A stretch of DNA of 64,000 nt from Longimicrobiales bacterium. Its GTDB lineage: Bacteria > Gemmatimonadota > Gemmatimonadetes > Longimicrobiales > Gaopeijiaceae. The DNA lies in NCBI GenBank assembly GCA_965203485.1, contig OZ241892.1:3200001-3264000 (forward strand), written 5' to 3'. Made by a program: the position numbers and the translations under genes. Below are positions 1-64,000 of this stretch, in pieces; the stretch's first letter is position 1, and each line of letters opens with the position of its first letter. The notes beneath the pieces are model-generated. The model did not search any database. It saw only the letters and a program-made list of their open reading frames with translations, and was not told the origin of the DNA.

Positions 1-174
1 GTTGCGCTTGTACCATTCGGAGGCGACCGGGTCGAGTTCGGACGCGAACACCGGAGTCATCCCTCTGGCGGAGGCAGCCATGTGAAAGCCGCCGATTCCG
101 CAAAACATGTCGGCGAACGTCTTCAGGGGGCGGGTGGTGCGTCGAAGTGGCGAAGTCTCCGGCGCACCCACCAC
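1..174 (-). CDS. DNA (cytosine-5) methyltransferase, N-terminal part (runs off window edge; start uncertain)
   Basis: Not in the ORF track. Minus-strand translation reads PLKTFADMFCGIGGFHMAASARGMTPVFASELDPVASEWYKRN, matching C5-MTase motifs I-III. In-frame GTGs at 171, 174, 249 and 288. Confidence 0.85.
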   Translation of the reverse strand, partial: MVGAPETSPLRRTTRPLKTFADMFCGIGGFHMAASARGMTPVFASELDPVASEWYKRN

Positions 175-405
175 ATCTGCGCGTTCTCGCCGTCCGGCGC
201 CGCCACGGATCGCTGCCGCCGGGCGAGGATGCTTCCGAGCATCGGTCACAGAGATTCGACGGTGCTGGTCGGCGCGTTTGTCCGTCACGCGCTTCCTCGC
301 CGACTGATCCGCAACATGCGTTCAAGTTAGCGCGTTTCGGCGGTCACCGAAACCGGCCCGCAATGGACCAATCGCGACAACTCTGCAGGGCCCAGCGGCC
401 CGGCG

Positions 406-1560
406 CTACCACGCTCGCACCGCGTAGCCCACCGCGAGGCCCAGATAGGTTCCCACGGCGTACCCCAGCAGGCCCACGGCGACGCCGGGCAGCACCAAGT
501 GGCGCCACTCCCGGGAGACCGCGACGGCCAACGCGCTGGACGGCCCGCCCACGGCCGCCTGCGAAGCCACGGCGATGGTCCCCACATCCAAGCGCAGCAA
601 CTTGCCCGCCGCGAAGACGAAGACGCCATGGACGCCCACGACCAGGAGCGTGAAGAAGAGAACGGCGGGCCCGACGGCCGCGATCTCCGAGAACCGGGAC
701 AGTATCCCGATCAGCACGAAGAAGAAGTGGAGGCTCACCGAGCCCAGCTGCATCGCGCCGGGCGCCTGCCGGTACCAGGGCGAGTGGCCGAGGACCAGCG
801 CCAGGGTAGTCAGCCACAGGATCGCGGGCACGCCGGCGAGGCCGCCCAGCCATTCCGACGCCCACACCAAGGCAAGCCCCGCCGCGAAGATGTTGGCCGT
901 GCCCACGGCCGACATCCTTTCGCTCACGAAGTAGGGATGGTGGCCGCGGGCGTCCTGCGGTTCCCGCGCAGGCGCGCGCGCCGCAGGAACCTGAGACTCG
1001 CCCGGCGGCATCGCGGGCGGAAAGAAGCGGCGAAGCCAAACGGGCAACGTCAGCGTGGCCGCCAGCCACAGGCCCGTGGCCAAGTTGTCCGCCGCCACGG
1101 CCCCGGCGAAGAGCGTGCCCGACAAGTCCACCGCCCGTCCGACGGACGCGAAGTTGAGCGAGCCGCCGGAGTAGGTGCCGGTCAAGGCCGCGGCAAGGCG
1201 CCAAGTGTCGTCTCCAAAGCGGCTCTCGTACACAGCGGCCGCCACGAAGGCACCCAGGACCGTGCCGACTACAGCGACGCCGAAGGCGGCGGCCGTCTTG
1301 GCACCCGCCTTCTTCAGGTCGCGCAAGTCCACGGACAGGAGGAGCCATGCAATGGCCAGAGAGGTCGCCACGCCGAGTATTCCGTCGTAGACCTCGGACG
1401 ACGCGGGCACCACTCCGGCATTCGACAAGACGGCGCCGAAGACGATGGCCATGAGCGAAGCGCCCACCTTGCCGAGGAGCGGAAAGCGGCGGTCCAGCCA
1501 GAAGGCGGCCGCCGCGGCGGCGGCGATCACCGCCGAAAGCGCCAGGGGCGACTGGATCAC
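406..1560 (-). CDS. DUF819-family integral membrane protein
   Basis: 384 aa with many TM segments; motifs TYSGGSLNF and ASQAAVGGPSSA. Confidence 0.8.
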   Translation of the reverse strand: MIQSPLALSAVIAAAAAAAFWLDRRFPLLGKVGASLMAIVFGAVLSNAGVVPASSEVYDGILGVATSLAIAWLLLSVDLRDLKKAGAKTAAAFGVAVVGTVLGAFVAAAVYESRFGDDTWRLAAALTGTYSGGSLNFASVGRAVDLSGTLFAGAVAADNLATGLWLAATLTLPVWLRRFFPPAMPPGESQVPAARAPAREPQDARGHHPYFVSERMSAVGTANIFAAGLALVWASEWLGGLAGVPAILWLTTLALVLGHSPWYRQAPGAMQLGSVSLHFFFVLIGILSRFSEIAAVGPAVLFFTLLVVGVHGVFVFAAGKLLRLDVGTIAVASQAAVGGPSSALAVAVSREWRHLVLPGVAVGLLGYAVGTYLGLAVGYAVRAW

Positions 1561-1572
1561 GTGGCTCCTCAG

Positions 1573-2502
1573 TCAGCCGGAACCCGACAGATGGGCCTCG
1601 GCCTCCGCCCGGAGACTCGGAAGCAGCGGCCCATGGCCGTCCGGCGGCGGGCCGTATTCGGAGAGCCCCGAAGCCGTCTCCTCGTCGTAGGCGTCCAGGA
1701 AGGCGCGGTAGTAGGTGGCCGTCTTCGCCGAGTCGCCCAGCAGCGCCGCCGCCTGCGCCGCCGCCGCCAGGCAGAGCAGGTGCGTGGGCCGCGCCGCCAG
1801 TCCCGCCTCGGCCACGGCCAGCGCCGCCGCCCCGTCGCCCGCCGCCGCATGGAGCAGCGACAGGTGAAAGCGGTCGTCCAGCGTCAGCGCGCCGATGCGG
1901 TCGTAGGAGGCGATCGCCATCGGCAGAAACAGTTCGGCCTGCCCTCGGTCGCCGCCCTCCACGGCCCCCATGACCCGGTTGAAGAGGCGGGTCGCGGCCT
2001 CCCTGGGGGTCATCGACGAGAGGTCGACCGCCGAAGTCGGCCCGAGCGCTGCGCCTCCCGCCGGCGAGGACGGGACAGGCCCCGGCGCCCCCGCGTCGCC
2101 GCCTCCCCCCCGTACGATCAGCACGAGCGCCAGGGCGAGGCTCAGAAACACCGCCGCGACCCAGCCGACCGCCCCCGCCAGCCGTCTTCCGTCCTCGGTC
2201 CCGCCGCCGCCAGCCGCGCCCCGTCCGACTCCCGAACTGGACGCCCCGCCTCGCGAGGAGGCCGCCTGGGCGGCGTAGCCGTCGCGCGCCAGCCGACGGC
2301 CCCGGCGCCCCCGCACACCGCGCCGCACCCCCGGCAACGCCGCTCCGCAATGCGTGCAGAACTGGTCCGCCCCGCCCGACTCCGCGCCGCACGCCGGGCA
2401 GGCGGGCCCGCGCATGCCCCCCCCGCAGGCCGGACAGAAATTGGCCTCCGGCGGCGGCTCCGCTCCGCAATGGGGACAGCCCGCCCGCCCGGCCGCGGTC
2501 AC
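1573..2502 (-). CDS. Double zinc-ribbon membrane protein with C-terminal helical domain (start uncertain)
   Basis: Four CxxC pairs (CPHC, CPAC, CPAC, CTHC), then one TM helix. Confidence 0.7.
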   Translation of the reverse strand: MTAAGRAGCPHCGAEPPPEANFCPACGGGMRGPACPACGAESGGADQFCTHCGAALPGVRRGVRGRRGRRLARDGYAAQAASSRGGASSSGVGRGAAGGGGTEDGRRLAGAVGWVAAVFLSLALALVLIVRGGGGDAGAPGPVPSSPAGGAALGPTSAVDLSSMTPREAATRLFNRVMGAVEGGDRGQAELFLPMAIASYDRIGALTLDDRFHLSLLHAAAGDGAAALAVAEAGLAARPTHLLCLAAAAQAAALLGDSAKTATYYRAFLDAYDEETASGLSEYGPPPDGHGPLLPSLRAEAEAHLSGSG

Positions 2503-2617
2503 GCCCGCCGTCGCGTCGCCGGGACGGGCCGCAGGGCCGCAGCGTGGAGGTCGTCCGCCCCCAAGCACCGCGCCCCGCCGAAGCCGCGGCGAGGGCCGGC
2601 GAACCGGCCTTCCGTCT

Positions 2618-4918
2618 TCACCCCACCAGCCTGCCGCCCGTCACCGCGTCGAAGAACAGCGGCCAGGTCACGATGCTCTGCCCCCGGTAGTTGGGCTGAA
2701 AGCCGAACAGGATCGCCTCGCCCCGGCCCACGCTCGCCCGCAACAGCGCGGGGCGGCCCGCCAGCTTCTCCGGCCCGAGCACCCAGCCCGCCACGACCGG
2801 ATCCGCCCCGTAGCGCCCGATCACGCTCACGCGGTCGTCGTCGACCGCGAACGCGCGGCTGCTCCGCCAGTACCAGACAGGCGTCCAGCCGTCGTAGGCC
2901 GCCGTGAGCGCGTCCGCCTCCAAGTCCACCCTGAGCAACGAGCCCGGAACGTAGAAGTCGGCGCTCTCGAGGCCGGCCACCGCGTTCGTCACCCCGAGTC
3001 CGAAGAGCTCCGCCGCGAACTCGGTCGCCTGCTCGACCGCCACCAGCCGCCCGCCCGCTTCGACGAACTCGCGCACGGCCTCGCGGCCCGCGTCGCCCAG
3101 CCCGCCCACGTACTCGTCCGGCAACGAGCCCGGCCGGTGTCCCCGGCCAATCGACGCGCTCGACTGGCTCTGGAAGAGCAGCACGTCGTAGTCCGCGTTC
3201 AGTCCGCCGGCCCTCATGCGGGCGTCGTGAAGCGTGTCGTAGCGCACGCCGTGCGCGTCCAGCAACCAGCGCGTCCATCCCGCCGGCATCGTCTCCTGCC
3301 AGCCCTTGTACACGCCGATTCGGATCCTCTCGGACGCCGCGGCGACGGCCGGATCGTAGCGCACCTCGACGACCTCGACCGGATCGCTCGTGGGCACCGG
3401 CGGCTCCGCCTCCAGCGCGAACGCATCCACTCCCATCAGAAGCGGCAGCCGGTGCGCCGTCACGTCGTAGGGCCGCTTCGGCGGCCCCCCGGGGAACTGC
3501 CGCAGGTCCGGGTACTCCTGCTCGGCGAGCAGGGCCTGGGCGAACGCCGCGTTGGGCTGCTTCATCAGGACGACGTGCGACCCCGCCGGAACCGTCGCGC
3601 CGCCCGCCTCGAACGCCTCCAGCGTCCGGCGCACCTCCACCGCGCCCATCGTCAGGATCCGCAGCACGCTCTCGAGCCCGACGCGGTTCTCCTGCCCGGC
3701 CGGCAGCGCCCAGGCGGCGGGCCAGGCGTCCCATCCCCGCACGGCGCGTTCGCTCACGGCCGCGTAGTTCTCCAGCCAGAACCGCCGGTTGCGGGCCGCG
3801 TTCGCCAGAAGCGCCATCGCGCCCGAGAACTGGTACTCCACGATGTCGGCCAAGCCCCAGTCGCCGCCCTCCCACGGCCACGGGAAGTTCCACGTCCTCT
3901 CGGACGCGTCGTACTCGCGCCCGCCCCGCACCTGCCCGGCCGGAACCGCGACCGACGACGCCAGCCTCGCCGACGCAGTCTCGCTCAGGATGCGCACGCC
4001 GCCGTGGTAGTGCATGTACGCCCGGCCCGGATGAAACCCGTCGTAGATGGCGTTGATCACGACGCCCCGCTTGCCCTGCGAAGTCAGCTCCGCGGCCATG
4101 TAGGCGCCCAGCTGGTTGCCTGCCGCGACCAGTCCGGGATCGACGTTGGGCTCGATCGGGTCGATGTACGGCGGAAAGAAGATCCTCGCCCCGCCGCCGC
4201 CCATCTGGTGGATGTCGTGCACGATCTGGGGACGCCAGGCGTTCTGCGCGGCCACGGTGTGCTGCGTCTCCTTCAGGTAGAAGGTGTACCAGTCCCGGTT
4301 GTTGTCGTGGCCGGTGTAGAAGTGGTACAGCCAGGGCGGCGCGCGGCCGTCGAAGTCCGTTCCGCGGTGCTCGTCGTAGAAGTCGTTGACCCACTGCGTC
4401 CCGTCCGGATTGAGCGACGGAATCTGGAGCACGACGACTTGGTCGAGGATCCGAAGGACGTCCGCTTCGGCGGATGACGCCAAGTGATGCGCCAGCCGCG
4501 CGGCCACCTGCGCGCTGCCGACTTCGGTGGAGTGGATCGCGTGGGTGATCATGGCCACGACGCGGCCGTCCTCGAGCAGCCGATCGAGCTCCTCGGGGGC
4601 GTCGACCGTCCTGGGATCGCCCAGGCGGCGCTGCATCCGCCGCAGCTCCTCCAAGCGCGCGTGGTTGGCCGGACTGGTGATCGTCAGCATCACGAAGGGC
4701 CGGCCCTTGGTCGTCGCCCCCAGCGTGTCCACCGCGACCCGGTCGCTCGCGGCGGCCAAGGCGTCGTAGTAGGAGGACAGGGCGTCCCAGTCGGCGAGGC
4801 GGCCGGGCGTGCCCGGTTCGAAGCCGAAGTGGTCGCTGGGAGACGGGACCTGGGCTTGTCCGCGAATCGGGAGCGCGGCGCAGCAGACGGCCAGCACGGC
4901 GGCGAGCGAGGGACGCAT
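2618..4918 (-). CDS. Secreted M14-family zinc carboxypeptidase
   Basis: Start MRPSLAAV signal peptide; HSTE zinc motif, LNPDG, DNNRD, DIHQMG. Confidence 0.85.
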   Translation of the reverse strand: MRPSLAAVLAVCCAALPIRGQAQVPSPSDHFGFEPGTPGRLADWDALSSYYDALAAASDRVAVDTLGATTKGRPFVMLTITSPANHARLEELRRMQRRLGDPRTVDAPEELDRLLEDGRVVAMITHAIHSTEVGSAQVAARLAHHLASSAEADVLRILDQVVVLQIPSLNPDGTQWVNDFYDEHRGTDFDGRAPPWLYHFYTGHDNNRDWYTFYLKETQHTVAAQNAWRPQIVHDIHQMGGGGARIFFPPYIDPIEPNVDPGLVAAGNQLGAYMAAELTSQGKRGVVINAIYDGFHPGRAYMHYHGGVRILSETASARLASSVAVPAGQVRGGREYDASERTWNFPWPWEGGDWGLADIVEYQFSGAMALLANAARNRRFWLENYAAVSERAVRGWDAWPAAWALPAGQENRVGLESVLRILTMGAVEVRRTLEAFEAGGATVPAGSHVVLMKQPNAAFAQALLAEQEYPDLRQFPGGPPKRPYDVTAHRLPLLMGVDAFALEAEPPVPTSDPVEVVEVRYDPAVAAASERIRIGVYKGWQETMPAGWTRWLLDAHGVRYDTLHDARMRAGGLNADYDVLLFQSQSSASIGRGHRPGSLPDEYVGGLGDAGREAVREFVEAGGRLVAVEQATEFAAELFGLGVTNAVAGLESADFYVPGSLLRVDLEADALTAAYDGWTPVWYWRSSRAFAVDDDRVSVIGRYGADPVVAGWVLGPEKLAGRPALLRASVGRGEAILFGFQPNYRGQSIVTWPLFFDAVTGGRLVG

Positions 4919-4980
4919 GGGGCTTCTCCTGGGGGTGCGGGTTCGGGGAGCGGGAACAGACGGCGGGGCGAGCGGCTGCT

Positions 4981-5745
4981 TCAGAGGCCCGTCGGCGAGT
5001 CGACGAACCACGTCTCGACGGGGAAGCGGTCGCGCAACAGGCCGGCCACCGCCTTGACGCCCCACGTTTCGGTTGCGTAGTGCCCGCCGAGAAGAACGGT
5101 GACGCCGAGCTCGGCCGCTTCGACCGCGTGGTGGTGCGCGGCCTCGCCCGTCACCAGGGCGTCCAGGCCGCAAGCCGCGGCCTCGCCGAGCGCGGAGGCG
5201 CCCGCGCCCGTCACGACGCCCGCGCCGGCGATCGTCCCGGGTCCGCCCGGCAGGACCTGCACCGCGCCGCCGGTCGCGCCGGCGAGGCGGTCGGCCAAGG
5301 CGTCGGCGGACAGCGAAACGGCGCCCTTCCAGCCGACGTTGGCGCCCTCGTAGCGGCCGAACGGCTCCAGCGCCTCGAATCCGAGCCGGCGGGCCAGAAC
5401 GGCGGCGTTGCCCACTTCGGCGTGCGCGTCGAGGGGAAGATGCGCGCTGTAGAGGGCGGTTCCGCTCTCGACCAGCGTCCGGATCCGCTCGTACCGATAG
5501 CCCGTGAGCGGCTGCGGGCCGCCCCAGAACAGGCCGTGGTGCACTACGAGCAGGTCGGCGCCCGCGTCGGCGGCCTCGCGAATCACGGCGGTGCTCGCGT
5601 CCACCGCTGCGGCCACGCGCTCCACGGGCCCCGCCGCTTCGACCTGCAGGCCATTCAGGGCGCCCGGATAGTCGGGCGTGCCTGCCACGTCCAGGTACTC
5701 GTCGAGAAAGGCGGCCACCTCCGCCAGCGGCGCTCCCCGCGACAA
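4981..5745 (-). CDS. Nif3-like dinuclear metal-centre protein
   Basis: NGLQVE, VHHGLFW, HLPLDAH and GHYATE motifs. Confidence 0.9.
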   Translation of the reverse strand: MSRGAPLAEVAAFLDEYLDVAGTPDYPGALNGLQVEAAGPVERVAAAVDASTAVIREAADAGADLLVVHHGLFWGGPQPLTGYRYERIRTLVESGTALYSAHLPLDAHAEVGNAAVLARRLGFEALEPFGRYEGANVGWKGAVSLSADALADRLAGATGGAVQVLPGGPGTIAGAGVVTGAGASALGEAAACGLDALVTGEAAHHHAVEAAELGVTVLLGGHYATETWGVKAVAGLLRDRFPVETWFVDSPTGL

Positions 5746-5750
5746 CGACG

Positions 5751-6236
5751 TCAGCCCACCGCCGCGGTGCGCGCCCGCTTATGCCCCGCGGGCAACCGCG
5801 ATCCGGCCGTCTTGCCCTCGGGGGCCTTGGCGGCCGAGGGACCTCCGCCCCGCATCCCCTCCACCGCCTGCGGCGACCGCGTGGTCTCCCCAATCTTGAT
5901 CGCGCCGTTGATCTTGCCGCCCTCCTCGAGCTGCAGCAGGCCCGCGTAAAGCTCTCCCTCGACGATCCCCGTGGCATGGAACTCGAGCCGCGCCTCGACC
6001 CGCACGACGCCGTTGACGGTCCCGGCGACGACGCCGTCCCGGCTGGTGACGTCGCCGTTCACGCAGGCGCCCTTGCCGACCACCACCGACTTGTCCGACT
6101 GGATCGTTCCGTCGACGACGCCCTCGATGCGGATGGATCCCGTCGACTTGCAGTCTCCCACGACGGTCATGCCCGGTCCGACGATGGATATGACTCTCTC
6201 TTCGTCCTGCTCCTTGCTGAAGCGGCTCCTGGCCAT
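5751..6236 (-). CDS. Bactofilin (polymer-forming cytoskeletal protein)
   Basis: SIVGPGMTVVGD...IRIEGVVDGTI...LEEGGKING beta-helix pattern. Confidence 0.9.
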   Translation of the reverse strand: MARSRFSKEQDEERVISIVGPGMTVVGDCKSTGSIRIEGVVDGTIQSDKSVVVGKGACVNGDVTSRDGVVAGTVNGVVRVEARLEFHATGIVEGELYAGLLQLEEGGKINGAIKIGETTRSPQAVEGMRGGGPSAAKAPEGKTAGSRLPAGHKRARTAAVG

Positions 6237-6266
6237 GTTCTTCGCGCTTTCTCTTGGTTGCGCCCG

Positions 6267-7043
6267 TCAGGGCGGCGTGACCAGCGTCAACGGATCGATC
6301 GGGCGTCCGCTCCGAAGTATCTCGAAGTGAAGATGGGCCGCGGTGGACCGCCCCGTCGAGCCCGACATGGCGATCACTTCGCCCCGGCGCACGCGCGAGC
6401 CCGTCTCGACCACCAGAAGGGAGGCGTGCCCGTACAAGCTGTGCAACCCGTCTCCGTGATCGATGCGGACGAAGAGGCCGTACACCGAGTCCTCCGCGGC
6501 CTCGATCACTTCGCCGGCTCCCGCCGCCCGAATGTACGAGTCGGTCGGAACGGCGATGTCGATCCCCGGGTGCGCGCCGTCGCCGCCGTCCAGCAAGGAC
6601 TGCGTCACGAAGCCCGGCGTCGCAAGGGGCCACGCCGACGGTACCGTGCTCGCGTCTCCTTCGCCGGCCGCCGGGCTCGGAGCTGCCGGCGGCGACACCT
6701 GCCAGAGGCGGACCTCCGGCGGGTCGACGTGGCCGAACAAAATACGAAACTGCTCCACCTGGCGCTCCAGATCGACGAAGCGGGCGGCCAGCTCCTGGAC
6801 CTCGGGCTGGCTGGCCGCCAGCGAGTCCACCTGCCGGGCCAGCACGGAAGCATGGGAGGCCCGGCGGTACAGCGGCCACCAGCTGAAGAGGGTCGCCGCG
6901 AACAGAACCAGACCCAGCGCGAAGGCCGCGACCAGCGTCCGCATCCACGCGTACGACATCTCCAGCGTCCGCGCGCGGCCCTCGCCCCCGGGGACCAGGA
7001 CGATCGACATCCGGCGGCCCCTGCGGTTCCGGCGATCGCTCAT
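6267..7043 (-). CDS. Membrane-anchored M23 metallopeptidase
   Basis: N-terminal TM and coiled coil; HPGID, YGH and HLHFE motifs. Confidence 0.9.
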   Translation of the reverse strand: MSDRRNRRGRRMSIVLVPGGEGRARTLEMSYAWMRTLVAAFALGLVLFAATLFSWWPLYRRASHASVLARQVDSLAASQPEVQELAARFVDLERQVEQFRILFGHVDPPEVRLWQVSPPAAPSPAAGEGDASTVPSAWPLATPGFVTQSLLDGGDGAHPGIDIAVPTDSYIRAAGAGEVIEAAEDSVYGLFVRIDHGDGLHSLYGHASLLVVETGSRVRRGEVIAMSGSTGRSTAAHLHFEILRSGRPIDPLTLVTPP

Positions 7044-7199
7044 CGCGCCTCCAGGCCGGACGGCCCGCGGGCGGCGTCACGGCCGCCCGATCCGCCGCGT
7101 GTCCGCCCGTCGCCACCATGGTGGTCCGGTCTCTCCGCAGCTCCCACGGCGCCCCGTCCAGCAACGCGGCCGCCGTTGCGGGCCGGATCCGAGCGGGCG

Positions 7200-8099
7200 T
7201 CAGCCGACGACATCGCCGGCCGGCCTTCCCGTCAACGCCTCGAAGACGCGCTCGAGGTCCTCGGCCCCGTGGAACCGAATGCGCACGTCGCCCCGGCCTC
7301 GTCCCTTCCAACGGATCGCGACGCGCGTCGCAAGGCGCTCCGCGAGCGCTTCCTCCATGGCGGCGAGCGCCGGGTCCGGACGCTTGCGGGCGGACTTGCC
7401 TGCGCCCCGAGCCTTCGCCGGAGCGGCTCCGCGGACCTGCGCCTCGGTGTCCCGGACCGACCAGCCTTCACTCGCGGCCCGCTTCGCCAGCGCGTGCGCT
7501 TGAGCCGGATCGTCCACCGCCAGCAGGGCGCGCGCGTGGCCCTTGGAGAGCTCGCCGGCCTCCACCATTTCCCGAACGGCCGGCGGAAGGCCCAGCAGGC
7601 GAAGCGTGTTGGCCACGGCCGAACGGCTCTTGCCCACCGCTTCGGCTATCTCTCCCTGCGTCAGGCCGAAGTCGTCCCTGAGCGCGCCGTAGCCGTTCGC
7701 CTCGTCGATCGGGCCCAGGTCCTGCCGCTGGATGTTCTCCACCAGGGCCATGACCAGCAGGGTTCGGTCGTCGACCCGGCGGACGATGGCGGTGATCTCG
7801 GTCCATCCCAGTTGCTTCGCGGCCCGCAGGCGGCGCTCTCCGGCGACGAGCTGGTAGTCCGCTTCGCCGGGCGCGCTTCTGACGACGACCGGCTGGATCA
7901 GGCCGTTCGCTTCGAGCGAGGCGGCGAGCTCCGACAGTTCGTCGGCGCCGAAGTCCGCGCGCGGCTGGTAGGGGTTGCGGCCTATCGCCGAGACGGGGAG
8001 CGACCGCGGGCCGTCTCCCGCGGCGGCGTCCGGGGGATCGCCCATGTACTCGCCGATGAGGGCGCCGATGCCGCGGCCCAGGCGGTCGGGCTTGCTCAT
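7200..8099 (-). CDS. parB: Chromosome partitioning protein ParB
   Basis: LGRG N-terminus, NPYQPR, AGERRLRA, ENIQR and HTH GKSRSAVANTLRLL. Confidence 0.95.
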   Translation of the reverse strand: MSKPDRLGRGIGALIGEYMGDPPDAAAGDGPRSLPVSAIGRNPYQPRADFGADELSELAASLEANGLIQPVVVRSAPGEADYQLVAGERRLRAAKQLGWTEITAIVRRVDDRTLLVMALVENIQRQDLGPIDEANGYGALRDDFGLTQGEIAEAVGKSRSAVANTLRLLGLPPAVREMVEAGELSKGHARALLAVDDPAQAHALAKRAASEGWSVRDTEAQVRGAAPAKARGAGKSARKRPDPALAAMEEALAERLATRVAIRWKGRGRGDVRIRFHGAEDLERVFEALTGRPAGDVVG

Positions 8100-8908
8100 C
8101 GCTTCCCCTCTCCGTTGACGGCGGCGCGCGCTTGGGCGCGACGGGCCTGCAGCTCCCGCGCCAAGGCCACGTACGCTTGCGCACCGGCCGATTCCGGATC
8201 GTAGTCGAGCACGGACTTGCCGAAGGACGGCGCTTCGGCGATGCTCACGTTGCGCGGGATCATGGTCCGAAACACATCGAAGTCCTCCCTTCCCCGGGCA
8301 TGGCCCTTCGCGTCGGCGACGATCTGGCGGGCCAGCCTCAGCCGACTGTCGTGCATCGTCAGCAGCACCCCTTCGATCTCCAAGCCCGGGTTCAGGCGCC
8401 GGCGCACCAGCTCGACCGTGCTCATGAGCTGAGCCACTCCTTCAAGAGCATAGTACTCGCATTGGATGGGGACGATGAGCGAGTCGGCGGCCGCGAAGGC
8501 GTTGAGAGTAAGGAGGCCCAGGGAGGGCGGACAGTCCACTAGCACGAACGCGTAGTCGCCCGTGACGGGGCCGAGCGCCCCTCGCAAGATCGTTTCCCGG
8601 TCGCGCACGCCGACGAGTTCGAGCTCGGCCCCGACCAAGTCGCGGTTCGCGGGAACCACTTCCAAGTTGGCGTCCGGGGCCGCTCGGTGTATCGCGCGAA
8701 AGACGGGCAGGCCGCGAATCAGCACGTCGTAGGTGGATGGCCGGCGGTTCCTGTCGACGATTCCCAAGCCGCTCGACGCGTTCCCCTGCGGATCGTTGTC
8801 CACCAGCAACACGCGCGCGCCCTCCTTGGCGAGAGCGGCACTCAGGTTGACGGCGGTCGTCGTCTTGCCGACCCCGCCCTTCTGGTTGGCGACCGCGATG
8901 ATGCGCAA
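8096..8908 (-). CDS. parA: Chromosome partitioning ATPase ParA/Soj
   Basis: TTG start; NQKGGVGKTT deviant Walker A, DPQGNAS, DCPPSLG, QCEYYALEG. Confidence 0.95.
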   Translation of the reverse strand: MRIIAVANQKGGVGKTTTAVNLSAALAKEGARVLLVDNDPQGNASSGLGIVDRNRRPSTYDVLIRGLPVFRAIHRAAPDANLEVVPANRDLVGAELELVGVRDRETILRGALGPVTGDYAFVLVDCPPSLGLLTLNAFAAADSLIVPIQCEYYALEGVAQLMSTVELVRRRLNPGLEIEGVLLTMHDSRLRLARQIVADAKGHARGREDFDVFRTMIPRNVSIAEAPSFGKSVLDYDPESAGAQAYVALARELQARRAQARAAVNGEGKR

Positions 8909-9456
8909 CGAGCCTGCCCAGCGATTGGAGAATCCCAGATGAAGCCGGCGGCGTCCCCTGCCCCACCGGCGCCAGTGCATCGAAAGGTATTGCGGGTTGG
9001 CCTGCCCCGGCCAACTCGGCGGGCGGCGAGATGCGGCTACGCTCGCGGTCACGGCGGCCGGCGTTGGTTCGTTGGCCGACGCACGTAGTCGTTGGACGCC
9101 CAGCGCGTCCCCCTGCAGCTCGAAGGCCAGTTCTCCGGTTGTGCCTGCGGGCCGCCCGCGTCCCAAGTCGGCGTTCGTGAGGTCTTGGAGCGCCTACGGT
9201 CCAGGTTGGGGGAACCGGGGGGCATGTTGCAACTGGCCGGACGGCGCCGCCTGCGTTTGGCGACTGGCGCCCGGTCGGGCTTCGGACCGGTGCGCGCCGA
9301 TGGGCCGTCTTCAAGGTGCGATCCGCCCGGCCCCAAGTCCGCCCCGTCCGCCGATCGACACGGCGTTGCGATCGCTCGACCCAACGACATGGCCGGCCCA
9401 GCCCCCCCGCTCTCTCCAGTAGTCCCGCCGACACGTCAGTCAAGCCGCGCCGTCGC

Positions 9457-9472
9457 TGTTTCACGTGAAACA
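9457..9472. promoter_or_regulatory. parS centromere site
   Basis: Perfect palindrome TGTTTCACGTGAAACA matching the parS consensus, next to parAB. Confidence 0.95.
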
Positions 9473-9579
9473 GTTCCCTTCTGCGCCCCCAAGCGTCCAG
9501 CGAAGGCGGCTGCTCGTTCTTCGTTCATAAGAATCATGCTGTTGCGCGAGCACGCACGTGCGTGGCGTTGCGGACCTTG

Positions 9580-9898
9580 TCACGTGATCCTTCCTTGGAA
9601 ACCTGCGGCAGGCCCTTCAGGCGCTTGGGTCACTCCGCCAAGCCCCCGTGCGATATCCGGGACGAGCGAATCGTCCGCGGCTTCGGAATCGACGCCGGCG
9701 TCCGGCCCTGCCGACGCAAACGCGCGAAGCTCGTCCGCCGTCTCCGTCCCGAACTTGCCCGCGGCGAAGCGAACGGCGAACTCCGCCCGCCCACAGCTCG
9801 CGTCTACGGGCCTCTCCTTCGAGCCCGCCCAGCTTGAGCCCCTCGTCCCGGCCCTCTTGGCGGGCATACTCGAACTCTTCAGCGATTGGCCAGGACAT
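9580..9898 (-). pseudogene. Frameshifted C-terminal tail of an Rpn/YhgA-like (PD-(D/E)XK) protein
   Basis: MSWPIAEEFEYARQEGRDEGLKLGGLEGEA in one frame continues as GRAEFAVRFAAGKFGTETADELRA in another; resembles Rpn EG-repeat tails. Confidence 0.45.
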
Positions 9899-10080
9899 AT
9901 ATGTGCGCTCCGCTCTCGGATCTCTCGACTCGTTCGACGTCGTTTCGCGCGGCGTCCGGGATTGCGGCAACGGCGGGCAACGCCTCTTCCGCCGCCACGG
10001 CGAAGCCGTCCCGCATGTCGGCATGGCTCGCAGTCACCGCGACGCACGCCCACACCGAAGGCGGAAGGCCGGCGGTTGCC

Positions 10081-10140
10081 GTCGACGGCAGTCGTCGTCT
10101 TTGCCGATGCGCTATGGTTGGTCACCGCGACGGCGCGCAT
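10081..10140 (-). pseudogene. Degenerate 5' fragment of a parA-like gene
   Basis: MRAVAVTNHSASAKTTTAVD versus resident ParA LRIIAVANQKGGVGKTTTAVN; similarity also visible at DNA level. Confidence 0.55.
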
Positions 10141-10336
10141 CAAGTCGGCACAAGCGCCGACGGGTCAGGTCGCGAACCAACCCCCGGGCCGAGTCTTGCG
10201 GCGTCCCTTGACTGGCACGGCCTCGATCAAGCCGACCTTGCCCTACCAGGCGACATCACCGAAAGGGAAGGCCGCGAGCCCCCCTGGGAGCGGCAAGCCG
10301 CATCGGCCCGCATATCGGGGACCCCTTGGTGCTGGA

Positions 10337-10352
10337 TGTTTCACGTGAAACA
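10337..10352. promoter_or_regulatory. parS centromere site
   Basis: Second perfect TGTTTCACGTGAAACA. Confidence 0.95.
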
Positions 10353-10521
10353 CGCCTCTGCACACCTTCCCGCAAGAAAGAAGGGAACTCGGCCCAGGCG
10401 GTCGGCCTCGCGGACCACGATCCCCTTCGCCGCGCCGCAGATCGCTGCGGCCACCACGGCGCGCCACGCAGCCCGTTGCACGCCGCGAGGGCGCCGGGCC
10501 GGGCAAACCGCCGGGCGCCAG

Positions 10522-10866
10522 TTAACGGGCGGGCGAGGCATGCAGGAGACTCGTGGGCGATGCGGTCGTGCTGGAGCGCAAGACGGCCAGGCCACCGGCG
10601 AATGACGGGTCAAGCTCTTCAGAAATGACATCGGCCTTGAGCCAACGGCCTTCATCTGCGGTTCCTCCGCCACGTTCCCTTGCCCCAGTTGGGCGGCGGG
10701 GATGAGTAGCGAAGGCGACGAGGGCTAGAACCAGGGCCACCACGAACACGGCCTTCATCCCGCCTCCCACGCTCCAAATGGCCAGCAGGGTCATCCCCAA
10801 GAGGCCAGCCTTCACAACGGGCTTGTGCTCGTACAGCCACGCGCGCCAACGTCTAGTGGCCCCCAT
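10522..10866 (-). CDS. Small hypothetical membrane protein (2 TM)
   Basis: MGATRRWRAWLYEHKPVV followed by two hydrophobic segments. Confidence 0.45.
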   Translation of the reverse strand: MGATRRWRAWLYEHKPVVKAGLLGMTLLAIWSVGGGMKAVFVVALVLALVAFATHPRRPTGARERGGGTADEGRWLKADVISEELDPSFAGGLAVLRSSTTASPTSLLHASPAR

Positions 10867-11090
10867 CAGCTGGCCTCCAAGCGGCTGATGGCCGTCCTGC
10901 ACGTGGGGAGTAGATCGGCAACGTCCATGCGGTTCATGGCCAACGTCACGTTGGAGCCCAGTACCGAGTCCCCTGCGTCCTTGGCGGCCAGAGTAGCGTT
11001 ATGGCGCGAACTTGGCGGCCTTGCGGTAGGACATTCCGGCCCGAAGGTGCTTGGCCAGCACTCCCTTTGGGGCGGTCGGCCCGCGCACCG

Positions 11091-11858
11091 TCATTCACTA
11101 AGCTTCTTGCTTCGTGCCTTCAAGGAGAACACGAGGTACTCCGGAAACCGATCAAACCAATCGATCCACCAACGCGAATCGCACATCCAATTCGGAGGTG
11201 GAGTCCTTTCCATGTGCGCCCAGGCGCACACGGGCCCGCGCTTGGCAACGATGATGCTGTAGCCCGTCTGTTCGACGATCTCCTCAGGCGCGCTTCCCGC
11301 AATGACCCCGATCCGCTCAAGCAACTCGGGCGTCCGCAACGCTCCGGCGAGGGCGATCGCCGGCAACAACGCGTCCGGGAACCCGACCGACCGGTGCTCG
11401 CCGGCCGACATGTAGCCTTCCGGCGGCCCGTCGATATGAAGCGAGGCCGCTTCCCCAGGTCCTTCGCGTAAGACGTCGAGCCGTGCGTCGAAACGATGCT
11501 GGCCAGCACCGACAGTGCATCGCCGGCCTCGGTCCCGGTCGCCCGCGGCGACATGGCAACATCGAGCAGGGTCGCAACGCTTCGATCATACCCTCGATCA
11601 AGGCCGGCGATCTCTTCTTCAGCTCCACCGACAGGGCCGCCGTGACGCCGACATGCCAGTTGGCGTCGCCGCTCGTCGTCAGCAACCCTATAACCCTTCG
11701 CTCAGCTTCCGCATCCCCAGCCCTGAGCTTCTCAATTGTTCCCTGCTCCGCCTTCCACAGGTCGTGGATTCCTTGGCTGACGCCTCCCGCTCTTGCGACG
11801 ACGCCGACCCGGCAACCGTCAAGAAGACGGCGGCCCAAGTCCACAATAGGGCCTTCAT
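11091..11858 (-). pseudogene. Decayed copy of the 319-aa secreted helical protein at 12288-13247
   Basis: Starts MKALLWTWAAVF versus MKASLWTWAAVS; homologous pieces lie in different frames with an internal deletion of about 190 bp; ends DWFDRFPEYLVFSLKARSKK. Confidence 0.85.
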
Positions 11859-12011
11859 GCCCTTCTCCTTTCGCCTCCGTTACCGGGCGAAGTGAAAATG
11901 GCGATCGTCCTTGTACTTGTCCCACGGTTGCAGATCAAACCTGCCACCCAGCAACGCTAGTTCGAAGTATACGTCTTTGAGTTCCGCCTGCTGAGCCGGG
12001 GTCATCCGAGC

Positions 12012-12287
12012 TTAAGGTATCCCAGCCGCGCCGATAATCGCTCTGGTCGAAATGTCCACCGCCCTGCCCTCCATGTGATAGGAGCTTCGCGACGCGCCAG
12101 CGATCGACGCGTTTCCGTGCGGGCACCGGTATCCGCTGGTCAACACGAGGCCCGCGGAGCAGCCCTTCGCAATCGGCAACGCGGACCGGCCCCACTTCGC
12201 CCGCAGGTCCTCGATGCCGCTCTTCAGCCTCTGCTGGACCGCGGTCGACATCCACAATGAGGTCTTCGCGAAGGCGAGGCTTGCCAC
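12012..12287 (-). pseudogene. Orphan C-terminal M15 peptidase catalytic fragment
   Basis: LTSGYRCPHGN...SYHMEGRAVDI is intact, but there is no N-terminus and a premature TAA replaces the TAC of the other copy. Confidence 0.75.
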
Positions 12288-13247
12288 TTACTCGCCGGGC
12301 CTCTTGCTTCGCGCCTTCAAGGAGTACTCGCGCCAGTCCGGGAAGCGATCGAACCAGTCGGTCCACGTACGCGAATCGCACATCCAGCTCGGGGGCGAAG
12401 TTCCTTCCAGGTGCGCACGGGCGCACGGGGGCCCGTACTCGGTGATGATTACGCTGTAGCCGGTTCGTTCCACGATCTGCTCGGGCGTGCTCGCCGCAAT
12501 GGCCTCGATTCGCTCCACCAGCTCGGGCGTCCGCAGCGCTCCGGCGAGCGCAATCGCCGTCACCAGCGCATCCGGAAATCCTCCCGACCGGTGCTCGCCG
12601 GCCGACATGTAGCCCTCCGGTGGCCCGTCGAGGTGAAGCACGGCGGCTTCGCGCAAGTCCTGCGCGTAAGACCCAGGGCCGTGCGTCGAAACGATGCTGG
12701 CCAACACCGACAGCGCATTGCGGGCCTCGAAGCCGGTCGCTTCCGGCGACAGGGCGACATCGAGCAGGTGCGGCACGGCCTGCAACCCGAACTCGTAGAG
12801 CACCGCCGCCGACAAGCCTGCGGCGCGCCACGCCAGCGGAGGCAGGATCGCCGGGTCGCCCGTCAGCAAGAGTTGGTGGGCAAGATAGCTCTGCGTCTCT
12901 CCGCGGCTCGCGGTTCCCAAGTCGGCCGCGTATCGGCGGGTGCTCCACTCCACGCCTCGCCGCAATGCCTCGATCATGCCCGCGATCAAGGCCGGCGATC
13001 TCTGCTCCGGCGCCACCGCTAGGGCCGCCGCCACGCCGACGTGCCAACTCGCGTCACCGCCCGTCGTCAGCAGGTCGACGATCCTTTGCTCCGCGTCGGC
13101 GTCGCCGGCCTTCAGCTTCTCGACCGTCGTTCGCTCCGCTCGCCACAGGGCCTCGATTTCCTTGGCCGACGCCTCTCGTTCCTGCGACGCTGTCGGCGTT
13201 ACAACCGTCAATGAGACGGCGGCCCAAGTCCACAATGAAGCCTTCAT
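12288..13247 (-). CDS. Secreted alpha-helical (HEAT-like?) hypothetical protein; candidate peptidase partner or immunity protein
   Basis: Intact 319-aa ORF with GGAGG upstream, signal-peptide-like N-terminus and amphipathic helices. Confidence 0.7.
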   Translation of the reverse strand: MKASLWTWAAVSLTVVTPTASQEREASAKEIEALWRAERTTVEKLKAGDADAEQRIVDLLTTGGDASWHVGVAAALAVAPEQRSPALIAGMIEALRRGVEWSTRRYAADLGTASRGETQSYLAHQLLLTGDPAILPPLAWRAAGLSAAVLYEFGLQAVPHLLDVALSPEATGFEARNALSVLASIVSTHGPGSYAQDLREAAVLHLDGPPEGYMSAGEHRSGGFPDALVTAIALAGALRTPELVERIEAIAASTPEQIVERTGYSVIITEYGPPCARAHLEGTSPPSWMCDSRTWTDWFDRFPDWREYSLKARSKRPGE

Positions 13248-13345
13248 GTCGTCGTGCCTCCGCTACTTGGCGAAATGAAAATGGCGGTCGTTCTTGTATC
13301 GTTTCCACGGTTGCTCATCGATATTGCCACCGAGGCTCAACAGTT

Positions 13346-14176
13346 CTAAATACACGATTTCAAGTTCGACCTGCTGATCCGGGTCATCCGAGCGTAAGGT
13401 ATCCCAGCCGCGCCGATAATCGCCCTGGTCGAAATGTCCACCGCCCTGCCCTCCATGTGATAGGAGCTCGCGACGCGCCAGCGATCGGCGCGTTTCCGTG
13501 CGGGCACCGGTATCCGCTGGTCAACGCGAGGCCCGCGGAGTAGCCCTTGGCAATTCGCAGCGCGGACCGGCCCCACTTCGCCCGCAGGGCCTCGATGCCG
13601 CTCTTCAGCCCCTGCTGGACCCAGCCGTAGCCGGTGTGGGGATTGCCCTGCTGGAACCAGCCGTTGAGCTCCGCCCAGCTGAAATGCGCCGTGCCGGAGC
13701 CGTTCCGCTCGATGTCGTCGCACGCCGGAGCCGCCCGGCCGGTCACCCAACCGCTGTTCCGGTACTCGTTCGCAATCCTGCGCTGCTCGTCGTCGCACCG
13801 TGTGCCGCCCATGGGAAAGCAACCCAGGAACTCCTCCGACACGATCTGGCCCGTCGCCGTGACGAACGTGATCAAGTACCAGCAGATCACGTTGCCGTCG
13901 TCGGACGGCAAGGCGCGCGGCCCGTTCATATTTCCGGCGGACAGGGGCGCTAGTCGCGATCGTTGCCGTCAGCGACCCAGCCGATCCTCTCCGAACCAGC
14001 GACCACCCAGTCGCCGTCGACTCTCGCCCGACCAGCTTCGCCTTGGGCGGCCACATGGCGACTCGCAACGTCTGCGTGTCCTCCGCGTCGTCCATCGCAA
14101 GCGGGTTCGCGCAACCGGCCATCACGGTCATTCCTGCCGCCCCGAAACTCGCCAGCCATCTGCTCCGAGTCTTCAT
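13346..14176 (-). pseudogene. Frameshifted lipoprotein with C-terminal M15 (D-Ala-D-Ala-type Zn) peptidase domain
   Basis: Lipobox VMAG-C; middle section lies in another frame (13384-13929 ORF, LTSGYRCPHGN); a 1-bp deletion near 13468 separates it from SYHMEGRAVDI. Confidence 0.75.
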
Positions 14177-14673
14177 TGCATTCTCCTAGCATTAGGGCAA
14201 CATGGAGCACGATACGCACTTGGCCGCGCAAGAGGAAGGACGCACGTCCTCTCAAACGATGCCGGACGGTTGGCGCCCTGGCCACGGCTCCCAGGTCGCG
14301 CGCCGAGACGCACCGTTATGGGCCTCCAGTCGTGCGTCGGCGGACCGTTGCCCTTCACCCAGCGCGGGCCGCTGTACGTCCCAGCGTAGCCTTGCTCACG
14401 GAACATTTGTCCTGCGACGGCCGCGGTTGTCGAACATATCCCGAAACATGTCGGGCGCACGAAGCCGCGGGCCGCATACGCGGGCTCAAAGACGTGATCG
14501 CGGTGCGGATGGCCGTCTCGACCGCCGTACACCGGTTTGCACAGCGCGTTCAGGTGCGGACGGATGAAGCCTCAACCGCCGGCGCGCGCTTTTTCTTGCC
14601 GACGAAGGCGGCGCCAACTCGCGTCTCGGGGCGACATACCGACCGGCCGTCCACGACGCGGCTCCCGTGTCAG

Positions 14674-16347
14674 TCAGGAGCGCTTGCGGCGTCCTGCCGC
14701 GGGCTTGTCCCCGCCCGCCTTTCGGCGTTCCCTGGCGACCAGCACGGTCTGCGGAATCGTCGCCAAGTTGAAGGTCGTGTAGTAGAGGTTCAGGCCGGAT
14801 GCGAAGCTGAAGAAGATGAACGTCATCATCGCGGGCAGGACCAGCACCATGAACTTCATCTGGGGGTTCGCGCCGGCCCAGCCGGTCGTGAGCTTGATGG
14901 TGAGGAACTGCAGGAGAAGCATGCTTGCGCCGACCAGGATCGGCATCACCCAATAGGGATCGGGCGACGAGAGGTCCGGCAACCAGAGAAACGACACGCC
15001 GCGCAACTGGATGGTGTTGCGGAACACCAAGAACAACGCAAGCAGCATCGGCCACGGAATGAGCAGCGGAACGCACCCCGCCAGCGGATTGACGCCCTGC
15101 TCCTTGTACAGCTTCATCATCTCGCGCTGCTGCGCCTGCGGGTTGTCCTTGTGCTTCTCGCGCAGCTCCTGGACGAGCGGCTGAAGCGTCTGCATCCTGA
15201 TGCTCGACCGCGTGGCCTTCTGGTTGAGCGGCCACAGCACGATGCGCATGAGCAGGCCGATGGCGATCAGCACGAGGCCGTAGCTGAGCGCCAGTCGTTC
15301 GTGAAGCACCGTGATCGCCCACAGCACTACGTTGACGAACGGCCTCACCACCGGACGAAAGACCTTCCAGCCGTAGGGATTGAGTTCCTCCAGCTGGTCG
15401 GCGGCGGCCATCAGGCGTTCCCTCTCGATGGGCCCGGCGTAGACGCTGTACGCATAGGCGCCGTCGTCGGCCACGGGGGCCGACACGTGCACGGTCGCGC
15501 CTCGGAGGCTGGGACTCGCCCACGCGGACCCCAGCTGGGCGCCCTGCTCCGGCAGCACGGCCTTCACGAAGAACTTGCTCTTGAGCGCGGCCCACTGCAG
15601 CGGTCCCTCTATGACGTCCAGCTCGTCGACGCCGCTCAGCGGCCGGGACGTGACGCCCTGGTCCGCGTCGGCGGCCACCATCGCGGCGGCGCGGCGTTCG
15701 TCCGACTCGTTCGCTTCGTTGTACTCGAGCCGACGTCCCAGGTCGACGCGCAACGCCGTCCTTTCCCACTCGGGCAGGCGGCCCTCCACGTCGAAGACGT
15801 AGGAGTCGGCCGCGAACGTGTAGCTGATCTCGCTGAAGAAGGCGCCGTCGGGATGCCGGTACCGAAAGACGAGCGTCGCCGGGGCGTCGCCGGGACGCAG
15901 ACGCAAGCCGTCCGCCGGCTCCACCTCGTGCGCGAACCGGGTCAGGCCGACGGAGTCTCCTCCGAGCAGCCAGGTGCCGCCCAGGCTGCCCTCGGGTTCG
16001 GGCGGCACGAGTTCGACGAGCCCCTCGCGCGCCAAAGAGGCGTACTGCAGCAGCGTCGCCGACCGCAGCGTGGCTCCCCGGTTCGAGAACACGAGGCGAA
16101 AAAGCGGCGTCTCTACATCGACGAGGATCTCTTCGTCCTCCGGGGGCTCCTCCCTCAAGCCGAGAGCGCCCCCGGCGGGCGCGGACGGCGCGGCGCCCCG
16201 CGCGGCGGGTTCGTCTGGCTCGGCCGGTTCGGCCGACGGCGGCGCCGGTGGCGTCTCGGACGGCGGCACCGGCGGAAACAACAGGTTGGTGAGGACGATG
16301 ACGCCCATCATCAGCGTGATCGCCAACAGCAGGCGCTGGACGTTCAC
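14674..16347 (-). CDS. yidC: Membrane protein insertase YidC
   Basis: [30 protein letters not shown] and ASGLNLY motifs; canonical position. Confidence 0.95.
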
Positions 16348-16574
16348 GCCTTCCTCGAACGTTCCGGGACCGGGTCCGGGCCGCAACCGCCCCACGGATG
16401 GCAACGCGCGAGCCGGCGCAGGCCCAGCCACGCGCCCGCCGCCGCGCCGTGGACCTCGACCGCCCGGCGCGCGTACTCCGAGCAACTGGGCACGTACCGG
16501 CAGGCGGGCGGCGCAATGGGCGAAACGCACGCCTGGTACAACCGGATGACGGCGATCATCGCCTTGGCGAGCAC
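16344..16574 (-). CDS. yidD: Membrane protein insertion efficiency factor YidD
   Basis: [10 protein letters not shown] and RCHPWGG..DPVP motifs. Confidence 0.95.
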
Positions 16575-16957
16575 ATCTCCTCCACTGCGTTCACGAAGTC
16601 GGCCTCCAACTGCCGGTACGTCGCCCGGTACGCTTCCCTTCGCACGCGCACGAGGACGTCGGCGGGCGCGCTGGCGGCCTCGATCCGCCCAAGCGCCTTC
16701 GTGCGCGCGATTTCCTTGAGCCGGCGCTTCACGAGGTTCCTGGCGCTGGTGGGGTGGCCCAGCTTCGGCACGATCCAGCCGACGCGGGCGCGCGCCGCCG
16801 CCCCCACCAGGACATAGACGTCCAGCCTAGGGGTTCGTTTGCGCTTGCCTCGCCGGAGGACGGCGCGGATCTCGTGGCCACGCCGAACGCGGACGCTCTT
16901 GGGAAACCGCAAGCGGCGCGCCCCGGAACTCCTCTCCCGGGGGACATCGGCCGTCAG
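16556..16957 (-). CDS. rnpA: Ribonuclease P protein component (start uncertain: CTG 16957 or TTG 16912)
   Basis: [17 protein letters not shown] and [11 protein letters not shown] (RNR-like motif); lies between rpmH and yidD. Confidence 0.9.
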
Positions 16958-17112
16958 CGCGCGTACTTGGAGCCGGTGGCAACGACAAGGGCACGCCGAC
17001 CCTTGCGCCGCCTGCGGTTCAAGACCTTGCGGCCCGCCTTTGTGCTCATCCGGGCCCGGAAGCCGTGCTTGTTGAGCCGCTTCCGGTTTCGGGGCCGGTA
17101 CGTCGGTTTCAT
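16954..17112 (-). CDS. rpmH: 50S ribosomal protein L34
   Basis: [39 protein letters not shown]. Confidence 0.97.
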
Positions 17113-17174
17113 GGCGCGTGCGTGTTCCGCGATGACGCGGGATCGGTGGGATAACGTCGGGGCACAGCCTGGGC

Positions 17175-17204
17175 AAGGTAGCAAGGCTCGGGTCGCCGAG
17201 TCAA
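17175..17204 (-). promoter_or_regulatory. Candidate sigma70 promoter of the rpmH operon
   Basis: Minus strand TTGACT-N18-TACCTT. Confidence 0.55.
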
Positions 17205-17407
17205 CCCTTGGCGAGACGGGCGGCGCACGCGGGGTCGGAGGCGCGGCGCGAGCTGCCGAGCGGCGTTGCCGTGCGCGGGGACCAGGAAGCGCGGTTCCGC
17301 GGGGCGGCGCGGCTCCCGTCCGAGAAGGGCCGGGCGGACCGTGGCGGGCCGACGTTGGCGAGCGGCCCCGCATGGCGGCGCGCCCCGAACGGCTCGAGCG
17401 CGCCCGA

Positions 17408-17437
17408 TTGACTTCCTGGCCCCTCCTCACGTAGCTT
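17408..17437 (+). promoter_or_regulatory. Candidate sigma70 promoter of dnaA
   Basis: TTGACT-N18-TAGCTT, same architecture as the divergent rpmH promoter. Confidence 0.55.
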
Positions 17438-17542
17438 GCCCGCCCGTTTTTCCGTCCCCGGCGCCCGGCAAAGACCGCGACGGGCGGATTCCGACCTCGG
17501 ACGCGGCGCCCCCGAGCAACGGGGGGACGCGCGCAACGGAGC

Positions 17543-18979
17543 ATTCAACTGGGCGCAACCGAACTCTGGGGCCGGATCCTCGAACGAGCCCGGGCTGACG
17601 TCTCCGACCAGAGCTATCGGACGTGGCTCCGCAGCGCCGAAGCGGTGTCGCTCGCCGACGGCGTGCTGTTGGTCCGCGCCGCAAGCCAATTCCATGCCGA
17701 GTGGCTGGAGGACAAGTTCGGCCCGGTCCTCCGCGAGGCGGCGGCGGCGGTTGCCGAGAGCCCGCCATCCATCCGCTTTTCGCACCCGAAGCGCGCCGCG
17801 GGCGACGAGGCGCCCCCGGAGATCGTGGCCGACGACGTCGAGGATCCGGCGTCCTTCTCTTCGCCGGTGCCCGCTCGGCCGGACCGAGCAGGGGCGATGG
17901 ACCGCGGCGCGGCGGATGCGACGGCGACGGCGGGCGACGGCATCAGCGACCGCTACACCTTCGACCGCTTCATCGTGGGCGAGAACAACCGCTTGGCGCA
18001 GGCGGCCAGCCTGGCGGTGGCCGAGCGGCCCGCTCATGCGTACAATCCCCTCTTCCTTTACGGCGACACCGGGCTCGGCAAGACCCACCTCATGCAGGCG
18101 ATCGCCAACCATCTGCGGGCCGCTTCGCCGGGGGCGCGCATCTGCTACATTCCCGCCGAGCAGTTCATGAACGAGATGATCACGGCGATTTCCGAGCGGA
18201 CGAACGAAGCGTTTCGCGCGCGCTATCGCTCGTTCGACCTGCTGCTGGTGGACGACGTCCAGTTCCTGCGCCAGAAGGAGCGCACGCAGGAAGAGTTCTT
18301 CCACACCTTCAACTCGCTCTACGGCGGCGGGCGCCAGATCGTGCTCACCAGCGACCGGCACCCCAAGGAGCTCGTCGGCCTGGAGCCCCGCTTGGTGTCG
18401 CGCTTCGAGTGGGGCCTGGTGGCCGACGTGAGCCCGCCGGACTACGAGACCCGCTTGGCGATCCTGCGAAAGAAGGCGCAGGAGGACGATGTCGCGCTGG
18501 ACCCGGAGGTGCTCGACTTGGTCGCCGACACCTGCCGCTCTTCGGTGCGCGAGCTGGAGGGCGCCATCATCAAGTTGCTCGCGTTCTCGTCGCTCACGCA
18601 GCGCAGGCTCACCCTCGACCTGGCCCGCGCCGCCCTGGCGGGCTTGGGCGAAGCGGAGGCCGCGGAAGCCGCAACGCCCGAAGCGATACGGGATTTGGTC
18701 GCGGAGGCTTGGGGCGTCACCGGCAAGGCGCTGGCATCGAGACGGCGGACCCGCGATCTGGCGGTCCCCCGCCAAGTGGCGATGTTCCTGATCCGCGAGG
18801 TACTCGACGTGCCGTTGCAACGAATCGGCGCCTCCTTCGGCAACCGCGATCACTCGACCGTCATCCACTCCATCCGCAAGGTGCGCCGCCAAATAGAGTC
18901 GGATCCAGCCTTCCGGGCCCAGATCGCCGACGTGCAGGCGCATGTGGAGAGGTCCTCCGCCATGCGGCGAGCCAGTTGA
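17543..18979 (+). CDS. dnaA: Chromosomal replication initiator DnaA (probable non-canonical start)
   Basis: [31 protein letters not shown] and RDHSTVIHS; domain I-like ELWGRIL...YRTWL lies upstream of the first GTG (17645). Confidence 0.97.
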
Positions 18980-19016
18980 AGCCCTCCTGTTCTCCGTTTG
19001 GAGCGGTAGCCGCCGC

Positions 19017-19250
19017 TTTTTCCACGACCCCTTGTGGAAAAGGTTGTGGAGAACGTGGAAAACAGGCCCGTTTTCCACGCCCCCGCTCGCCAAATTCCTC
19101 GTTATCCACAATTCTTCCCCACGTTTCCCACAACGGGTCGCCTTCCGAGAATTGTCGGCTCGGTCTGCGAAGTTGCACCTTCCAGCAGAAGTTTTCCATG
19201 TTTTCCACAGCCCCTACGACGACGAACCTTCTTGTCCTATTACTTATTGT
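19017..19250. promoter_or_regulatory. oriC: DnaA-box cluster, DnaA-trios and AT-rich unwinding element
   Basis: TTATCCACA at 19102; TTTTCCACA at 19033(rc) and 19201; TTCTCCACA at 19045(rc); TTTTCCACG at 19018, 19054(rc) and 19071; then GCCCC-TACGACGACGAAC and a T-rich run. Confidence 0.92.
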
Positions 19251-19304
19251 GCACCGCCTCCGCGAAATCGCCGACCTGTCCACTCCGTTCCCCGGCAACG
19301 CCCC

Positions 19305-20414
19305 ATGAACCTGACCATCACTCGCCCGAACCTGCAACAGGCCGTCTCCGCCGTCGCGAGCTGCTTGCCCTCCAAGTCCTCGCTCCCCGTCCTCTCCAAC
19401 CTGCTGATCGAGACCGTGGACGGAGGCCTGCGGGCCAGCGGCACCGACCTGGACAACTGGGTGCGGACATCGGCTCCTGCCGACGTGAAGACGCCCGGCT
19501 CCATTACCGTTCCGGGCAAGACGCTGCAAGACCTCGTCGCCGTTCTCGCCGACGCGCCCGTGAGCATCCAGGTGCAGGGCGAGCAGTTCGAGGTGAACTG
19601 CGGCCGGAGCCGGGTCAAGATCAACGGATTGCCGACCGAGGAGTTCCCCAGCCTGCCGGAGGTGGACTTCGAGCAGGGCTGGAGCGTGGCGCCGAAGGCC
19701 GTGCAGGAACTCATCGAGAGGACGTCGTTCGCGGTGGCGACCGAAGAGAGCCGTCCGTTGCTGAACGGAGTGCTTTGGGAGTTGCGCGAAGACGAGATGA
19801 GAATGGTGGCGACGAACGGGCACCGGTTGGCTCGGACGGCCGTGAAGGTGGACTTCAGCGGCACCGAGGCGAAGAACTTCATCGTGCCTCCGGCCGGGCT
19901 TCATCACGCGCAACGCCTCTTCAAGGAAGCGGACGAGGAAATCAAGGTTGCCGTGGGCGGCAACTACCTGGGCTTCCGGCACGGCGGCACCGAGGTCTAC
20001 TCGCGCTTGTTCGAGGGAACCTATCCCAACTACGAGCAGGTCATACCCAAGGACAACGATCGGGTGGCGCTGGCTGGACGGGAGGAACTCGAGCGCACCG
20101 TGAAGCGGATGGCCGTAATGACCAGCAGCGCGACGAACAAGGTCAAGCTTTCGTTCGCGCCCGAGCGCCTGCATCTCAACGTGACGACCCCGGACTTGGG
20201 CGAGGCCCACGACGAACTTGACATCGAGTACAGCGGCGAGCCGCTCGAGATCGCGTTCAACGCCTCGTACCTGCTGGACCTCCTCAAGGCGGTCCCGGGC
20301 GACGAAGTGAAGATGGCGTTCAAGACGGCGGAGCGCGCGGCGGTCATCGAGCCCGCCGCGGATGCCGACTTCGACTACCTGTGCCTGGTCATGCCTTTGC
20401 ACCAGGGGGATTGA
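19305..20414 (+). CDS. dnaN: DNA polymerase III beta clamp
   Basis: LPVLSNLL, GTDLD, VATNGHRL, GTYPNYEQVIP and CLVMPL motifs. Confidence 0.97.
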   Translation: MNLTITRPNLQQAVSAVASCLPSKSSLPVLSNLLIETVDGGLRASGTDLDNWVRTSAPADVKTPGSITVPGKTLQDLVAVLADAPVSIQVQGEQFEVNCGRSRVKINGLPTEEFPSLPEVDFEQGWSVAPKAVQELIERTSFAVATEESRPLLNGVLWELREDEMRMVATNGHRLARTAVKVDFSGTEAKNFIVPPAGLHHAQRLFKEADEEIKVAVGGNYLGFRHGGTEVYSRLFEGTYPNYEQVIPKDNDRVALAGREELERTVKRMAVMTSSATNKVKLSFAPERLHLNVTTPDLGEAHDELDIEYSGEPLEIAFNASYLLDLLKAVPGDEVKMAFKTAERAAVIEPAADADFDYLCLVMPLHQGD

Positions 20415-20997
20415 GCGCGCTGTTGGGAGAGTTCGCCGCCGCCGAGCGCGCGGCCTCCAGGAGTTCGGACGCTTGGAAGACGGCGCGGAGTTCGTGACCG
20501 GCGGCGGCCAGGCGTTCGCGTCCTCCCTCTGCCCGGTCGACGAGAGCGAGCACGCCCAAGACGCGGCAACCGTGCTCGGCGACGACGGCCGCCGCCCGGA
20601 GCGCGCTTCCTCCGGACGTGACGGAGTCCTCGACGATCACCACGGACGCTTCGCGCGGGAGCCCGCCCTCGATCTGCTTGCCGGCGCCGTGAGCCTTGGG
20701 AGCCTTGCGGACCGTGAAGGCGTTCAGCGGCGCTCGCAACCGAGTCGAGCGCGCCGCCACGGCGTAGGCGATTGGATCGGCGCCCAGCGTCATGCCGCCC
20801 ACGTGCGACGGCCGCCAACCTGCGGCAACCATGGCGTCCAGGCAGACTTCGCCCGCGAGAAGCAGGCCTTCGCCGCGCATCGTAGTGGTGCGAGCATCTA
20901 TGTAGTAGGCTGAACGGGCGCCGCTGGCGAGCACGAAGTCGCCCAGGCGGACGCTGCGTTGGGCGAGGAGGCGGAGCAAGCGGGAGCGAGGAGTCAT
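20389..20997 (-). CDS. pyrE: Orotate phosphoribosyltransferase
   Basis: FVLASG..S.YYID, RKAPKAHG and VEDSVTSGGS PRPP motif. Confidence 0.95.
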   Translation of the reverse strand: MTPRSRLLRLLAQRSVRLGDFVLASGARSAYYIDARTTTMRGEGLLLAGEVCLDAMVAAGWRPSHVGGMTLGADPIAYAVAARSTRLRAPLNAFTVRKAPKAHGAGKQIEGGLPREASVVIVEDSVTSGGSALRAAAVVAEHGCRVLGVLALVDRAEGGRERLAAAGHELRAVFQASELLEAARSAAANSPNSALNPPGAKA

Positions 20998-21061
20998 GGG
21001 CAAACGAAGCTACGAAGGGCGGGAACGGGAAGAAAGGCGCGGTACACGCGGCTGGCGAAGG

Positions 21062-22033
21062 ATGCGGGCGGCTTGCCTTCTGGCGGCGGCCGGGCCGGCG
21101 TGCGACGGCGGGACCATCGATCCGGGCGCGTTGCGCTTCGGGCAAGTCGGCGAGATCCAAGTGAGGGTGCAGGTTCCCCTGCAACGCGGCCAGGGGAGGT
21201 TGCAGCAAGTGCTTTCCTGGAACTCCGACGGCGCGTGGGTGCTGCGCGAAGCGATCAGCTACGGCGAGCGGGTGGGCGACGAGACCGTCAAGGGAAACCC
21301 GGGCGTTCCCCTGCAGTACTCCGGCGCTTACGCGACCCTGATCTCGGAACTGAACGAGTCCCCCTCGCGGGTCCTGGACGTGGACCAGACGCTCGATCCC
21401 GAATGCGGCTTGGCGGCCAGCCGCGTGACCCTGTCGATTCGCGACGACGGCCGCGACGAGGAAAAGACGTGGTCGCGGTGCGCGTTCGGGGCGCTGACGA
21501 CGTTGCGGACGCAGGACTCGGGGCCGGACGAGCAAGCGAGCCGGGTCGTGGAAGCGGCGATCCGGACGTGGCGCCGCACGCTGGGGGGCGATTCCGTGTC
21601 GGTGTACGCGGGGAGCCTGCCGTTCGGAACGCTGGAGCGCGGGGAGTGGACCGGCACGACGCTGAACAACCCCCTGGCGTTCCGTTCCCCCGACGGCGCG
21701 GGAGCGCGCGAAGCGCCGCCGGGCTGGGACGAGTTCTGGAGGGACCACAGCGGCGGCGAGCGGCCCGCGCCCGAGGTGGACTGGGCGAGCGAGATGCTTC
21801 TCTTCGCCGTCGTCGGCGTGCGCGAGGAGGTCGGCGATTCCGTGGAGGTGCGCCGCGTGCTCCCGATCGGCCGGGGCACGCGCATCGTCGTGGTCGAGCA
21901 GCGTCCCGGCGACTTCTGCGCGCCGCTCCATCGCGTGATTCGGCCGTACCATCTGGTCGTCGCCCCGAAGGCCGCCGCGCCGGTGTTCTTCGCGGACGTG
22001 GCTAGGGAGAGGGTGCCCTGTGGGACGCGGTAG
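21062..22033 (+). CDS. Putative lipoprotein with C-terminal PrcB-like domain
   Basis: Signal peptide ending in Cys (AGPAC); PEVDW...FAVVG...SVEV...PYHLV pattern. Confidence 0.6.
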   Translation: MRAACLLAAAGPACDGGTIDPGALRFGQVGEIQVRVQVPLQRGQGRLQQVLSWNSDGAWVLREAISYGERVGDETVKGNPGVPLQYSGAYATLISELNESPSRVLDVDQTLDPECGLAASRVTLSIRDDGRDEEKTWSRCAFGALTTLRTQDSGPDEQASRVVEAAIRTWRRTLGGDSVSVYAGSLPFGTLERGEWTGTTLNNPLAFRSPDGAGAREAPPGWDEFWRDHSGGERPAPEVDWASEMLLFAVVGVREEVGDSVEVRRVLPIGRGTRIVVVEQRPGDFCAPLHRVIRPYHLVVAPKAAAPVFFADVARERVPCGTR

Positions 22034-22054
22034 CGCTTCGGCCGACGGACGCGC

Positions 22055-23502
22055 GTGACGCTCCGGACCCGGTTCACGCTCTACTTCGCGGGCTTCTTCG
22101 TGTTGACGAGCGCCGTGTTGGGCTGGACCGCGTGGCGCACCGCGTCGGCCGCCTTGGAGGAGGAGCTCGACAAGAAGCTGGTGTCGGTGGCGGGCGCCTG
22201 GACCCTTGAGGGGATTCCGCCGGGCGAGGAGGAGCTCCTGCAGAGCTACGGTCGGGGAGACGAGGACAACTCGCTGTGGCGCGACTACCGGGAGTCGTTG
22301 CTCCGTCTGCAAGGGGAATCCGTGGACCGGGCCGACGTCTTTCACTGGAACCTGGCCGACTCGGTGGTGATGCTGGTGTCGACGGAGAGCCCGGACTCCT
22401 TCTACATCACGCAGCCGTTGCGTTGGGCGCGTCCCTACACGGGCACGGACCTCAAGCGCGCCTACGACGAGGGATCGGCCACAACCGGCCTCATCAGGGG
22501 CACCGACGGACGCTACCACAAGTACGGCTTCGTGCGGGTCAACGACTCGCAGCTCTTCCTGGGCGTGCAGATCCCCGCGGACTACCTGACGCCGTTGCGC
22601 AGGCTTCGGCGCCAGATCGTGTTGTTGTCGCTCGCCGGGGCGGCCGTGAGCGGCGTCCTCGCGTGGATGGTGGCCAGCGGCATCGTCGGGCGGCTGGAAG
22701 GCCTGAGTGTTGCGGCGCTGCGGATTCAGCGCGGGATGATGGACAGGCCGGTGCGCACGGGCGGCGACGACGAGCTGACGCGGCTGGCCCGCGCGATGGA
22801 GCGAATGCGGACGGGCATTCAGCGTCGCGACGAGCAGCTGCGGCTCATGCTGTCGCAGGTGGCCCACGAAATCCGCAATCCGCTGGGCGGCCTGGAACTC
22901 TTCGCGGCCGAAGCCCAGGAGTCCGACGAGCCCGAAGAGCGCAAGGGACTGCTCGCCCGCATCAGGAAGGAGGTGGCCGGGCTCAACGGAATCATCGACG
23001 ACTTTCTGGGCTTCGCGCGGCCGAAGCAGGCCGAGCCGCGGATGCACGACGTGCGGGACCCATTGCGCGAGGCCGCCGACTTGGCCGCGGCCGAAGTGCG
23101 GAGCCGGGGAGGCACGATGGACGTGGCGTTGCCCGGCGAGCCCTTGCTGGCGATGGCGGACAGGAACCAAGTGAAGCAGATCGCGCTCAACCTGCTGCGC
23201 AACGCCATGCAGGCGGGCGACTCGATCCGCGTGGACGGAGGCCGGGCCATGGGCGAAGTCTGGTTCGCCGTGAGCGACGACGGGCCGGGAGTGCCCGGCG
23301 AGTTCAAGGAACGCATCTTCGAGCCCTTCGTGACCGACAAGGCGCAGGGTGCGGGACTGGGGCTGGCCATCGTCAAGGGGCTGGCCGAGTCGAACGGCGG
23401 ACGCGTGGAGGTGGCGAACCGGTCGGACGCCGGGGACTCGGCGACGGGAGCGGAGTTCCGGGTATACTTGAGGGGATCGGAGGACTTTCCGGGGAGGGCG
23501 GG

Positions 23503-23506
<4 letters not shown>
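22055..23506 (+). CDS. HAMP-domain sensor histidine kinase
   Basis: 2 TM, HAMP (DELTRLARAME), H-box AHEIRNPL, NLLRNA, DDGPG, GLGL. Confidence 0.93.
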
Positions 23507-24923
<1,417 letters not shown>

Positions 24924-24927
<4 letters not shown>

Positions 24928-25868
24928 CGCCGCCCGCGCGCTCTGGGAAGACGTCCGGAGCGGCGTGCGCGGCTGTGCTGGTCGCGGTCGGCGCATGGGC
25001 CCCGCCGGCGGACGCGGGCGGCGTGCAGCCCCTTGGCGGTCCGTCGATGGACTCGATTCGGGCCGTGGTGGAGCTGCGCGAGCAGGACTACGACGTGGCC
25101 AGCGACGAATACCGCGCCGCGTTCAGCAGGCACCACCAGCTGGAAGGCGAGTGGGACCGGCTCAACAACGACCTGGACATTGCTCGCGAGTCGCTGACCG
25201 ACGCCGAGAAGTCCGAGAGGCTGGCCGGGTTGCAGGAACTCTCGGTGCAGGTCGAGCGCGCCGAGGGGCGGGCCGAGAGCCAAAAGGAGATGCTCCTGGA
25301 CGCCGCCGCTACGCTCGTGAGCGCGCTCGACTCGCAGCTGGATATCCTGTCCCGGATGCTTCGCGCCGCGACGGACCCCGCCCGCGCCCGCGAACTCGGC
25401 GAACTCTACAGGGACCGCTCGAACCGGGTCGAAGAAGTCGAGGACGAGATGGCGGCCGTGGGCGAGCGGATACCGCTGGTCCTGGACCCCTTGCCGGACA
25501 TCGCCATTGGCCCACGCGACACGCCGCGCCAGATCATCCAGAAGGCCCGCTTCCTGGACGACGAGGCGGACCAGCACGAACGCCTGAAGACCGATCTCGA
25601 CTCGGAGATCGAGCGGTTGCAGAAGCGGCTCGAGCGGGACCAGGCGACGAGCGACTTCCTCACCGACCCGAATCGCGTGGGCGACACGAGGTTGCCGGTC
25701 ACGTCGGGCTCGTCGGGCACGGGCGGGGAGGACCTGCCGTGGGGCGACGAGACTCTCGAGGACAGGATCAGGAACTTGACGGCGTTTCGGAGTTCGGTGG
25801 AGGTGCGCCGGGACCAGCTTCGGCGCAAGGCGGAGCAGTTTCGGGAACAGGCGAGGGGCGCGGCGTGA
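24924..25868 (+). CDS. Secreted coiled-coil hypothetical protein
   Basis: Signal peptide and long charged heptad stretches; GTGA overlap with both neighbours. Confidence 0.7.
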
Positions 25869-27052
25869 GGCGTTTCGGGCGGGCGGGCGCCGTGCGCGGC
25901 GCGGTGCGGGAGCGGTCGCCGGGCAGGATTTCGAGGTTGGGGCTCTTCACGGGCGCCGTGGCGGGCGGCGTCGGCTTGGCGTCGCCGTCGCCGGGCCAGG
26001 TGCGCATCGAGGACCTGGTTGTGGTGGTCGGCGCCTCGGTGGACTGGCACGAGGGCAACTTCTCGGCGGTGACGGTCCCCAGGATCGACTCGGCCGAGAG
26101 CGTGGCGTCCGGGGCGGGTCACGCCCAGGCGCTTGGCCGGATCGCGCTGCTGGGCGCCGGACGCCGCCGCGTCTTCCTGACCTTCGACGGCAGTCTGCAT
26201 CAGTACGCCACGGCAGGCTACCGGTTCCGCAACTACGCGCCGCGGCAGCACGCCGGCTCCGTCACCGCCTACTACCGGGAACAGTTGGGCGGCGGACCCT
26301 TGGTGCTCTCCGCAAGCGTCTCCACGAGCGGCGTGAGCGACCGTCCGCCGCTACCGCTGTATCTGCAACCGGGGTACCGCAAGTACGCCGGCTCCGCGAC
26401 GTACCGCCGGAACGTGGCCGGCATGGATGCGTTGGCGGGGGCAAGCCTGGAGAACGCCGACTACGCGGCCATCGTTCCCCAGCTCGATCTGCTGGACCAC
26501 TCGGCGATGAAGGTGTGGGCTCGTGCCGTTCCCTGGGCCTGGACGCGCTCGGCCGTCGATCTGTTCGGCGAGTACAGCTACCGCAGCTACTCGAGGCAGG
26601 GGGGATCGGGGACCGCCGGCGATCCCTTCCGCACCGACCACGCGGTCCGTGCCGGCGCCTCGTGGCGGGCCAGCTGGCTCGACGACGACCAACGCGGGCT
26701 GGAAGGCTCCGCCACCGTCGACGGCACGCTCAACCGCTCCAACTCCCGGCGGGTGGAGTACAACTTGCTCCGCGCCAGCGGGTGGGTGTCCGCTTCGCTC
26801 GGCGGCAACACGCTGTTCCTCGAGGGGCAACTCTCGGTCAAGCGCTACTCGCGGCCCTTCATGCACGCGCTCGTTCCGGGCGAGGAGGCGGACAACACCT
26901 CCTATGTGGCCTCCAGGCTGACCCGCAGATTCGGCCCGACCTTGAACGGATCGGTCAGAGTGCGTTGGACGCGGGCCGAGACGAGCATCGGCGGCGCGTA
27001 CTTCCGGCGGCTGGGGGCCTCGTTCTCGCTGAACTACAGGCCGTTGCGGTAG
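25865..27052 (+). CDS. Putative outer-membrane beta-barrel protein
   Basis: Signal peptide, alternating aromatic beta-strands, C-terminal LGASFSLNYRP. Confidence 0.6.
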   Translation: MRRFGRAGAVRGAVRERSPGRISRLGLFTGAVAGGVGLASPSPGQVRIEDLVVVVGASVDWHEGNFSAVTVPRIDSAESVASGAGHAQALGRIALLGAGRRRVFLTFDGSLHQYATAGYRFRNYAPRQHAGSVTAYYREQLGGGPLVLSASVSTSGVSDRPPLPLYLQPGYRKYAGSATYRRNVAGMDALAGASLENADYAAIVPQLDLLDHSAMKVWARAVPWAWTRSAVDLFGEYSYRSYSRQGGSGTAGDPFRTDHAVRAGASWRASWLDDDQRGLEGSATVDGTLNRSNSRRVEYNLLRASGWVSASLGGNTLFLEGQLSVKRYSRPFMHALVPGEEADNTSYVASRLTRRFGPTLNGSVRVRWTRAETSIGGAYFRRLGASFSLNYRPLR

Positions 27053-28299
27053 GGCGGCCGGCCCGCCCCTCCGGCTTGCTTCGCGTCGGCCAGGACGGCC
27101 AGCACGTAGTCGATGTCGGCCTCGGCGTGGTCGGCGTTGACCTGGAACCGGATCGCCTCGTCGCCGCGCGGCACGACCGGATAGGCCAGCCCGGTGGCGA
27201 GGACGCCGGCGCGGAAGAGCGCGTCCACCAGCCTGCGCGTCTCCGGCGTGCTGCGCACCATGAGCGGCACGATGGGGTGCGGGCCGGGGATGATCTCGAA
27301 GCCGCGCTCGACGAGCCCGCGCTCCAAGCGCCCGGTCAGCGACGCCAGCCGCTCGAGGCGGGCAGCCCCTTCGGCGCTCTGCACGATGGACAGGGCCTTG
27401 CCCGCGGCCGCGGCCTCGCCCGCCGTGATGGGATTCGAGTAGACGTACATCGGCGCCGACTCCCGCAGGAAACGGACGACGGCCCCGGAGGACGCCACGT
27501 AGCCGCCATTGACGCCCATGGCCTTGCCCAGAGTTCCGACCAGGACGTCGCACGGCGGGCCGCCGGCCACTTCTTCCGTGCCGCGCCCCGTCGCGCCGAA
27601 GGCGCCCGTGCCGTGCGAGTCGTCCACGACGACGACGACGTTCTCGGGGAAGCCCGGGTCGTGGCGGGCCGCAATCTCCATGATGTCGCCGAGCGGCGCG
27701 AAGTCGCCCCTCATGGAGAAGACCCCGTCGGTCACCACAATGGCCCTGCGGGCCTGTCCCTTGGCCTGCTCCAATGCGCTGTCGAGCGCGTCCATGTCCA
27801 GGTGCGGATACACGACCTTGCCCGCCGGGCGGGACATGCGCATCGCGTTGATGATGCAGTTGTGGTTGAGTTCGTCCGACAGGAGGAAGGTGCGGGCGTC
27901 CGCCAGCGAGGCGAGCGCGCTCACGGCGGCCGCGTAGGCGGACGAGAAGATCATGGCCGCTTCGCGCGCGTGAAACGAGGCGAGCGCGCGCTCCAGTTCG
28001 GCGTGAACCGAGTACGTGCCCGCGATGAAGCGGACGGCGCCCGGGCCGGCTCCGAAGGCTTTGGCCGCCGCTTCCCCGGCTTCGATCACGTCCGGGTGCA
28101 TGGCCAGGCTCAAGTAGGAGTTGGCGTTCATGCGCAGAAACTGCTTCTCGCCTTGGCCCTTCAGCAGGAAGCGGGGACCGCGGCTTCCTTCGGCCGGGAG
28201 CGCCTCGCGGATCACGACTTCGACGCCCTTGGCGGTGCCGTGGGCCTCGAGGCCGGCGACATGCTCGTCGAGCGCGGCCGTCAGGCGGTCCAGGGGCAT
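27034..28299 (-). CDS. kbl: Glycine C-acetyltransferase (2-amino-3-ketobutyrate CoA ligase)
   Basis: ANSYL, AVRFIAGT, LNHNCII, DGVFSM.G, DDSH and GTLGKA; adjacent to threonine dehydrogenase. Confidence 0.85.
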   Translation of the reverse strand: MPLDRLTAALDEHVAGLEAHGTAKGVEVVIREALPAEGSRGPRFLLKGQGEKQFLRMNANSYLSLAMHPDVIEAGEAAAKAFGAGPGAVRFIAGTYSVHAELERALASFHAREAAMIFSSAYAAAVSALASLADARTFLLSDELNHNCIINAMRMSRPAGKVVYPHLDMDALDSALEQAKGQARRAIVVTDGVFSMRGDFAPLGDIMEIAARHDPGFPENVVVVVDDSHGTGAFGATGRGTEEVAGGPPCDVLVGTLGKAMGVNGGYVASSGAVVRFLRESAPMYVYSNPITAGEAAAAGKALSIVQSAEGAARLERLASLTGRLERGLVERGFEIIPGPHPIVPLMVRSTPETRRLVDALFRAGVLATGLAYPVVPRGDEAIRFQVNADHAEADIDYVLAVLADAKQAGGAGRPPYRNGL

Positions 28300-28304
28300 G
28301 GCGG

Positions 28305-29318
28305 CTACTCGCTTCCCGGCGCGCCGAACGTTGCGGGCTCGGCTTCTCGCATCGGCGGTCCCCCGTCGGCAACGGCCCGCCGCGGGGCCTGGAGAGCACT
28401 GAACATGGCGGCCACCGTCGCGGGCAAGTCGTACCGGGGGCGCCATCCCCACTGGGCACGGGCCGCGGAATCGTCCAGACGGTTGGGCCAGGAGTCGGCG
28501 ATGGACTGGCGGAGCGGGTCCGGCTCGTAGTCGATCCTGAACTCGGGCATGACGGCTTGGACGGCCGTGGCCAGCTCCGCCGGGGTGAACTGCATGGCGG
28601 TGACATTGTAGGCGTTGCGGTGGGCCAAGGCCGTTGCTGGGGCGTCCATGAGCTCGACGACGGCGCGAATCGCGTCCGGCATGTACATCATGTCCATGCG
28701 CGTGTCCGGTTGCAGGAAGCAGGTGTAGCGTCCGTGCGCGAGGGCGGCGCGGAATATGTCCACTGCGTAGTCGGTCACGCCGCCGCCGGGCGGAGCCGCG
28801 TGGGAGACGAGGCCCGGGAACCGGAGACCCCGGGCGTCCACGCCGTGGCGCTGGTGGTAGTAGTCGCCCAGGAGTTCGCCCGCGACTTTCGTGACGCCGT
28901 ACATGGTCGTCGGCCGTTGCGTGGCGGACTGCGGCGTGGGGTCCCGGGGCGCGTCGGGTCCGAAAGCGGCGATCGAGCTGGGCGCGAAGACCCGGCAACG
29001 TTCGCGCGCGGCGGCCTCGAGGACGTTGAGCAGGCTGTCGACGTTGGTCTTGTAGGCGGCCAGAGGGTCCGCCTCGCCCGACGCGGAAAGAATCGCCGCG
29101 AGGTGGTAGACAGTCGTGGCCCGAAACGCGCGCACCGCGTCCGTCATGGCCTCGGCGTCCAAGCAGTCGAGCTGGGCTGCGGGCTGGTCGCGTGCCCAGT
29201 CCTCCGGATCCCTGATGTCGGTGGCCAGCACGGCGTCGCGGCCGTGTCGGCGGACGAGAGCGGCGGTCAGTTCGGCGCCGATCTGGCCGGCCGCCCCGGT
29301 GACGAGTACGCGATTCAT
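28305..29318 (-). CDS. L-threonine 3-dehydrogenase (SDR/epimerase type)
   Basis: GAAGQIG, HLAAILSA.GE, PSSIAAFG, YGVTK and PGGGVTDYAV. Confidence 0.88.
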   Translation of the reverse strand: MNRVLVTGAAGQIGAELTAALVRRHGRDAVLATDIRDPEDWARDQPAAQLDCLDAEAMTDAVRAFRATTVYHLAAILSASGEADPLAAYKTNVDSLLNVLEAAARERCRVFAPSSIAAFGPDAPRDPTPQSATQRPTTMYGVTKVAGELLGDYYHQRHGVDARGLRFPGLVSHAAPPGGGVTDYAVDIFRAALAHGRYTCFLQPDTRMDMMYMPDAIRAVVELMDAPATALAHRNAYNVTAMQFTPAELATAVQAVMPEFRIDYEPDPLRQSIADSWPNRLDDSAARAQWGWRPRYDLPATVAAMFSALQAPRRAVADGGPPMREAEPATFGAPGSE

Positions 29319-29576
29319 GACGGACCGAAAGATGGGGAGGAGGGGGACAGTGTGGCAAAGGATCGAGACCGAGGCCTCGGGACCGTGCGGCGTCCAAGCA
29401 GGCGGAATCGGCTCGGTACCAACCTGCCCCGGGCGGCCCCTGGTGGACGGACTCGTTGGCCGACTGTCGAGGACATGGAGTTGCCAAGCGAGCCCTGAGT
29501 GCCCATTTTGGAGTCTCTTGCCACAGGCCCCGTTTCGGGAGCCGTGCAATCGGAAACCTCGTGAATGGAGGACAGA

Positions 29577-29945
29577 ATGAAGAACGGCAAGCTTTCGGCT
29601 TATGGTCTCACGGCCGTTGCATTGGTGGCGGTGGGGACCCCGGGAGGAGCAACGGTTGCCCCGAACCTGCTGGCCATTTCCGAACCGCCGGAGGCGTCGT
29701 GGCGGGACGCGGAGTTGGTCGGATCGGTTGAATGTGCGGTGGTCGAAGGGTCGCTGGGACAAGTGCTTGAATGCGACAAGAACATATACTTGTTGCAGAT
29801 CCCTAGCGACGACATGGAGGTTAAGGAATGCAGACTGTCGGACATAGAAATCGAGTTCACGGAAACTGACAGTGGCGTAGAGATCAGCGCCATTTGTCAG
29901 TACGACTGTGGTTTCTCGGTGCGCGCACGGGCTGTCCGCCAATGA
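29577..29945 (+). CDS. Small secreted Cys-containing hypothetical protein
   Basis: GGAGG SD, signal peptide, 5 Cys, lower GC. Confidence 0.6.
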   Translation: MKNGKLSAYGLTAVALVAVGTPGGATVAPNLLAISEPPEASWRDAELVGSVECAVVEGSLGQVLECDKNIYLLQIPSDDMEVKECRLSDIEIEFTETDSGVEISAICQYDCGFSVRARAVRQ

Positions 29946-31024
29946 TGCAGCTTCGCTTCGTCGGCTGGCTTGGCGTGGCGGGCCTGCTGAGTCCAAGCGG
30001 TGCGGTTGCTGGACAGGAAGTGATGCAACTGGACCTGAAGGCTGGACGCGAAGTCGTCGGCGGCCCCGAATATAGATTCAGGGCATCTGGCGCCGTGGAC
30101 TACGATCGGCGCTTGGTCTACGCTGTGGAGGCTCTTGAACCGCTGGCGGTGGCGGCGTATTCGCTGGACGACGGGTCAACCGTGCGACTTTACGGAGGCA
30201 AGAGAGGGGAGGGGCCCGGCGAACTAATGAATTTGCGCGGCGTCGCACTGGGCCCAGGAGGTGTCTTCGTTGCGGGCAGGGGGGTCGTGAACCACTGGGC
30301 GCTTTCCGGGGAATTGCTCTACCAGTGGCGTCCGGTCGCACCGGGCGTCGGGACGATCTGTTCCCTGGCCGGACAACCGGCCGTGGCCGCGCAACAAGGC
30401 GTGGTCTTGCGTGCAGACGACGGCCGGAGCATCGAAAGATGGGGCGCGACGCTGAGAACGGCGGTGCGGGCACGCCCCGACGACCCGGAGGAAGCCTGGG
30501 TGACGTACGACAGAATTCGCATGGCGTGCGCCGACTCCGTTGTCTACGTGCTGACGAATCACGCAATCGCCGCTTATTCGCCGAGCGGCGTGCGCCAAAT
30601 TCCAGTTCCGTCCGAAATCGAGGAGATCGCGAGGCAACGCGAGGCGGCCCGCGAGCCTGGATATCCGACGGGCAGATATGCCGGTTACAGCAAAATGGTC
30701 ACTACGGCAGACGGGCGATTGCTTGTAACGGTCCAGCACCGCGAGATCGCGGGCGCGGTAGTCGATCCGGCCACGGGTTGCTACAAGCTTCTGAAGACCG
30801 ATGTCACCCGCAACATGCGGTATGCTCTTGGCTTGATGGCCGACAGCCTTGTCTTCGTGGATGTCGTAGCGGAGCTCAAGACCGAGCTGGTGAACGGCAA
30901 GCGCCAGGCGGTGACCAGGAACGTGAGCGGCAGGCGTGTCGAAGTCTTCTCCATGAATCCGCGATCGATCGCGATACGCCCGTTGCGGCTTGTGTCCGAA
31001 CAACCGTGCATAGCCGGGGAGTGA
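29942..31024 (+). CDS. Secreted beta-propeller (6-bladed/NHL-like) protein
   Basis: Signal peptide, GKRGEGPGEL motif, beta-rich; ATGA overlap with upstream ORF. Confidence 0.65.
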   Translation: MMQLRFVGWLGVAGLLSPSGAVAGQEVMQLDLKAGREVVGGPEYRFRASGAVDYDRRLVYAVEALEPLAVAAYSLDDGSTVRLYGGKRGEGPGELMNLRGVALGPGGVFVAGRGVVNHWALSGELLYQWRPVAPGVGTICSLAGQPAVAAQQGVVLRADDGRSIERWGATLRTAVRARPDDPEEAWVTYDRIRMACADSVVYVLTNHAIAAYSPSGVRQIPVPSEIEEIARQREAAREPGYPTGRYAGYSKMVTTADGRLLVTVQHREIAGAVVDPATGCYKLLKTDVTRNMRYALGLMADSLVFVDVVAELKTELVNGKRQAVTRNVSGRRVEVFSMNPRSIAIRPLRLVSEQPCIAGE

Positions 31025-31067
31025 CCAGGATTCGCCAACCGGCCGAGTCGGCCGACGATGTGCGCCA

Positions 31068-31391
31068 TTAGTCCTCTTGCTTAGCCGTCCAGCGTTCGCT
31101 GTCGCGCGTCTCGTACTTGTCGAGCGCTCGGCCAAGCGCGCGGCCCAAGTCGATCCCCTGCTGGTTGGCGAGCGACACCAGCACGAACAGCACGTCGCCG
31201 ATCTCCAGCTCGAGCTCCGAACGGGGCTCGCTCTCCTTCTTCGGCTTGGAGCCGTAGCGGTGATTGATCTCGCGGGATAGTTCGCCCACCTCCTCGGTCA
31301 AGCGGGCCAGGATCGCCAGCGGCGGCCAGTAGCCCTCCTCGAAGCTGGTGATCCAGCGGTCGACTCGGTCCTGGGCTTCCTTGAAGTCCAT
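31068..31391 (-). CDS. MazG-like nucleotide pyrophosphohydrolase (YpjD type)
   Basis: RLTEEVGELSRE, ELEIGD and KYETRD..RW. Confidence 0.9.
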   Translation of the reverse strand: MDFKEAQDRVDRWITSFEEGYWPPLAILARLTEEVGELSREINHRYGSKPKKESEPRSELELEIGDVLFVLVSLANQQGIDLGRALGRALDKYETRDSERWTAKQED

Positions 31392-31409
31392 GTTCGTTTC
31401 CGTCCTCGC

Positions 31410-32429
31410 TCAGGGCTTGACGACGAGCTTGCCGAAGACGCCGCCCGCCTCGAGCATCTCGTGGGCCGCCCGCGTTTCTTCCAGGCTGAAGACCTGGTGG
31501 ACGGGCGGGGCCGCCACGCCGGCGAATACCCGTCCCATGGCTTCGCGAAACTCGGCGGGCGTGCCCATCGTGGAACCGAGGATGGACAGCTGGCGCCAGA
31601 AAAGGACGCGGATGTCGATCTGCCCGGTGGGGCCGGTCGTGGCGCCGAAGGAGACGAGCCGCCCGCCGACGGCCAGCGCGCGCACCAACGTCGCCCAGAT
31701 CGCCTCGCCGACCGAATCGAGGCAGAGATTGATGCCGCGCTTGCCCGAAGCCAGGTAGACCTCCTTGCTCCAGGCCCGGTCGGTGCGGTCGAACACCCGG
31801 TCCGCCCCCAGCGCCTTGACCTGCTCGATCCAGGCAGGCGACGTGAGCGCGAAGACCTCGGCCCCCGCCGCCTTCGCGAACTGGATCGCCATGGTGGAGA
31901 CGCCGCCGCTCGCACCCGTCACAAGAACGCGCTCTCCGGGGCGTAGACGACCCCGCGACATCAGTCCGCGCCAAGCCGTCACCCCGGCGAGCGCGGCGCC
32001 GGCTGCGATGTCGCTCTGCACGTTGTCCGGCACCTCGACCAGATTGGCGGCGGGCGCGAGCGCGAACTCGGCGAAGCCTCCCTGCCTGTGCTCCCCTACG
32101 ACGGAGTACGGCTTCGGCGGCGGACCCGGAAACCGCGCGAGCTGGTACCAGTCGTACGCGACCGAGGGGTCGGCGACCACGCGCTTGCCGACCCATCCCG
32201 GGTCCGTGCCGGGTCCGGCCTCGTCCACTACGCCCGCGACGTCGGAGCCGCCGATGTGCGGCATCGGAATGTCCACCGGAATGCCCCGCCGCAACCAGAG
32301 ATCGAGGTGGTTGAGCGACGATGCCTCGACGCGGATGCGGACTTCGCCCGGCCCGGCCCGCGGATCGTCCACGTCCTCGACGACCACGGCGCCTGGACCG
32401 CCGTGCTGGTGGAATACGGCTGCTCGCAT
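31410..32429 (-). CDS. MDR-superfamily NAD(P)H oxidoreductase (quinone-reductase-like)
   Basis: SLNHLD, GSDVAG, GASGGV and GKLVV; lacks zinc-binding Cys. Confidence 0.85.
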   Translation of the reverse strand: MRAAVFHQHGGPGAVVVEDVDDPRAGPGEVRIRVEASSLNHLDLWLRRGIPVDIPMPHIGGSDVAGVVDEAGPGTDPGWVGKRVVADPSVAYDWYQLARFPGPPPKPYSVVGEHRQGGFAEFALAPAANLVEVPDNVQSDIAAGAALAGVTAWRGLMSRGRLRPGERVLVTGASGGVSTMAIQFAKAAGAEVFALTSPAWIEQVKALGADRVFDRTDRAWSKEVYLASGKRGINLCLDSVGEAIWATLVRALAVGGRLVSFGATTGPTGQIDIRVLFWRQLSILGSTMGTPAEFREAMGRVFAGVAAPPVHQVFSLEETRAAHEMLEAGGVFGKLVVKP

Positions 32430-32617
32430 GATTCCAAGTATAGGACGCGCGGGCGTTGGATGGGACGGCCCGGCTCTCCTTGGCCGAGAGGGTGCGGCCC
32501 GGCGGTCTGGCCGGGCGCTCTGGACTCGGGGGACGCCCTGCGGGCAGATTTGGCGGCGGCGGCCGACGACGACGGCGCGGGGCCGGCCCCGGCGAACGCA
32601 GGCGCGAGGAGCCCGAG

Positions 32618-32998
32618 ATGGCCAAGACCAAGCCCGGCCAGAGCGATGAGGACGCGACCCTGGGAGGGTACATGTCCGTCCACAGCCGTCCCCCGGCGTT
32701 CGAGGGATGCGACGGGCAGCCCTACACCGTGTCGATCGAGACGGAGCGGTCGGCGGACCTCCGGGCGCCCGTTGCGGGCTACTTGGTCTTTCCGAAGTGG
32801 GCGTCGTCCGGGCTGGGAATCGTCGGGCACGTCGAGAGCCCCCTGCTGTGGCGTGGTCCCACGCAGGACGCCGTCACGGCCGAGGCCGGCGGGGCTACCC
32901 TTCGCCAAGTCCAGCAATGGCTGAACGAGGCGATCGTGGCGGCTGTCGGCGGGGACGAGGTTGCGCAGCCGAAGGCCCCGGCGCCGGAGGAGGGATGA
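32618..32998 (+). CDS. Hypothetical protein
   Basis: GAGGAG SD, normal composition, ATGA overlap with queE. Confidence 0.65.
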   Translation: MAKTKPGQSDEDATLGGYMSVHSRPPAFEGCDGQPYTVSIETERSADLRAPVAGYLVFPKWASSGLGIVGHVESPLLWRGPTQDAVTAEAGGATLRQVQQWLNEAIVAAVGGDEVAQPKAPAPEEG

Positions 32999-33690
32999 CG
33001 GACGTCGGGCGAGCCGGAGACGCTGCGCCTCGGACCGTCAGGGTGACCGAGATCTTCCGCTCGATTCAGGGCGAGTCCACGTGGTCCGGCTTGCCGTGCA
33101 CGTTCGTTCGGCTGACCGGTTGCCCCTTGAGGTGCGTCTGGTGCGACACGGCCTACGCGTTTCGCGGGGGCGCCAAGATGGGGTTGGACGAGGTGGTCGA
33201 GGCCGTGCTGCGGTTCGGCGGCACGCTGGTCGAGATCACCGGCGGCGAGCCGTTGGCGCAGCCGGGCGCGGCCGTGCTGGCCGAACGGCTTCTCGACGCG
33301 GGCTGCACGGTGCTGGTGGAGACGTCGGGCGCGATGGACATCGGAGTCTTGGATGCGCGCGTGCACCGGATCATGGACCTGAAGTGCCCCGGCTCCGGCG
33401 AGGACGGGCGCAACCTGTGGACCAACGTGGATCTGCTCACCGAGCGCGACGAGGTGAAGTTCGTCGTGGCAGGAATGGACGACTTCGAGTGGGCCGAGCG
33501 CGTGATTCGTCGGCGCCGGCTGGACGCCAAGGTCGAAGCGGGCTCCCTGGGCGGGTTGCTGGTGTCGCCGGTCTGGGGCCTTCCGCGGCTGGAGGAGCTG
33601 GCAGAGCGCATCCTTGCCAGCGGCTTGCCGGTGCGGTTGCAGACCCAGTTGCACAAGCACATTTGGGGACCCGACCGGGCGGGCGTGTAG
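32995..33690 (+). CDS. queE: 7-carboxy-7-deazaguanine synthase QueE (radical SAM)
   Basis: EIFRSIQGE, CPLRCVWCDT, TGGEP and QLHKHIW. Confidence 0.9.
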   Translation: MTDVGRAGDAAPRTVRVTEIFRSIQGESTWSGLPCTFVRLTGCPLRCVWCDTAYAFRGGAKMGLDEVVEAVLRFGGTLVEITGGEPLAQPGAAVLAERLLDAGCTVLVETSGAMDIGVLDARVHRIMDLKCPGSGEDGRNLWTNVDLLTERDEVKFVVAGMDDFEWAERVIRRRRLDAKVEAGSLGGLLVSPVWGLPRLEELAERILASGLPVRLQTQLHKHIWGPDRAGV

Positions 33691-33728
33691 CGCCGGGGCT
33701 GCACCGGCTCCCTGCGTCCGCTTCAGCC

Positions 33729-34374
33729 ATGTTGCTGTCCCGGCTTCCCCAGGCGCTGGCCGGCCCGCCCGGCGCGATCCCGCCTTCTCCTGCCCGCGAA
33801 CGTTCCCGCGCGAGCGCCGCCGCCGCTCTGGTCCTGCGTCCCCGGACCCGAAGCCGCCCGCGCGTCGCCGCCTCGGACGTGCTCTTGATTCGTAGGGCCG
33901 ATTCGGAACGCGACCCCTGGTCCGGCCAGATGGCGTTGCCCGGCGGACGGAGCGAGATCGCGGACTCCTCGCTCCTCGCCACCGCTGTGCGCGAGACGTT
34001 GGAGGAGACCGGGCTGGACTTGGCGCCCGTCCGTTGCCGCATTGGTCCGCTGCCCCCTTCCCGGCCCGCTTCTCCGCGCGTTCCTCCGGTGACGATCTGG
34101 CCCTTCGTCTTCCGCGCTCCTGCCGCCGCCCGCGCGCGGGTCGCCAGCCCGGAAGTGGCGTCAGTCCACTGGTTGCCCGTGCGGCGCCTCCTGGACCGGA
34201 CCAATCGCGGCATCCACCTGCATCAAGTCCGCGGAGAAGCGCGCTCCTTCCCGTGCATCCGCGTAGGCGGGCGGGTGATCTGGGGCCTCACGTACCGGAT
34301 TCTCGACCGTTTCTTGGCCCTCGCCTTTGCCGGGGCGGGGGTGGCGCCGGCGCCAGGAGGCCCCAACGCGACCG

Positions 34375-34403
<29 letters not shown>
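33729..34403 (+). CDS. CoA pyrophosphatase-like Nudix hydrolase
   Basis: WSGQMALPGG...RETLEETG and IWGLT. Confidence 0.88.
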
Positions 34404-35502
<1,099 letters not shown>

Positions 35503-35640
35503 CGGCCCGCCGTGCGCGCTTGGCCGAGACCGGGGGGCGAAGGGGATCACTGCGAAGCGTAAGGTCATCTGTGGCGTTCGTCTGTTGGTTGGATGCGTCT
35601 TGTGGACATGGTACGGCGATGCGGCTTCCCGGAGTCGGCG

Positions 35641-36804
35641 TCATTTGTCTTGGGCCGGCGGCTCCGAACGGGACACGCGAACGCCGCGCTTGGCGAGTTC
35701 CTCGATGAACAGGGCGGGAGGAAGGGCCTCGTCGGGGGTGCGAACGCCGGGACCGGGCACGTCGCCGCGGGCTTGCAGGAGGGCCGTGACGGCCAAGGCG
35801 AAGCCAGTGGTTCGCGCCATCGCGGTGAGGCCGGTCGCGTGGTCGTAGTGGTCCACCAGGTCGAAACGGACGCGCGCGCGGCGGCCGTCGCGGCGGCCCG
35901 CGGCCTCCACGCGCGCCACGACCACGTCGTCGCCGTGCGGGTTGGTCAAGCGCGGCGTCGCGCGCTCGACGAAGAACTTCCTGGGATTGACCTTGCCGCC
36001 GCGAAAGTCCACGTCGCCGTCTTCCAGGAGGCCCAAGTCGCGGATCGCGCGCATGATCGCGGCGTGGCCAGGGTAGCGCAGCGTCTTGTATTCCAGCCTG
36101 TCGATGCGGTTCTCGTACCGGTTCGGCATCGTCGATACTCCGCCCGCCGTGTGGAACGCCTCGAGGCGGCCGACGGACTCGGGGAACTCGATCTCCTCCA
36201 CCCCCGAGAGCGCCTCCACCTGGGTGCGCTTGCCGCCCGCCAGAACCACGGCGGGCGTCACGTAGTAGTCGAGCACGCCTTCCAGGGAATAGACGATCTG
36301 GTAGCGGAGCGGCGGCTTGGGGTCGCGCGGCAGGCCGCCCACCCACATGCATACCGAATCGGTCGCGTCCAACTCGTCGATGCCCGCTTGCGCGAGCACG
36401 TTCGCGATGCCGGGCGCGAGGCCCGTGTCCGGCACGAGCGACACGTTGCGCCGCCGCGCCCGGGCGTCGAGCGAACGCTGCTTCAGCACGATCTCGGTGT
36501 TGCCGCCCAAGTCCGTGAAGTGGACGTCGGCGTCCACCGCCAGGCGCGCCATGTCGTAGTTGAAGCGGTAGGGCAGCGCGCACAGCACGCCCGTCGCGCC
36601 GCTCATCGCGTCCCGGACCTCGTCTTCGGAGCGAGCGTCCAAGACGCGCGTCCGGAGCCGCTTCCCCAGGAACGGTCTCAGAACGGGATGCGCCTGCGCT
36701 GGGCGAGCGTCGGCCATGGCCACCTCCTCCACGCCCTCGTCGCGCAGCAAGTCGAAGGCCGCCGCCGACCCTTGGGTCCCGCCTCCCAGAACGAGAAACC
36801 TCAT
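35641..36804 (-). CDS. Saccharopine dehydrogenase / lysine 6-dehydrogenase family protein
   Basis: [26 protein letters not shown] and MARTTG. Confidence 0.88.
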
Positions 36805-39467
36805 GGCCGCGGAGTCGGCGAGAACAAGTCGCGGTCTTCCCGGAAACGCCCAGCGCGGCTCGGCGGTCGCGGGGTTGCCGGCGGGCCCGCGTCCTCTTCT
36901 TTCGCCGCCCCGCCCTCGCGCGCCAAGTCCGCGCCGGGCGCCAGGCCGGCTTTGGCTCCCGTCGGCAGTCGCTTGTCCGCGGGCTCCGGGGGCTGTCCGT
37001 CCGCGCCGCCGCGGCCGCCCGCTCGGTCTCCGGTCTCCGCCAAGGCGCGCGACACCTCCACGATCCGGTCGCCCGGCTCCAGGGTCGTCAGCCGTCCGGC
37101 CAGGGCCAGCCTCCGCGTCACGGGCACCGAGCCCGCGACGAGCCAGTGCGTGCGCCCCGCGGCAGACACCACCATGACGCCGTCCTCGTCCAGGACCTCG
37201 AGCGCGCCGGCCAGGCGTCCTCCGTCCCGCTCCGGCAGGAGAAGCGCGCCCAGGCCGCCCCTCTTCTGCATCGGGAATTCGTCCATCGCGGTCCGCTTCC
37301 CCCTGCCGTCCTCGGTCACCGAAAGGATCGTCGTCTCGCGGACCAGCACGGCCATCCCCACCACGTAGTCTCCCGGCCGCAACCCGACCGCCTTGACGCC
37401 CTGCGCCCCGCGGCCCGCCACCGGCACCTGGGTCGCCGGGAAGCGTATCGCGCGGCCTCCATGGGTCGCGAACAGGAGCTCGGCTCCGCCGGACGCCAGT
37501 GCCACGTCGAGAATCTCGTCGCCGTCGCGCACTCCCGCGGCGAGGAGTCCCCCCGCCTTGGGACGCGCGTACTGGTCCAGCCGGGTGCGCTTCACCATGC
37601 CTTGCCGCGTCGCGAACACGACGTAGCAGTCCTCGGACAGGTCGTCGGCCGAGACCACGGCGGCGATGGGGTCGCGCGCGGGCGCGTCCAGGAGTCCGTA
37701 CGCCGAGCGTCCCCGCGAAGCCAGCGAAGCCTCGGGCACGTCTTCCAGCTTCAGGCGCCACACCTTGCCGCTCTTCGTGAAGAGAAGCAGCCATCCCTGC
37801 GTCCGGGCCACCACGGCGCGCTCGAGAAAGTCGCCCTCGTAGCGGCCCATGCGAGCCAGCGCCTTGCCCGCCGTCGTTCGGCGCTGGTGAATGTGCACCG
37901 GGATGCGCTTGAGGTAGCGGCGGCGCGAGACCGTCGCCACGACCGCTTCGTCCGCGGCGCCCGACTCCACGGGCGCGGCCGCGTCCTCGTCGCCCGCAAG
38001 GATATGGGTGCGGCGGGCGTCGCCGAACTGCTCCACGACGGCGTCCATCTCGGCGAGCATCGTGGCGAGCTGCAGCGACTCGTCCCCCAAGAGCTTCCGA
38101 AGTTCCCGTATCTCGGCCTCGAGGGCGGCCCTGCGCGCCCGCAGCTCGTCTCCTTCGAGGGCGGTGAGCTTGGCCAAGCGAAGATCGAGGATCGCGCCCG
38201 CCTGCACGTCGCTGAGGCCGAAGGCGTCCTGCAGCTTCTCGGCGGCTTCCGCGCGGTTCGCCGAGCCGCGGATCAGCGCGATGACTTGGTCGATGTCGTC
38301 CAGGGCGACGAGCAAGCCCTCGGTGACGTGGAGCGCCGCGAGGGCCTTCTCCAAGTCGAAGCGAGTCCGGGCGCGGATGACCTCGAGCCGGTGGTCGCGG
38401 AACCGCTCCAGCAATTCCTTCAGCGTGAACTCGCGGGGCTGCTTGCCGCCGTCCAGCGCGAGCAGGATCGCCCCGAACGTGGACTGAAGCGCCGTCTTCT
38501 TGAGGAGGAGCTGGACGATCCGCCCGGCGTCGGCGCCCCGCTTGAGCTCGATCACCAAGCGCACGCCCTCCCGGTCCGATTCGTCGCGCAACCCGGAGAC
38601 GTCCGGCAGGGCGCCCTTGCGCTTGAGTCCGGCGATCTGGTCCACGATGCGGGCCTTGGACGTGGCGTAGGGCAGTTCGGTCACGACGATCTGCCGCCGT
38701 CCCCCGCGCACAGCCTCCGTCACGATGCGGGCCCTCATCGTGATGCGGCCCCTCCCCGTCTCGTACATCTCGCGCAGGCCCTCCGCGCGCGCAACGAAGG
38801 CGCCCGTGGGGAAGTCCGGGCCCGGAAGGTCCTTCATCAAGTCGGCGACGTCGCAGTCCGGGCGCTCCACCAGGGTGCGCAGGGCGGCGGCCACCTCGCC
38901 CAGGTTGTGCGGCGGAACGTTGGTGCTCATGCCGACGGCTATGCCCGCGCTGCCGTTGACCAGCAGGTTGGGGATGCGGGCGGGCAGCACTGTGGGTTCC
39001 TGGAGACGGTCGTCGAAGTTGTCTTCCCACTGCACCGTCTCCTTCTCGATCTCGGCCAGCATCTCGCTCGCCACGGCGGACAGGCGCGCTTCCGTGTAGC
39101 GATAGGCCGCCGCCGCGTCGCCGTCGAGCGAGCCGAAGTTGCCCTGGCCGTCCACTAGCGGATAGCGCAGCGAGAAGTCCTGCACCATGCGGACCAAGGC
39201 GTCGTACACCGCCGCGTCGCCGTGCGGGTGGTACTTGCCCAGGACTTCGCCGACGACGGTGGCGCACTTCTTGTGGTCGCGGTCGGGCTGGAGCCCGAGC
39301 CCGTGCATTGCGAACAGGATGCGCCGGTGCACCGGCTTCAGGCCGTCGCGCACGTCCGGCAACGCGCGTTGAACGATCACGCTCATCGAGTAGTCGAGGA
39401 ACGAGTCGCGCATCTCGGTTTCGATGAGGCGCGAGACGATGCGTTCGCGTTGCTGGGCTAGCGTCAA
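36801..39467 (-). CDS. Type IIA topoisomerase A subunit (GyrA/ParC family; canonical GyrA-box absent)
   Basis: [21 protein letters not shown], catalytic AAAYRYTE, six-blade CTD. Confidence 0.93.
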
Positions 39468-39576
39468 TTCGCTCTCCGTGGCCGGACGGGACGTGGCTGG
39501 CCGCTCCCTCCTGTCCCGCGTAGACGGCGCCGCCGGCCGCTACCCGGCCCGGTTTGGGGCTTTGCGACTTGGGCGC

Positions 39577-40500
39577 CTAGGCGCCGCGAGCGCGATTGCC
39601 GGGAGCATCGAGGGACGGAGCTGAGCGGCGGCCTAATATACGCCCCGGCGAAGGGCCCGCAGGGACCATCGCGCGCTCGAGGACCTTCACCGAGTCCCCC
39701 AGTTGGACGCGCCCGGGGCCGTCGTGGACCGCGTTGAGTCCGAAGTACGCCTTGTCCTCGATCTTGCGGTACCGGGCCAGCGTCCGCAACGGTTCCGACG
39801 CCGAATCGGCTTCGCCGGTGGCTTGGTCGATGGTGGTCACCTTGCAGCGCGCGCAGAGCTTGACGCCCGAGAACGTCACGCCGCCTGCGGAGAAGCGGCG
39901 CCACTGGTCCTCGTCGTGCGGCGGCGCCCCGCGGACGACGACGTTAGGCCGAAAGCGGTCGGCGGGCACGCGCCGGCCGGAGCGGCGGGCCAGCTCTTGG
40001 ACGGCGGCCTCGGTCACCACCAGAACCGGATATCCGTCGGCGAACGACACGCGGCGGCCTTCGGCGAAGGCGGGGTCGGCGAAGCGCATGTCGTCGTCGG
40101 CCATGAACGCGAGGCGGCGTTCGGTGCCCAGCCGTTCGGAGAGCCAGGCGTCGGCCTCGGCGCCGCACGACCGGGCCGCAACTTCGCTGTCCCAGACGCG
40201 CACCCGAAGGGGCGGCCCGCCCGCCGCGAAAGGGACTTGGAGGGGCGGGGCCCCGGGCGCGCTCAGGACCAGGCCGGCGCCGGGCTCCACGCGAGGGACC
40301 AGGCGGGCCAGCCCGGGCGTGTCGCGCTGCGAGCAGAACTGGCCCGCGGGGGTGGCGACGAGCCAGCGCCGGTCGTGGCACGGACCGAAGCGGTCGAAGT
40401 CGAGCGCATCGGCGTCCAGGCCGGCCGCGCCCTTCACCGGATAGATGCGCAGGCGGGCGACTCGAAGACGATCGGTCGCAGCGCCGGCCGGGCCGGTCAC
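39577..40500 (-). CDS. MOSC domain protein (YcbX/mARC-like)
   Basis: IYPVKG, DRRW, FADGYP, RFRPN and CARC. Confidence 0.9.
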   Translation of the reverse strand: MTGPAGAATDRLRVARLRIYPVKGAAGLDADALDFDRFGPCHDRRWLVATPAGQFCSQRDTPGLARLVPRVEPGAGLVLSAPGAPPLQVPFAAGGPPLRVRVWDSEVAARSCGAEADAWLSERLGTERRLAFMADDDMRFADPAFAEGRRVSFADGYPVLVVTEAAVQELARRSGRRVPADRFRPNVVVRGAPPHDEDQWRRFSAGGVTFSGVKLCARCKVTTIDQATGEADSASEPLRTLARYRKIEDKAYFGLNAVHDGPGRVQLGDSVKVLERAMVPAGPSPGRILGRRSAPSLDAPGNRARGA

Positions 40501-40673
40501 GGGACGAAGCGGCCGCGTGGGCGGGCGTCGTCCGAACCGCCAACCGGCGCCTTGACACGAGGGCCGCTCACTTCCAGCGTACCAGACTCGGGAGACGGCG
40601 GCGCGCGCAACGGAGCGTTGCCGTCGCGCCAGGCCCGGCTCGGCAAATACCCCAGCGGCGGCGACCATCCGAC

Positions 40674-40973
40674 ATGTACAAAGCCGTGTTCCAAGTCACC
40701 GATGCGTACGACCACCCGCACGGAGGCCGAATTCTGCGATTGAAGCTGCGGTCGGGCGACGCGCCGAGCGTCAAGGCGCTCAAGAACAAGGTGGTGGTGG
40801 CGAGTTCTCCGGCGGGCGAGGAGGCGCGCCTGCGCGTGTCGAACTTCGCGGTCTTCGGGGGAAAGCCGTCCGACGCGCGCTTGGCGCGGACGGGACGCGC
40901 CGACGTGCTCGTGGAAGGCGACGGGGCGTCCCGGGTGGACGCGGGCTGGGAGGTCTCGGCGGGCAGGGGCTGA
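40674..40973 (+). CDS. Small hypothetical beta-rich protein
   Basis: 99-aa ORF with host-like codon usage filling an intergenic gap. Confidence 0.65.
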   Translation: MYKAVFQVTDAYDHPHGGRILRLKLRSGDAPSVKALKNKVVVASSPAGEEARLRVSNFAVFGGKPSDARLARTGRADVLVEGDGASRVDAGWEVSAGRG

Positions 40974-41013
40974 GCAGTCCGGCGGACGGTGGAGACGGCC
41001 CCGCGGCGCGCGA

Positions 41014-41814
41014 TCAGCGCTGGGCGGGCCCGCGGGCCGCGGTGTTGCCGCGCAGGCCGGGGGGTTCGCGCTCGAACGTGCGGCGAAACCACTCGGCGTA
41101 CTTTTCCGGCGCGTCGGGGTTGTCGGCCAGCCAAGCCCGGCGGGCCTCGACGAACGCGCCCGGCCGCGCCGTGAGGAGGAACGCGTCCAGGAAGCCTCGG
41201 CTCTTCGCGTAGGCGAGTTCGTCCAAGATGCCGTACGGGAAGGCTCCCAGGATGGCGCGGTGGTACAGCCAAGCGTCCGCCACGCGCGCCAGGACGGCCC
41301 GCTCGATCTCGAAGTCGCTTCCGCCTGCCGCGTCGGGAAGCCAGCGGTCCAGCCTGTCCTGCGCGGCCATCAGGTGCAGGTGCGCGTAGATGAGGTAGAT
41401 CGGGGCGGTGCCCGGCGCGCGTTGCGCTTCGATGTGCGCGGTGTCGGCTTCCTCGTTGATCGTCAGCGCGTCCCACGGGTACACGGGTCCTTCGCCGGCG
41501 TCCAGGTTGATCATGAAGGAAGGGTCGAGGCGGATGCTGTCCATCTGCTCGCGAAGCCAAGTGTCCACTTCCCTCATGTGCTCTTCGTCCGCCGTCAACC
41601 GTTCGCCCGAGTGGACCACCAGCCGCCGGGGCGTGGGCAGCTCGCTGGGACCGCCCGCGCCGCAAGCCTGCGACAGCGCCGCGACGGCCAGGGCGCCCGC
41701 GAGCGCCGCCTTCGCCTTCGCATTCCGGAGGCTGGGGGGGACGGAGGGGCGGGCAACGCGGTCGTCGTTCTCGGGGTCCTGCCGGAGGCGCTGGCTCGAG
41801 CGAGGCGTCGGCAT
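41014..41814 (-). CDS. Hypothetical lipoprotein
   Basis: AGGAG SD and signal peptide ending LSQA-C. Confidence 0.7.
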   Translation of the reverse strand: MPTPRSSQRLRQDPENDDRVARPSVPPSLRNAKAKAALAGALAVAALSQACGAGGPSELPTPRRLVVHSGERLTADEEHMREVDTWLREQMDSIRLDPSFMINLDAGEGPVYPWDALTINEEADTAHIEAQRAPGTAPIYLIYAHLHLMAAQDRLDRWLPDAAGGSDFEIERAVLARVADAWLYHRAILGAFPYGILDELAYAKSRGFLDAFLLTARPGAFVEARRAWLADNPDAPEKYAEWFRRTFEREPPGLRGNTAARGPAQR

Positions 41815-41900
41815 GTTCCCCTCCTAGGGATGAGCCGCGGATTCTTGGACGGGCGACGGCCGGGCCAAGCGGCCCCCGTAGCAGTTCGCAACCCTCAAGT

Positions 41901-42119
41901 CTACGAGGATTCCTGCGACGCGGGCGCCGTTCCGGTCTCCCCTGCGTCGCGCCAGCGCAGCATTTCGAACGGACTCCGGCAGTCGTCGCACCAATAGGTC
42001 GCGAGCGAGGCGTGGCTGCCGAAGGCGGACGCCAGACTGGTGCGGCGCCCTCGGCAGTGCGGACAGACGGGACTCTTCGGGAGCCCAGCGGGCGGCCCTG
42101 CGAGCGGCTCGGCGCTCAT
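41901..42119 (-). CDS. Stand-alone PaaD-type zinc-ribbon protein
   Basis: CPHC..RTSL.SAFGS.....YWCDDCRSPFE resembles the C-terminus of PaaD. Confidence 0.75.
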   Translation of the reverse strand: MSAEPLAGPPAGLPKSPVCPHCRGRRTSLASAFGSHASLATYWCDDCRSPFEMLRWRDAGETGTAPASQESS

Positions 42120-42940
42120 TCGACGAACAGGGACCGGTTGCGGTCGCCGCGCGCCCTCTCCACCGCTTCCTCGGCGGGGGAGCCCGGCCCGCGCCGCCGC
42201 TCCGAGTCCCAACCCGCCCGGTCGGGACACGCGTCCTCGAACCGGCGTCCGACCGCGGCCAGCGCAGGGCTCACGCGGTCGGCGTAGCGCTCGCGGACCC
42301 GCTCCTCGGGCCACACCTTGTCGTTCGCGGCCAGCGACTCGTAGAGATCGTCGCCGGGCAGCAGCCAGGCAAGCGTCGAAGGCAGCATGGCGTCCACGCC
42401 CGCGCGCAACCGGTCCGCCCCTTCGCCTCCCGCCGCGGCCAGGCGCTCGAACCACGCGGCCCCAAAGTGGCGATGATGCTCCTCCTCGGCGAGCATCTTG
42501 GGCACGCGCGACCGGGCCAGGGCGAAGCCGCCCGCGCCGAGGCTCTCCAGGGCCGTCTCCAGCGCCCCGTCCACGACGACCACGGCGGCCGTCAGCGCAG
42601 CCCAGTCCGCGAACTCGCCGTCGAGTGCCGGCAAGGAGTAGTAGCGGCCGGCGGGCCGCTCGTGCTCGACCGCGAACGGATCGAAGCCGAAGTCCCGCAA
42701 CATCGAGTAGAGGAGACGCGCGTGCCCCCATTCGTCTTGGGCCATGGACGACGCGGCGATTCCCGTCTCGATCGACGGACTGCCCAGCAGCCAGTCGCTG
42801 TAGCGGATGCCCAGCAGCCGCTTGGAGTCCGCGAGCGAGAGGATGTGGCGGGCGAGGGGGTCGGGGTCCCGCGCGGGCGCCGACGCGCCGTCGGCCGTCG
42901 TGCCGGAAGCGGGCGCCGGGCGGCCGCCGTCGCCGCTCAC
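42116..42940 (-). CDS. paaC: Phenylacetyl-CoA epoxidase subunit C-like
   Basis: LAD..RLLG.R, IAASSMAQDEWGHARLLY and KMLAEEEHH. Confidence 0.8.
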   Translation of the reverse strand: MSGDGGRPAPASGTTADGASAPARDPDPLARHILSLADSKRLLGIRYSDWLLGSPSIETGIAASSMAQDEWGHARLLYSMLRDFGFDPFAVEHERPAGRYYSLPALDGEFADWAALTAAVVVVDGALETALESLGAGGFALARSRVPKMLAEEEHHRHFGAAWFERLAAAGGEGADRLRAGVDAMLPSTLAWLLPGDDLYESLAANDKVWPEERVRERYADRVSPALAAVGRRFEDACPDRAGWDSERRRGPGSPAEEAVERARGDRNRSLFVE

Positions 42941-43275
42941 CTCCGTGCGCCCGTTTCGCGAGCCGGGTCGGCCGGGCCGCGGCCGCCCACGGGGGACTCG
43001 GCCGGCCCAGCCCCCGGACCCGCCCGGACGATGGCCCGGCGCGGCACGACGCACATCTCGAACCAGCTCTCTTCGTCGTACGTCTTCCAGGCGTAGACCC
43101 GGGCCAGCGCCTCCCCGGGCGCGTCGACGCATCCCACGTGCCGGAGCGCGTCGCCCCGCTTCTTGCGGGCGAACACCTCGTACGGCTCTTCTCCCAACGG
43201 GCCCGCCGCCGCACCCGCGCCCTCGGGTCCGCTCGCGCTCCGGCTCCCCGGCGCGCGCTCGTCGCCGTCGTTCAC
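42937..43275 (-). CDS. paaB: Phenylacetyl-CoA epoxidase subunit B-like
   Basis: YEVFAR......HVG.VDAP...LA...A..TY...VVPR. Confidence 0.75.
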   Translation of the reverse strand: MNDGDERAPGSRSASGPEGAGAAAGPLGEEPYEVFARKKRGDALRHVGCVDAPGEALARVYAWKTYDEESWFEMCVVPRRAIVRAGPGAGPAESPVGGRGPADPARETGARR

Positions 43276-43730
43276 GCTCCCACCCCGAACTTGGCCAGCT
43301 CGCGCCGGCCCCTCGGCGTCAGCGACGCCGTAGTCCACGGCGGATCCCAGACCTCGTTGATCTCCACCGACCGCACCCACGGCTCGCGCCCGATGCGGTC
43401 CATCACGTCCTCCTTGATGAAGTCCATGCAGGGACACGCCGTGGCCGTGAACGTCAGGTCGATCCGCGCCGTCCCCCCGTCGAGCTCGGCGTTCCTCACC
43501 AAGCCGAGGTCCACCAGCGAAATGGGCAACTCCGGGTCCAGCACCTCCCCGAGGGCGGCCATCAGGGCCCCCTTGGCGTCCTCCGGCGTCTCGTGGAGCG
43601 GCTCCGACCACCGGTCGCGCCCGCCGGACACGTGCGAAGCCAGAGTCGCCGGCGGCCCGTCCGCGACGGTCTCCCGCTTTGCGCCGGACGCTCCGGAATC
43701 CCCCGCCCGCACCGTCGTCAGGCGAGCCAC
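43272..43730 (-). CDS. DUF59 metal-sulfur cluster assembly protein (PaaD N-terminal-like)
   Basis: VLDPELPISLVDLGLV, TATACP and WDPPWT. Confidence 0.85.
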   Translation of the reverse strand: MARLTTVRAGDSGASGAKRETVADGPPATLASHVSGGRDRWSEPLHETPEDAKGALMAALGEVLDPELPISLVDLGLVRNAELDGGTARIDLTFTATACPCMDFIKEDVMDRIGREPWVRSVEINEVWDPPWTTASLTPRGRRELAKFGVGA

Positions 43731-44677
43731 GCCGCCACGGACTTTCGCGAACGCCGCACCGAGTCGACGTAGACCTCGTTCATCGGACCCCGGCCCTTCC
43801 ATCGCTCGAACACTTGGTCCCACGCGATCTCGCCCTCGTCGAAGAGCCAATGCTTGTCGCCGGGGTCGTACTGGCAAGGGAAGGGATAGTCCAGCACGTA
43901 CTCGTCCCGCGCCTCGTCGTAGTGGGCCGGGACCGACAGCCCCAGCTCCTCGCAGAGCGGCACCGTCGACGACATCCAGACTTGGCGCAGCTGGTCGTTG
44001 GTGAGCCCCTTGAGACGGTAGTCCAGCTGTCCGCTGTGGCGCTTGAGGTCGTCCGGCAAGCCGAACCACTCGATCGTCATCGGGAACATCCAGTCCACGC
44101 AACGCTGCAGCAGCTCGGTGGCGGCTCCGCCGGCCCGGGCCAGGCGGCGCATCCAGACTTCGCCGTGGCGCAGGTGGAACGTCTCCTCCATGTCCACCTT
44201 CACCAGCGCGCGCTTGAGAGGACCGTAGGAGGTGTTGCGATGCACGTCGCTCAACAGCGTGATGCCCGCGCGATCGAAGAACCCGTTGGCGACGACCAGC
44301 TCGGCCCAGTTGTCGAGCGGCTGGTCGAAGCCGTACGGATGCTTGAACTCGTGAGGCTCGCGCCCGTAGACCAGCCGCTCCTTGGAGACGCCCATGTCCT
44401 CCAGCAGGCGGTAGGCGATGTTCGCGTGGGCCAGCTCGTCCTGAATGATGGCGTGCGCGCTCACCTGCGTGTTGGTGGACGGAGCGTGGCGCGCCGCGAA
44501 CCAGTACGCCGGCGCGCTCATCAGCTCGGTGTCGGCTTGCACCGTCAACTGCACGACGATGGCTCTGCGGTATCCCGGCGTCATCTCGCCGGGGGACTCG
44601 AGGACGTGTCCGCCGCGGATCTTGGCCTTCAGGGCCTCTTCGGCAACCAGCTCGGCTTGGGTGTATTGGCGAGGCAT
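43718..44677 (-). CDS. paaA: Phenylacetyl-CoA epoxidase catalytic subunit A-like (diiron)
   Basis: QADTE, APS, QDELAH, SYGPL, EETFH, WFG and NDQLRQ. Confidence 0.85.
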   Translation of the reverse strand: MPRQYTQAELVAEEALKAKIRGGHVLESPGEMTPGYRRAIVVQLTVQADTELMSAPAYWFAARHAPSTNTQVSAHAIIQDELAHANIAYRLLEDMGVSKERLVYGREPHEFKHPYGFDQPLDNWAELVVANGFFDRAGITLLSDVHRNTSYGPLKRALVKVDMEETFHLRHGEVWMRRLARAGGAATELLQRCVDWMFPMTIEWFGLPDDLKRHSGQLDYRLKGLTNDQLRQVWMSSTVPLCEELGLSVPAHYDEARDEYVLDYPFPCQYDPGDKHWLFDEGEIAWDQVFERWKGRGPMNEVYVDSVRRSRKSVAAWLA

Positions 44678-44771
44678 GACTTTGTTCCCCCTAGCTGGCC
44701 CGAGCGCCCTCCATGCCGCGCCGGGCCGACGCCGAAAGCGCCGCCCAGCCGGACCGGGACGCTCCGGCCGG

Positions 44772-45071
44772 TCAAATCCCCAGACTGGACCGCATCAGCG
44801 GGCTGATCCGCTCGGGCGTCCAGGGAGGATCAAAGGTAAGCTCGACCTCCGCTTCTTCGACGCCTTCGACGCCTTCGACCGCGGCCTTCGCTTCTTCCAC
44901 GATCTGCCCGGCGGCCGGACACATCGGCGTGGTCAGCGTGATCGTGGCTTTGGCGCGCGCGCCATCCACTTCGATGCCGTAGACGAGGCCCAGCACCACC
45001 AAGTTCAGATTGAGCTCCGGGTCCTTGACGGCCTTGAGAGCGTCGCGAACGGCTTTCTCGGTTACGGGCAT
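44772..45071 (-). CDS. DUF59/SufT-like Fe-S assembly protein
   Basis: VKDPELNLNLVVLGLVY, TLTTPMCP and FDPPW. Confidence 0.9.
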   Translation of the reverse strand: MPVTEKAVRDALKAVKDPELNLNLVVLGLVYGIEVDGARAKATITLTTPMCPAAGQIVEEAKAAVEGVEGVEEAEVELTFDPPWTPERISPLMRSSLGI

Positions 45072-45088
45072 GGGATTTGCGGCGGCCT

Positions 45089-46075
45089 CTACGGCTCCAA
45101 GCGTTCGAGAGTGTCGATCGGTTGAAGGTTGGGGCGAAAGTCCATGTGGTAGGTCTCCAAGTCGATTCGGTAGAAGCCAACGTCGTGACGACCGTAGCCG
45201 GTCAAGTGCTGCCGCGTGACGAACTCGCCGGAGCGCACGCCAATCCGGCGGCGAAGGTATCTGCCCAGCTCGCTGTTGTCCATGGTCGTGTGAATGGCCT
45301 TGCCGTATTGCTGGGCAACCACGAGAATCAAACTCTGCCCGTCGTCGGTGAGCGCGGTGAAGCGACTGCCTATCGGCGGGAAGAAGGATCGATCCCGCAC
45401 GGGTTTGGGAATAGGAATGTACGCCTGGTTTGGATCTCGGCCATTCCGTTGTCCCCAGTTGAGCCCGGCCTTCAAGTGAGTATTGCCCTTCCGGTCGCCT
45501 TTCGTGGCCAGGAGAGGCAAGGTTGCAGCATCTTCGTAGGCGCCATCCTCAGGGGGCTTCGTGTTCATCAGTTTGACCGACGTTTCCACTCCCGCGTCCG
45601 TGCATGGGATGGATTGGTCGATCAAAGACGCATGGTGTTCCAATGTCGCATCGGGGTCGGCGTCCGCGACGGTCTCCCGCTGAGACGCCCCAAAACCAAG
45701 CATCGTGTAGTTGGCGGATCCGACGAACGCTCGAATCGGCATCCCCCTCTTCTTCCAAATGAATACTTTGGAGTGACAAGGATTTCCTCTTGTCAGATAG
45801 AAACAACTCACCGTTTCGGGGAATCGGCGAACAACGTCGCAAATGCCTTGATGTTGTGCGGCTTCGATGCCTGCCTGGACCATTCCTACGACGACCGTGA
45901 TCTTGGGCAATGTCGCTATGCGTCCTTCCGCCACGCCTTTCTGGAGAGCTTCAAGATGCTGTTCCAGCATGCTTGCGCTCACGTATCCAGAGACAACCAA
46001 GAGCTCGTCGGCTTCCTCGTTCGCCGCCGGGCGCATCAAGACTTCCCGAAAGAGTCCACCTCTCACGATTTGCAT
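45089..46075 (-). CDS. NgoFVII-family restriction endonuclease (PLD nuclease plus C-terminal DNA-binding domain)
   Basis: VSGY, HSKVFIW...GSANYT PLD motif; GLNWGQR..RDPNQAYIPI and NSELGRYLRRR. Confidence 0.85.
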   Translation of the reverse strand: MQIVRGGLFREVLMRPAANEEADELLVVSGYVSASMLEQHLEALQKGVAEGRIATLPKITVVVGMVQAGIEAAQHQGICDVVRRFPETVSCFYLTRGNPCHSKVFIWKKRGMPIRAFVGSANYTMLGFGASQRETVADADPDATLEHHASLIDQSIPCTDAGVETSVKLMNTKPPEDGAYEDAATLPLLATKGDRKGNTHLKAGLNWGQRNGRDPNQAYIPIPKPVRDRSFFPPIGSRFTALTDDGQSLILVVAQQYGKAIHTTMDNSELGRYLRRRIGVRSGEFVTRQHLTGYGRHDVGFYRIDLETYHMDFRPNLQPIDTLERLEP

Positions 46076-47148
46076 GGTGACACCTTTGCTTCTGTCAGGG
46101 TTCGCAGGACTGCTTCGAAGATGACTCGTGCCCCTCTCGGCGGAACGGCCATGCCGATCTGTCTCCGGACCGATTCCCTGCCACCGCAAAACACGAAAGA
46201 ATCGGGAAAGGTTTGCAAACGAGCGCGCTCGCGATTGGTGAGAGCACGGTCTTCCGACCAGTGGTAGACATGCGTGCCGCCGCCGCCGGAGCCCGTAACC
46301 GTGTACGAAGGCTGTTCCGGATCGAGTCGGCGATAGATCTGGCTAATGGTGGCGCCGCTGCGCATTCGGAGCCGCAACCGGGGAGGAAGATCGGCGGTAA
46401 AGGCGTTCTGGCCCGGCTTGATGTGCTTGAGTCGTTCGACGACTCGAGGATGCTGGGCCGTTCTCTGATGATTCTCGGCGTCGGCGGCGATCGGCGGCCG
46501 CTCCAGCGCGTCTCTGCACGACATGCGACGAGAAGACGCCTCCGGGGGACGGAACGCCAGTCCGAGCGACTTGCGAAAGCCTACGACGACAATGCGGTGT
46601 CTCCGTTGGGGAACACCATGCTCTTCGAACCGATACGTGCGAGAACACACGTCGTAGCCCGCGGATTCCAAGTCGTCCAGGATGATCTGATAATCTCGCT
46701 TCGCACCACTGCTTGCCAACCCGCTGACGTTCTCGGCGACGAAGAACAGGGGTTTGAAATGACGCAATGCGCGAACACCCCACTGGTACAATCCCCCGAA
46801 ACGGCCCGCGATGCCATTGCGCTCGCCAACGAGACTGAAGTCGTTGCACGGGAAACCAAACGCCAATCCATCAATAGGCGAAAGTGTGGCGAAATCAAGA
46901 TTTTCGACAGGACAATGCACGACGCCGTGGCGCGGAAATTCCACGTTTTGCTTCAAGGTGTCGCAGGCGTCGCCGTCGATGTCGTTCGCCCACGCGTGCA
47001 CGAAGCCAAAGCCGCCGTGGCGAGCCCGGGCAGCGCCTAGGGCCATGCCCCCGGCGCCGGCGAAAAGCTCGCCGAGTCGGTATTTTCGCTTGAGGACGGC
47101 AGGCGACGAGCGAAGACCGTCAAGTGGGATCATGGCCTGAACGGACAT
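46063..47148 (-). CDS. DNA (cytosine-5) methyltransferase of a type II R-M pair
   Basis: ELFAGAGG, GFPCNDFS, ENV, QRRHR, RERARLQTFP and IGMAVPP. Confidence 0.95.
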   Translation of the reverse strand: MSVQAMIPLDGLRSSPAVLKRKYRLGELFAGAGGMALGAARARHGGFGFVHAWANDIDGDACDTLKQNVEFPRHGVVHCPVENLDFATLSPIDGLAFGFPCNDFSLVGERNGIAGRFGGLYQWGVRALRHFKPLFFVAENVSGLASSGAKRDYQIILDDLESAGYDVCSRTYRFEEHGVPQRRHRIVVVGFRKSLGLAFRPPEASSRRMSCRDALERPPIAADAENHQRTAQHPRVVERLKHIKPGQNAFTADLPPRLRLRMRSGATISQIYRRLDPEQPSYTVTGSGGGGTHVYHWSEDRALTNRERARLQTFPDSFVFCGGRESVRRQIGMAVPPRGARVIFEAVLRTLTEAKVSPCKS

Positions 47149-47549
47149 CGTGTATCCCCCGATTCGGGGTTGCTCCGGGAACGGGCGCCCTCCCACCCCA
47201 CGGATCGTAACGGCCAGGGCGCAAGAGAACAAGAGGGGCGCCGTGTGCGTGGGCTCCTGTCGCTGTCGTTGCGGAGGAGACGAGCGCGCGGGGTGGCATT
47301 TCGACACGCGCGTTTAGCTGCCGGCGCGGCGCGGTCCATCATCGCTCCGACGGAGGCGGGGCCGGGAGGTCGCCGGGAACGCCGTGGGGTCGATTCGGTC
47401 GGCCTTGGCGTTCCAGGACGCCGAAGCGTAACTTGCGCCGGCGGCCATCGTGGTCCTCACAGGAGTTGTCGCTTGACCGAGGAAGCGCAATGCCGCATCC
47501 GGGACGGGGCTCGCAGATCGTGACGGAAGGACGCGGCCACGCGCGAAGC

Positions 47550-48629
47550 ATGCGAATCGCCATCAACACCGGCGGCGGAGACGCGCCGGGCCTCAACGCC
47601 GTATTGCGCGCCGCGGTGCTGGCGGCCGAGCGGCGGGGCTGGGACGTGGTGGGCATCGAACGGGGGTACGACGGCCTCTTCGCCGAGGGCGGCGTCGTGG
47701 AGCTCAACAGCGCGACGGTGAGCGGGATCACGCATGTGGGCGGAACGATCCTGGGCACGTCCAACCGGGGCAGTCCCTTCGCCTTTCCGGTCAAGCGCGG
47801 CGACGGGAGCGTCGAGGTCGTGGACCGCTCCGACGAGGTGGTCGAGCGCATGGACCGGCTCGGCATCGACTGCCTGATCGCGGTGGGCGGCGACGGGTCG
47901 TTGCGGATCGCGCGCGAGCTGGCCGAGAAGGGCCTCAAGGTCGTCGGCGTGCCCAAGACGATCGACAACGACCTCAACGCGACGGCGGTCACGTTCGGCT
48001 TCCACACGGCCGTGCAGACCGCGACGGACGCCATCGACAAGCTCCACTCGACGGCGGAGTCGCACCAGCGCGTCATGGTCGTGGAGCTCATGGGGCGCCA
48101 TGCGGGCTGGATTGCGCTCTTCGCGGGCTTCGCGGCCACGGCCGACGCCGTCCTCATCCCCGAAATCCCCTACGACTTGGCCAAGGTGGCCGAGAAGATC
48201 GCCGCGCGCTGGGCCGCCGGGCGCGAGTTCGCCATTATAGTTGTGGCCGAGGGCGCGATTCCCGTCGGCGGCGAGGCGTCGTACTTGGACGACACCGGGC
48301 CGGGACGCCCGCGAAGGCTCGGAGGAGCGGGCAAGCGGGTGGCCGAGGGCCTCGAGGCCCTCACCGGCAAGGAGACGCGCAGCCTCGTGCTGGGGCATCT
48401 GCAGCGCGGCGGGCGTCCGATCGCGTACGACCGCATCCTGTCGCTCCGCTTCGGAACGGCGGCGGTCGAGTTCGCGGAGCGCGGCCTCTTCGGGCGGCTC
48501 GTGGCGCTCGATCCGCCGGACATGCGAGCCGTGCCGCTGGCGGAGGCGGTGGAGAGGCTCAAGTCGGTTCCGCTCGACGGCGACATGGTGCGGGCCGCGA
48601 GGGCGATGGGAATTTCGTTCGGAGACTGA
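47550..48629 (+). CDS. pfkA: 6-phosphofructokinase (PfkA family)
   Basis: TGGGDAPGLN, GGDGS, PKTIDND, MGR and GHLQRGG. Confidence 0.93.
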   Translation: MRIAINTGGGDAPGLNAVLRAAVLAAERRGWDVVGIERGYDGLFAEGGVVELNSATVSGITHVGGTILGTSNRGSPFAFPVKRGDGSVEVVDRSDEVVERMDRLGIDCLIAVGGDGSLRIARELAEKGLKVVGVPKTIDNDLNATAVTFGFHTAVQTATDAIDKLHSTAESHQRVMVVELMGRHAGWIALFAGFAATADAVLIPEIPYDLAKVAEKIAARWAAGREFAIIVVAEGAIPVGGEASYLDDTGPGRPRRLGGAGKRVAEGLEALTGKETRSLVLGHLQRGGRPIAYDRILSLRFGTAAVEFAERGLFGRLVALDPPDMRAVPLAEAVERLKSVPLDGDMVRAARAMGISFGD

Positions 48630-48633
48630 CCGG

Positions 48634-49476
48634 ATGACGTTGCCGGAATCGAGAGAAAGACGCCGGGCGTGGCTCCTGGCGGCGCCGGCGCTGGCCTGCG
48701 CGCTCGGGTCGGCGGCCCAGGAAGAGGAAGCGGAGCTGCTTCCCCCGGACTCGGCGGCGGCGCAGCAGCAGCTGGCGACGATCGAAGGTGAGGTGCTGGA
48801 CGCCGAGACGGCGTTGCCCTTGGCTGGAGCGATCGTCGTCGTTCCGGGGATCGGCCGCTACACGTTCAGCGACGAGCTGGGCTACTTCCGCTTCGACAGC
48901 GTCGCGCCGGGCGAGTACTTCGTGCGCGCGATCCGGATCGGCTACGAGACGCTCGAGGCGAACGTCCCGCTCTTGCCCGGCGAGATGCTCGTGGTGCACA
49001 TGTCGCCGGGCGCCATTCCGCTGGACGGCATCACGGTGACGGTGATCGGGCCGGACGAACTCGCATGGCGGACGGCCGGCGCCCAGATTGGACTGATCGG
49101 CCCGATCGAGATGGAAGAGCTCGCCGAACGCTACCTCACGCTCGACCAGGTGCTCAACTCGCGGCGGCTCTCGGGCGCGCGCTATCTCGTTTCGCGTGGA
49201 CTGGGCCAATCGGGGTGCCTGCGCTCCTCCCGCGGCCTCGACCGCAGCCGGCCGGCCCGTCCCCCGGGGCGTGGCGCGGTGCCCGGCTCGTCCGACTGCG
49301 CGGCGGTGGTGGTGGACGGCGTGCTCCTCAACCCCGAGAGCGCAGGCTGGGTCTACGAACTCGACCCGAGCGACATCTTCGCCATTCGCTTCCTCCACGG
49401 CACCGACGCCGGAGTGCGCTACGGACACACGGGAGGTACGGGCGTGCTCGTCGTGGAGACACGGGCGGGGCGGTAG
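48634..49476 (+). CDS. Secreted carboxypeptidase-regulatory-like domain plus TonB-plug-like domain protein (no barrel)
   Basis: G.VLDAET..PL.GA.V and IRIGY; C-terminal VVVDGV...RYG....GVLVVET. Confidence 0.7.
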   Translation: MTLPESRERRRAWLLAAPALACALGSAAQEEEAELLPPDSAAAQQQLATIEGEVLDAETALPLAGAIVVVPGIGRYTFSDELGYFRFDSVAPGEYFVRAIRIGYETLEANVPLLPGEMLVVHMSPGAIPLDGITVTVIGPDELAWRTAGAQIGLIGPIEMEELAERYLTLDQVLNSRRLSGARYLVSRGLGQSGCLRSSRGLDRSRPARPPGRGAVPGSSDCAAVVVDGVLLNPESAGWVYELDPSDIFAIRFLHGTDAGVRYGHTGGTGVLVVETRAGR

Positions 49477-49700
49477 CCTTCGGCGTCCGGCGGCGCAACT
49501 TTTCGTCGCCGGTTCTCGTCTTGATGGACCGACGACGGGGGCGCGCAGCGGACGTTCCGGGGTCGGCCGACCGGCTTGAGCGAGAAGTCGCGGACGGCAA
49601 CGGCCGGCGGAGGGAAGGCTCGGTCGGCGCCCCAGAGAACCAAGGCGAGGCCGCGCGGAAGCGGCCGCCGGCGGGCGCGAGCCCAAGGGGAGGCGGGGAC

Positions 49701-50486
49701 ATGATGACGGCGAGAGGCGTGGGGCGGTGGACGGTGCGGGGGTTGGCGTCGGCGGCGCTGGCGGTTCCGGTGGGGATGTCGGCGCAAGGCCGGTGCGAGC
49801 ATCGCGACGTGCAGGAGATGCGCGGCCCGGCGGCGGGCGAACTGCGGGTGGACGCGGGCGCGGGCAGTCTTGCGATCACGGGGCGCGAGGGTCTGGACGA
49901 GGTCCGCGTGACGGCGACGTTGTGCGCTTCGAGCCGGGAACGCTTGGCCGAACTGTCGGTCGGGCTGGACGGCGATCGGCTCGAGACGGACTATCCGGGC
50001 GGAAGCTGGATGGGCCGGGGATACGCCAGGATCGACTTGGAAGTGCAGGTGCCGCTCGGGACGGACGTGGACGTGGAGGACAGCTCCGGCAGCGTCGCGG
50101 TCTCGGACGTGGGCGCCGTGCGCATCGAGGACGGGTCGGGATCGATGCAGGTGCGCCGCGCTCGCTCGGTGGTCGTGGACGACGGGTCGGGCAGCCTCAG
50201 GATCGAGGACGTGGACGGCGACGTGGAGGTGGGCGACGGCTCTGGCAGCATGGAGATCAGCGACGTCGCGGGCGACGTGAGGGTGTCGGACGGCTCGGGC
50301 AGCATCGCGATTCGGTCAGTCGGCGGCTCGGTTCGCGTGGACGGCATGGGTTCGGGCGGCCTTGCGGTGCAGGACGTGGCGGGCGACCTGGTGGTCAAGG
50401 GCGGTCGCCGGGAGCGCATCCGCCATTCGAACGTGCGGGGCGAACTGGACCTGCCGCCGGCCCGGCGCAAGGGGCGCAAGGAATGA
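49701..50486 (+). CDS. DUF4097-like beta-strand-repeat (adhesin-like) protein
   Basis: Signal peptide and repeated DGSGS(M/L/I) units. Confidence 0.8.
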   Translation: MMTARGVGRWTVRGLASAALAVPVGMSAQGRCEHRDVQEMRGPAAGELRVDAGAGSLAITGREGLDEVRVTATLCASSRERLAELSVGLDGDRLETDYPGGSWMGRGYARIDLEVQVPLGTDVDVEDSSGSVAVSDVGAVRIEDGSGSMQVRRARSVVVDDGSGSLRIEDVDGDVEVGDGSGSMEISDVAGDVRVSDGSGSIAIRSVGGSVRVDGMGSGGLAVQDVAGDLVVKGGRRERIRHSNVRGELDLPPARRKGRKE

Positions 50487-50493
50487 CGGGCGG

Positions 50494-51465
50494 CTAACGG
50501 GTGCGCGGTCCTTCGCTCCAGTACCCCACGATCTTGTAGACCAGCTTGGCTACGAGGAAATCGGGGGCGGCCAAGCCTGGAACGGGGGCGTGCTCGACCA
50601 CGTCCACGCCCGCCACGGACCGCTCGCCGAAGACGCGGCGGAGAAAGGCGAGCGTCTGTCGCCATCCGGCCCCGCCAGGCTCCGGAGCGCCCGTCGAGGG
50701 GACCAGCGACGGGTCCAAGAAGTCCACGTCGAAGGTCACGTAGACCGGGTCTCCCAGCGCCGCCAAGGCCATGTCCATCCAGGCGCGGTCGTCCATCTCC
50801 TCGGCCGTCACGACCGTCACGTCGTCGCGGCGCTGGGCCGCCCGCCATTCCTCGCGGCTGATTCCGCGGGCGCCGACCGACACCAGGTCGACCTGCCCGG
50901 CGATCCGGGCCATTGCGCAGGCGTGCGAAAACCGGCTGCCGTTGAACCGCTCGTGCAGGTCGAGGTGCGCGTCGAGCTGGAGAACCGAGAGGCGGCCCTC
51001 GCGCCTGCCCGCGTGGGCAAGGATCGCGGGAGGCGACACCGAGTGCTCGCCGCCCAGCATGAGGACGCGCTTGCCGCCCGCGGCTTCCAGCAGGCGCGAG
51101 AAGGCGTCTCGGAGGCTGGCCGCCGCGCCCTCGGCGTTGCCGCGCTCGAGTTCCAGGGCCGGGAACGTGTAGACGCCGTCGGCGGACGGGTCGCGGCCCA
51201 GCTCGTGGTCGAAGAGCTCCAGGTAGCGGGACGCGTCCAGAATCGCCCGCGGGCCGCGCCGCGTCGCCGTTCCCCAGCTGGCGGTGGTCTCGTAGGGGAC
51301 GGGCAATATCCACGTGGCGGCTCGGTCGTGGCGAGCGGCGGCGCCGTCCAGTCCCAAGAAGACTCGCGGCAACTCCCAGGGCAGGTCGTCCAGCCCGGGC
51401 GGAAGCGGGTGGTTCGTGTCCGCCCCGGACCGGCCCGCGGCTTCAGGATCTCGGCGGGACGGCAT
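50494..51465 (-). CDS. speB: Agmatinase
   Basis: GP.AILDAS, GGEHS, DAHLD and TFDVD.LDPS..P.TG.PEPGG. Confidence 0.88.
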   Translation of the reverse strand: MPSRRDPEAAGRSGADTNHPLPPGLDDLPWELPRVFLGLDGAAARHDRAATWILPVPYETTASWGTATRRGPRAILDASRYLELFDHELGRDPSADGVYTFPALELERGNAEGAAASLRDAFSRLLEAAGGKRVLMLGGEHSVSPPAILAHAGRREGRLSVLQLDAHLDLHERFNGSRFSHACAMARIAGQVDLVSVGARGISREEWRAAQRRDDVTVVTAEEMDDRAWMDMALAALGDPVYVTFDVDFLDPSLVPSTGAPEPGGAGWRQTLAFLRRVFGERSVAGVDVVEHAPVPGLAAPDFLVAKLVYKIVGYWSEGPRTR

Positions 51466-51477
51466 CGCCGCGAAGAA

Positions 51478-54396
51478 TCATCGGCTCCGCGGCCGGGGCC
51501 TCGCCTGCGAAGCGTGCCAGTCGGCCGCCCGCATCGACGCCAGGTTGGCGAACAGACGATAGGCGCCCGGCACGCCCGCCGGAAACTGCCGGAAGAAGGC
51601 CAATCCCGTGTACACGTAGAGGCCGTCGCCCACCGGGGCCACGAGCAGGCCGCCGCGTTGCGGCTCCTCGCCGGGATCGGCCAACTCGAGGACCGGCACG
51701 AAGCGCCGGTCCCAGTCGCTCAGAAAGTACAGGCCGCGCTCCTGCACCCAGCCCTCGAAGTCGGCCGCCCCGATGACGTTGGGGCCTCGGAACACCGGGG
51801 TCTCGGGCGCGAGCGCGGCCACGGGGGCCGTCTCGTCCACGACGCGGTCGTGCGGGCGGTTCATGCGCACCGGATAGGGCGCGAATCCGCCCTGCCCGTA
51901 CTCGTACTTGTTGTACTGGACGATCACGGTGCCGCCCGCCTGCGCAAAGCCGAGGACCGCGTCGTTCGCAGCGGCCAGCTCCGGGCGCGTCTCGTAGGCG
52001 CGGACGCCGAGCACGAGGACGTCGAGCCCCCCGAAGTCGCCGCTCCGCAACCGGCCGTCGTCCAGCAGCTCCACCGGCATCCCCGCTTGGCGGAGCGCAT
52101 CCGGCCCCGCGTCGCCCGATCCCATGATGTAGCCCACGCGCAGATCCGGGTTCGCGGCCAGAGGGAAGGCGGACACGCGCGAAGCGGCGCTTCCGTGCAG
52201 CGCCGCGCGCCGGATGTGGGGATGGGCCACGATGTCGTAGTCGCCTTCGAAGGCCGCGCCCGAGCCGTCTCGGGCCGACGCGCTGAAGATGTGCCGGCCG
52301 GCCGACGGCGCTCCCGAGGGCGCGACGTGAAAGACGAACGCGCCCGAGCCGCCCGGTTGCAGCGCAAACGGCCTCGACGCGGGCTCCACCCGCCAACCGT
52401 CTCCGGCATGGAGCCGCACCGAACCGGCTCGCGGCGACGCAGAGAGGTTGGCCACCGAGACCGTGAACGCGCGGGCGGCCCTGCTGGCCAGCGGCCACAC
52501 CATCGTTTGGGGAGCCAAGCCGACGTCCAGCGCAGGGGCCACGAGCACTCGCTCGCGGTACTCGCCCGACGCCTTGTCGACTCCTACGTAGCCGGCTTCA
52601 CGCACGACCTCGAGGAGATCCGTGCCGCTCGTCGAGAAGCCTTGGCCCGGGCTGGACGAGTCCGCCGCCGCACGCGCTCCCGCCGCAGACGACGACGCGT
52701 CCGAAGCGGCCGCCTGCGACGGCGCCAACCGCAACGCCGTCACCGCCCGCGCAGGCGCAGGGTCGAACGGCTTCGCCCACCGGTCGGCGTCCTCCGGCCA
52801 AGCGTACAAGTCGCCGGACCGCGGGCTTTCCAGGAAGTACGGCGCCGAGACCCGCGCCTGCGGCGGCACGGCCACTCGCCAGCTCCAGCGCGCGACGGCT
52901 CCCGGAAGCACGCGGCCGTCGGCGGGCGTCTCGGACGGATCGCTACGGAAGAAGAACGAGCCTCCGGGGTCCGTCGCGGCCTGGGCCGTCGCGGAAGCCG
53001 ACCATCCTTCCGGCAACTCCAAGCGCGGCGCCACGTCGTCCACCGCGAGCCGCCCCCCGTTCCAAACGATCACGTCCACCCCCACGGACTCCCCGGGAAC
53101 CACAACGTCCCGTGCCGCCCGCGCCTCCACCACCACGCCCGCCGCGGCGAGCGCCGTCTCGGACACGAGGGCCAACCGGTCGGCGATCATGCGGTGGGGC
53201 GGGCCGGGAGGCGCCTCGCGCGCCAGGCCGTCGAGAACGCGCGCCGCCTGGAGCAGTCCGGGAACAGCTCCGTCGCTCCGGTCCGCCGCCAGGGCGCCGC
53301 GAGCCGCGGCGACAGCCGTCCGGTACGCGTCCAGCCGCGCCCGCGCGTCCGAGGGCCAGGAAGGCGGCAACGGGTCGGGCAACTGGCCCGCCAGAGTCGT
53401 GTCGATGCCCGCGAACAGGCCGGTGTCGGCGCCCGCTTCGGCCCGCGAAGCCACGAGCGCCAACGGACTCTCCTGCGGCCCCATGATCTGCGGCGCACCC
53501 ATGTCCTGCGATCGGTGCCGGCTGCGGCTGGCCATCGCGAGCTGGAAGGGAGACATGCCCAGAAGCGGATCGAAGTCGCCCGTCGGCACCCGCAGCGTCG
53601 CGTCCCGAGGCGAAGAGCGCACCGACTGGTACAGCTTGAGCGGAGCCCACGGTTCCACGCCGCGTGCGGCCAGTCCCGGGAAGCGGACGGGATCGCCCGA
53701 CGCCTCGAAGGCTTCGCGCGCCGCCACTCCGGCCACCTGATGCTGGCCGTGCCGGTCCCGCGGCGTGCCCGAGAACACCGACACGATCACGTGGGGCCGA
53801 AACGCGCGAACCACGAAGACCACGTCGCGCACCACCTCGTCCAGCGGCCAGCGCCGCAACGTCTCGTCGAGCGTCTTGGAGTACCCGAAGTCGAAGGCCC
53901 GCGTGAAGTACTGCCTCCCGCCGTCGAGCTCCCGGGCGGCCACCAGCTCGCCGGTGCGCACGATCCCGAGCCCCTCTCCCAGCCTGGCGCCGATCAGATT
54001 CTGCCCGCCCTCGCCCCTGCTCAAGGACAGATACGCGGTCTCCGCTCCCATGCCCCGCGCCAATGCGGCCAAGAGTCCCGTGTCCTCGTCGTCCGGGTGG
54101 GCGGCGATCATCAGCACCCGCTTGACGCCGTCGAGCCGGCGGAAGCGAAGGGCGACCGAAGCGGCGCCGCGCTCGAACCGGGGCGCGTCTTGGACGGCCG
54201 GCGCGGGGGATTGGCGGAAGCCCGGGACGGCGGCCGAACGCGCGACGGAAGGACTCGCCTCCGGACTCGGCACACGCGGCGCGGCCAGCAGGTGGCGCGG
54301 CGCCGCGACGGGGGCGGCGAGCCCAAGGCCAAAGAGCGCCGCCGCGAACGCACGGCGGCCGGACGCGCACACGCCGAGGGCGATGGTCTGCTTCAT
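51478..54396 (-). CDS. Secreted PIG-L/LmbE-family deacetylase with NEW3-like and C-terminal domains
   Basis: AHPDDE, RGEGGQN, DFGYSK, HGQH and FFRQFPAGVPGAYRLFANL. Confidence 0.88.
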   Translation of the reverse strand: MKQTIALGVCASGRRAFAAALFGLGLAAPVAAPRHLLAAPRVPSPEASPSVARSAAVPGFRQSPAPAVQDAPRFERGAASVALRFRRLDGVKRVLMIAAHPDDEDTGLLAALARGMGAETAYLSLSRGEGGQNLIGARLGEGLGIVRTGELVAARELDGGRQYFTRAFDFGYSKTLDETLRRWPLDEVVRDVVFVVRAFRPHVIVSVFSGTPRDRHGQHQVAGVAAREAFEASGDPVRFPGLAARGVEPWAPLKLYQSVRSSPRDATLRVPTGDFDPLLGMSPFQLAMASRSRHRSQDMGAPQIMGPQESPLALVASRAEAGADTGLFAGIDTTLAGQLPDPLPPSWPSDARARLDAYRTAVAAARGALAADRSDGAVPGLLQAARVLDGLAREAPPGPPHRMIADRLALVSETALAAAGVVVEARAARDVVVPGESVGVDVIVWNGGRLAVDDVAPRLELPEGWSASATAQAATDPGGSFFFRSDPSETPADGRVLPGAVARWSWRVAVPPQARVSAPYFLESPRSGDLYAWPEDADRWAKPFDPAPARAVTALRLAPSQAAASDASSSAAGARAAADSSSPGQGFSTSGTDLLEVVREAGYVGVDKASGEYRERVLVAPALDVGLAPQTMVWPLASRAARAFTVSVANLSASPRAGSVRLHAGDGWRVEPASRPFALQPGGSGAFVFHVAPSGAPSAGRHIFSASARDGSGAAFEGDYDIVAHPHIRRAALHGSAASRVSAFPLAANPDLRVGYIMGSGDAGPDALRQAGMPVELLDDGRLRSGDFGGLDVLVLGVRAYETRPELAAANDAVLGFAQAGGTVIVQYNKYEYGQGGFAPYPVRMNRPHDRVVDETAPVAALAPETPVFRGPNVIGAADFEGWVQERGLYFLSDWDRRFVPVLELADPGEEPQRGGLLVAPVGDGLYVYTGLAFFRQFPAGVPGAYRLFANLASMRAADWHASQARPRPRSR

Positions 54397-54665
54397 GCTC
54401 TTCAATGTACGAAGATGGCGGGTTGGGCGAAGCCGGCTACCTGGAGTCGGCTTGTCGCGTCGTCGTGGATCGAGACCTGATGACGCGCACGAAGGGAGAA
54501 TCAAGCTCTTCTCGATGGATGTACGCCTTCAGGCCTTGAAGCGCCGCCGTGAGTCGGCAGTCCCTCAGTCGCGACGATCCGCGACCGGATGCGGGAGGCC
54601 GCCGTTGACGAATGCCGTCGTGGCGAAGGGACGATGAGAGAGCCTCGGCGCATGCGGCGTCACGC

Positions 54666-56948
54666 TCACGCGCCGTAACTCAGCAGGTCGCCCCAGAAGG
54701 CGGTGACATCAGGTCGGCTTCGTTCCCGCGTGTCTTCTCCCGCCCGGATGATCTTGGGCGGATGGGACAAGCGAAGCAATGGTTCGTGGGGTCCGGCTCT
54801 CCGTACGGACTGCTTGGTCAACAGACCATGCTTCTCCAGCATGTGCCGGAGATTCGGCCATTGCGGCGATCGCGTTGTGGAGAACTTCGCCAAGTCGCTT
54901 TCAGAGACGTAGAACCGCCGCTCCATCTTGTGAAGAAAGCGCGCGAGCAGTTCAATGCGCTCCTTTTGGGCGGGAGTGTATCTTGGAGCCCTCAAGGCAA
55001 TATCGACGTCCGCGCCCAGCTTTGCCAAGATCGCGCGTACGCTTTCCGGCGCGAAGTAGTCGCCCTTCACGAAGTCCTCGTCGCCGGCTTCCACAACGAT
55101 GCCGTGCACCTGCGTCGTCAGGTCGTCCGAGGCGTGCTCGAATCGCGTCTTCGCCATCGCCACGGACGGAGACGACAGCGTGCATTCTTCGAATGTCGGC
55201 GATTGCATCTGTGCTTGCGTGAAGTCGACTTCCCTAAAATCGCAACGGTAGAAGCGCGGCCGTTCCAAGACGATGTGCCCCAAGTTCTCCTGCCGAAAAT
55301 CCAAGTTGCGCAGCGTCCCGGCCGGCCTCAGTCGCCCTCCCATTGCCAGCAAGCCGGCTACGATCCGACCGCCGTTCTCTCGTGCAACCGCGTGCATCAG
55401 CCCCGGACGCAGGACGTTGCACACCGATTCGATGATCATTGCGCGGGCAGAGTCGTTCGCGCCGGTGGTTCGCGTTGCCTGCCGAACCACCATGTCGTCG
55501 AGCACGGAGCGTTCCAAGAATCGCCGAAGATCGTCCGAACCGTCCTTAAGGCACCGGCGGAGCTTGTCCGCCAAGAAGTAGCCGTAGAGGACTTCATGCT
55601 CAAAGCATAGATCGCGTTTGGTCGCGCCGACCGTCCTCAAGAACGCGTAGCTGGATGCACGATTCTGGATTGCTGCGACAGTTTCTCGAGGCAGATCATA
55701 GTCCTCGGCTAGCAAAGCACCGAGTTCTTGAACCGTGTCGAAGTCCAAGCGGCGGGCCTCTTGCCACCACATTTCCATGGCCAATTCCGTCAGAAACAGT
55801 CGATGCTGTTCGCGGGTCAAGAGAGGCGTTCCTTCTTTGCTGGTCAGCTTGCCGTGCTCTCGGTTGATGAAGGCTTCCACGAGCTGCTCGATCACGGTGT
55901 CGTCCGATGAAATGCTCTCGCCTTCGATGAGCAGGTCTGTAATCCGTGACACGTAGAACGGCTTAGACAGCAGCTCGCGGTCGTCCAGTTCGTCCCGGAG
56001 TTTCTGAAAGTCGGCCAACACGTGCGCACTGTTTGCGGAGTCGTGTCGTCTCGCCGTCGAGGAAACAAATTCCTCGGCTTGGGCGTCGCCCCATGGTTTC
56101 AGATCAACGGTGTCCACGCCGTAGCCGAGACGCCCATCGTACCCGAACCGGCTGGCGTATTCGCGAAAGTTGTTGTAGTCGAAGAAGGAAGACCGCGCCG
56201 AGGCGACGACCACGCCCGATTGCTCGAGCTTCGCCACGAAGGTGGCTAGCGAAGAAAACGCTTCGTCGTATCCGCCGCTGCCGAGCAATTCGTCGAAGCC
56301 GTCTACGACCGGAACCAAGAGGCCGCGCCGAACGAGGGGCACGACGGCGCTGTACGGGAACTTGGCGCGCAGATCGTCGAGTTCCCGTGCCATGGCCTCG
56401 TCCAGGCGCGACAGAGAGCGACCTTGGACGTCGACATAGAAGAACAATGACTTGGCTGTGCCGTTCATGTACTTCTGGGCGCGCAGGAGAGTCATCCGCC
56501 TCAACGCCATCGTCTTTCCCGATCCAGCCTCTCCTCCAACCAACAGAATTCGGGTTTCCTGGAACGGAAGGTCTTCGGTGCTGCGCGCCTCGATGAGCTC
56601 GACCGCTGCGGTCGGCTCCGCTTCGTTGTCGTCGTCGTCGCGGGCGACGGCCAACGTGTCGACATATCCGGGTTCGTTCGGCGTGGTCTTGACCACGAAC
56701 TGCGCGAGCTGTTGGAGATCGGCCAAGTGCGGACTGGCAAGAAACGACTTGTAGTTCATCCGGCTGTCATTACAGACAACGTCCGGCAAGGCTCCGGCAG
56801 CCGACTGCAGCAACGTCACTTCACGTTCGTTTCCCCCTTTCTCCCAAACTAAGATGCCCCCTTCTGCGAGCACGTCCGATCCGGGATCCGAAAATGCCCG
56901 GACGTCTCTCTTGATCTCCGCGATGACGTTGATTGCGCTACCACTCAT
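54666..56948 (-). CDS. NACHT (STAND) NTPase with pentapeptide-like repeats
   Basis: Walker A GEAGSGKT, Walker B VPVVDGFDEL, sensor ASARS, LLSKPFY, FEHEVLYGYFLA; repeats LRNLDFRQENL...FYRCDFREVDFTQAQM. Confidence 0.85.
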   Translation of the reverse strand: MSGSAINVIAEIKRDVRAFSDPGSDVLAEGGILVWEKGGNEREVTLLQSAAGALPDVVCNDSRMNYKSFLASPHLADLQQLAQFVVKTTPNEPGYVDTLAVARDDDDNEAEPTAAVELIEARSTEDLPFQETRILLVGGEAGSGKTMALRRMTLLRAQKYMNGTAKSLFFYVDVQGRSLSRLDEAMARELDDLRAKFPYSAVVPLVRRGLLVPVVDGFDELLGSGGYDEAFSSLATFVAKLEQSGVVVASARSSFFDYNNFREYASRFGYDGRLGYGVDTVDLKPWGDAQAEEFVSSTARRHDSANSAHVLADFQKLRDELDDRELLSKPFYVSRITDLLIEGESISSDDTVIEQLVEAFINREHGKLTSKEGTPLLTREQHRLFLTELAMEMWWQEARRLDFDTVQELGALLAEDYDLPRETVAAIQNRASSYAFLRTVGATKRDLCFEHEVLYGYFLADKLRRCLKDGSDDLRRFLERSVLDDMVVRQATRTTGANDSARAMIIESVCNVLRPGLMHAVARENGGRIVAGLLAMGGRLRPAGTLRNLDFRQENLGHIVLERPRFYRCDFREVDFTQAQMQSPTFEECTLSSPSVAMAKTRFEHASDDLTTQVHGIVVEAGDEDFVKGDYFAPESVRAILAKLGADVDIALRAPRYTPAQKERIELLARFLHKMERRFYVSESDLAKFSTTRSPQWPNLRHMLEKHGLLTKQSVRRAGPHEPLLRLSHPPKIIRAGEDTRERSRPDVTAFWGDLLSYGA

Positions 56949-57642
56949 GGATTCGCACTCCCTCCCGTTCCAGCACTTCCCTGTAGAAGCTTCGCGTCTT
57001 GCGCTTTGTCAAGTGTATTAGCGCGACATCCGATGCTGCAAGCGCCAGCATCGCGGGAATCATGTCGTCGTCGTCGCTTGCAAGCACTACCGCATCTGCC
57101 AGTCTCTCGTAGCGGATGGCCATGGCGTCGGCGGTGAGCAACGTGTCGATCATCTTCTGGGCATATCTCGATGCGACGTCCGGGAGGCGCACCGGACAAG
57201 TGGGCTCGGGGCACCGCCCGGCGCACCAGGACTCGAACGACAAGAGGCTGCAACCATCGGTTCCCAAGGCGCAACGGGGAGCGCGCTCGACCTTCGTCTT
57301 GAGGCGCCCACTGCGCACGAGTCGCACGGACTCTCGAATGGGAACGTTGCGGTCCCATACGGGCGACTCGGCGAGTTCCAGCCGAAACATTTGGCGGCCG
57401 GCGCGCCGCGGCATTTGTTGGATCGCGTTGTTCAACATGCGACGAAGGTCGTGTTGCGTCGCGGGCACGTCGCCGTCCCATCCGCCGTAGAGGCGGGTGG
57501 TCACCTCTCCGGCCGAGGGGACTGTCGCTAGAACCTGCTCCGTCAGTTGCTCCAATCCCAACCGGACATCGCCGAACCGGGGGCGACGGCCGGTGGGCCA
57601 GAGATCGAGATTGAATAGATCGGCGAGGCAGTAGGCGTGCAT
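56938..57642 (-). CDS. NYN/LabA-like PIN-fold ribonuclease with Cys-rich insert
   Basis: ADLFN, RLYGGW, QKMIDTLLTAD and ASDDDDMIP acidic active-site motifs. Confidence 0.8.
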   Translation of the reverse strand: MHAYCLADLFNLDLWPTGRRPRFGDVRLGLEQLTEQVLATVPSAGEVTTRLYGGWDGDVPATQHDLRRMLNNAIQQMPRRAGRQMFRLELAESPVWDRNVPIRESVRLVRSGRLKTKVERAPRCALGTDGCSLLSFESWCAGRCPEPTCPVRLPDVASRYAQKMIDTLLTADAMAIRYERLADAVVLASDDDDMIPAMLALAASDVALIHLTKRKTRSFYREVLEREGVRIHEW

Positions 57643-57757
57643 GTCGGTCGTGGCTCCAAGGTTCAACGCGGAACGATAGCGACTCCTTTGGGACGCCGGA
57701 ATGGCGGAATGCACTCGGCAACGACTTTCGGCCGCCGACGGGCCGGGCCGCATGACG

Positions 57758-58681
57758 TCACGCCCGCGGCCACGGCTTTCCCAGGCGGGCGGGCGCTTGG
57801 GAGCGGCCGAACCAGCCGGCGAGGGCGGCTAGGCACAGGACGTAGGGGAGGGCCAGGAAGAGCGGATAGGGGAGGTCCGCGTTGGTGGCCTGGAGGACGA
57901 ACTGGAGGGCCTCGGCTCCGCTGAAGAAGAGGGCTGCCGCGACGACGCCCTTGGGGTCCCAGCGTCCGAGCACGACGACCGCGATGGCGACGAAGCCTCG
58001 TCCGGCGGACATGTTCTCGGCGAACGTGCCGGTGTGGACGAGGCTTAGGTGGGCGCCCGCGAGGCCGGCCATGAGTCCGCCGAAGAGCGTCGCGGCCACG
58101 CGGGTTCGGATCACGGGAATGCCGGCGGCGTGGGCGGCGTCGGCGTCTTCGCCGGTTGCGCGCAGGGCGAGTCCCCGGCGGGTTCGGAAGAGGAACCACG
58201 CGAGCAGCGGGGCCAGGACGTAGACGGCGTAGAGCGTGGGCGGGCCGTCGAAGAGTACGGGTCCCAGGAGCGGCGCCTTGGACAGCAGGGGGATTTCCCA
58301 GGCCGGAACGGTTTGCAGCTCCAAAGCCAAGCCGGTTGCCCCGAAGCGGCTCTGGAAGACGGCGCCGGTGAAGCCGAGGCTCCCGACGGTGACCGCTGTG
58401 CCCACCACGATCTGGTTTGCGTTCAGGCAGACGGCGAAGAACGCGAAGACCAAGGCGGCCGCGCCTCCGGCGAGCGAGCCGCCGGCCAGTCCGGCGTAGG
58501 GACCGGCGGCCAAGCCCGCCAAGGCGCCGCCCAGCGCTCCGCAGATCATGGAGCCCTCGATGCCAATGTTGATGACGCCCGCCCGCTCGGACACGGTCTC
58601 GCCCAGGGCCGCCAGCGCCAGCGGGACGGCAAGGCCCGTGGCGGCCGACAGGAAGGCCGCGAGCATGCCCGAGTCAGCCAC
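57758..58681 (-). CDS. ABC transporter permease (nucleoside/sugar, BPD_transp_2)
   Basis: ERAGVINIGIEG, GRGFVAIA and LPY. Confidence 0.92.
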   Translation of the reverse strand: MADSGMLAAFLSAATGLAVPLALAALGETVSERAGVINIGIEGSMICGALGGALAGLAAGPYAGLAGGSLAGGAAALVFAFFAVCLNANQIVVGTAVTVGSLGFTGAVFQSRFGATGLALELQTVPAWEIPLLSKAPLLGPVLFDGPPTLYAVYVLAPLLAWFLFRTRRGLALRATGEDADAAHAAGIPVIRTRVAATLFGGLMAGLAGAHLSLVHTGTFAENMSAGRGFVAIAVVVLGRWDPKGVVAAALFFSGAEALQFVLQATNADLPYPLFLALPYVLCLAALAGWFGRSQAPARLGKPWPRA

Positions 58682-59768
58682 GGCCGTTGCCTCCTCCCCG
58701 AAAGGCCCGGTCCACGGCCAGAAGGGCCAGGATCAGCAACGCCTCGGTCCCGCGCACCCATGCCTCGGGCACGCCGGCGTCTCTCTGCATTGCGCCGCCC
58801 CCCGCTCCGAGGGCGCCGAAGGCGATCGCCGAGACGACGACGGCGCCGGGATGCAACCGCGCCAGGAGGGCGACGGCGATCGCGGTGTAGCCCCATCCCG
58901 GAGAGAATCCTTCGTACATCCGCCGGGTGACGCCCGCGACCTGGATCCAGCCGGCCAAGCCCGCGATCGCGCCGGACGCGAGAAAGGACAGGCAGGCCAC
59001 GCGGGCGGGATCGAAGCGGCCGCTGGCCAGCGCCGCCTTCGGAGATGCTCCGGCGACGCGGACGCGAAAGCCGCTCGAAGTGCGGGTCGCGTAGAGCCAG
59101 AGTGCGCATGCCATCGCGATTCCGACCGCAAAGCCGACGTGCAGGCGCATGCCGGGCACGAGCGGCGGGAGCTGCGCCGCCGCGGGCACCTCGTCGGTCA
59201 TGTTGAACACCCCGCGCGATTCCTGCAGCGGGCCTTGGACGAGAAACTGCGCCAGGAACAGCGCCACGAAGTTCATGAGGAGCGTCGTGATCACTTCGCC
59301 CACGCCCATCCTCGCCTTCATCGCGACGGGCGCCAGCGCCCATGCCGCGCCGCCGGCCGTGGCCGCGGCCAGGGTGGCGAGCACGAGCGCCGGGCCGCCG
59401 GCGTCGCGCCAGAAGACCGCCACCGCCACGCCCGCCAGCGCGCCCGCGTAGAGTTGCCCCTCCGCCCCGATGTTCCACACGCCCGCGCGAAAGGCCACCG
59501 CCACGGCCAAGCCGGCCAGCAGCAGCGGCGTCGCCTGCACGAGGGTGAACGACACGAAGCGGCGCCACGACCCGAAGGCCCCCTGGACGAGCGCGGCGAA
59601 GGCGTCGGCCGGCGAGTGGCCGCCCATCGCCAGGAGGACGGCCGCCACGCCGAGCGCCGCCGCGAACGCAAGCGCCGAGCGGCCGGCGGAACCGAGCGAA
59701 CGCGCGGCTGCGCCGTTGCGGGGGCGCGGCGCCGCCGGCCGGCTAGCCGCGATCCGGTTTCCTTGCAC
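58674..59768 (-). CDS. ABC transporter permease (nucleoside/sugar)
   Basis: WNIGAEGQ, EVITTLLMNF and GYTAIAVALLA. Confidence 0.92.
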   Translation of the reverse strand: MQGNRIAASRPAAPRPRNGAAARSLGSAGRSALAFAAALGVAAVLLAMGGHSPADAFAALVQGAFGSWRRFVSFTLVQATPLLLAGLAVAVAFRAGVWNIGAEGQLYAGALAGVAVAVFWRDAGGPALVLATLAAATAGGAAWALAPVAMKARMGVGEVITTLLMNFVALFLAQFLVQGPLQESRGVFNMTDEVPAAAQLPPLVPGMRLHVGFAVGIAMACALWLYATRTSSGFRVRVAGASPKAALASGRFDPARVACLSFLASGAIAGLAGWIQVAGVTRRMYEGFSPGWGYTAIAVALLARLHPGAVVVSAIAFGALGAGGGAMQRDAGVPEAWVRGTEALLILALLAVDRAFRGGGNGRG

Positions 59769-61431
59769 CGGAGTCGGAGGCGCCCAGCATGAGTTCGCCG
59801 ACGGCGTCGGCGGACCGGTCGCCTTCGGGGACGGGCAGGAGGCGTCCGCGGACCATGACGACGATCCTGTCCGACATTTCGAGTATCTCGTCCAGGTCCG
59901 ACGATATCAGCACCACCGCCGGAGGCCGCGGCCCCGAACGGACCATCGCGGCGATTCGTCGCCGCACGGCTTGGGTGGCGTTCACGTCTAGGCCGCGCGT
60001 GGGCGACTCGGCGATCAGCAGCGAAGTCGAGCGCCGCAGTTCTCGGGCCACGAGGAGCCGTTGCTGATTGCCGCCCGAGAGAGTCCGCGCGAGGGCGTCC
60101 GGCCCCGGCGCCGCCACGTCCATCTGGGCTAGCGCGTCCAGTGTTCTCCGCCGCACGGCCGTCCAGTCGATCCACGGCCCGCGCGTGCATTCAGGAGCGT
60201 CGTGAAGCGCCAGCGCCATGTTCTCCGCGAGCGAGAAGTCGCCCACCAAGCCTTCGGCGCTCCGGTCCAAGGGCGCCCAGCCTGGGTTGTCGGGAGCCTC
60301 GACCGTCCCGGACAGCGGCGCAAGCGCCCCGGCCAAGACGGACGCCAGCTCTCGTTGGCCGTTGCCTTCGACTCCGGCGACGCCCAGAACCTCGCCGCGC
60401 TTGGCGAGCAGGGTGGCGCCGCGAAGCGCCGGCGCGTGCGGATCGCCCGCGACCACGTCGGTCAGCGAAGCGACGAGGGCCGCCCGGTCGCCGCCGTCGT
60501 CCGCGCCCGCGCGGGGATCGCCGCCGGATTCGTCGGCCTGCGCCCGCCCGCTCGCGTCCGCCGAACGCTCGCCCGTCGATGCACGCACCGCGCCGCCGCT
60601 GCCCGCGACATCCCTTCGCGGCGTGTCAGATTCTAGGGGGAATCTGTCGGAGAATCTGTCGCGGCGGTTCCCCGGGCGAGCGCGGCGCCCGATCATGGCC
60701 GCGGCCAGTTCGTCGCCCGCGAAGTCGGCCGTTCTTCCCTCCAGCGCCCGCTGTCCCCGCCGAAGCACCGTCACCCGGTCGGCGGCCGCCATCACTTCGT
60801 CGAGCTTGTGCGCGATCAGGACGACGCCGGCGCCGGAGCGGGCCACTCTCCGCAATGCGGCGAAGAGTCCCTGCACTTCCGTCGGCGCCAAGACCGCGGT
60901 CGGCTCGTCCATGAGCAGCACGCGAGTGTCGGTCATCAGCGCCTTGAGGATCTCGATTCGCTGGCGATGTCCGACGCTGGTCCGCTCGACCGGCACGTCC
61001 AGATCGGCGGCGAGCCCGAGTTCGGCCGCCCGGGCCTCGATGCGCGCCCGGTACCCGGGGACCGGCCCGCCCCGCCTTGTCCACGCCTCGCGGTTGAACA
61101 ACGCCACGTTCTCGAAGCCGGTGAAGCGTCCGACCAGCGAGAAGTGCTGATGGACCATTGCCACTCCCCGCTCCCGCGCATCGGCGGCGTTGCGGAGGCG
61201 AACCGGGGTTCCCGCGATCTCCACCCGGCCCTCGTCGGGGGCCAGGAGACCTGCGAGGACGCGGGCGAGGGTCGTCTTGCCAGCTCCGTTCTCGCCCAGC
61301 ACGCCGTGAATCTCGCCCGGCGCCAGCTCGAAGCAGGCGCGGTCCAGCGCGACGACCGGCCCGAAGCGCCGCGTCACGCCGACCAAGCGCGCGGCAACCC
61401 GGGTCCGCGCCGCCGTGGCGCCGGCCTTCAG
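59743..61431 (-). CDS. ABC transporter ATP-binding protein, two NBDs (start uncertain)
   Basis: GENGAGKT, DEPT, GVEGNGQ and LSGGNQQ. Confidence 0.92.
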   Translation of the reverse strand: MKAGATAARTRVAARLVGVTRRFGPVVALDRACFELAPGEIHGVLGENGAGKTTLARVLAGLLAPDEGRVEIAGTPVRLRNAADARERGVAMVHQHFSLVGRFTGFENVALFNREAWTRRGGPVPGYRARIEARAAELGLAADLDVPVERTSVGHRQRIEILKALMTDTRVLLMDEPTAVLAPTEVQGLFAALRRVARSGAGVVLIAHKLDEVMAAADRVTVLRRGQRALEGRTADFAGDELAAAMIGRRARPGNRRDRFSDRFPLESDTPRRDVAGSGGAVRASTGERSADASGRAQADESGGDPRAGADDGGDRAALVASLTDVVAGDPHAPALRGATLLAKRGEVLGVAGVEGNGQRELASVLAGALAPLSGTVEAPDNPGWAPLDRSAEGLVGDFSLAENMALALHDAPECTRGPWIDWTAVRRRTLDALAQMDVAAPGPDALARTLSGGNQQRLLVARELRRSTSLLIAESPTRGLDVNATQAVRRRIAAMVRSGPRPPAVVLISSDLDEILEMSDRIVVMVRGRLLPVPEGDRSADAVGELMLGASDSGARKPDRG

Positions 61432-62519
61432 AGACGAGGCTCCGCGCCGCCGGGCGGATCGTCCTCGAGATAGCGGATCCGGGGCACCTCCAGCACGCCC
61501 GATGCGACGTCCTTCCTCGCTTGGGCGATCCGGGCTTCGACCGCTGCCGGCACGACGCCCGCCGCCGCAGGATTCGGCACGAAGTCCACCGCGCCGCCGG
61601 CCAGTCCCGAGCGCAGCGCTTCGCCCAGCGTTCCGTCCCTCCAGGCCAGCGCCGTCTGCAGGAACACCGCCGGAATGTCGATCAACGCGCTGCCCGCGAT
61701 CACGTCCGGCGCCACGTCGTTCTGGTCGCGGTTCATCCCGAAGGCCCACGCCGTCCGTCCCTGCTCGCGGGCTTCGCGCACCGCTTGGAAGACACCGAAG
61801 CTCGCCGCGTCCACGTTGTGGATCAGCACGTCGGCGCCGCGGTGAAGCTGGGCGGCGGCCGCTTCCTTGGCGGCGGCCACGTCGTCCCAGTTGCCCGTGA
61901 ACGTCTCCAGGACCGTGGCGTCCGGGTTCACGGCGCGCACGCCCGCCTCGAACGCCAGAAAGGTCCCCTTGGCCGGCGGAATCTCGACCCCTCCGACCAT
62001 GCCCAGGACCCCTGAGGGGCTGATGCCGCCCGCCGCCATGCCCGCCAAGTAGGCCGCTTCCTCGAGACGAAAGATCAGCGGCACCACGTTGGCCGCCGCC
62101 CGCGACCCCGACGAGACCACGAACGTCGCGTCCGGGTATTGCGCCGCCGCCCGCTCTGCCGCGTCCTGGTACTCGAAGCCGTGCCCGAAGATCAAGCCGT
62201 AGCCCGACTCCGCGTACGACGCGAACGCCTCGTCGAAGTCCGCCGGCGTGCGCGTCTGCTGGTGCGACGTGCGCCAGCCCAACGAGTCGCCGATGCGCTG
62301 AAGCCCCTCGTACGCGCCCGCATGCCAGCCCGCGTCGCTCACGGGGCCGGACGTGAGCAGCGCGACCGAGGGGGCCGCATCCGCCGGAGGACCTCCTCCG
62401 CCGTCTCCGTCGCGGCCGGGCGCATCGGCGCATCCTGCGACCACGCCGACCATCGCGACCGCGGCCCATGCGTGCGCGTGCCTGCCAGGGCGGCCCGACA
62501 GAACCGGGGCCAGGCGCAC
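61428..62519 (-). CDS. BMP-family ABC substrate-binding lipoprotein (start uncertain)
   Basis: Lipobox VAG-C, D.GW...AYEGL, GHGFEY and YLAG. Confidence 0.88.
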   Translation of the reverse strand: MRLAPVLSGRPGRHAHAWAAVAMVGVVAGCADAPGRDGDGGGGPPADAAPSVALLTSGPVSDAGWHAGAYEGLQRIGDSLGWRTSHQQTRTPADFDEAFASYAESGYGLIFGHGFEYQDAAERAAAQYPDATFVVSSGSRAAANVVPLIFRLEEAAYLAGMAAGGISPSGVLGMVGGVEIPPAKGTFLAFEAGVRAVNPDATVLETFTGNWDDVAAAKEAAAAQLHRGADVLIHNVDAASFGVFQAVREAREQGRTAWAFGMNRDQNDVAPDVIAGSALIDIPAVFLQTALAWRDGTLGEALRSGLAGGAVDFVPNPAAAGVVPAAVEARIAQARKDVASGVLEVPRIRYLEDDPPGGAEPRL

Positions 62520-62690
62520 CGCGGCCCATGCGCGAGGGGCCCCGCACGTGCGTCCCCGGCCGTCCAGCGACCGCCGTCCAGCCAATGAGCCAGCTCTGCG
62601 TCCGTCCACGGTCTCGTCTCCGCAAGCACAATCGGGCGTCCCTCGATGGCGGCCCCATCTTCGGTGCGGCCACGCGCCAAGTCGATCAAC

Positions 62691-62719
62691 TCGCATCGAC
62701 GGGCCGTTCGGAGTATAAT
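62691..62719 (+). promoter_or_regulatory. Candidate sigma70 promoter of the NSS transporter
   Basis: Perfect TATAAT at 62714-62719 in GC-rich DNA; weak -35 (TCGCAT) at 17-bp spacing. Confidence 0.4.
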
Positions 62720-62786
62720 GGTCGGCCAGCCGCTTGGCCCCGGCGGGCCCGTCCGCCGCAACCCGCACACCTCCAAGGAACGCGTC

Positions 62787-64000
62787 ATGAACGAGACTGC
62801 CCGAGGCAACTGGACTTCCAACGTCGGCTTCGTGCTGGCCGCCACCGGAAGCGCGATCGGTTTGGGCAACTTGTGGAAGTTCCCCTTCATCACCTGGGAG
62901 AACGAGGGCGGGGCCTTCGTCCTCGTGTACCTGATCTGCATCGCGGCCGTGGGCCTGCCCATCATGATGGCCGAGCTGCTGATCGGGCGGCGCAGCCAGA
63001 AGAGCGCGGTTGGGGCGCTGAAGGACGCCGCGGGGCCTCTGTGGGGGATCGTGGGCGGCTGGGGCGTGCTGGCGGCGTTCATCCTGCTGAGCTACTACAC
63101 GGTCATCGCGGGCTGGTCGCTGTACTACTTCGCGAAGTCGGTTGGCTGGTCGATGGGGGGGTTCCCGGCGGGCACCGCCATGGGAGACGTGTTTGGTGCG
63201 CAAGCGCTCAATGGCGGTCTCCAGCTCGTGCTTTCTCTGGGCTTCAGTTTGGGCACGATTGCGGTTGTCTATTTCGGCGTCCAGCGCGGCATCGAGCGGA
63301 TCGCCCGCATCTTTCTGCCGATCCTCTTCGGCATCCTCGTGCTCATGCTGTTCAGCGCGCTGGGGATGAGCGGCTCCGGCGAGGCGCTGTCCTTCATCTT
63401 CCGGCCGAACTTCGGCGAGCTGAGCCGCAGTTCGGTCCTCGAGGCCGTGGGCCATTCCTTCTTCACGCTGTCGCTGGGGATGGGCGCGATGATCACCTAC
63501 GGCTCGTACATCGCCCGCAATCAGTCCGTGGTGAAGGCGTCGGGGATGATCGTGCTGCTCGACACGCTGATCGCATTGGTGGCGACGGTGATCATGTTCT
63601 CGGTGATCTTCTCCGTGGTCGGAATGCGAGACGAAGTGTCGGACACGGGCACGGTGGGAATGCTGTTCGTGTCGCTCCCCGCACTGTTCTACACGGAGGT
63701 GCCGTTCGGCTCGCTTCTGGGGCCGCTCTTCTACGTCTTGGTGGCCCTGGCCGCGCTCACGTCCACAATGTCGCTGTTGGAGGTCGTCACCAGCTACCTG
63801 ATCGACGAGCGTGGGCTCAGTCGGCACAAGGCCACCGTGAGTTCCGGGGCCGCGATCTTCGTCTTTACCATTTTCGCCGTCTTGTCTCTGCCGGCCATAT
63901 TGGGGCAGGAAGGGACGCCGTTCCTGTCTACGTTGGAACTCTTCGACGGCAAGGTGGGATGGTTCTTGACCGCCGACCACTTTGTGTCCAACTGGATGTT
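62787..64000 (+). CDS. Sodium-dependent transporter, NSS/SNF (LeuT-like) family; truncated by window end
   Basis: Not in the ORF track. Reads MNETARGNWTSNVGFVLAATGSAIGLGNLWKFP...GGAF...FFTLSLG...AALTS. Confidence 0.93.
   Translation, partial: MNETARGNWTSNVGFVLAATGSAIGLGNLWKFPFITWENEGGAFVLVYLICIAAVGLPIMMAELLIGRRSQKSAVGALKDAAGPLWGIVGGWGVLAAFILLSYYTVIAGWSLYYFAKSVGWSMGGFPAGTAMGDVFGAQALNGGLQLVLSLGFSLGTIAVVYFGVQRGIERIARIFLPILFGILVLMLFSALGMSGSGEALSFIFRPNFGELSRSSVLEAVGHSFFTLSLGMGAMITYGSYIARNQSVVKASGMIVLLDTLIALVATVIMFSVIFSVVGMRDEVSDTGTVGMLFVSLPALFYTEVPFGSLLGPLFYVLVALAALTSTMSLLEVVTSYLIDERGLSRHKATVSSGAAIFVFTIFAVLSLPAILGQEGTPFLSTLELFDGKVGWFLTADHFVSNWM

Follow-up and report, generated by a model that had tools for sequence, protein, structure and literature searches.

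A two-gene cassette in the genome of a Longimicrobiales bacterium couples a predicted NYN ribonuclease to a NACHT NTPase whose architecture resembles that of NLRs, the immune sensors of animals, and this NYN-NACHT pair is a real conserved unit that spans at least nine phyla. The reading that we favor, at roughly even confidence and from sequence and models, is that the cassette would be a mobile two-gene NLR-like anti-phage system in which the sensor switches on a separately encoded RNase.

The cassette occupies a low-GC insert

The cassette lies in the window (the whole stretch of 64,000 nucleotides that was analyzed) and comprises the following features.

54505..57757, no strand assigned: low-GC accessory insert, lying between the ABC permease and the PIG-L gene, from GC content and comparison with relatives
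56938..57642, minus strand: NYN gene, starting with the ATG at 57642 and encoding a 234-aa predicted ribonuclease (LabA/DUF88-like, PIN fold) by motifs and structure model
54666..56948, minus strand: NACHT gene, 760 aa, encoding a NACHT/STAND NTPase with an N-terminal domain, NACHT module, pentapeptide beta-helix and C-terminal alpha/beta domain
56938..56948, minus strand: 11-bp overlap between the end of NYN and the beginning of NACHT, ATGAGTGGTAG
56679..56948, minus strand: N-terminal domain, residues ~1 to 90, helix plus beta-meander, FADPG motif
55509..56555, minus strand: NACHT module, residues ~132 to 480, with Walker A GEAGSGKT, Walker B VPVVDGFDE, R252 and H451
55110..55337, minus strand: pentapeptide repeats, residues ~538 to 613, ~12 to 13 repeats in ~3 coils
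54669..54986, minus strand: C-terminal domain, residues ~655 to 760, from the secondary structure of the model

As the original prediction had it, both open reading frames lie at these positions on the minus strand and overlap by 11 bp. NYN homologs share the start position at the ATG at 57642, and homologous NYN/NACHT pairs likewise abut or overlap, an arrangement suggesting that the two genes may be translationally coupled. The predicted lower-GC insert between the PIG-L and ABC genes was also borne out: the GC content of the cassette is 60.8%, against 69.3% for the genome and 68 to 76% for the flanks (58.3% in the 60-mer at 55801), and values as low were found in 3.1% of 1185 3-kb genome windows. 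The neighbors of the cassette are the PIG-L gene and the ABC permease; a genome of the same genus (G002) has an empty site at this position, and in another genome (G001) a DNA methyltransferase comes after the same ABC permease. No flanking repeat in common with the empty site was found, and promoter and terminator scans of the locus gave results at chance level. DNA contigs, one spanning all of it, match the stretch without differences; they come from a single study and may be the source data. No RNA data set was listed as containing the stretch.

The NYN protein is a predicted PIN-fold ribonuclease

The predicted NYN/PIN fold with intact acidic motifs was supported by the structure model (pLDDT 92.3), for which the NYN domain of Marf1 (Z 11.7, rmsd 3.4, 140 aligned) and VPA0982 (Z 11.3, rmsd 3.8, 145 aligned) ranked first and second, above every other structure. 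Foldseek with the model returned no NYN match at an E value of ≤0.001, and an NYN profile had no match among PDB sequences. The Pfam NYN score of the window protein is just below the cutoff (23.8 against 24.2 bits), and many of its homologs carry the NYN annotation. Of the residues in the three acidic motifs, D8xxN11, K163xxD166 and S189xD191xD193, the aspartates D8, D166, D191 and D193 are invariant across 49 diverse members, and all three motifs are kept in 81 of 88 intact pairs. The protein has the fold and acidic triad pattern in common with known NYN ribonucleases (Marf1 NYN, VPA0982 and CRISPR-associated NYN), with residues mapped to Marf1 by motif position rather than by residue-level superposition. 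Unlike these enzymes, it carries the family motif RLYGGW (residues 50 to 55) and a four-cysteine insert (C124/C131/C144/C149), and its gene is coupled to a NACHT gene. The insert, which was absent from the original prediction and occurs in one NYN subtype, is a probable zinc site.

The NACHT protein has an NLR-like core and a candidate sensor

Assignment of the 760-aa protein as a NACHT NTPase was confirmed by Pfam (E 5.5e-9, above cutoff) and by its structure model (pLDDT 89.6), to which the closest solved folds are NLRC4, NOD2 and NLRP3 (Foldseek E 1.3e-17; NLRP3, Z 15.4, rmsd 4.4, 362 aligned). In the model, the alignment with these proteins covers residues ~65 to 555, comprising the nucleotide-binding domain and its helical and winged-helix extension. 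K145, D216, E220 and R252 are invariant in 118 of 118 full-length members and H451 is kept in 116 of them; the Walker B signature D[GAS]hDE is present as DGFDE at residues 216 to 220.

The pentapeptide-like repeats that had been proposed score below the Pfam cutoff (Pentapeptide_4, E 6.6e-4) and are backed by periodic short strands in the model together with a five-residue periodicity; they represent a candidate sensor. Past the repeats lies the C-terminal domain, which the original prediction did not describe. It gave no significant match to PDB sequences, Pfam or the Atlas, and by our reading the order of its modeled helices and strands is a candidate winged-helix-like arrangement.

The claim of an approximately 130-aa N terminus without an effector domain was upheld in part. 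Searches of PDB sequences, Pfam and the Atlas with the N-terminal domain came back empty, and the protein appears to carry no recognizable fused enzymatic effector. The N terminus is not featureless, however, because residues ~1 to 90 form a conserved small domain and residues ~65 to 130 align with NLR NACHT modules. This N-terminal domain is common to NYN-paired, NYN-less and HEPN-fused members, and is a candidate partner-docking site. Prediction of a NACHT-NYN complex gave a score of 0.29 against a mark of 0.32, a result that speaks neither for nor against binding.

NYN and NACHT are conserved as a pair

Conserved adjacency was confirmed from both sides, with NYN directly upstream at 93 of 124 homologous NACHT loci and NACHT directly downstream for 20/20 NYN matches from NYN-centered genome searches, at least 5 of which were already known from the NACHT searches. 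Clustering at 70% identity (n = 81) gave 66 clusters with NYN throughout, 14 without NYN and 1 mixed. The identities of the partners correlate pairwise (Pearson 0.91, Spearman 0.58), as shared descent alone would also produce, and both partners have the same nearest neighbor in 53 of 88 pairs. Within NYN-paired branches, NYN is kept at all but 2 of 93 full-length tree loci; it has been lost at L030 and L038 and broken at L057 and L071, with NACHT persisting, and one locus, that of the divergent member L145, combines an intact NYN with a NACHT that may be defective.

Type II toxin-antitoxin systems of the VapBC type couple a small antitoxin gene to a PIN toxin; such a system was rejected here, as the only recurrent gene coupled to NYN is the 760-aa NTPase. 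Two single open reading frames considered as NYN-NACHT fusions were also rejected and look like frameshifts, because the C-terminal residues of NYN continue in another frame (L076) or NACHT itself is truncated (L068). A weak search for longer fused NYN-NACHT proteins found none among 8000 candidates.

The cassette is rare and patchy, being present in 3/61, 7/401, 9/401 and 5/401 genomes in separate searches, and an intact pair is present in the cultured strain Methylorubrum rhodinum DSM 2163 (L066). Plasmid and phage records contained no cassette match; an IMG/VR search with a single protein gave no match, and one with an alignment gave one match, of the fused type. A mobile, horizontally spread cassette of patchy distribution is supported.

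The NTPase persists without NYN

NYN is absent at 31 of 124 NACHT loci, including one entire clade. This clade comprises 22 full-length NACHT proteins with intact motifs and without any N-terminal extension, several of which have housekeeping neighbors only, and a profile search for NYN was negative in each of 15 NYN-less genomes. Therefore, the NTPase can persist without NYN; the dependence is one-way, and the NACHT family does not strictly require NYN as its effector. The proposal of a split sensor/effector system needs amending in this respect, although the conserved pairing and intact motifs agree with it. A simple two-clade picture, drawn from a midpoint-rooted tree, had to be toned down, as an outgroup nests the NYN-less clade among NYN-paired ones; the outgroup root is itself long and unreliable.

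The NYN-less members are of several kinds: those fused to a HEPN-like domain, those with a Schlafen or ubiquitin-like gene as a neighbor, and those that occur singly. The fused N-terminal domain (~240 aa) was found in five relatives (L141, L142, L144, L147 and L221), and R125-x4-H130, D38 and E41 are invariant in 5/5. Pfam HEPN gave no match in the 4 relatives scanned. The HEPN motif is Rx4-6H with an upstream acidic residue (PMC3710099), and the fused domain is a candidate HEPN-like RNase. Schlafen may not be a dedicated partner, as the same family also occurs near NYN-paired L007, L042 and L061.

The pair combines known parts and matches no named system

Against PADLOC-DB 2.0 and NCBIfam 20.0, NYN had 0 matches, NACHT had weak P-loop and pentapeptide fragments only (e.g., HalA, 25.6 against 250 bits), and 8 further homologous proteins likewise gave no system match. 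No description of the pair was found in the literature. These results agree with the suggestion that the pairing is not a named system at family level, and it is apparently unnamed.

In the accessible text of Kibby et al. (10.1101/2022.07.19.500537), bacterial NACHT proteins are anti-phage and require Walker A, and bNACHT01 is a single protective gene from a clade without fused effectors. The cassette protein resembles the bNACHT group described there in its NACHT module with the D[GAS]hDE signature, and its pentapeptide repeats and small terminal domain fit the "hybrid" sensor type. RNase effectors, HEPN and Schlafen, are listed for bNACHT proteins, but these effectors are fused, whereas the cassette encodes an NYN/PIN-fold RNase in a gene of its own, upstream of NACHT. 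As a whole word, "PIN" has 0 matches in that accessible text, and the accessible supplementary discussion has no NYN effector. Like Avs/AVAST (Lee et al. 2026, PMC13581612), the cassette has a STAND NTPase with predicted C-terminal sensing of phage proteins and oligomerization. The clustered Avs/AVAST sensors are at least 400 aa and mostly TPR, WD40 or FGE-sulfatase-like, unlike the ~220-aa pentapeptide-based sensor of the cassette, and NYN, PIN and pentapeptide have 0 matches in the accessible main text and seven supplements. In CARD-NLR gasdermin systems (PMC10312443), an NLR-like sensor similarly controls separately encoded, exchangeable effectors, and an unannotated conserved N-terminal domain is also present; those operons have at least three genes and CARD-containing proteases, whereas here there are two genes, an RNase and no protease. 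DefensePredictor identified PIN RNases (DS-3 and DS-5) and a NACHT NTPase (DS-8), each needed for defense (PMC13092281). Unlike the cassette, DS-3 is one protein, the partner in DS-5 is not an NTPase, and a metallophosphatase is fused in DS-8, against whose model one homolog scored 20.5 bits (cutoff, 790). The parts of the cassette are known; what is new is their combination, and the field is already crowded.

The defense-neighborhood signal is moderate

Restriction, BREX or DISARM genes flank 11/26 loci compared with 1/26 matched regions (Fisher p 0.002), in a category picked after seeing the data and among kin that are not independent. Any PADLOC match was found for 19/104 genes against 7/103 matched genes (p 0.02) and at 13/26 loci against 7/26 (p 0.15). 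The matched control was added because comparison with the window's own defense-rich genome gave no enrichment (22/128 against 17/112, p 0.73). Defense-gene enrichment appeared for restriction-type genes against matched controls but not against the own genome. At 16/32 loci there was no PADLOC match within two genes, and the window copy has housekeeping neighbors.

A model for NYN activation and its alternatives

In the favored model, the NACHT protein would rest in an auto-inhibited state until its pentapeptide/C-terminal region bound a trigger, either a phage product or a host factor in a perturbed state. Nucleotide exchange would then drive oligomerization, as in NLRs, and the N-terminal domains, now clustered, would attract and activate the NYN RNase, made as a separate protein. 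By cutting cellular or phage RNA, this enzyme would abort the infection. NYN would take the slot held by the fused N-terminal HEPN-like RNase in the related branch.

Alternatively, NYN may always be active, with the resting NACHT protein silencing it and phage sensing releasing it, as in a guard or toxin-antitoxin pair, which we consider unlikely. NYN was never found without NACHT (20/20), NACHT persists at four loci where NYN is lost or broken, the converse was possibly seen only at L145, and the genes are tightly coupled. The same asymmetry is expected, however, if NYN serves no purpose unless its activator is present, and the count is biased because most loci were retrieved via NACHT. Activation by oligomerization is established for NLR effectors, and the HEPN-fused relatives seem to fit it better than release. 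An activator may nevertheless be unnecessary, because one biochemically studied NYN, once purified, cut RNA in vitro, according to the accessible part of the report (10.1101/2024.04.08.588522). The guard arrangement would still be anti-phage, acting by release, and the pair would be addictive.

The NACHT protein could also be self-sufficient, relying on either of its terminal domains or on a host factor instead of an enzymatic effector, with NYN as an accessory or second layer. The supported NYN-less clade with intact motifs, several of its members having housekeeping neighbors only, is consistent with this, as is protection by bNACHT01 alone in the accessible account of its clade, which lacks fused effectors. 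Retention of NYN at all but 2/93 loci, across at least nine phyla and with conserved catalytic residues, argues that NYN is more than a passenger, and makes self-sufficiency improbable. Least probable of all is a role outside phage defense, as a module that responds to stress with RNA processing or dormancy, or as a selfish cassette collecting in variable regions. Many STAND clades are not defense-associated (198/589 were classed as defense in the accessible part of PMC13581612), a CRISPR-linked NYN is described, in the text available, as an RNA-processing enzyme, and half of the 32 loci lack a nearby PADLOC match; against this stand the patchy, horizontally spread, low-GC cargo, the enrichment beside restriction-type genes, the swapping of RNase-type partners and the NLR fold.

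Beyond the favored sensor-RNase model, we tentatively suggest, as a rather doubtful extension, a widespread bacterial NLR family whose small N-terminal domain would be an exchangeable docking hub: the same sensor would directly engage free NYN in the majority of lineages, a fused HEPN-like RNase in one other and possibly a Schlafen RNase in yet another. It would form a protease-free "RNase inflammasome" in which NYN would serve as the phage-defense effector and sensing would fall to a short pentapeptide beta-helix. The natural series of NYN-paired, NYN-less and HEPN-like-fused members makes clean swap experiments possible. The bacterial NLRs that we found described carry the effector in the same chain or signal via proteases. 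If our model is correct, a two-gene NLR with a free RNase would offer a minimal system for studying how an effector is recruited in trans, NYN would join the list of effectors, and pentapeptide repeats as sensors would gain a test case.

The NYN-NACHT cassette and its site

Inspection of the sequence bore out the ORFs, 11-bp overlap, GC dip and neighboring genes of the original prediction. The cassette consists of two genes:

54666-56948, minus strand: NACHT NTPase gene
56938-57642, minus strand: NYN gene

Its GC content is 60.8%, against 69.3% for the genome, and is equaled or undercut in 3.1% of 3-kb windows. Each gene is present once in the genome. In the same-genus relative G002, the PIG-L gene directly follows the ABC permease gene with no cassette between; therefore, the site is empty there. 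In G001, the counterpart permease is followed directly by a DNA methyltransferase gene and then by unrelated genes, and the position may therefore be a cargo site. This methyltransferase (397 aa; L193:15375-16568) has an unassigned N-terminal region of ~140 aa. The cassette is accessory cargo, and the NTPase's closest named relatives among the matches listed are Longimicrobiales (Gemmatimonadota) records. The window also contains another feature of lower GC, to which G002 has a 72%-identical stretch:

45089-47148, minus strand: Type II restriction-modification pair, C5 cytosine methyltransferase and NgoFVII-like PLD endonuclease

Properties of the two proteins

The NYN protein (234 aa; structure model pLDDT 92.3) is closest in fold to the Marf1 NYN domain (Z 11.7) and VPA0982 (Z 11.3). 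Residues D8, D166, D191 and D193 were invariant in a 49-member alignment covering both NYN subtypes. These are distinguished by a four-cysteine insert, present in 54/109 ORF matches (~235 to 250 aa) and absent from 55/109 (mostly ~190 aa, some fragments), and for the most part follow the NTPase clade in the tree. By every feature testable here, the predicted RNase is an NYN-family protein.

The NTPase (760 aa; pLDDT 89.6) is, by the same measure, a NACHT-clade STAND protein. Among solved structures, NLRC4, NOD2 and NLRP3 come closest to it in fold. K145 of Walker A, D216 and E220 of Walker B, and R252 were each found in 118/118 full-length members, and the NTPase's DGFDE motif agrees with the NACHT signature of Kibby et al. 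C-terminal of the NACHT module lie ~12 to 13 pentapeptide repeats and a ~100-aa domain, which we read as winged-helix-like from its helix/strand order; database comparison returned nothing confirming this reading. Residues 1 to 90 are kept in every branch and matched no known family in database searches. The outgroup of the tree consisted of three remotely related NACHT proteins that carry NA-iREase2 at the N-terminus (L150, L152 and L155), one of which has a pentapeptide match.

Conservation and novelty of the pair

We took 79 genome and 79 metagenome loci (from the best 80 of 150 and the best 80 of 118 confirmed matches) and three from genome searches. Of these 161 scored loci, 36 were dropped: their match was weak, their N-terminus was not covered or they had <900 bases upstream. 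The adjacency that the original prediction proposed to check was seen from both sides. NYN lay directly upstream of NACHT in 93/124 usable loci, the window not counted; of 81 clusters at 70% identity, 66 were all-NYN, 14 lacked NYN and one was mixed. NYN-centered searches of three phylum samples matched 7/401, 9/401 and 5/401 genomes, the center genome counted in each, and NACHT lay directly downstream in 20/20 matches outside the window, at least 5 of them already known through NACHT searches. In one, both genes are degraded. A degraded pair at L165 (G369) leads into an extended low-complexity tract rich in T/C that may be an assembly artifact. Identities between NYN proteins correlate with those between their NACHT partners (Pearson 0.91, Spearman 0.58; nearest neighbor shared in 53/88), which common inheritance by itself would explain.

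Pairs occur in nine phyla labeled on the tree and in Spirochaetia, Binatia and Planctomycetaceae records. The NTPase was present in 3/61 relatives, the window's genome included, and its profile matched 846 representatives of a 50%-clustered library at E<=1e-30, some perhaps outside the family. One locus, L063, carries two pairs of different subtypes on opposite strands within 9 kb (9346-12307 and 14860-17852), and genomes G469 and G481 each have three NTPases of this family. The module is real, conserved and widespread.

Neither the pair, which the original prediction did not recognize as a named system, nor further homologs had a family-level match in PADLOC or NCBIfam. Full-text literature searching found no description of the pairing; an unnamed entry in supplementary tables or subscription papers is conceivable. 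The literature compared comprised the available parts of the Kibby preprint (with supplementary discussion), PMC13581612 (term search of text and seven supplements), PMC10853773, PMC13092281, 10.1101/2025.07.10.664194, 10.1101/2024.04.08.588522, 10.64898/2026.10.19.760177, PMC13056530, PMC8195603, PMC3710099, 10.1101/270033 and PMC10312443.

Defense neighborhood

A rough script called the genes around 32 NYN-paired genome loci, taken as the first 32 of 40 selected, and the two closest to the pair on either flank were compared with PADLOC at E<=1e-20. Matches were found for 22/128 genes, spread over 16/32 loci, versus 17/112 genes in regions drawn at random from the genome of the window (p 0.73), so there was no enrichment over that genome, which is itself defense-rich in 20 random 9-kb samples. 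Its random regions L172, L176 and L180 included SspC/SspD, tandem type IIG-like restriction genes and Menshen NsnB/NsnC. Against distant matched regions in 26 long-contig genomes, tallied by hand, PADLOC-matching genes numbered 19/104 versus 7/103 (p 0.02), loci with any match 13/26 versus 7/26 (p 0.15), and loci with restriction, BREX or DISARM core genes, a category picked afterwards, 11/26 versus 1/26 (p 0.002). Defense-island enrichment, a check proposed with the original prediction, was seen against matched regions by gene count and in the restriction-type category but not against the own genome. There is a signal, though a moderate one, and generic accessory DNA would account for it as well.

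NYN-less and HEPN-like-fused relatives

A group of 25/118 full-length NTPases lacks an upstream NYN gene (support 0.98 in FastTree; SH-aLRT 92 in a quick 60-row IQ-TREE). A fused domain of ~240 aa or more is found at the N-terminus of three of the 25, and likewise of L147 and of a protein from a viral contig. Its R-x4-H motif is invariant (L141, L142, L144, L147 and L221), with acidic residues upstream. An IMG/VR contig encodes one of the copies. The domain had no match in a Pfam scan of four members; judged against the HEPN motif in PMC3710099, it is likely an unrecognized HEPN-like subfamily.

The remaining 22 have no N-terminal extension. A Schlafen/AlbA_2-HATPase gene adjoins eight, two in tandem (4-bp overlap) and six divergently (~40 bp apart). 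Head-to-head Schlafen/AlbA_2-HATPase-HTH genes were noted at L036, L041, L048, L053, L062, L100 and L103, at about 8510-9970 in genome loci, with ~40 bp separating the start codons. In four (L054, L055, L107 and L112), a JAB-ThiF gene and two small upstream genes, a possible ubiquitin-like conjugation operon, precede NACHT; three of these also adjoin an integrase-like gene. GmrSD-HNH genes precede NACHT in one, and the gene neighborhoods of the rest had no recurrent neighbor. A broad NYN profile matched 0/15 NYN-less genomes and 2/2 positive controls.

Among the other 93 tree loci, NYN is missing only from L030 and L038. Both genes are intact in 88/106 paired loci; NYN alone is broken in two and NACHT alone in one. 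On these counts, dependence within the pair runs one way.

Proposed mechanism

The original prediction was of a split NYN RNase and NACHT sensor acting against phage, and an anti-phage role of some form is very probable. Beside the genes, motifs, folds and linkage observed for the pair, we infer that the NTPase would sense a trigger and oligomerize, then bind and recruit the free NYN protein and switch on RNA cleavage, with protection as the outcome. NYN would take the role held in relatives by the fused HEPN-like domain. We give this reading about an even chance. Alternatively, the resting NTPase might inhibit the RNase, which would be set free in active form; we regard this as unlikely. It is improbable that the NTPase is self-sufficient and NYN accessory, and a role outside defense seems the least probable.

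By inference, the pair works like the bNACHT/Avs receptors, but its NTPase has no recognizable fused effector. The NYN-NACHT module, apparently undescribed, would add a variant to bacterial NLR-like defense, its predicted role.
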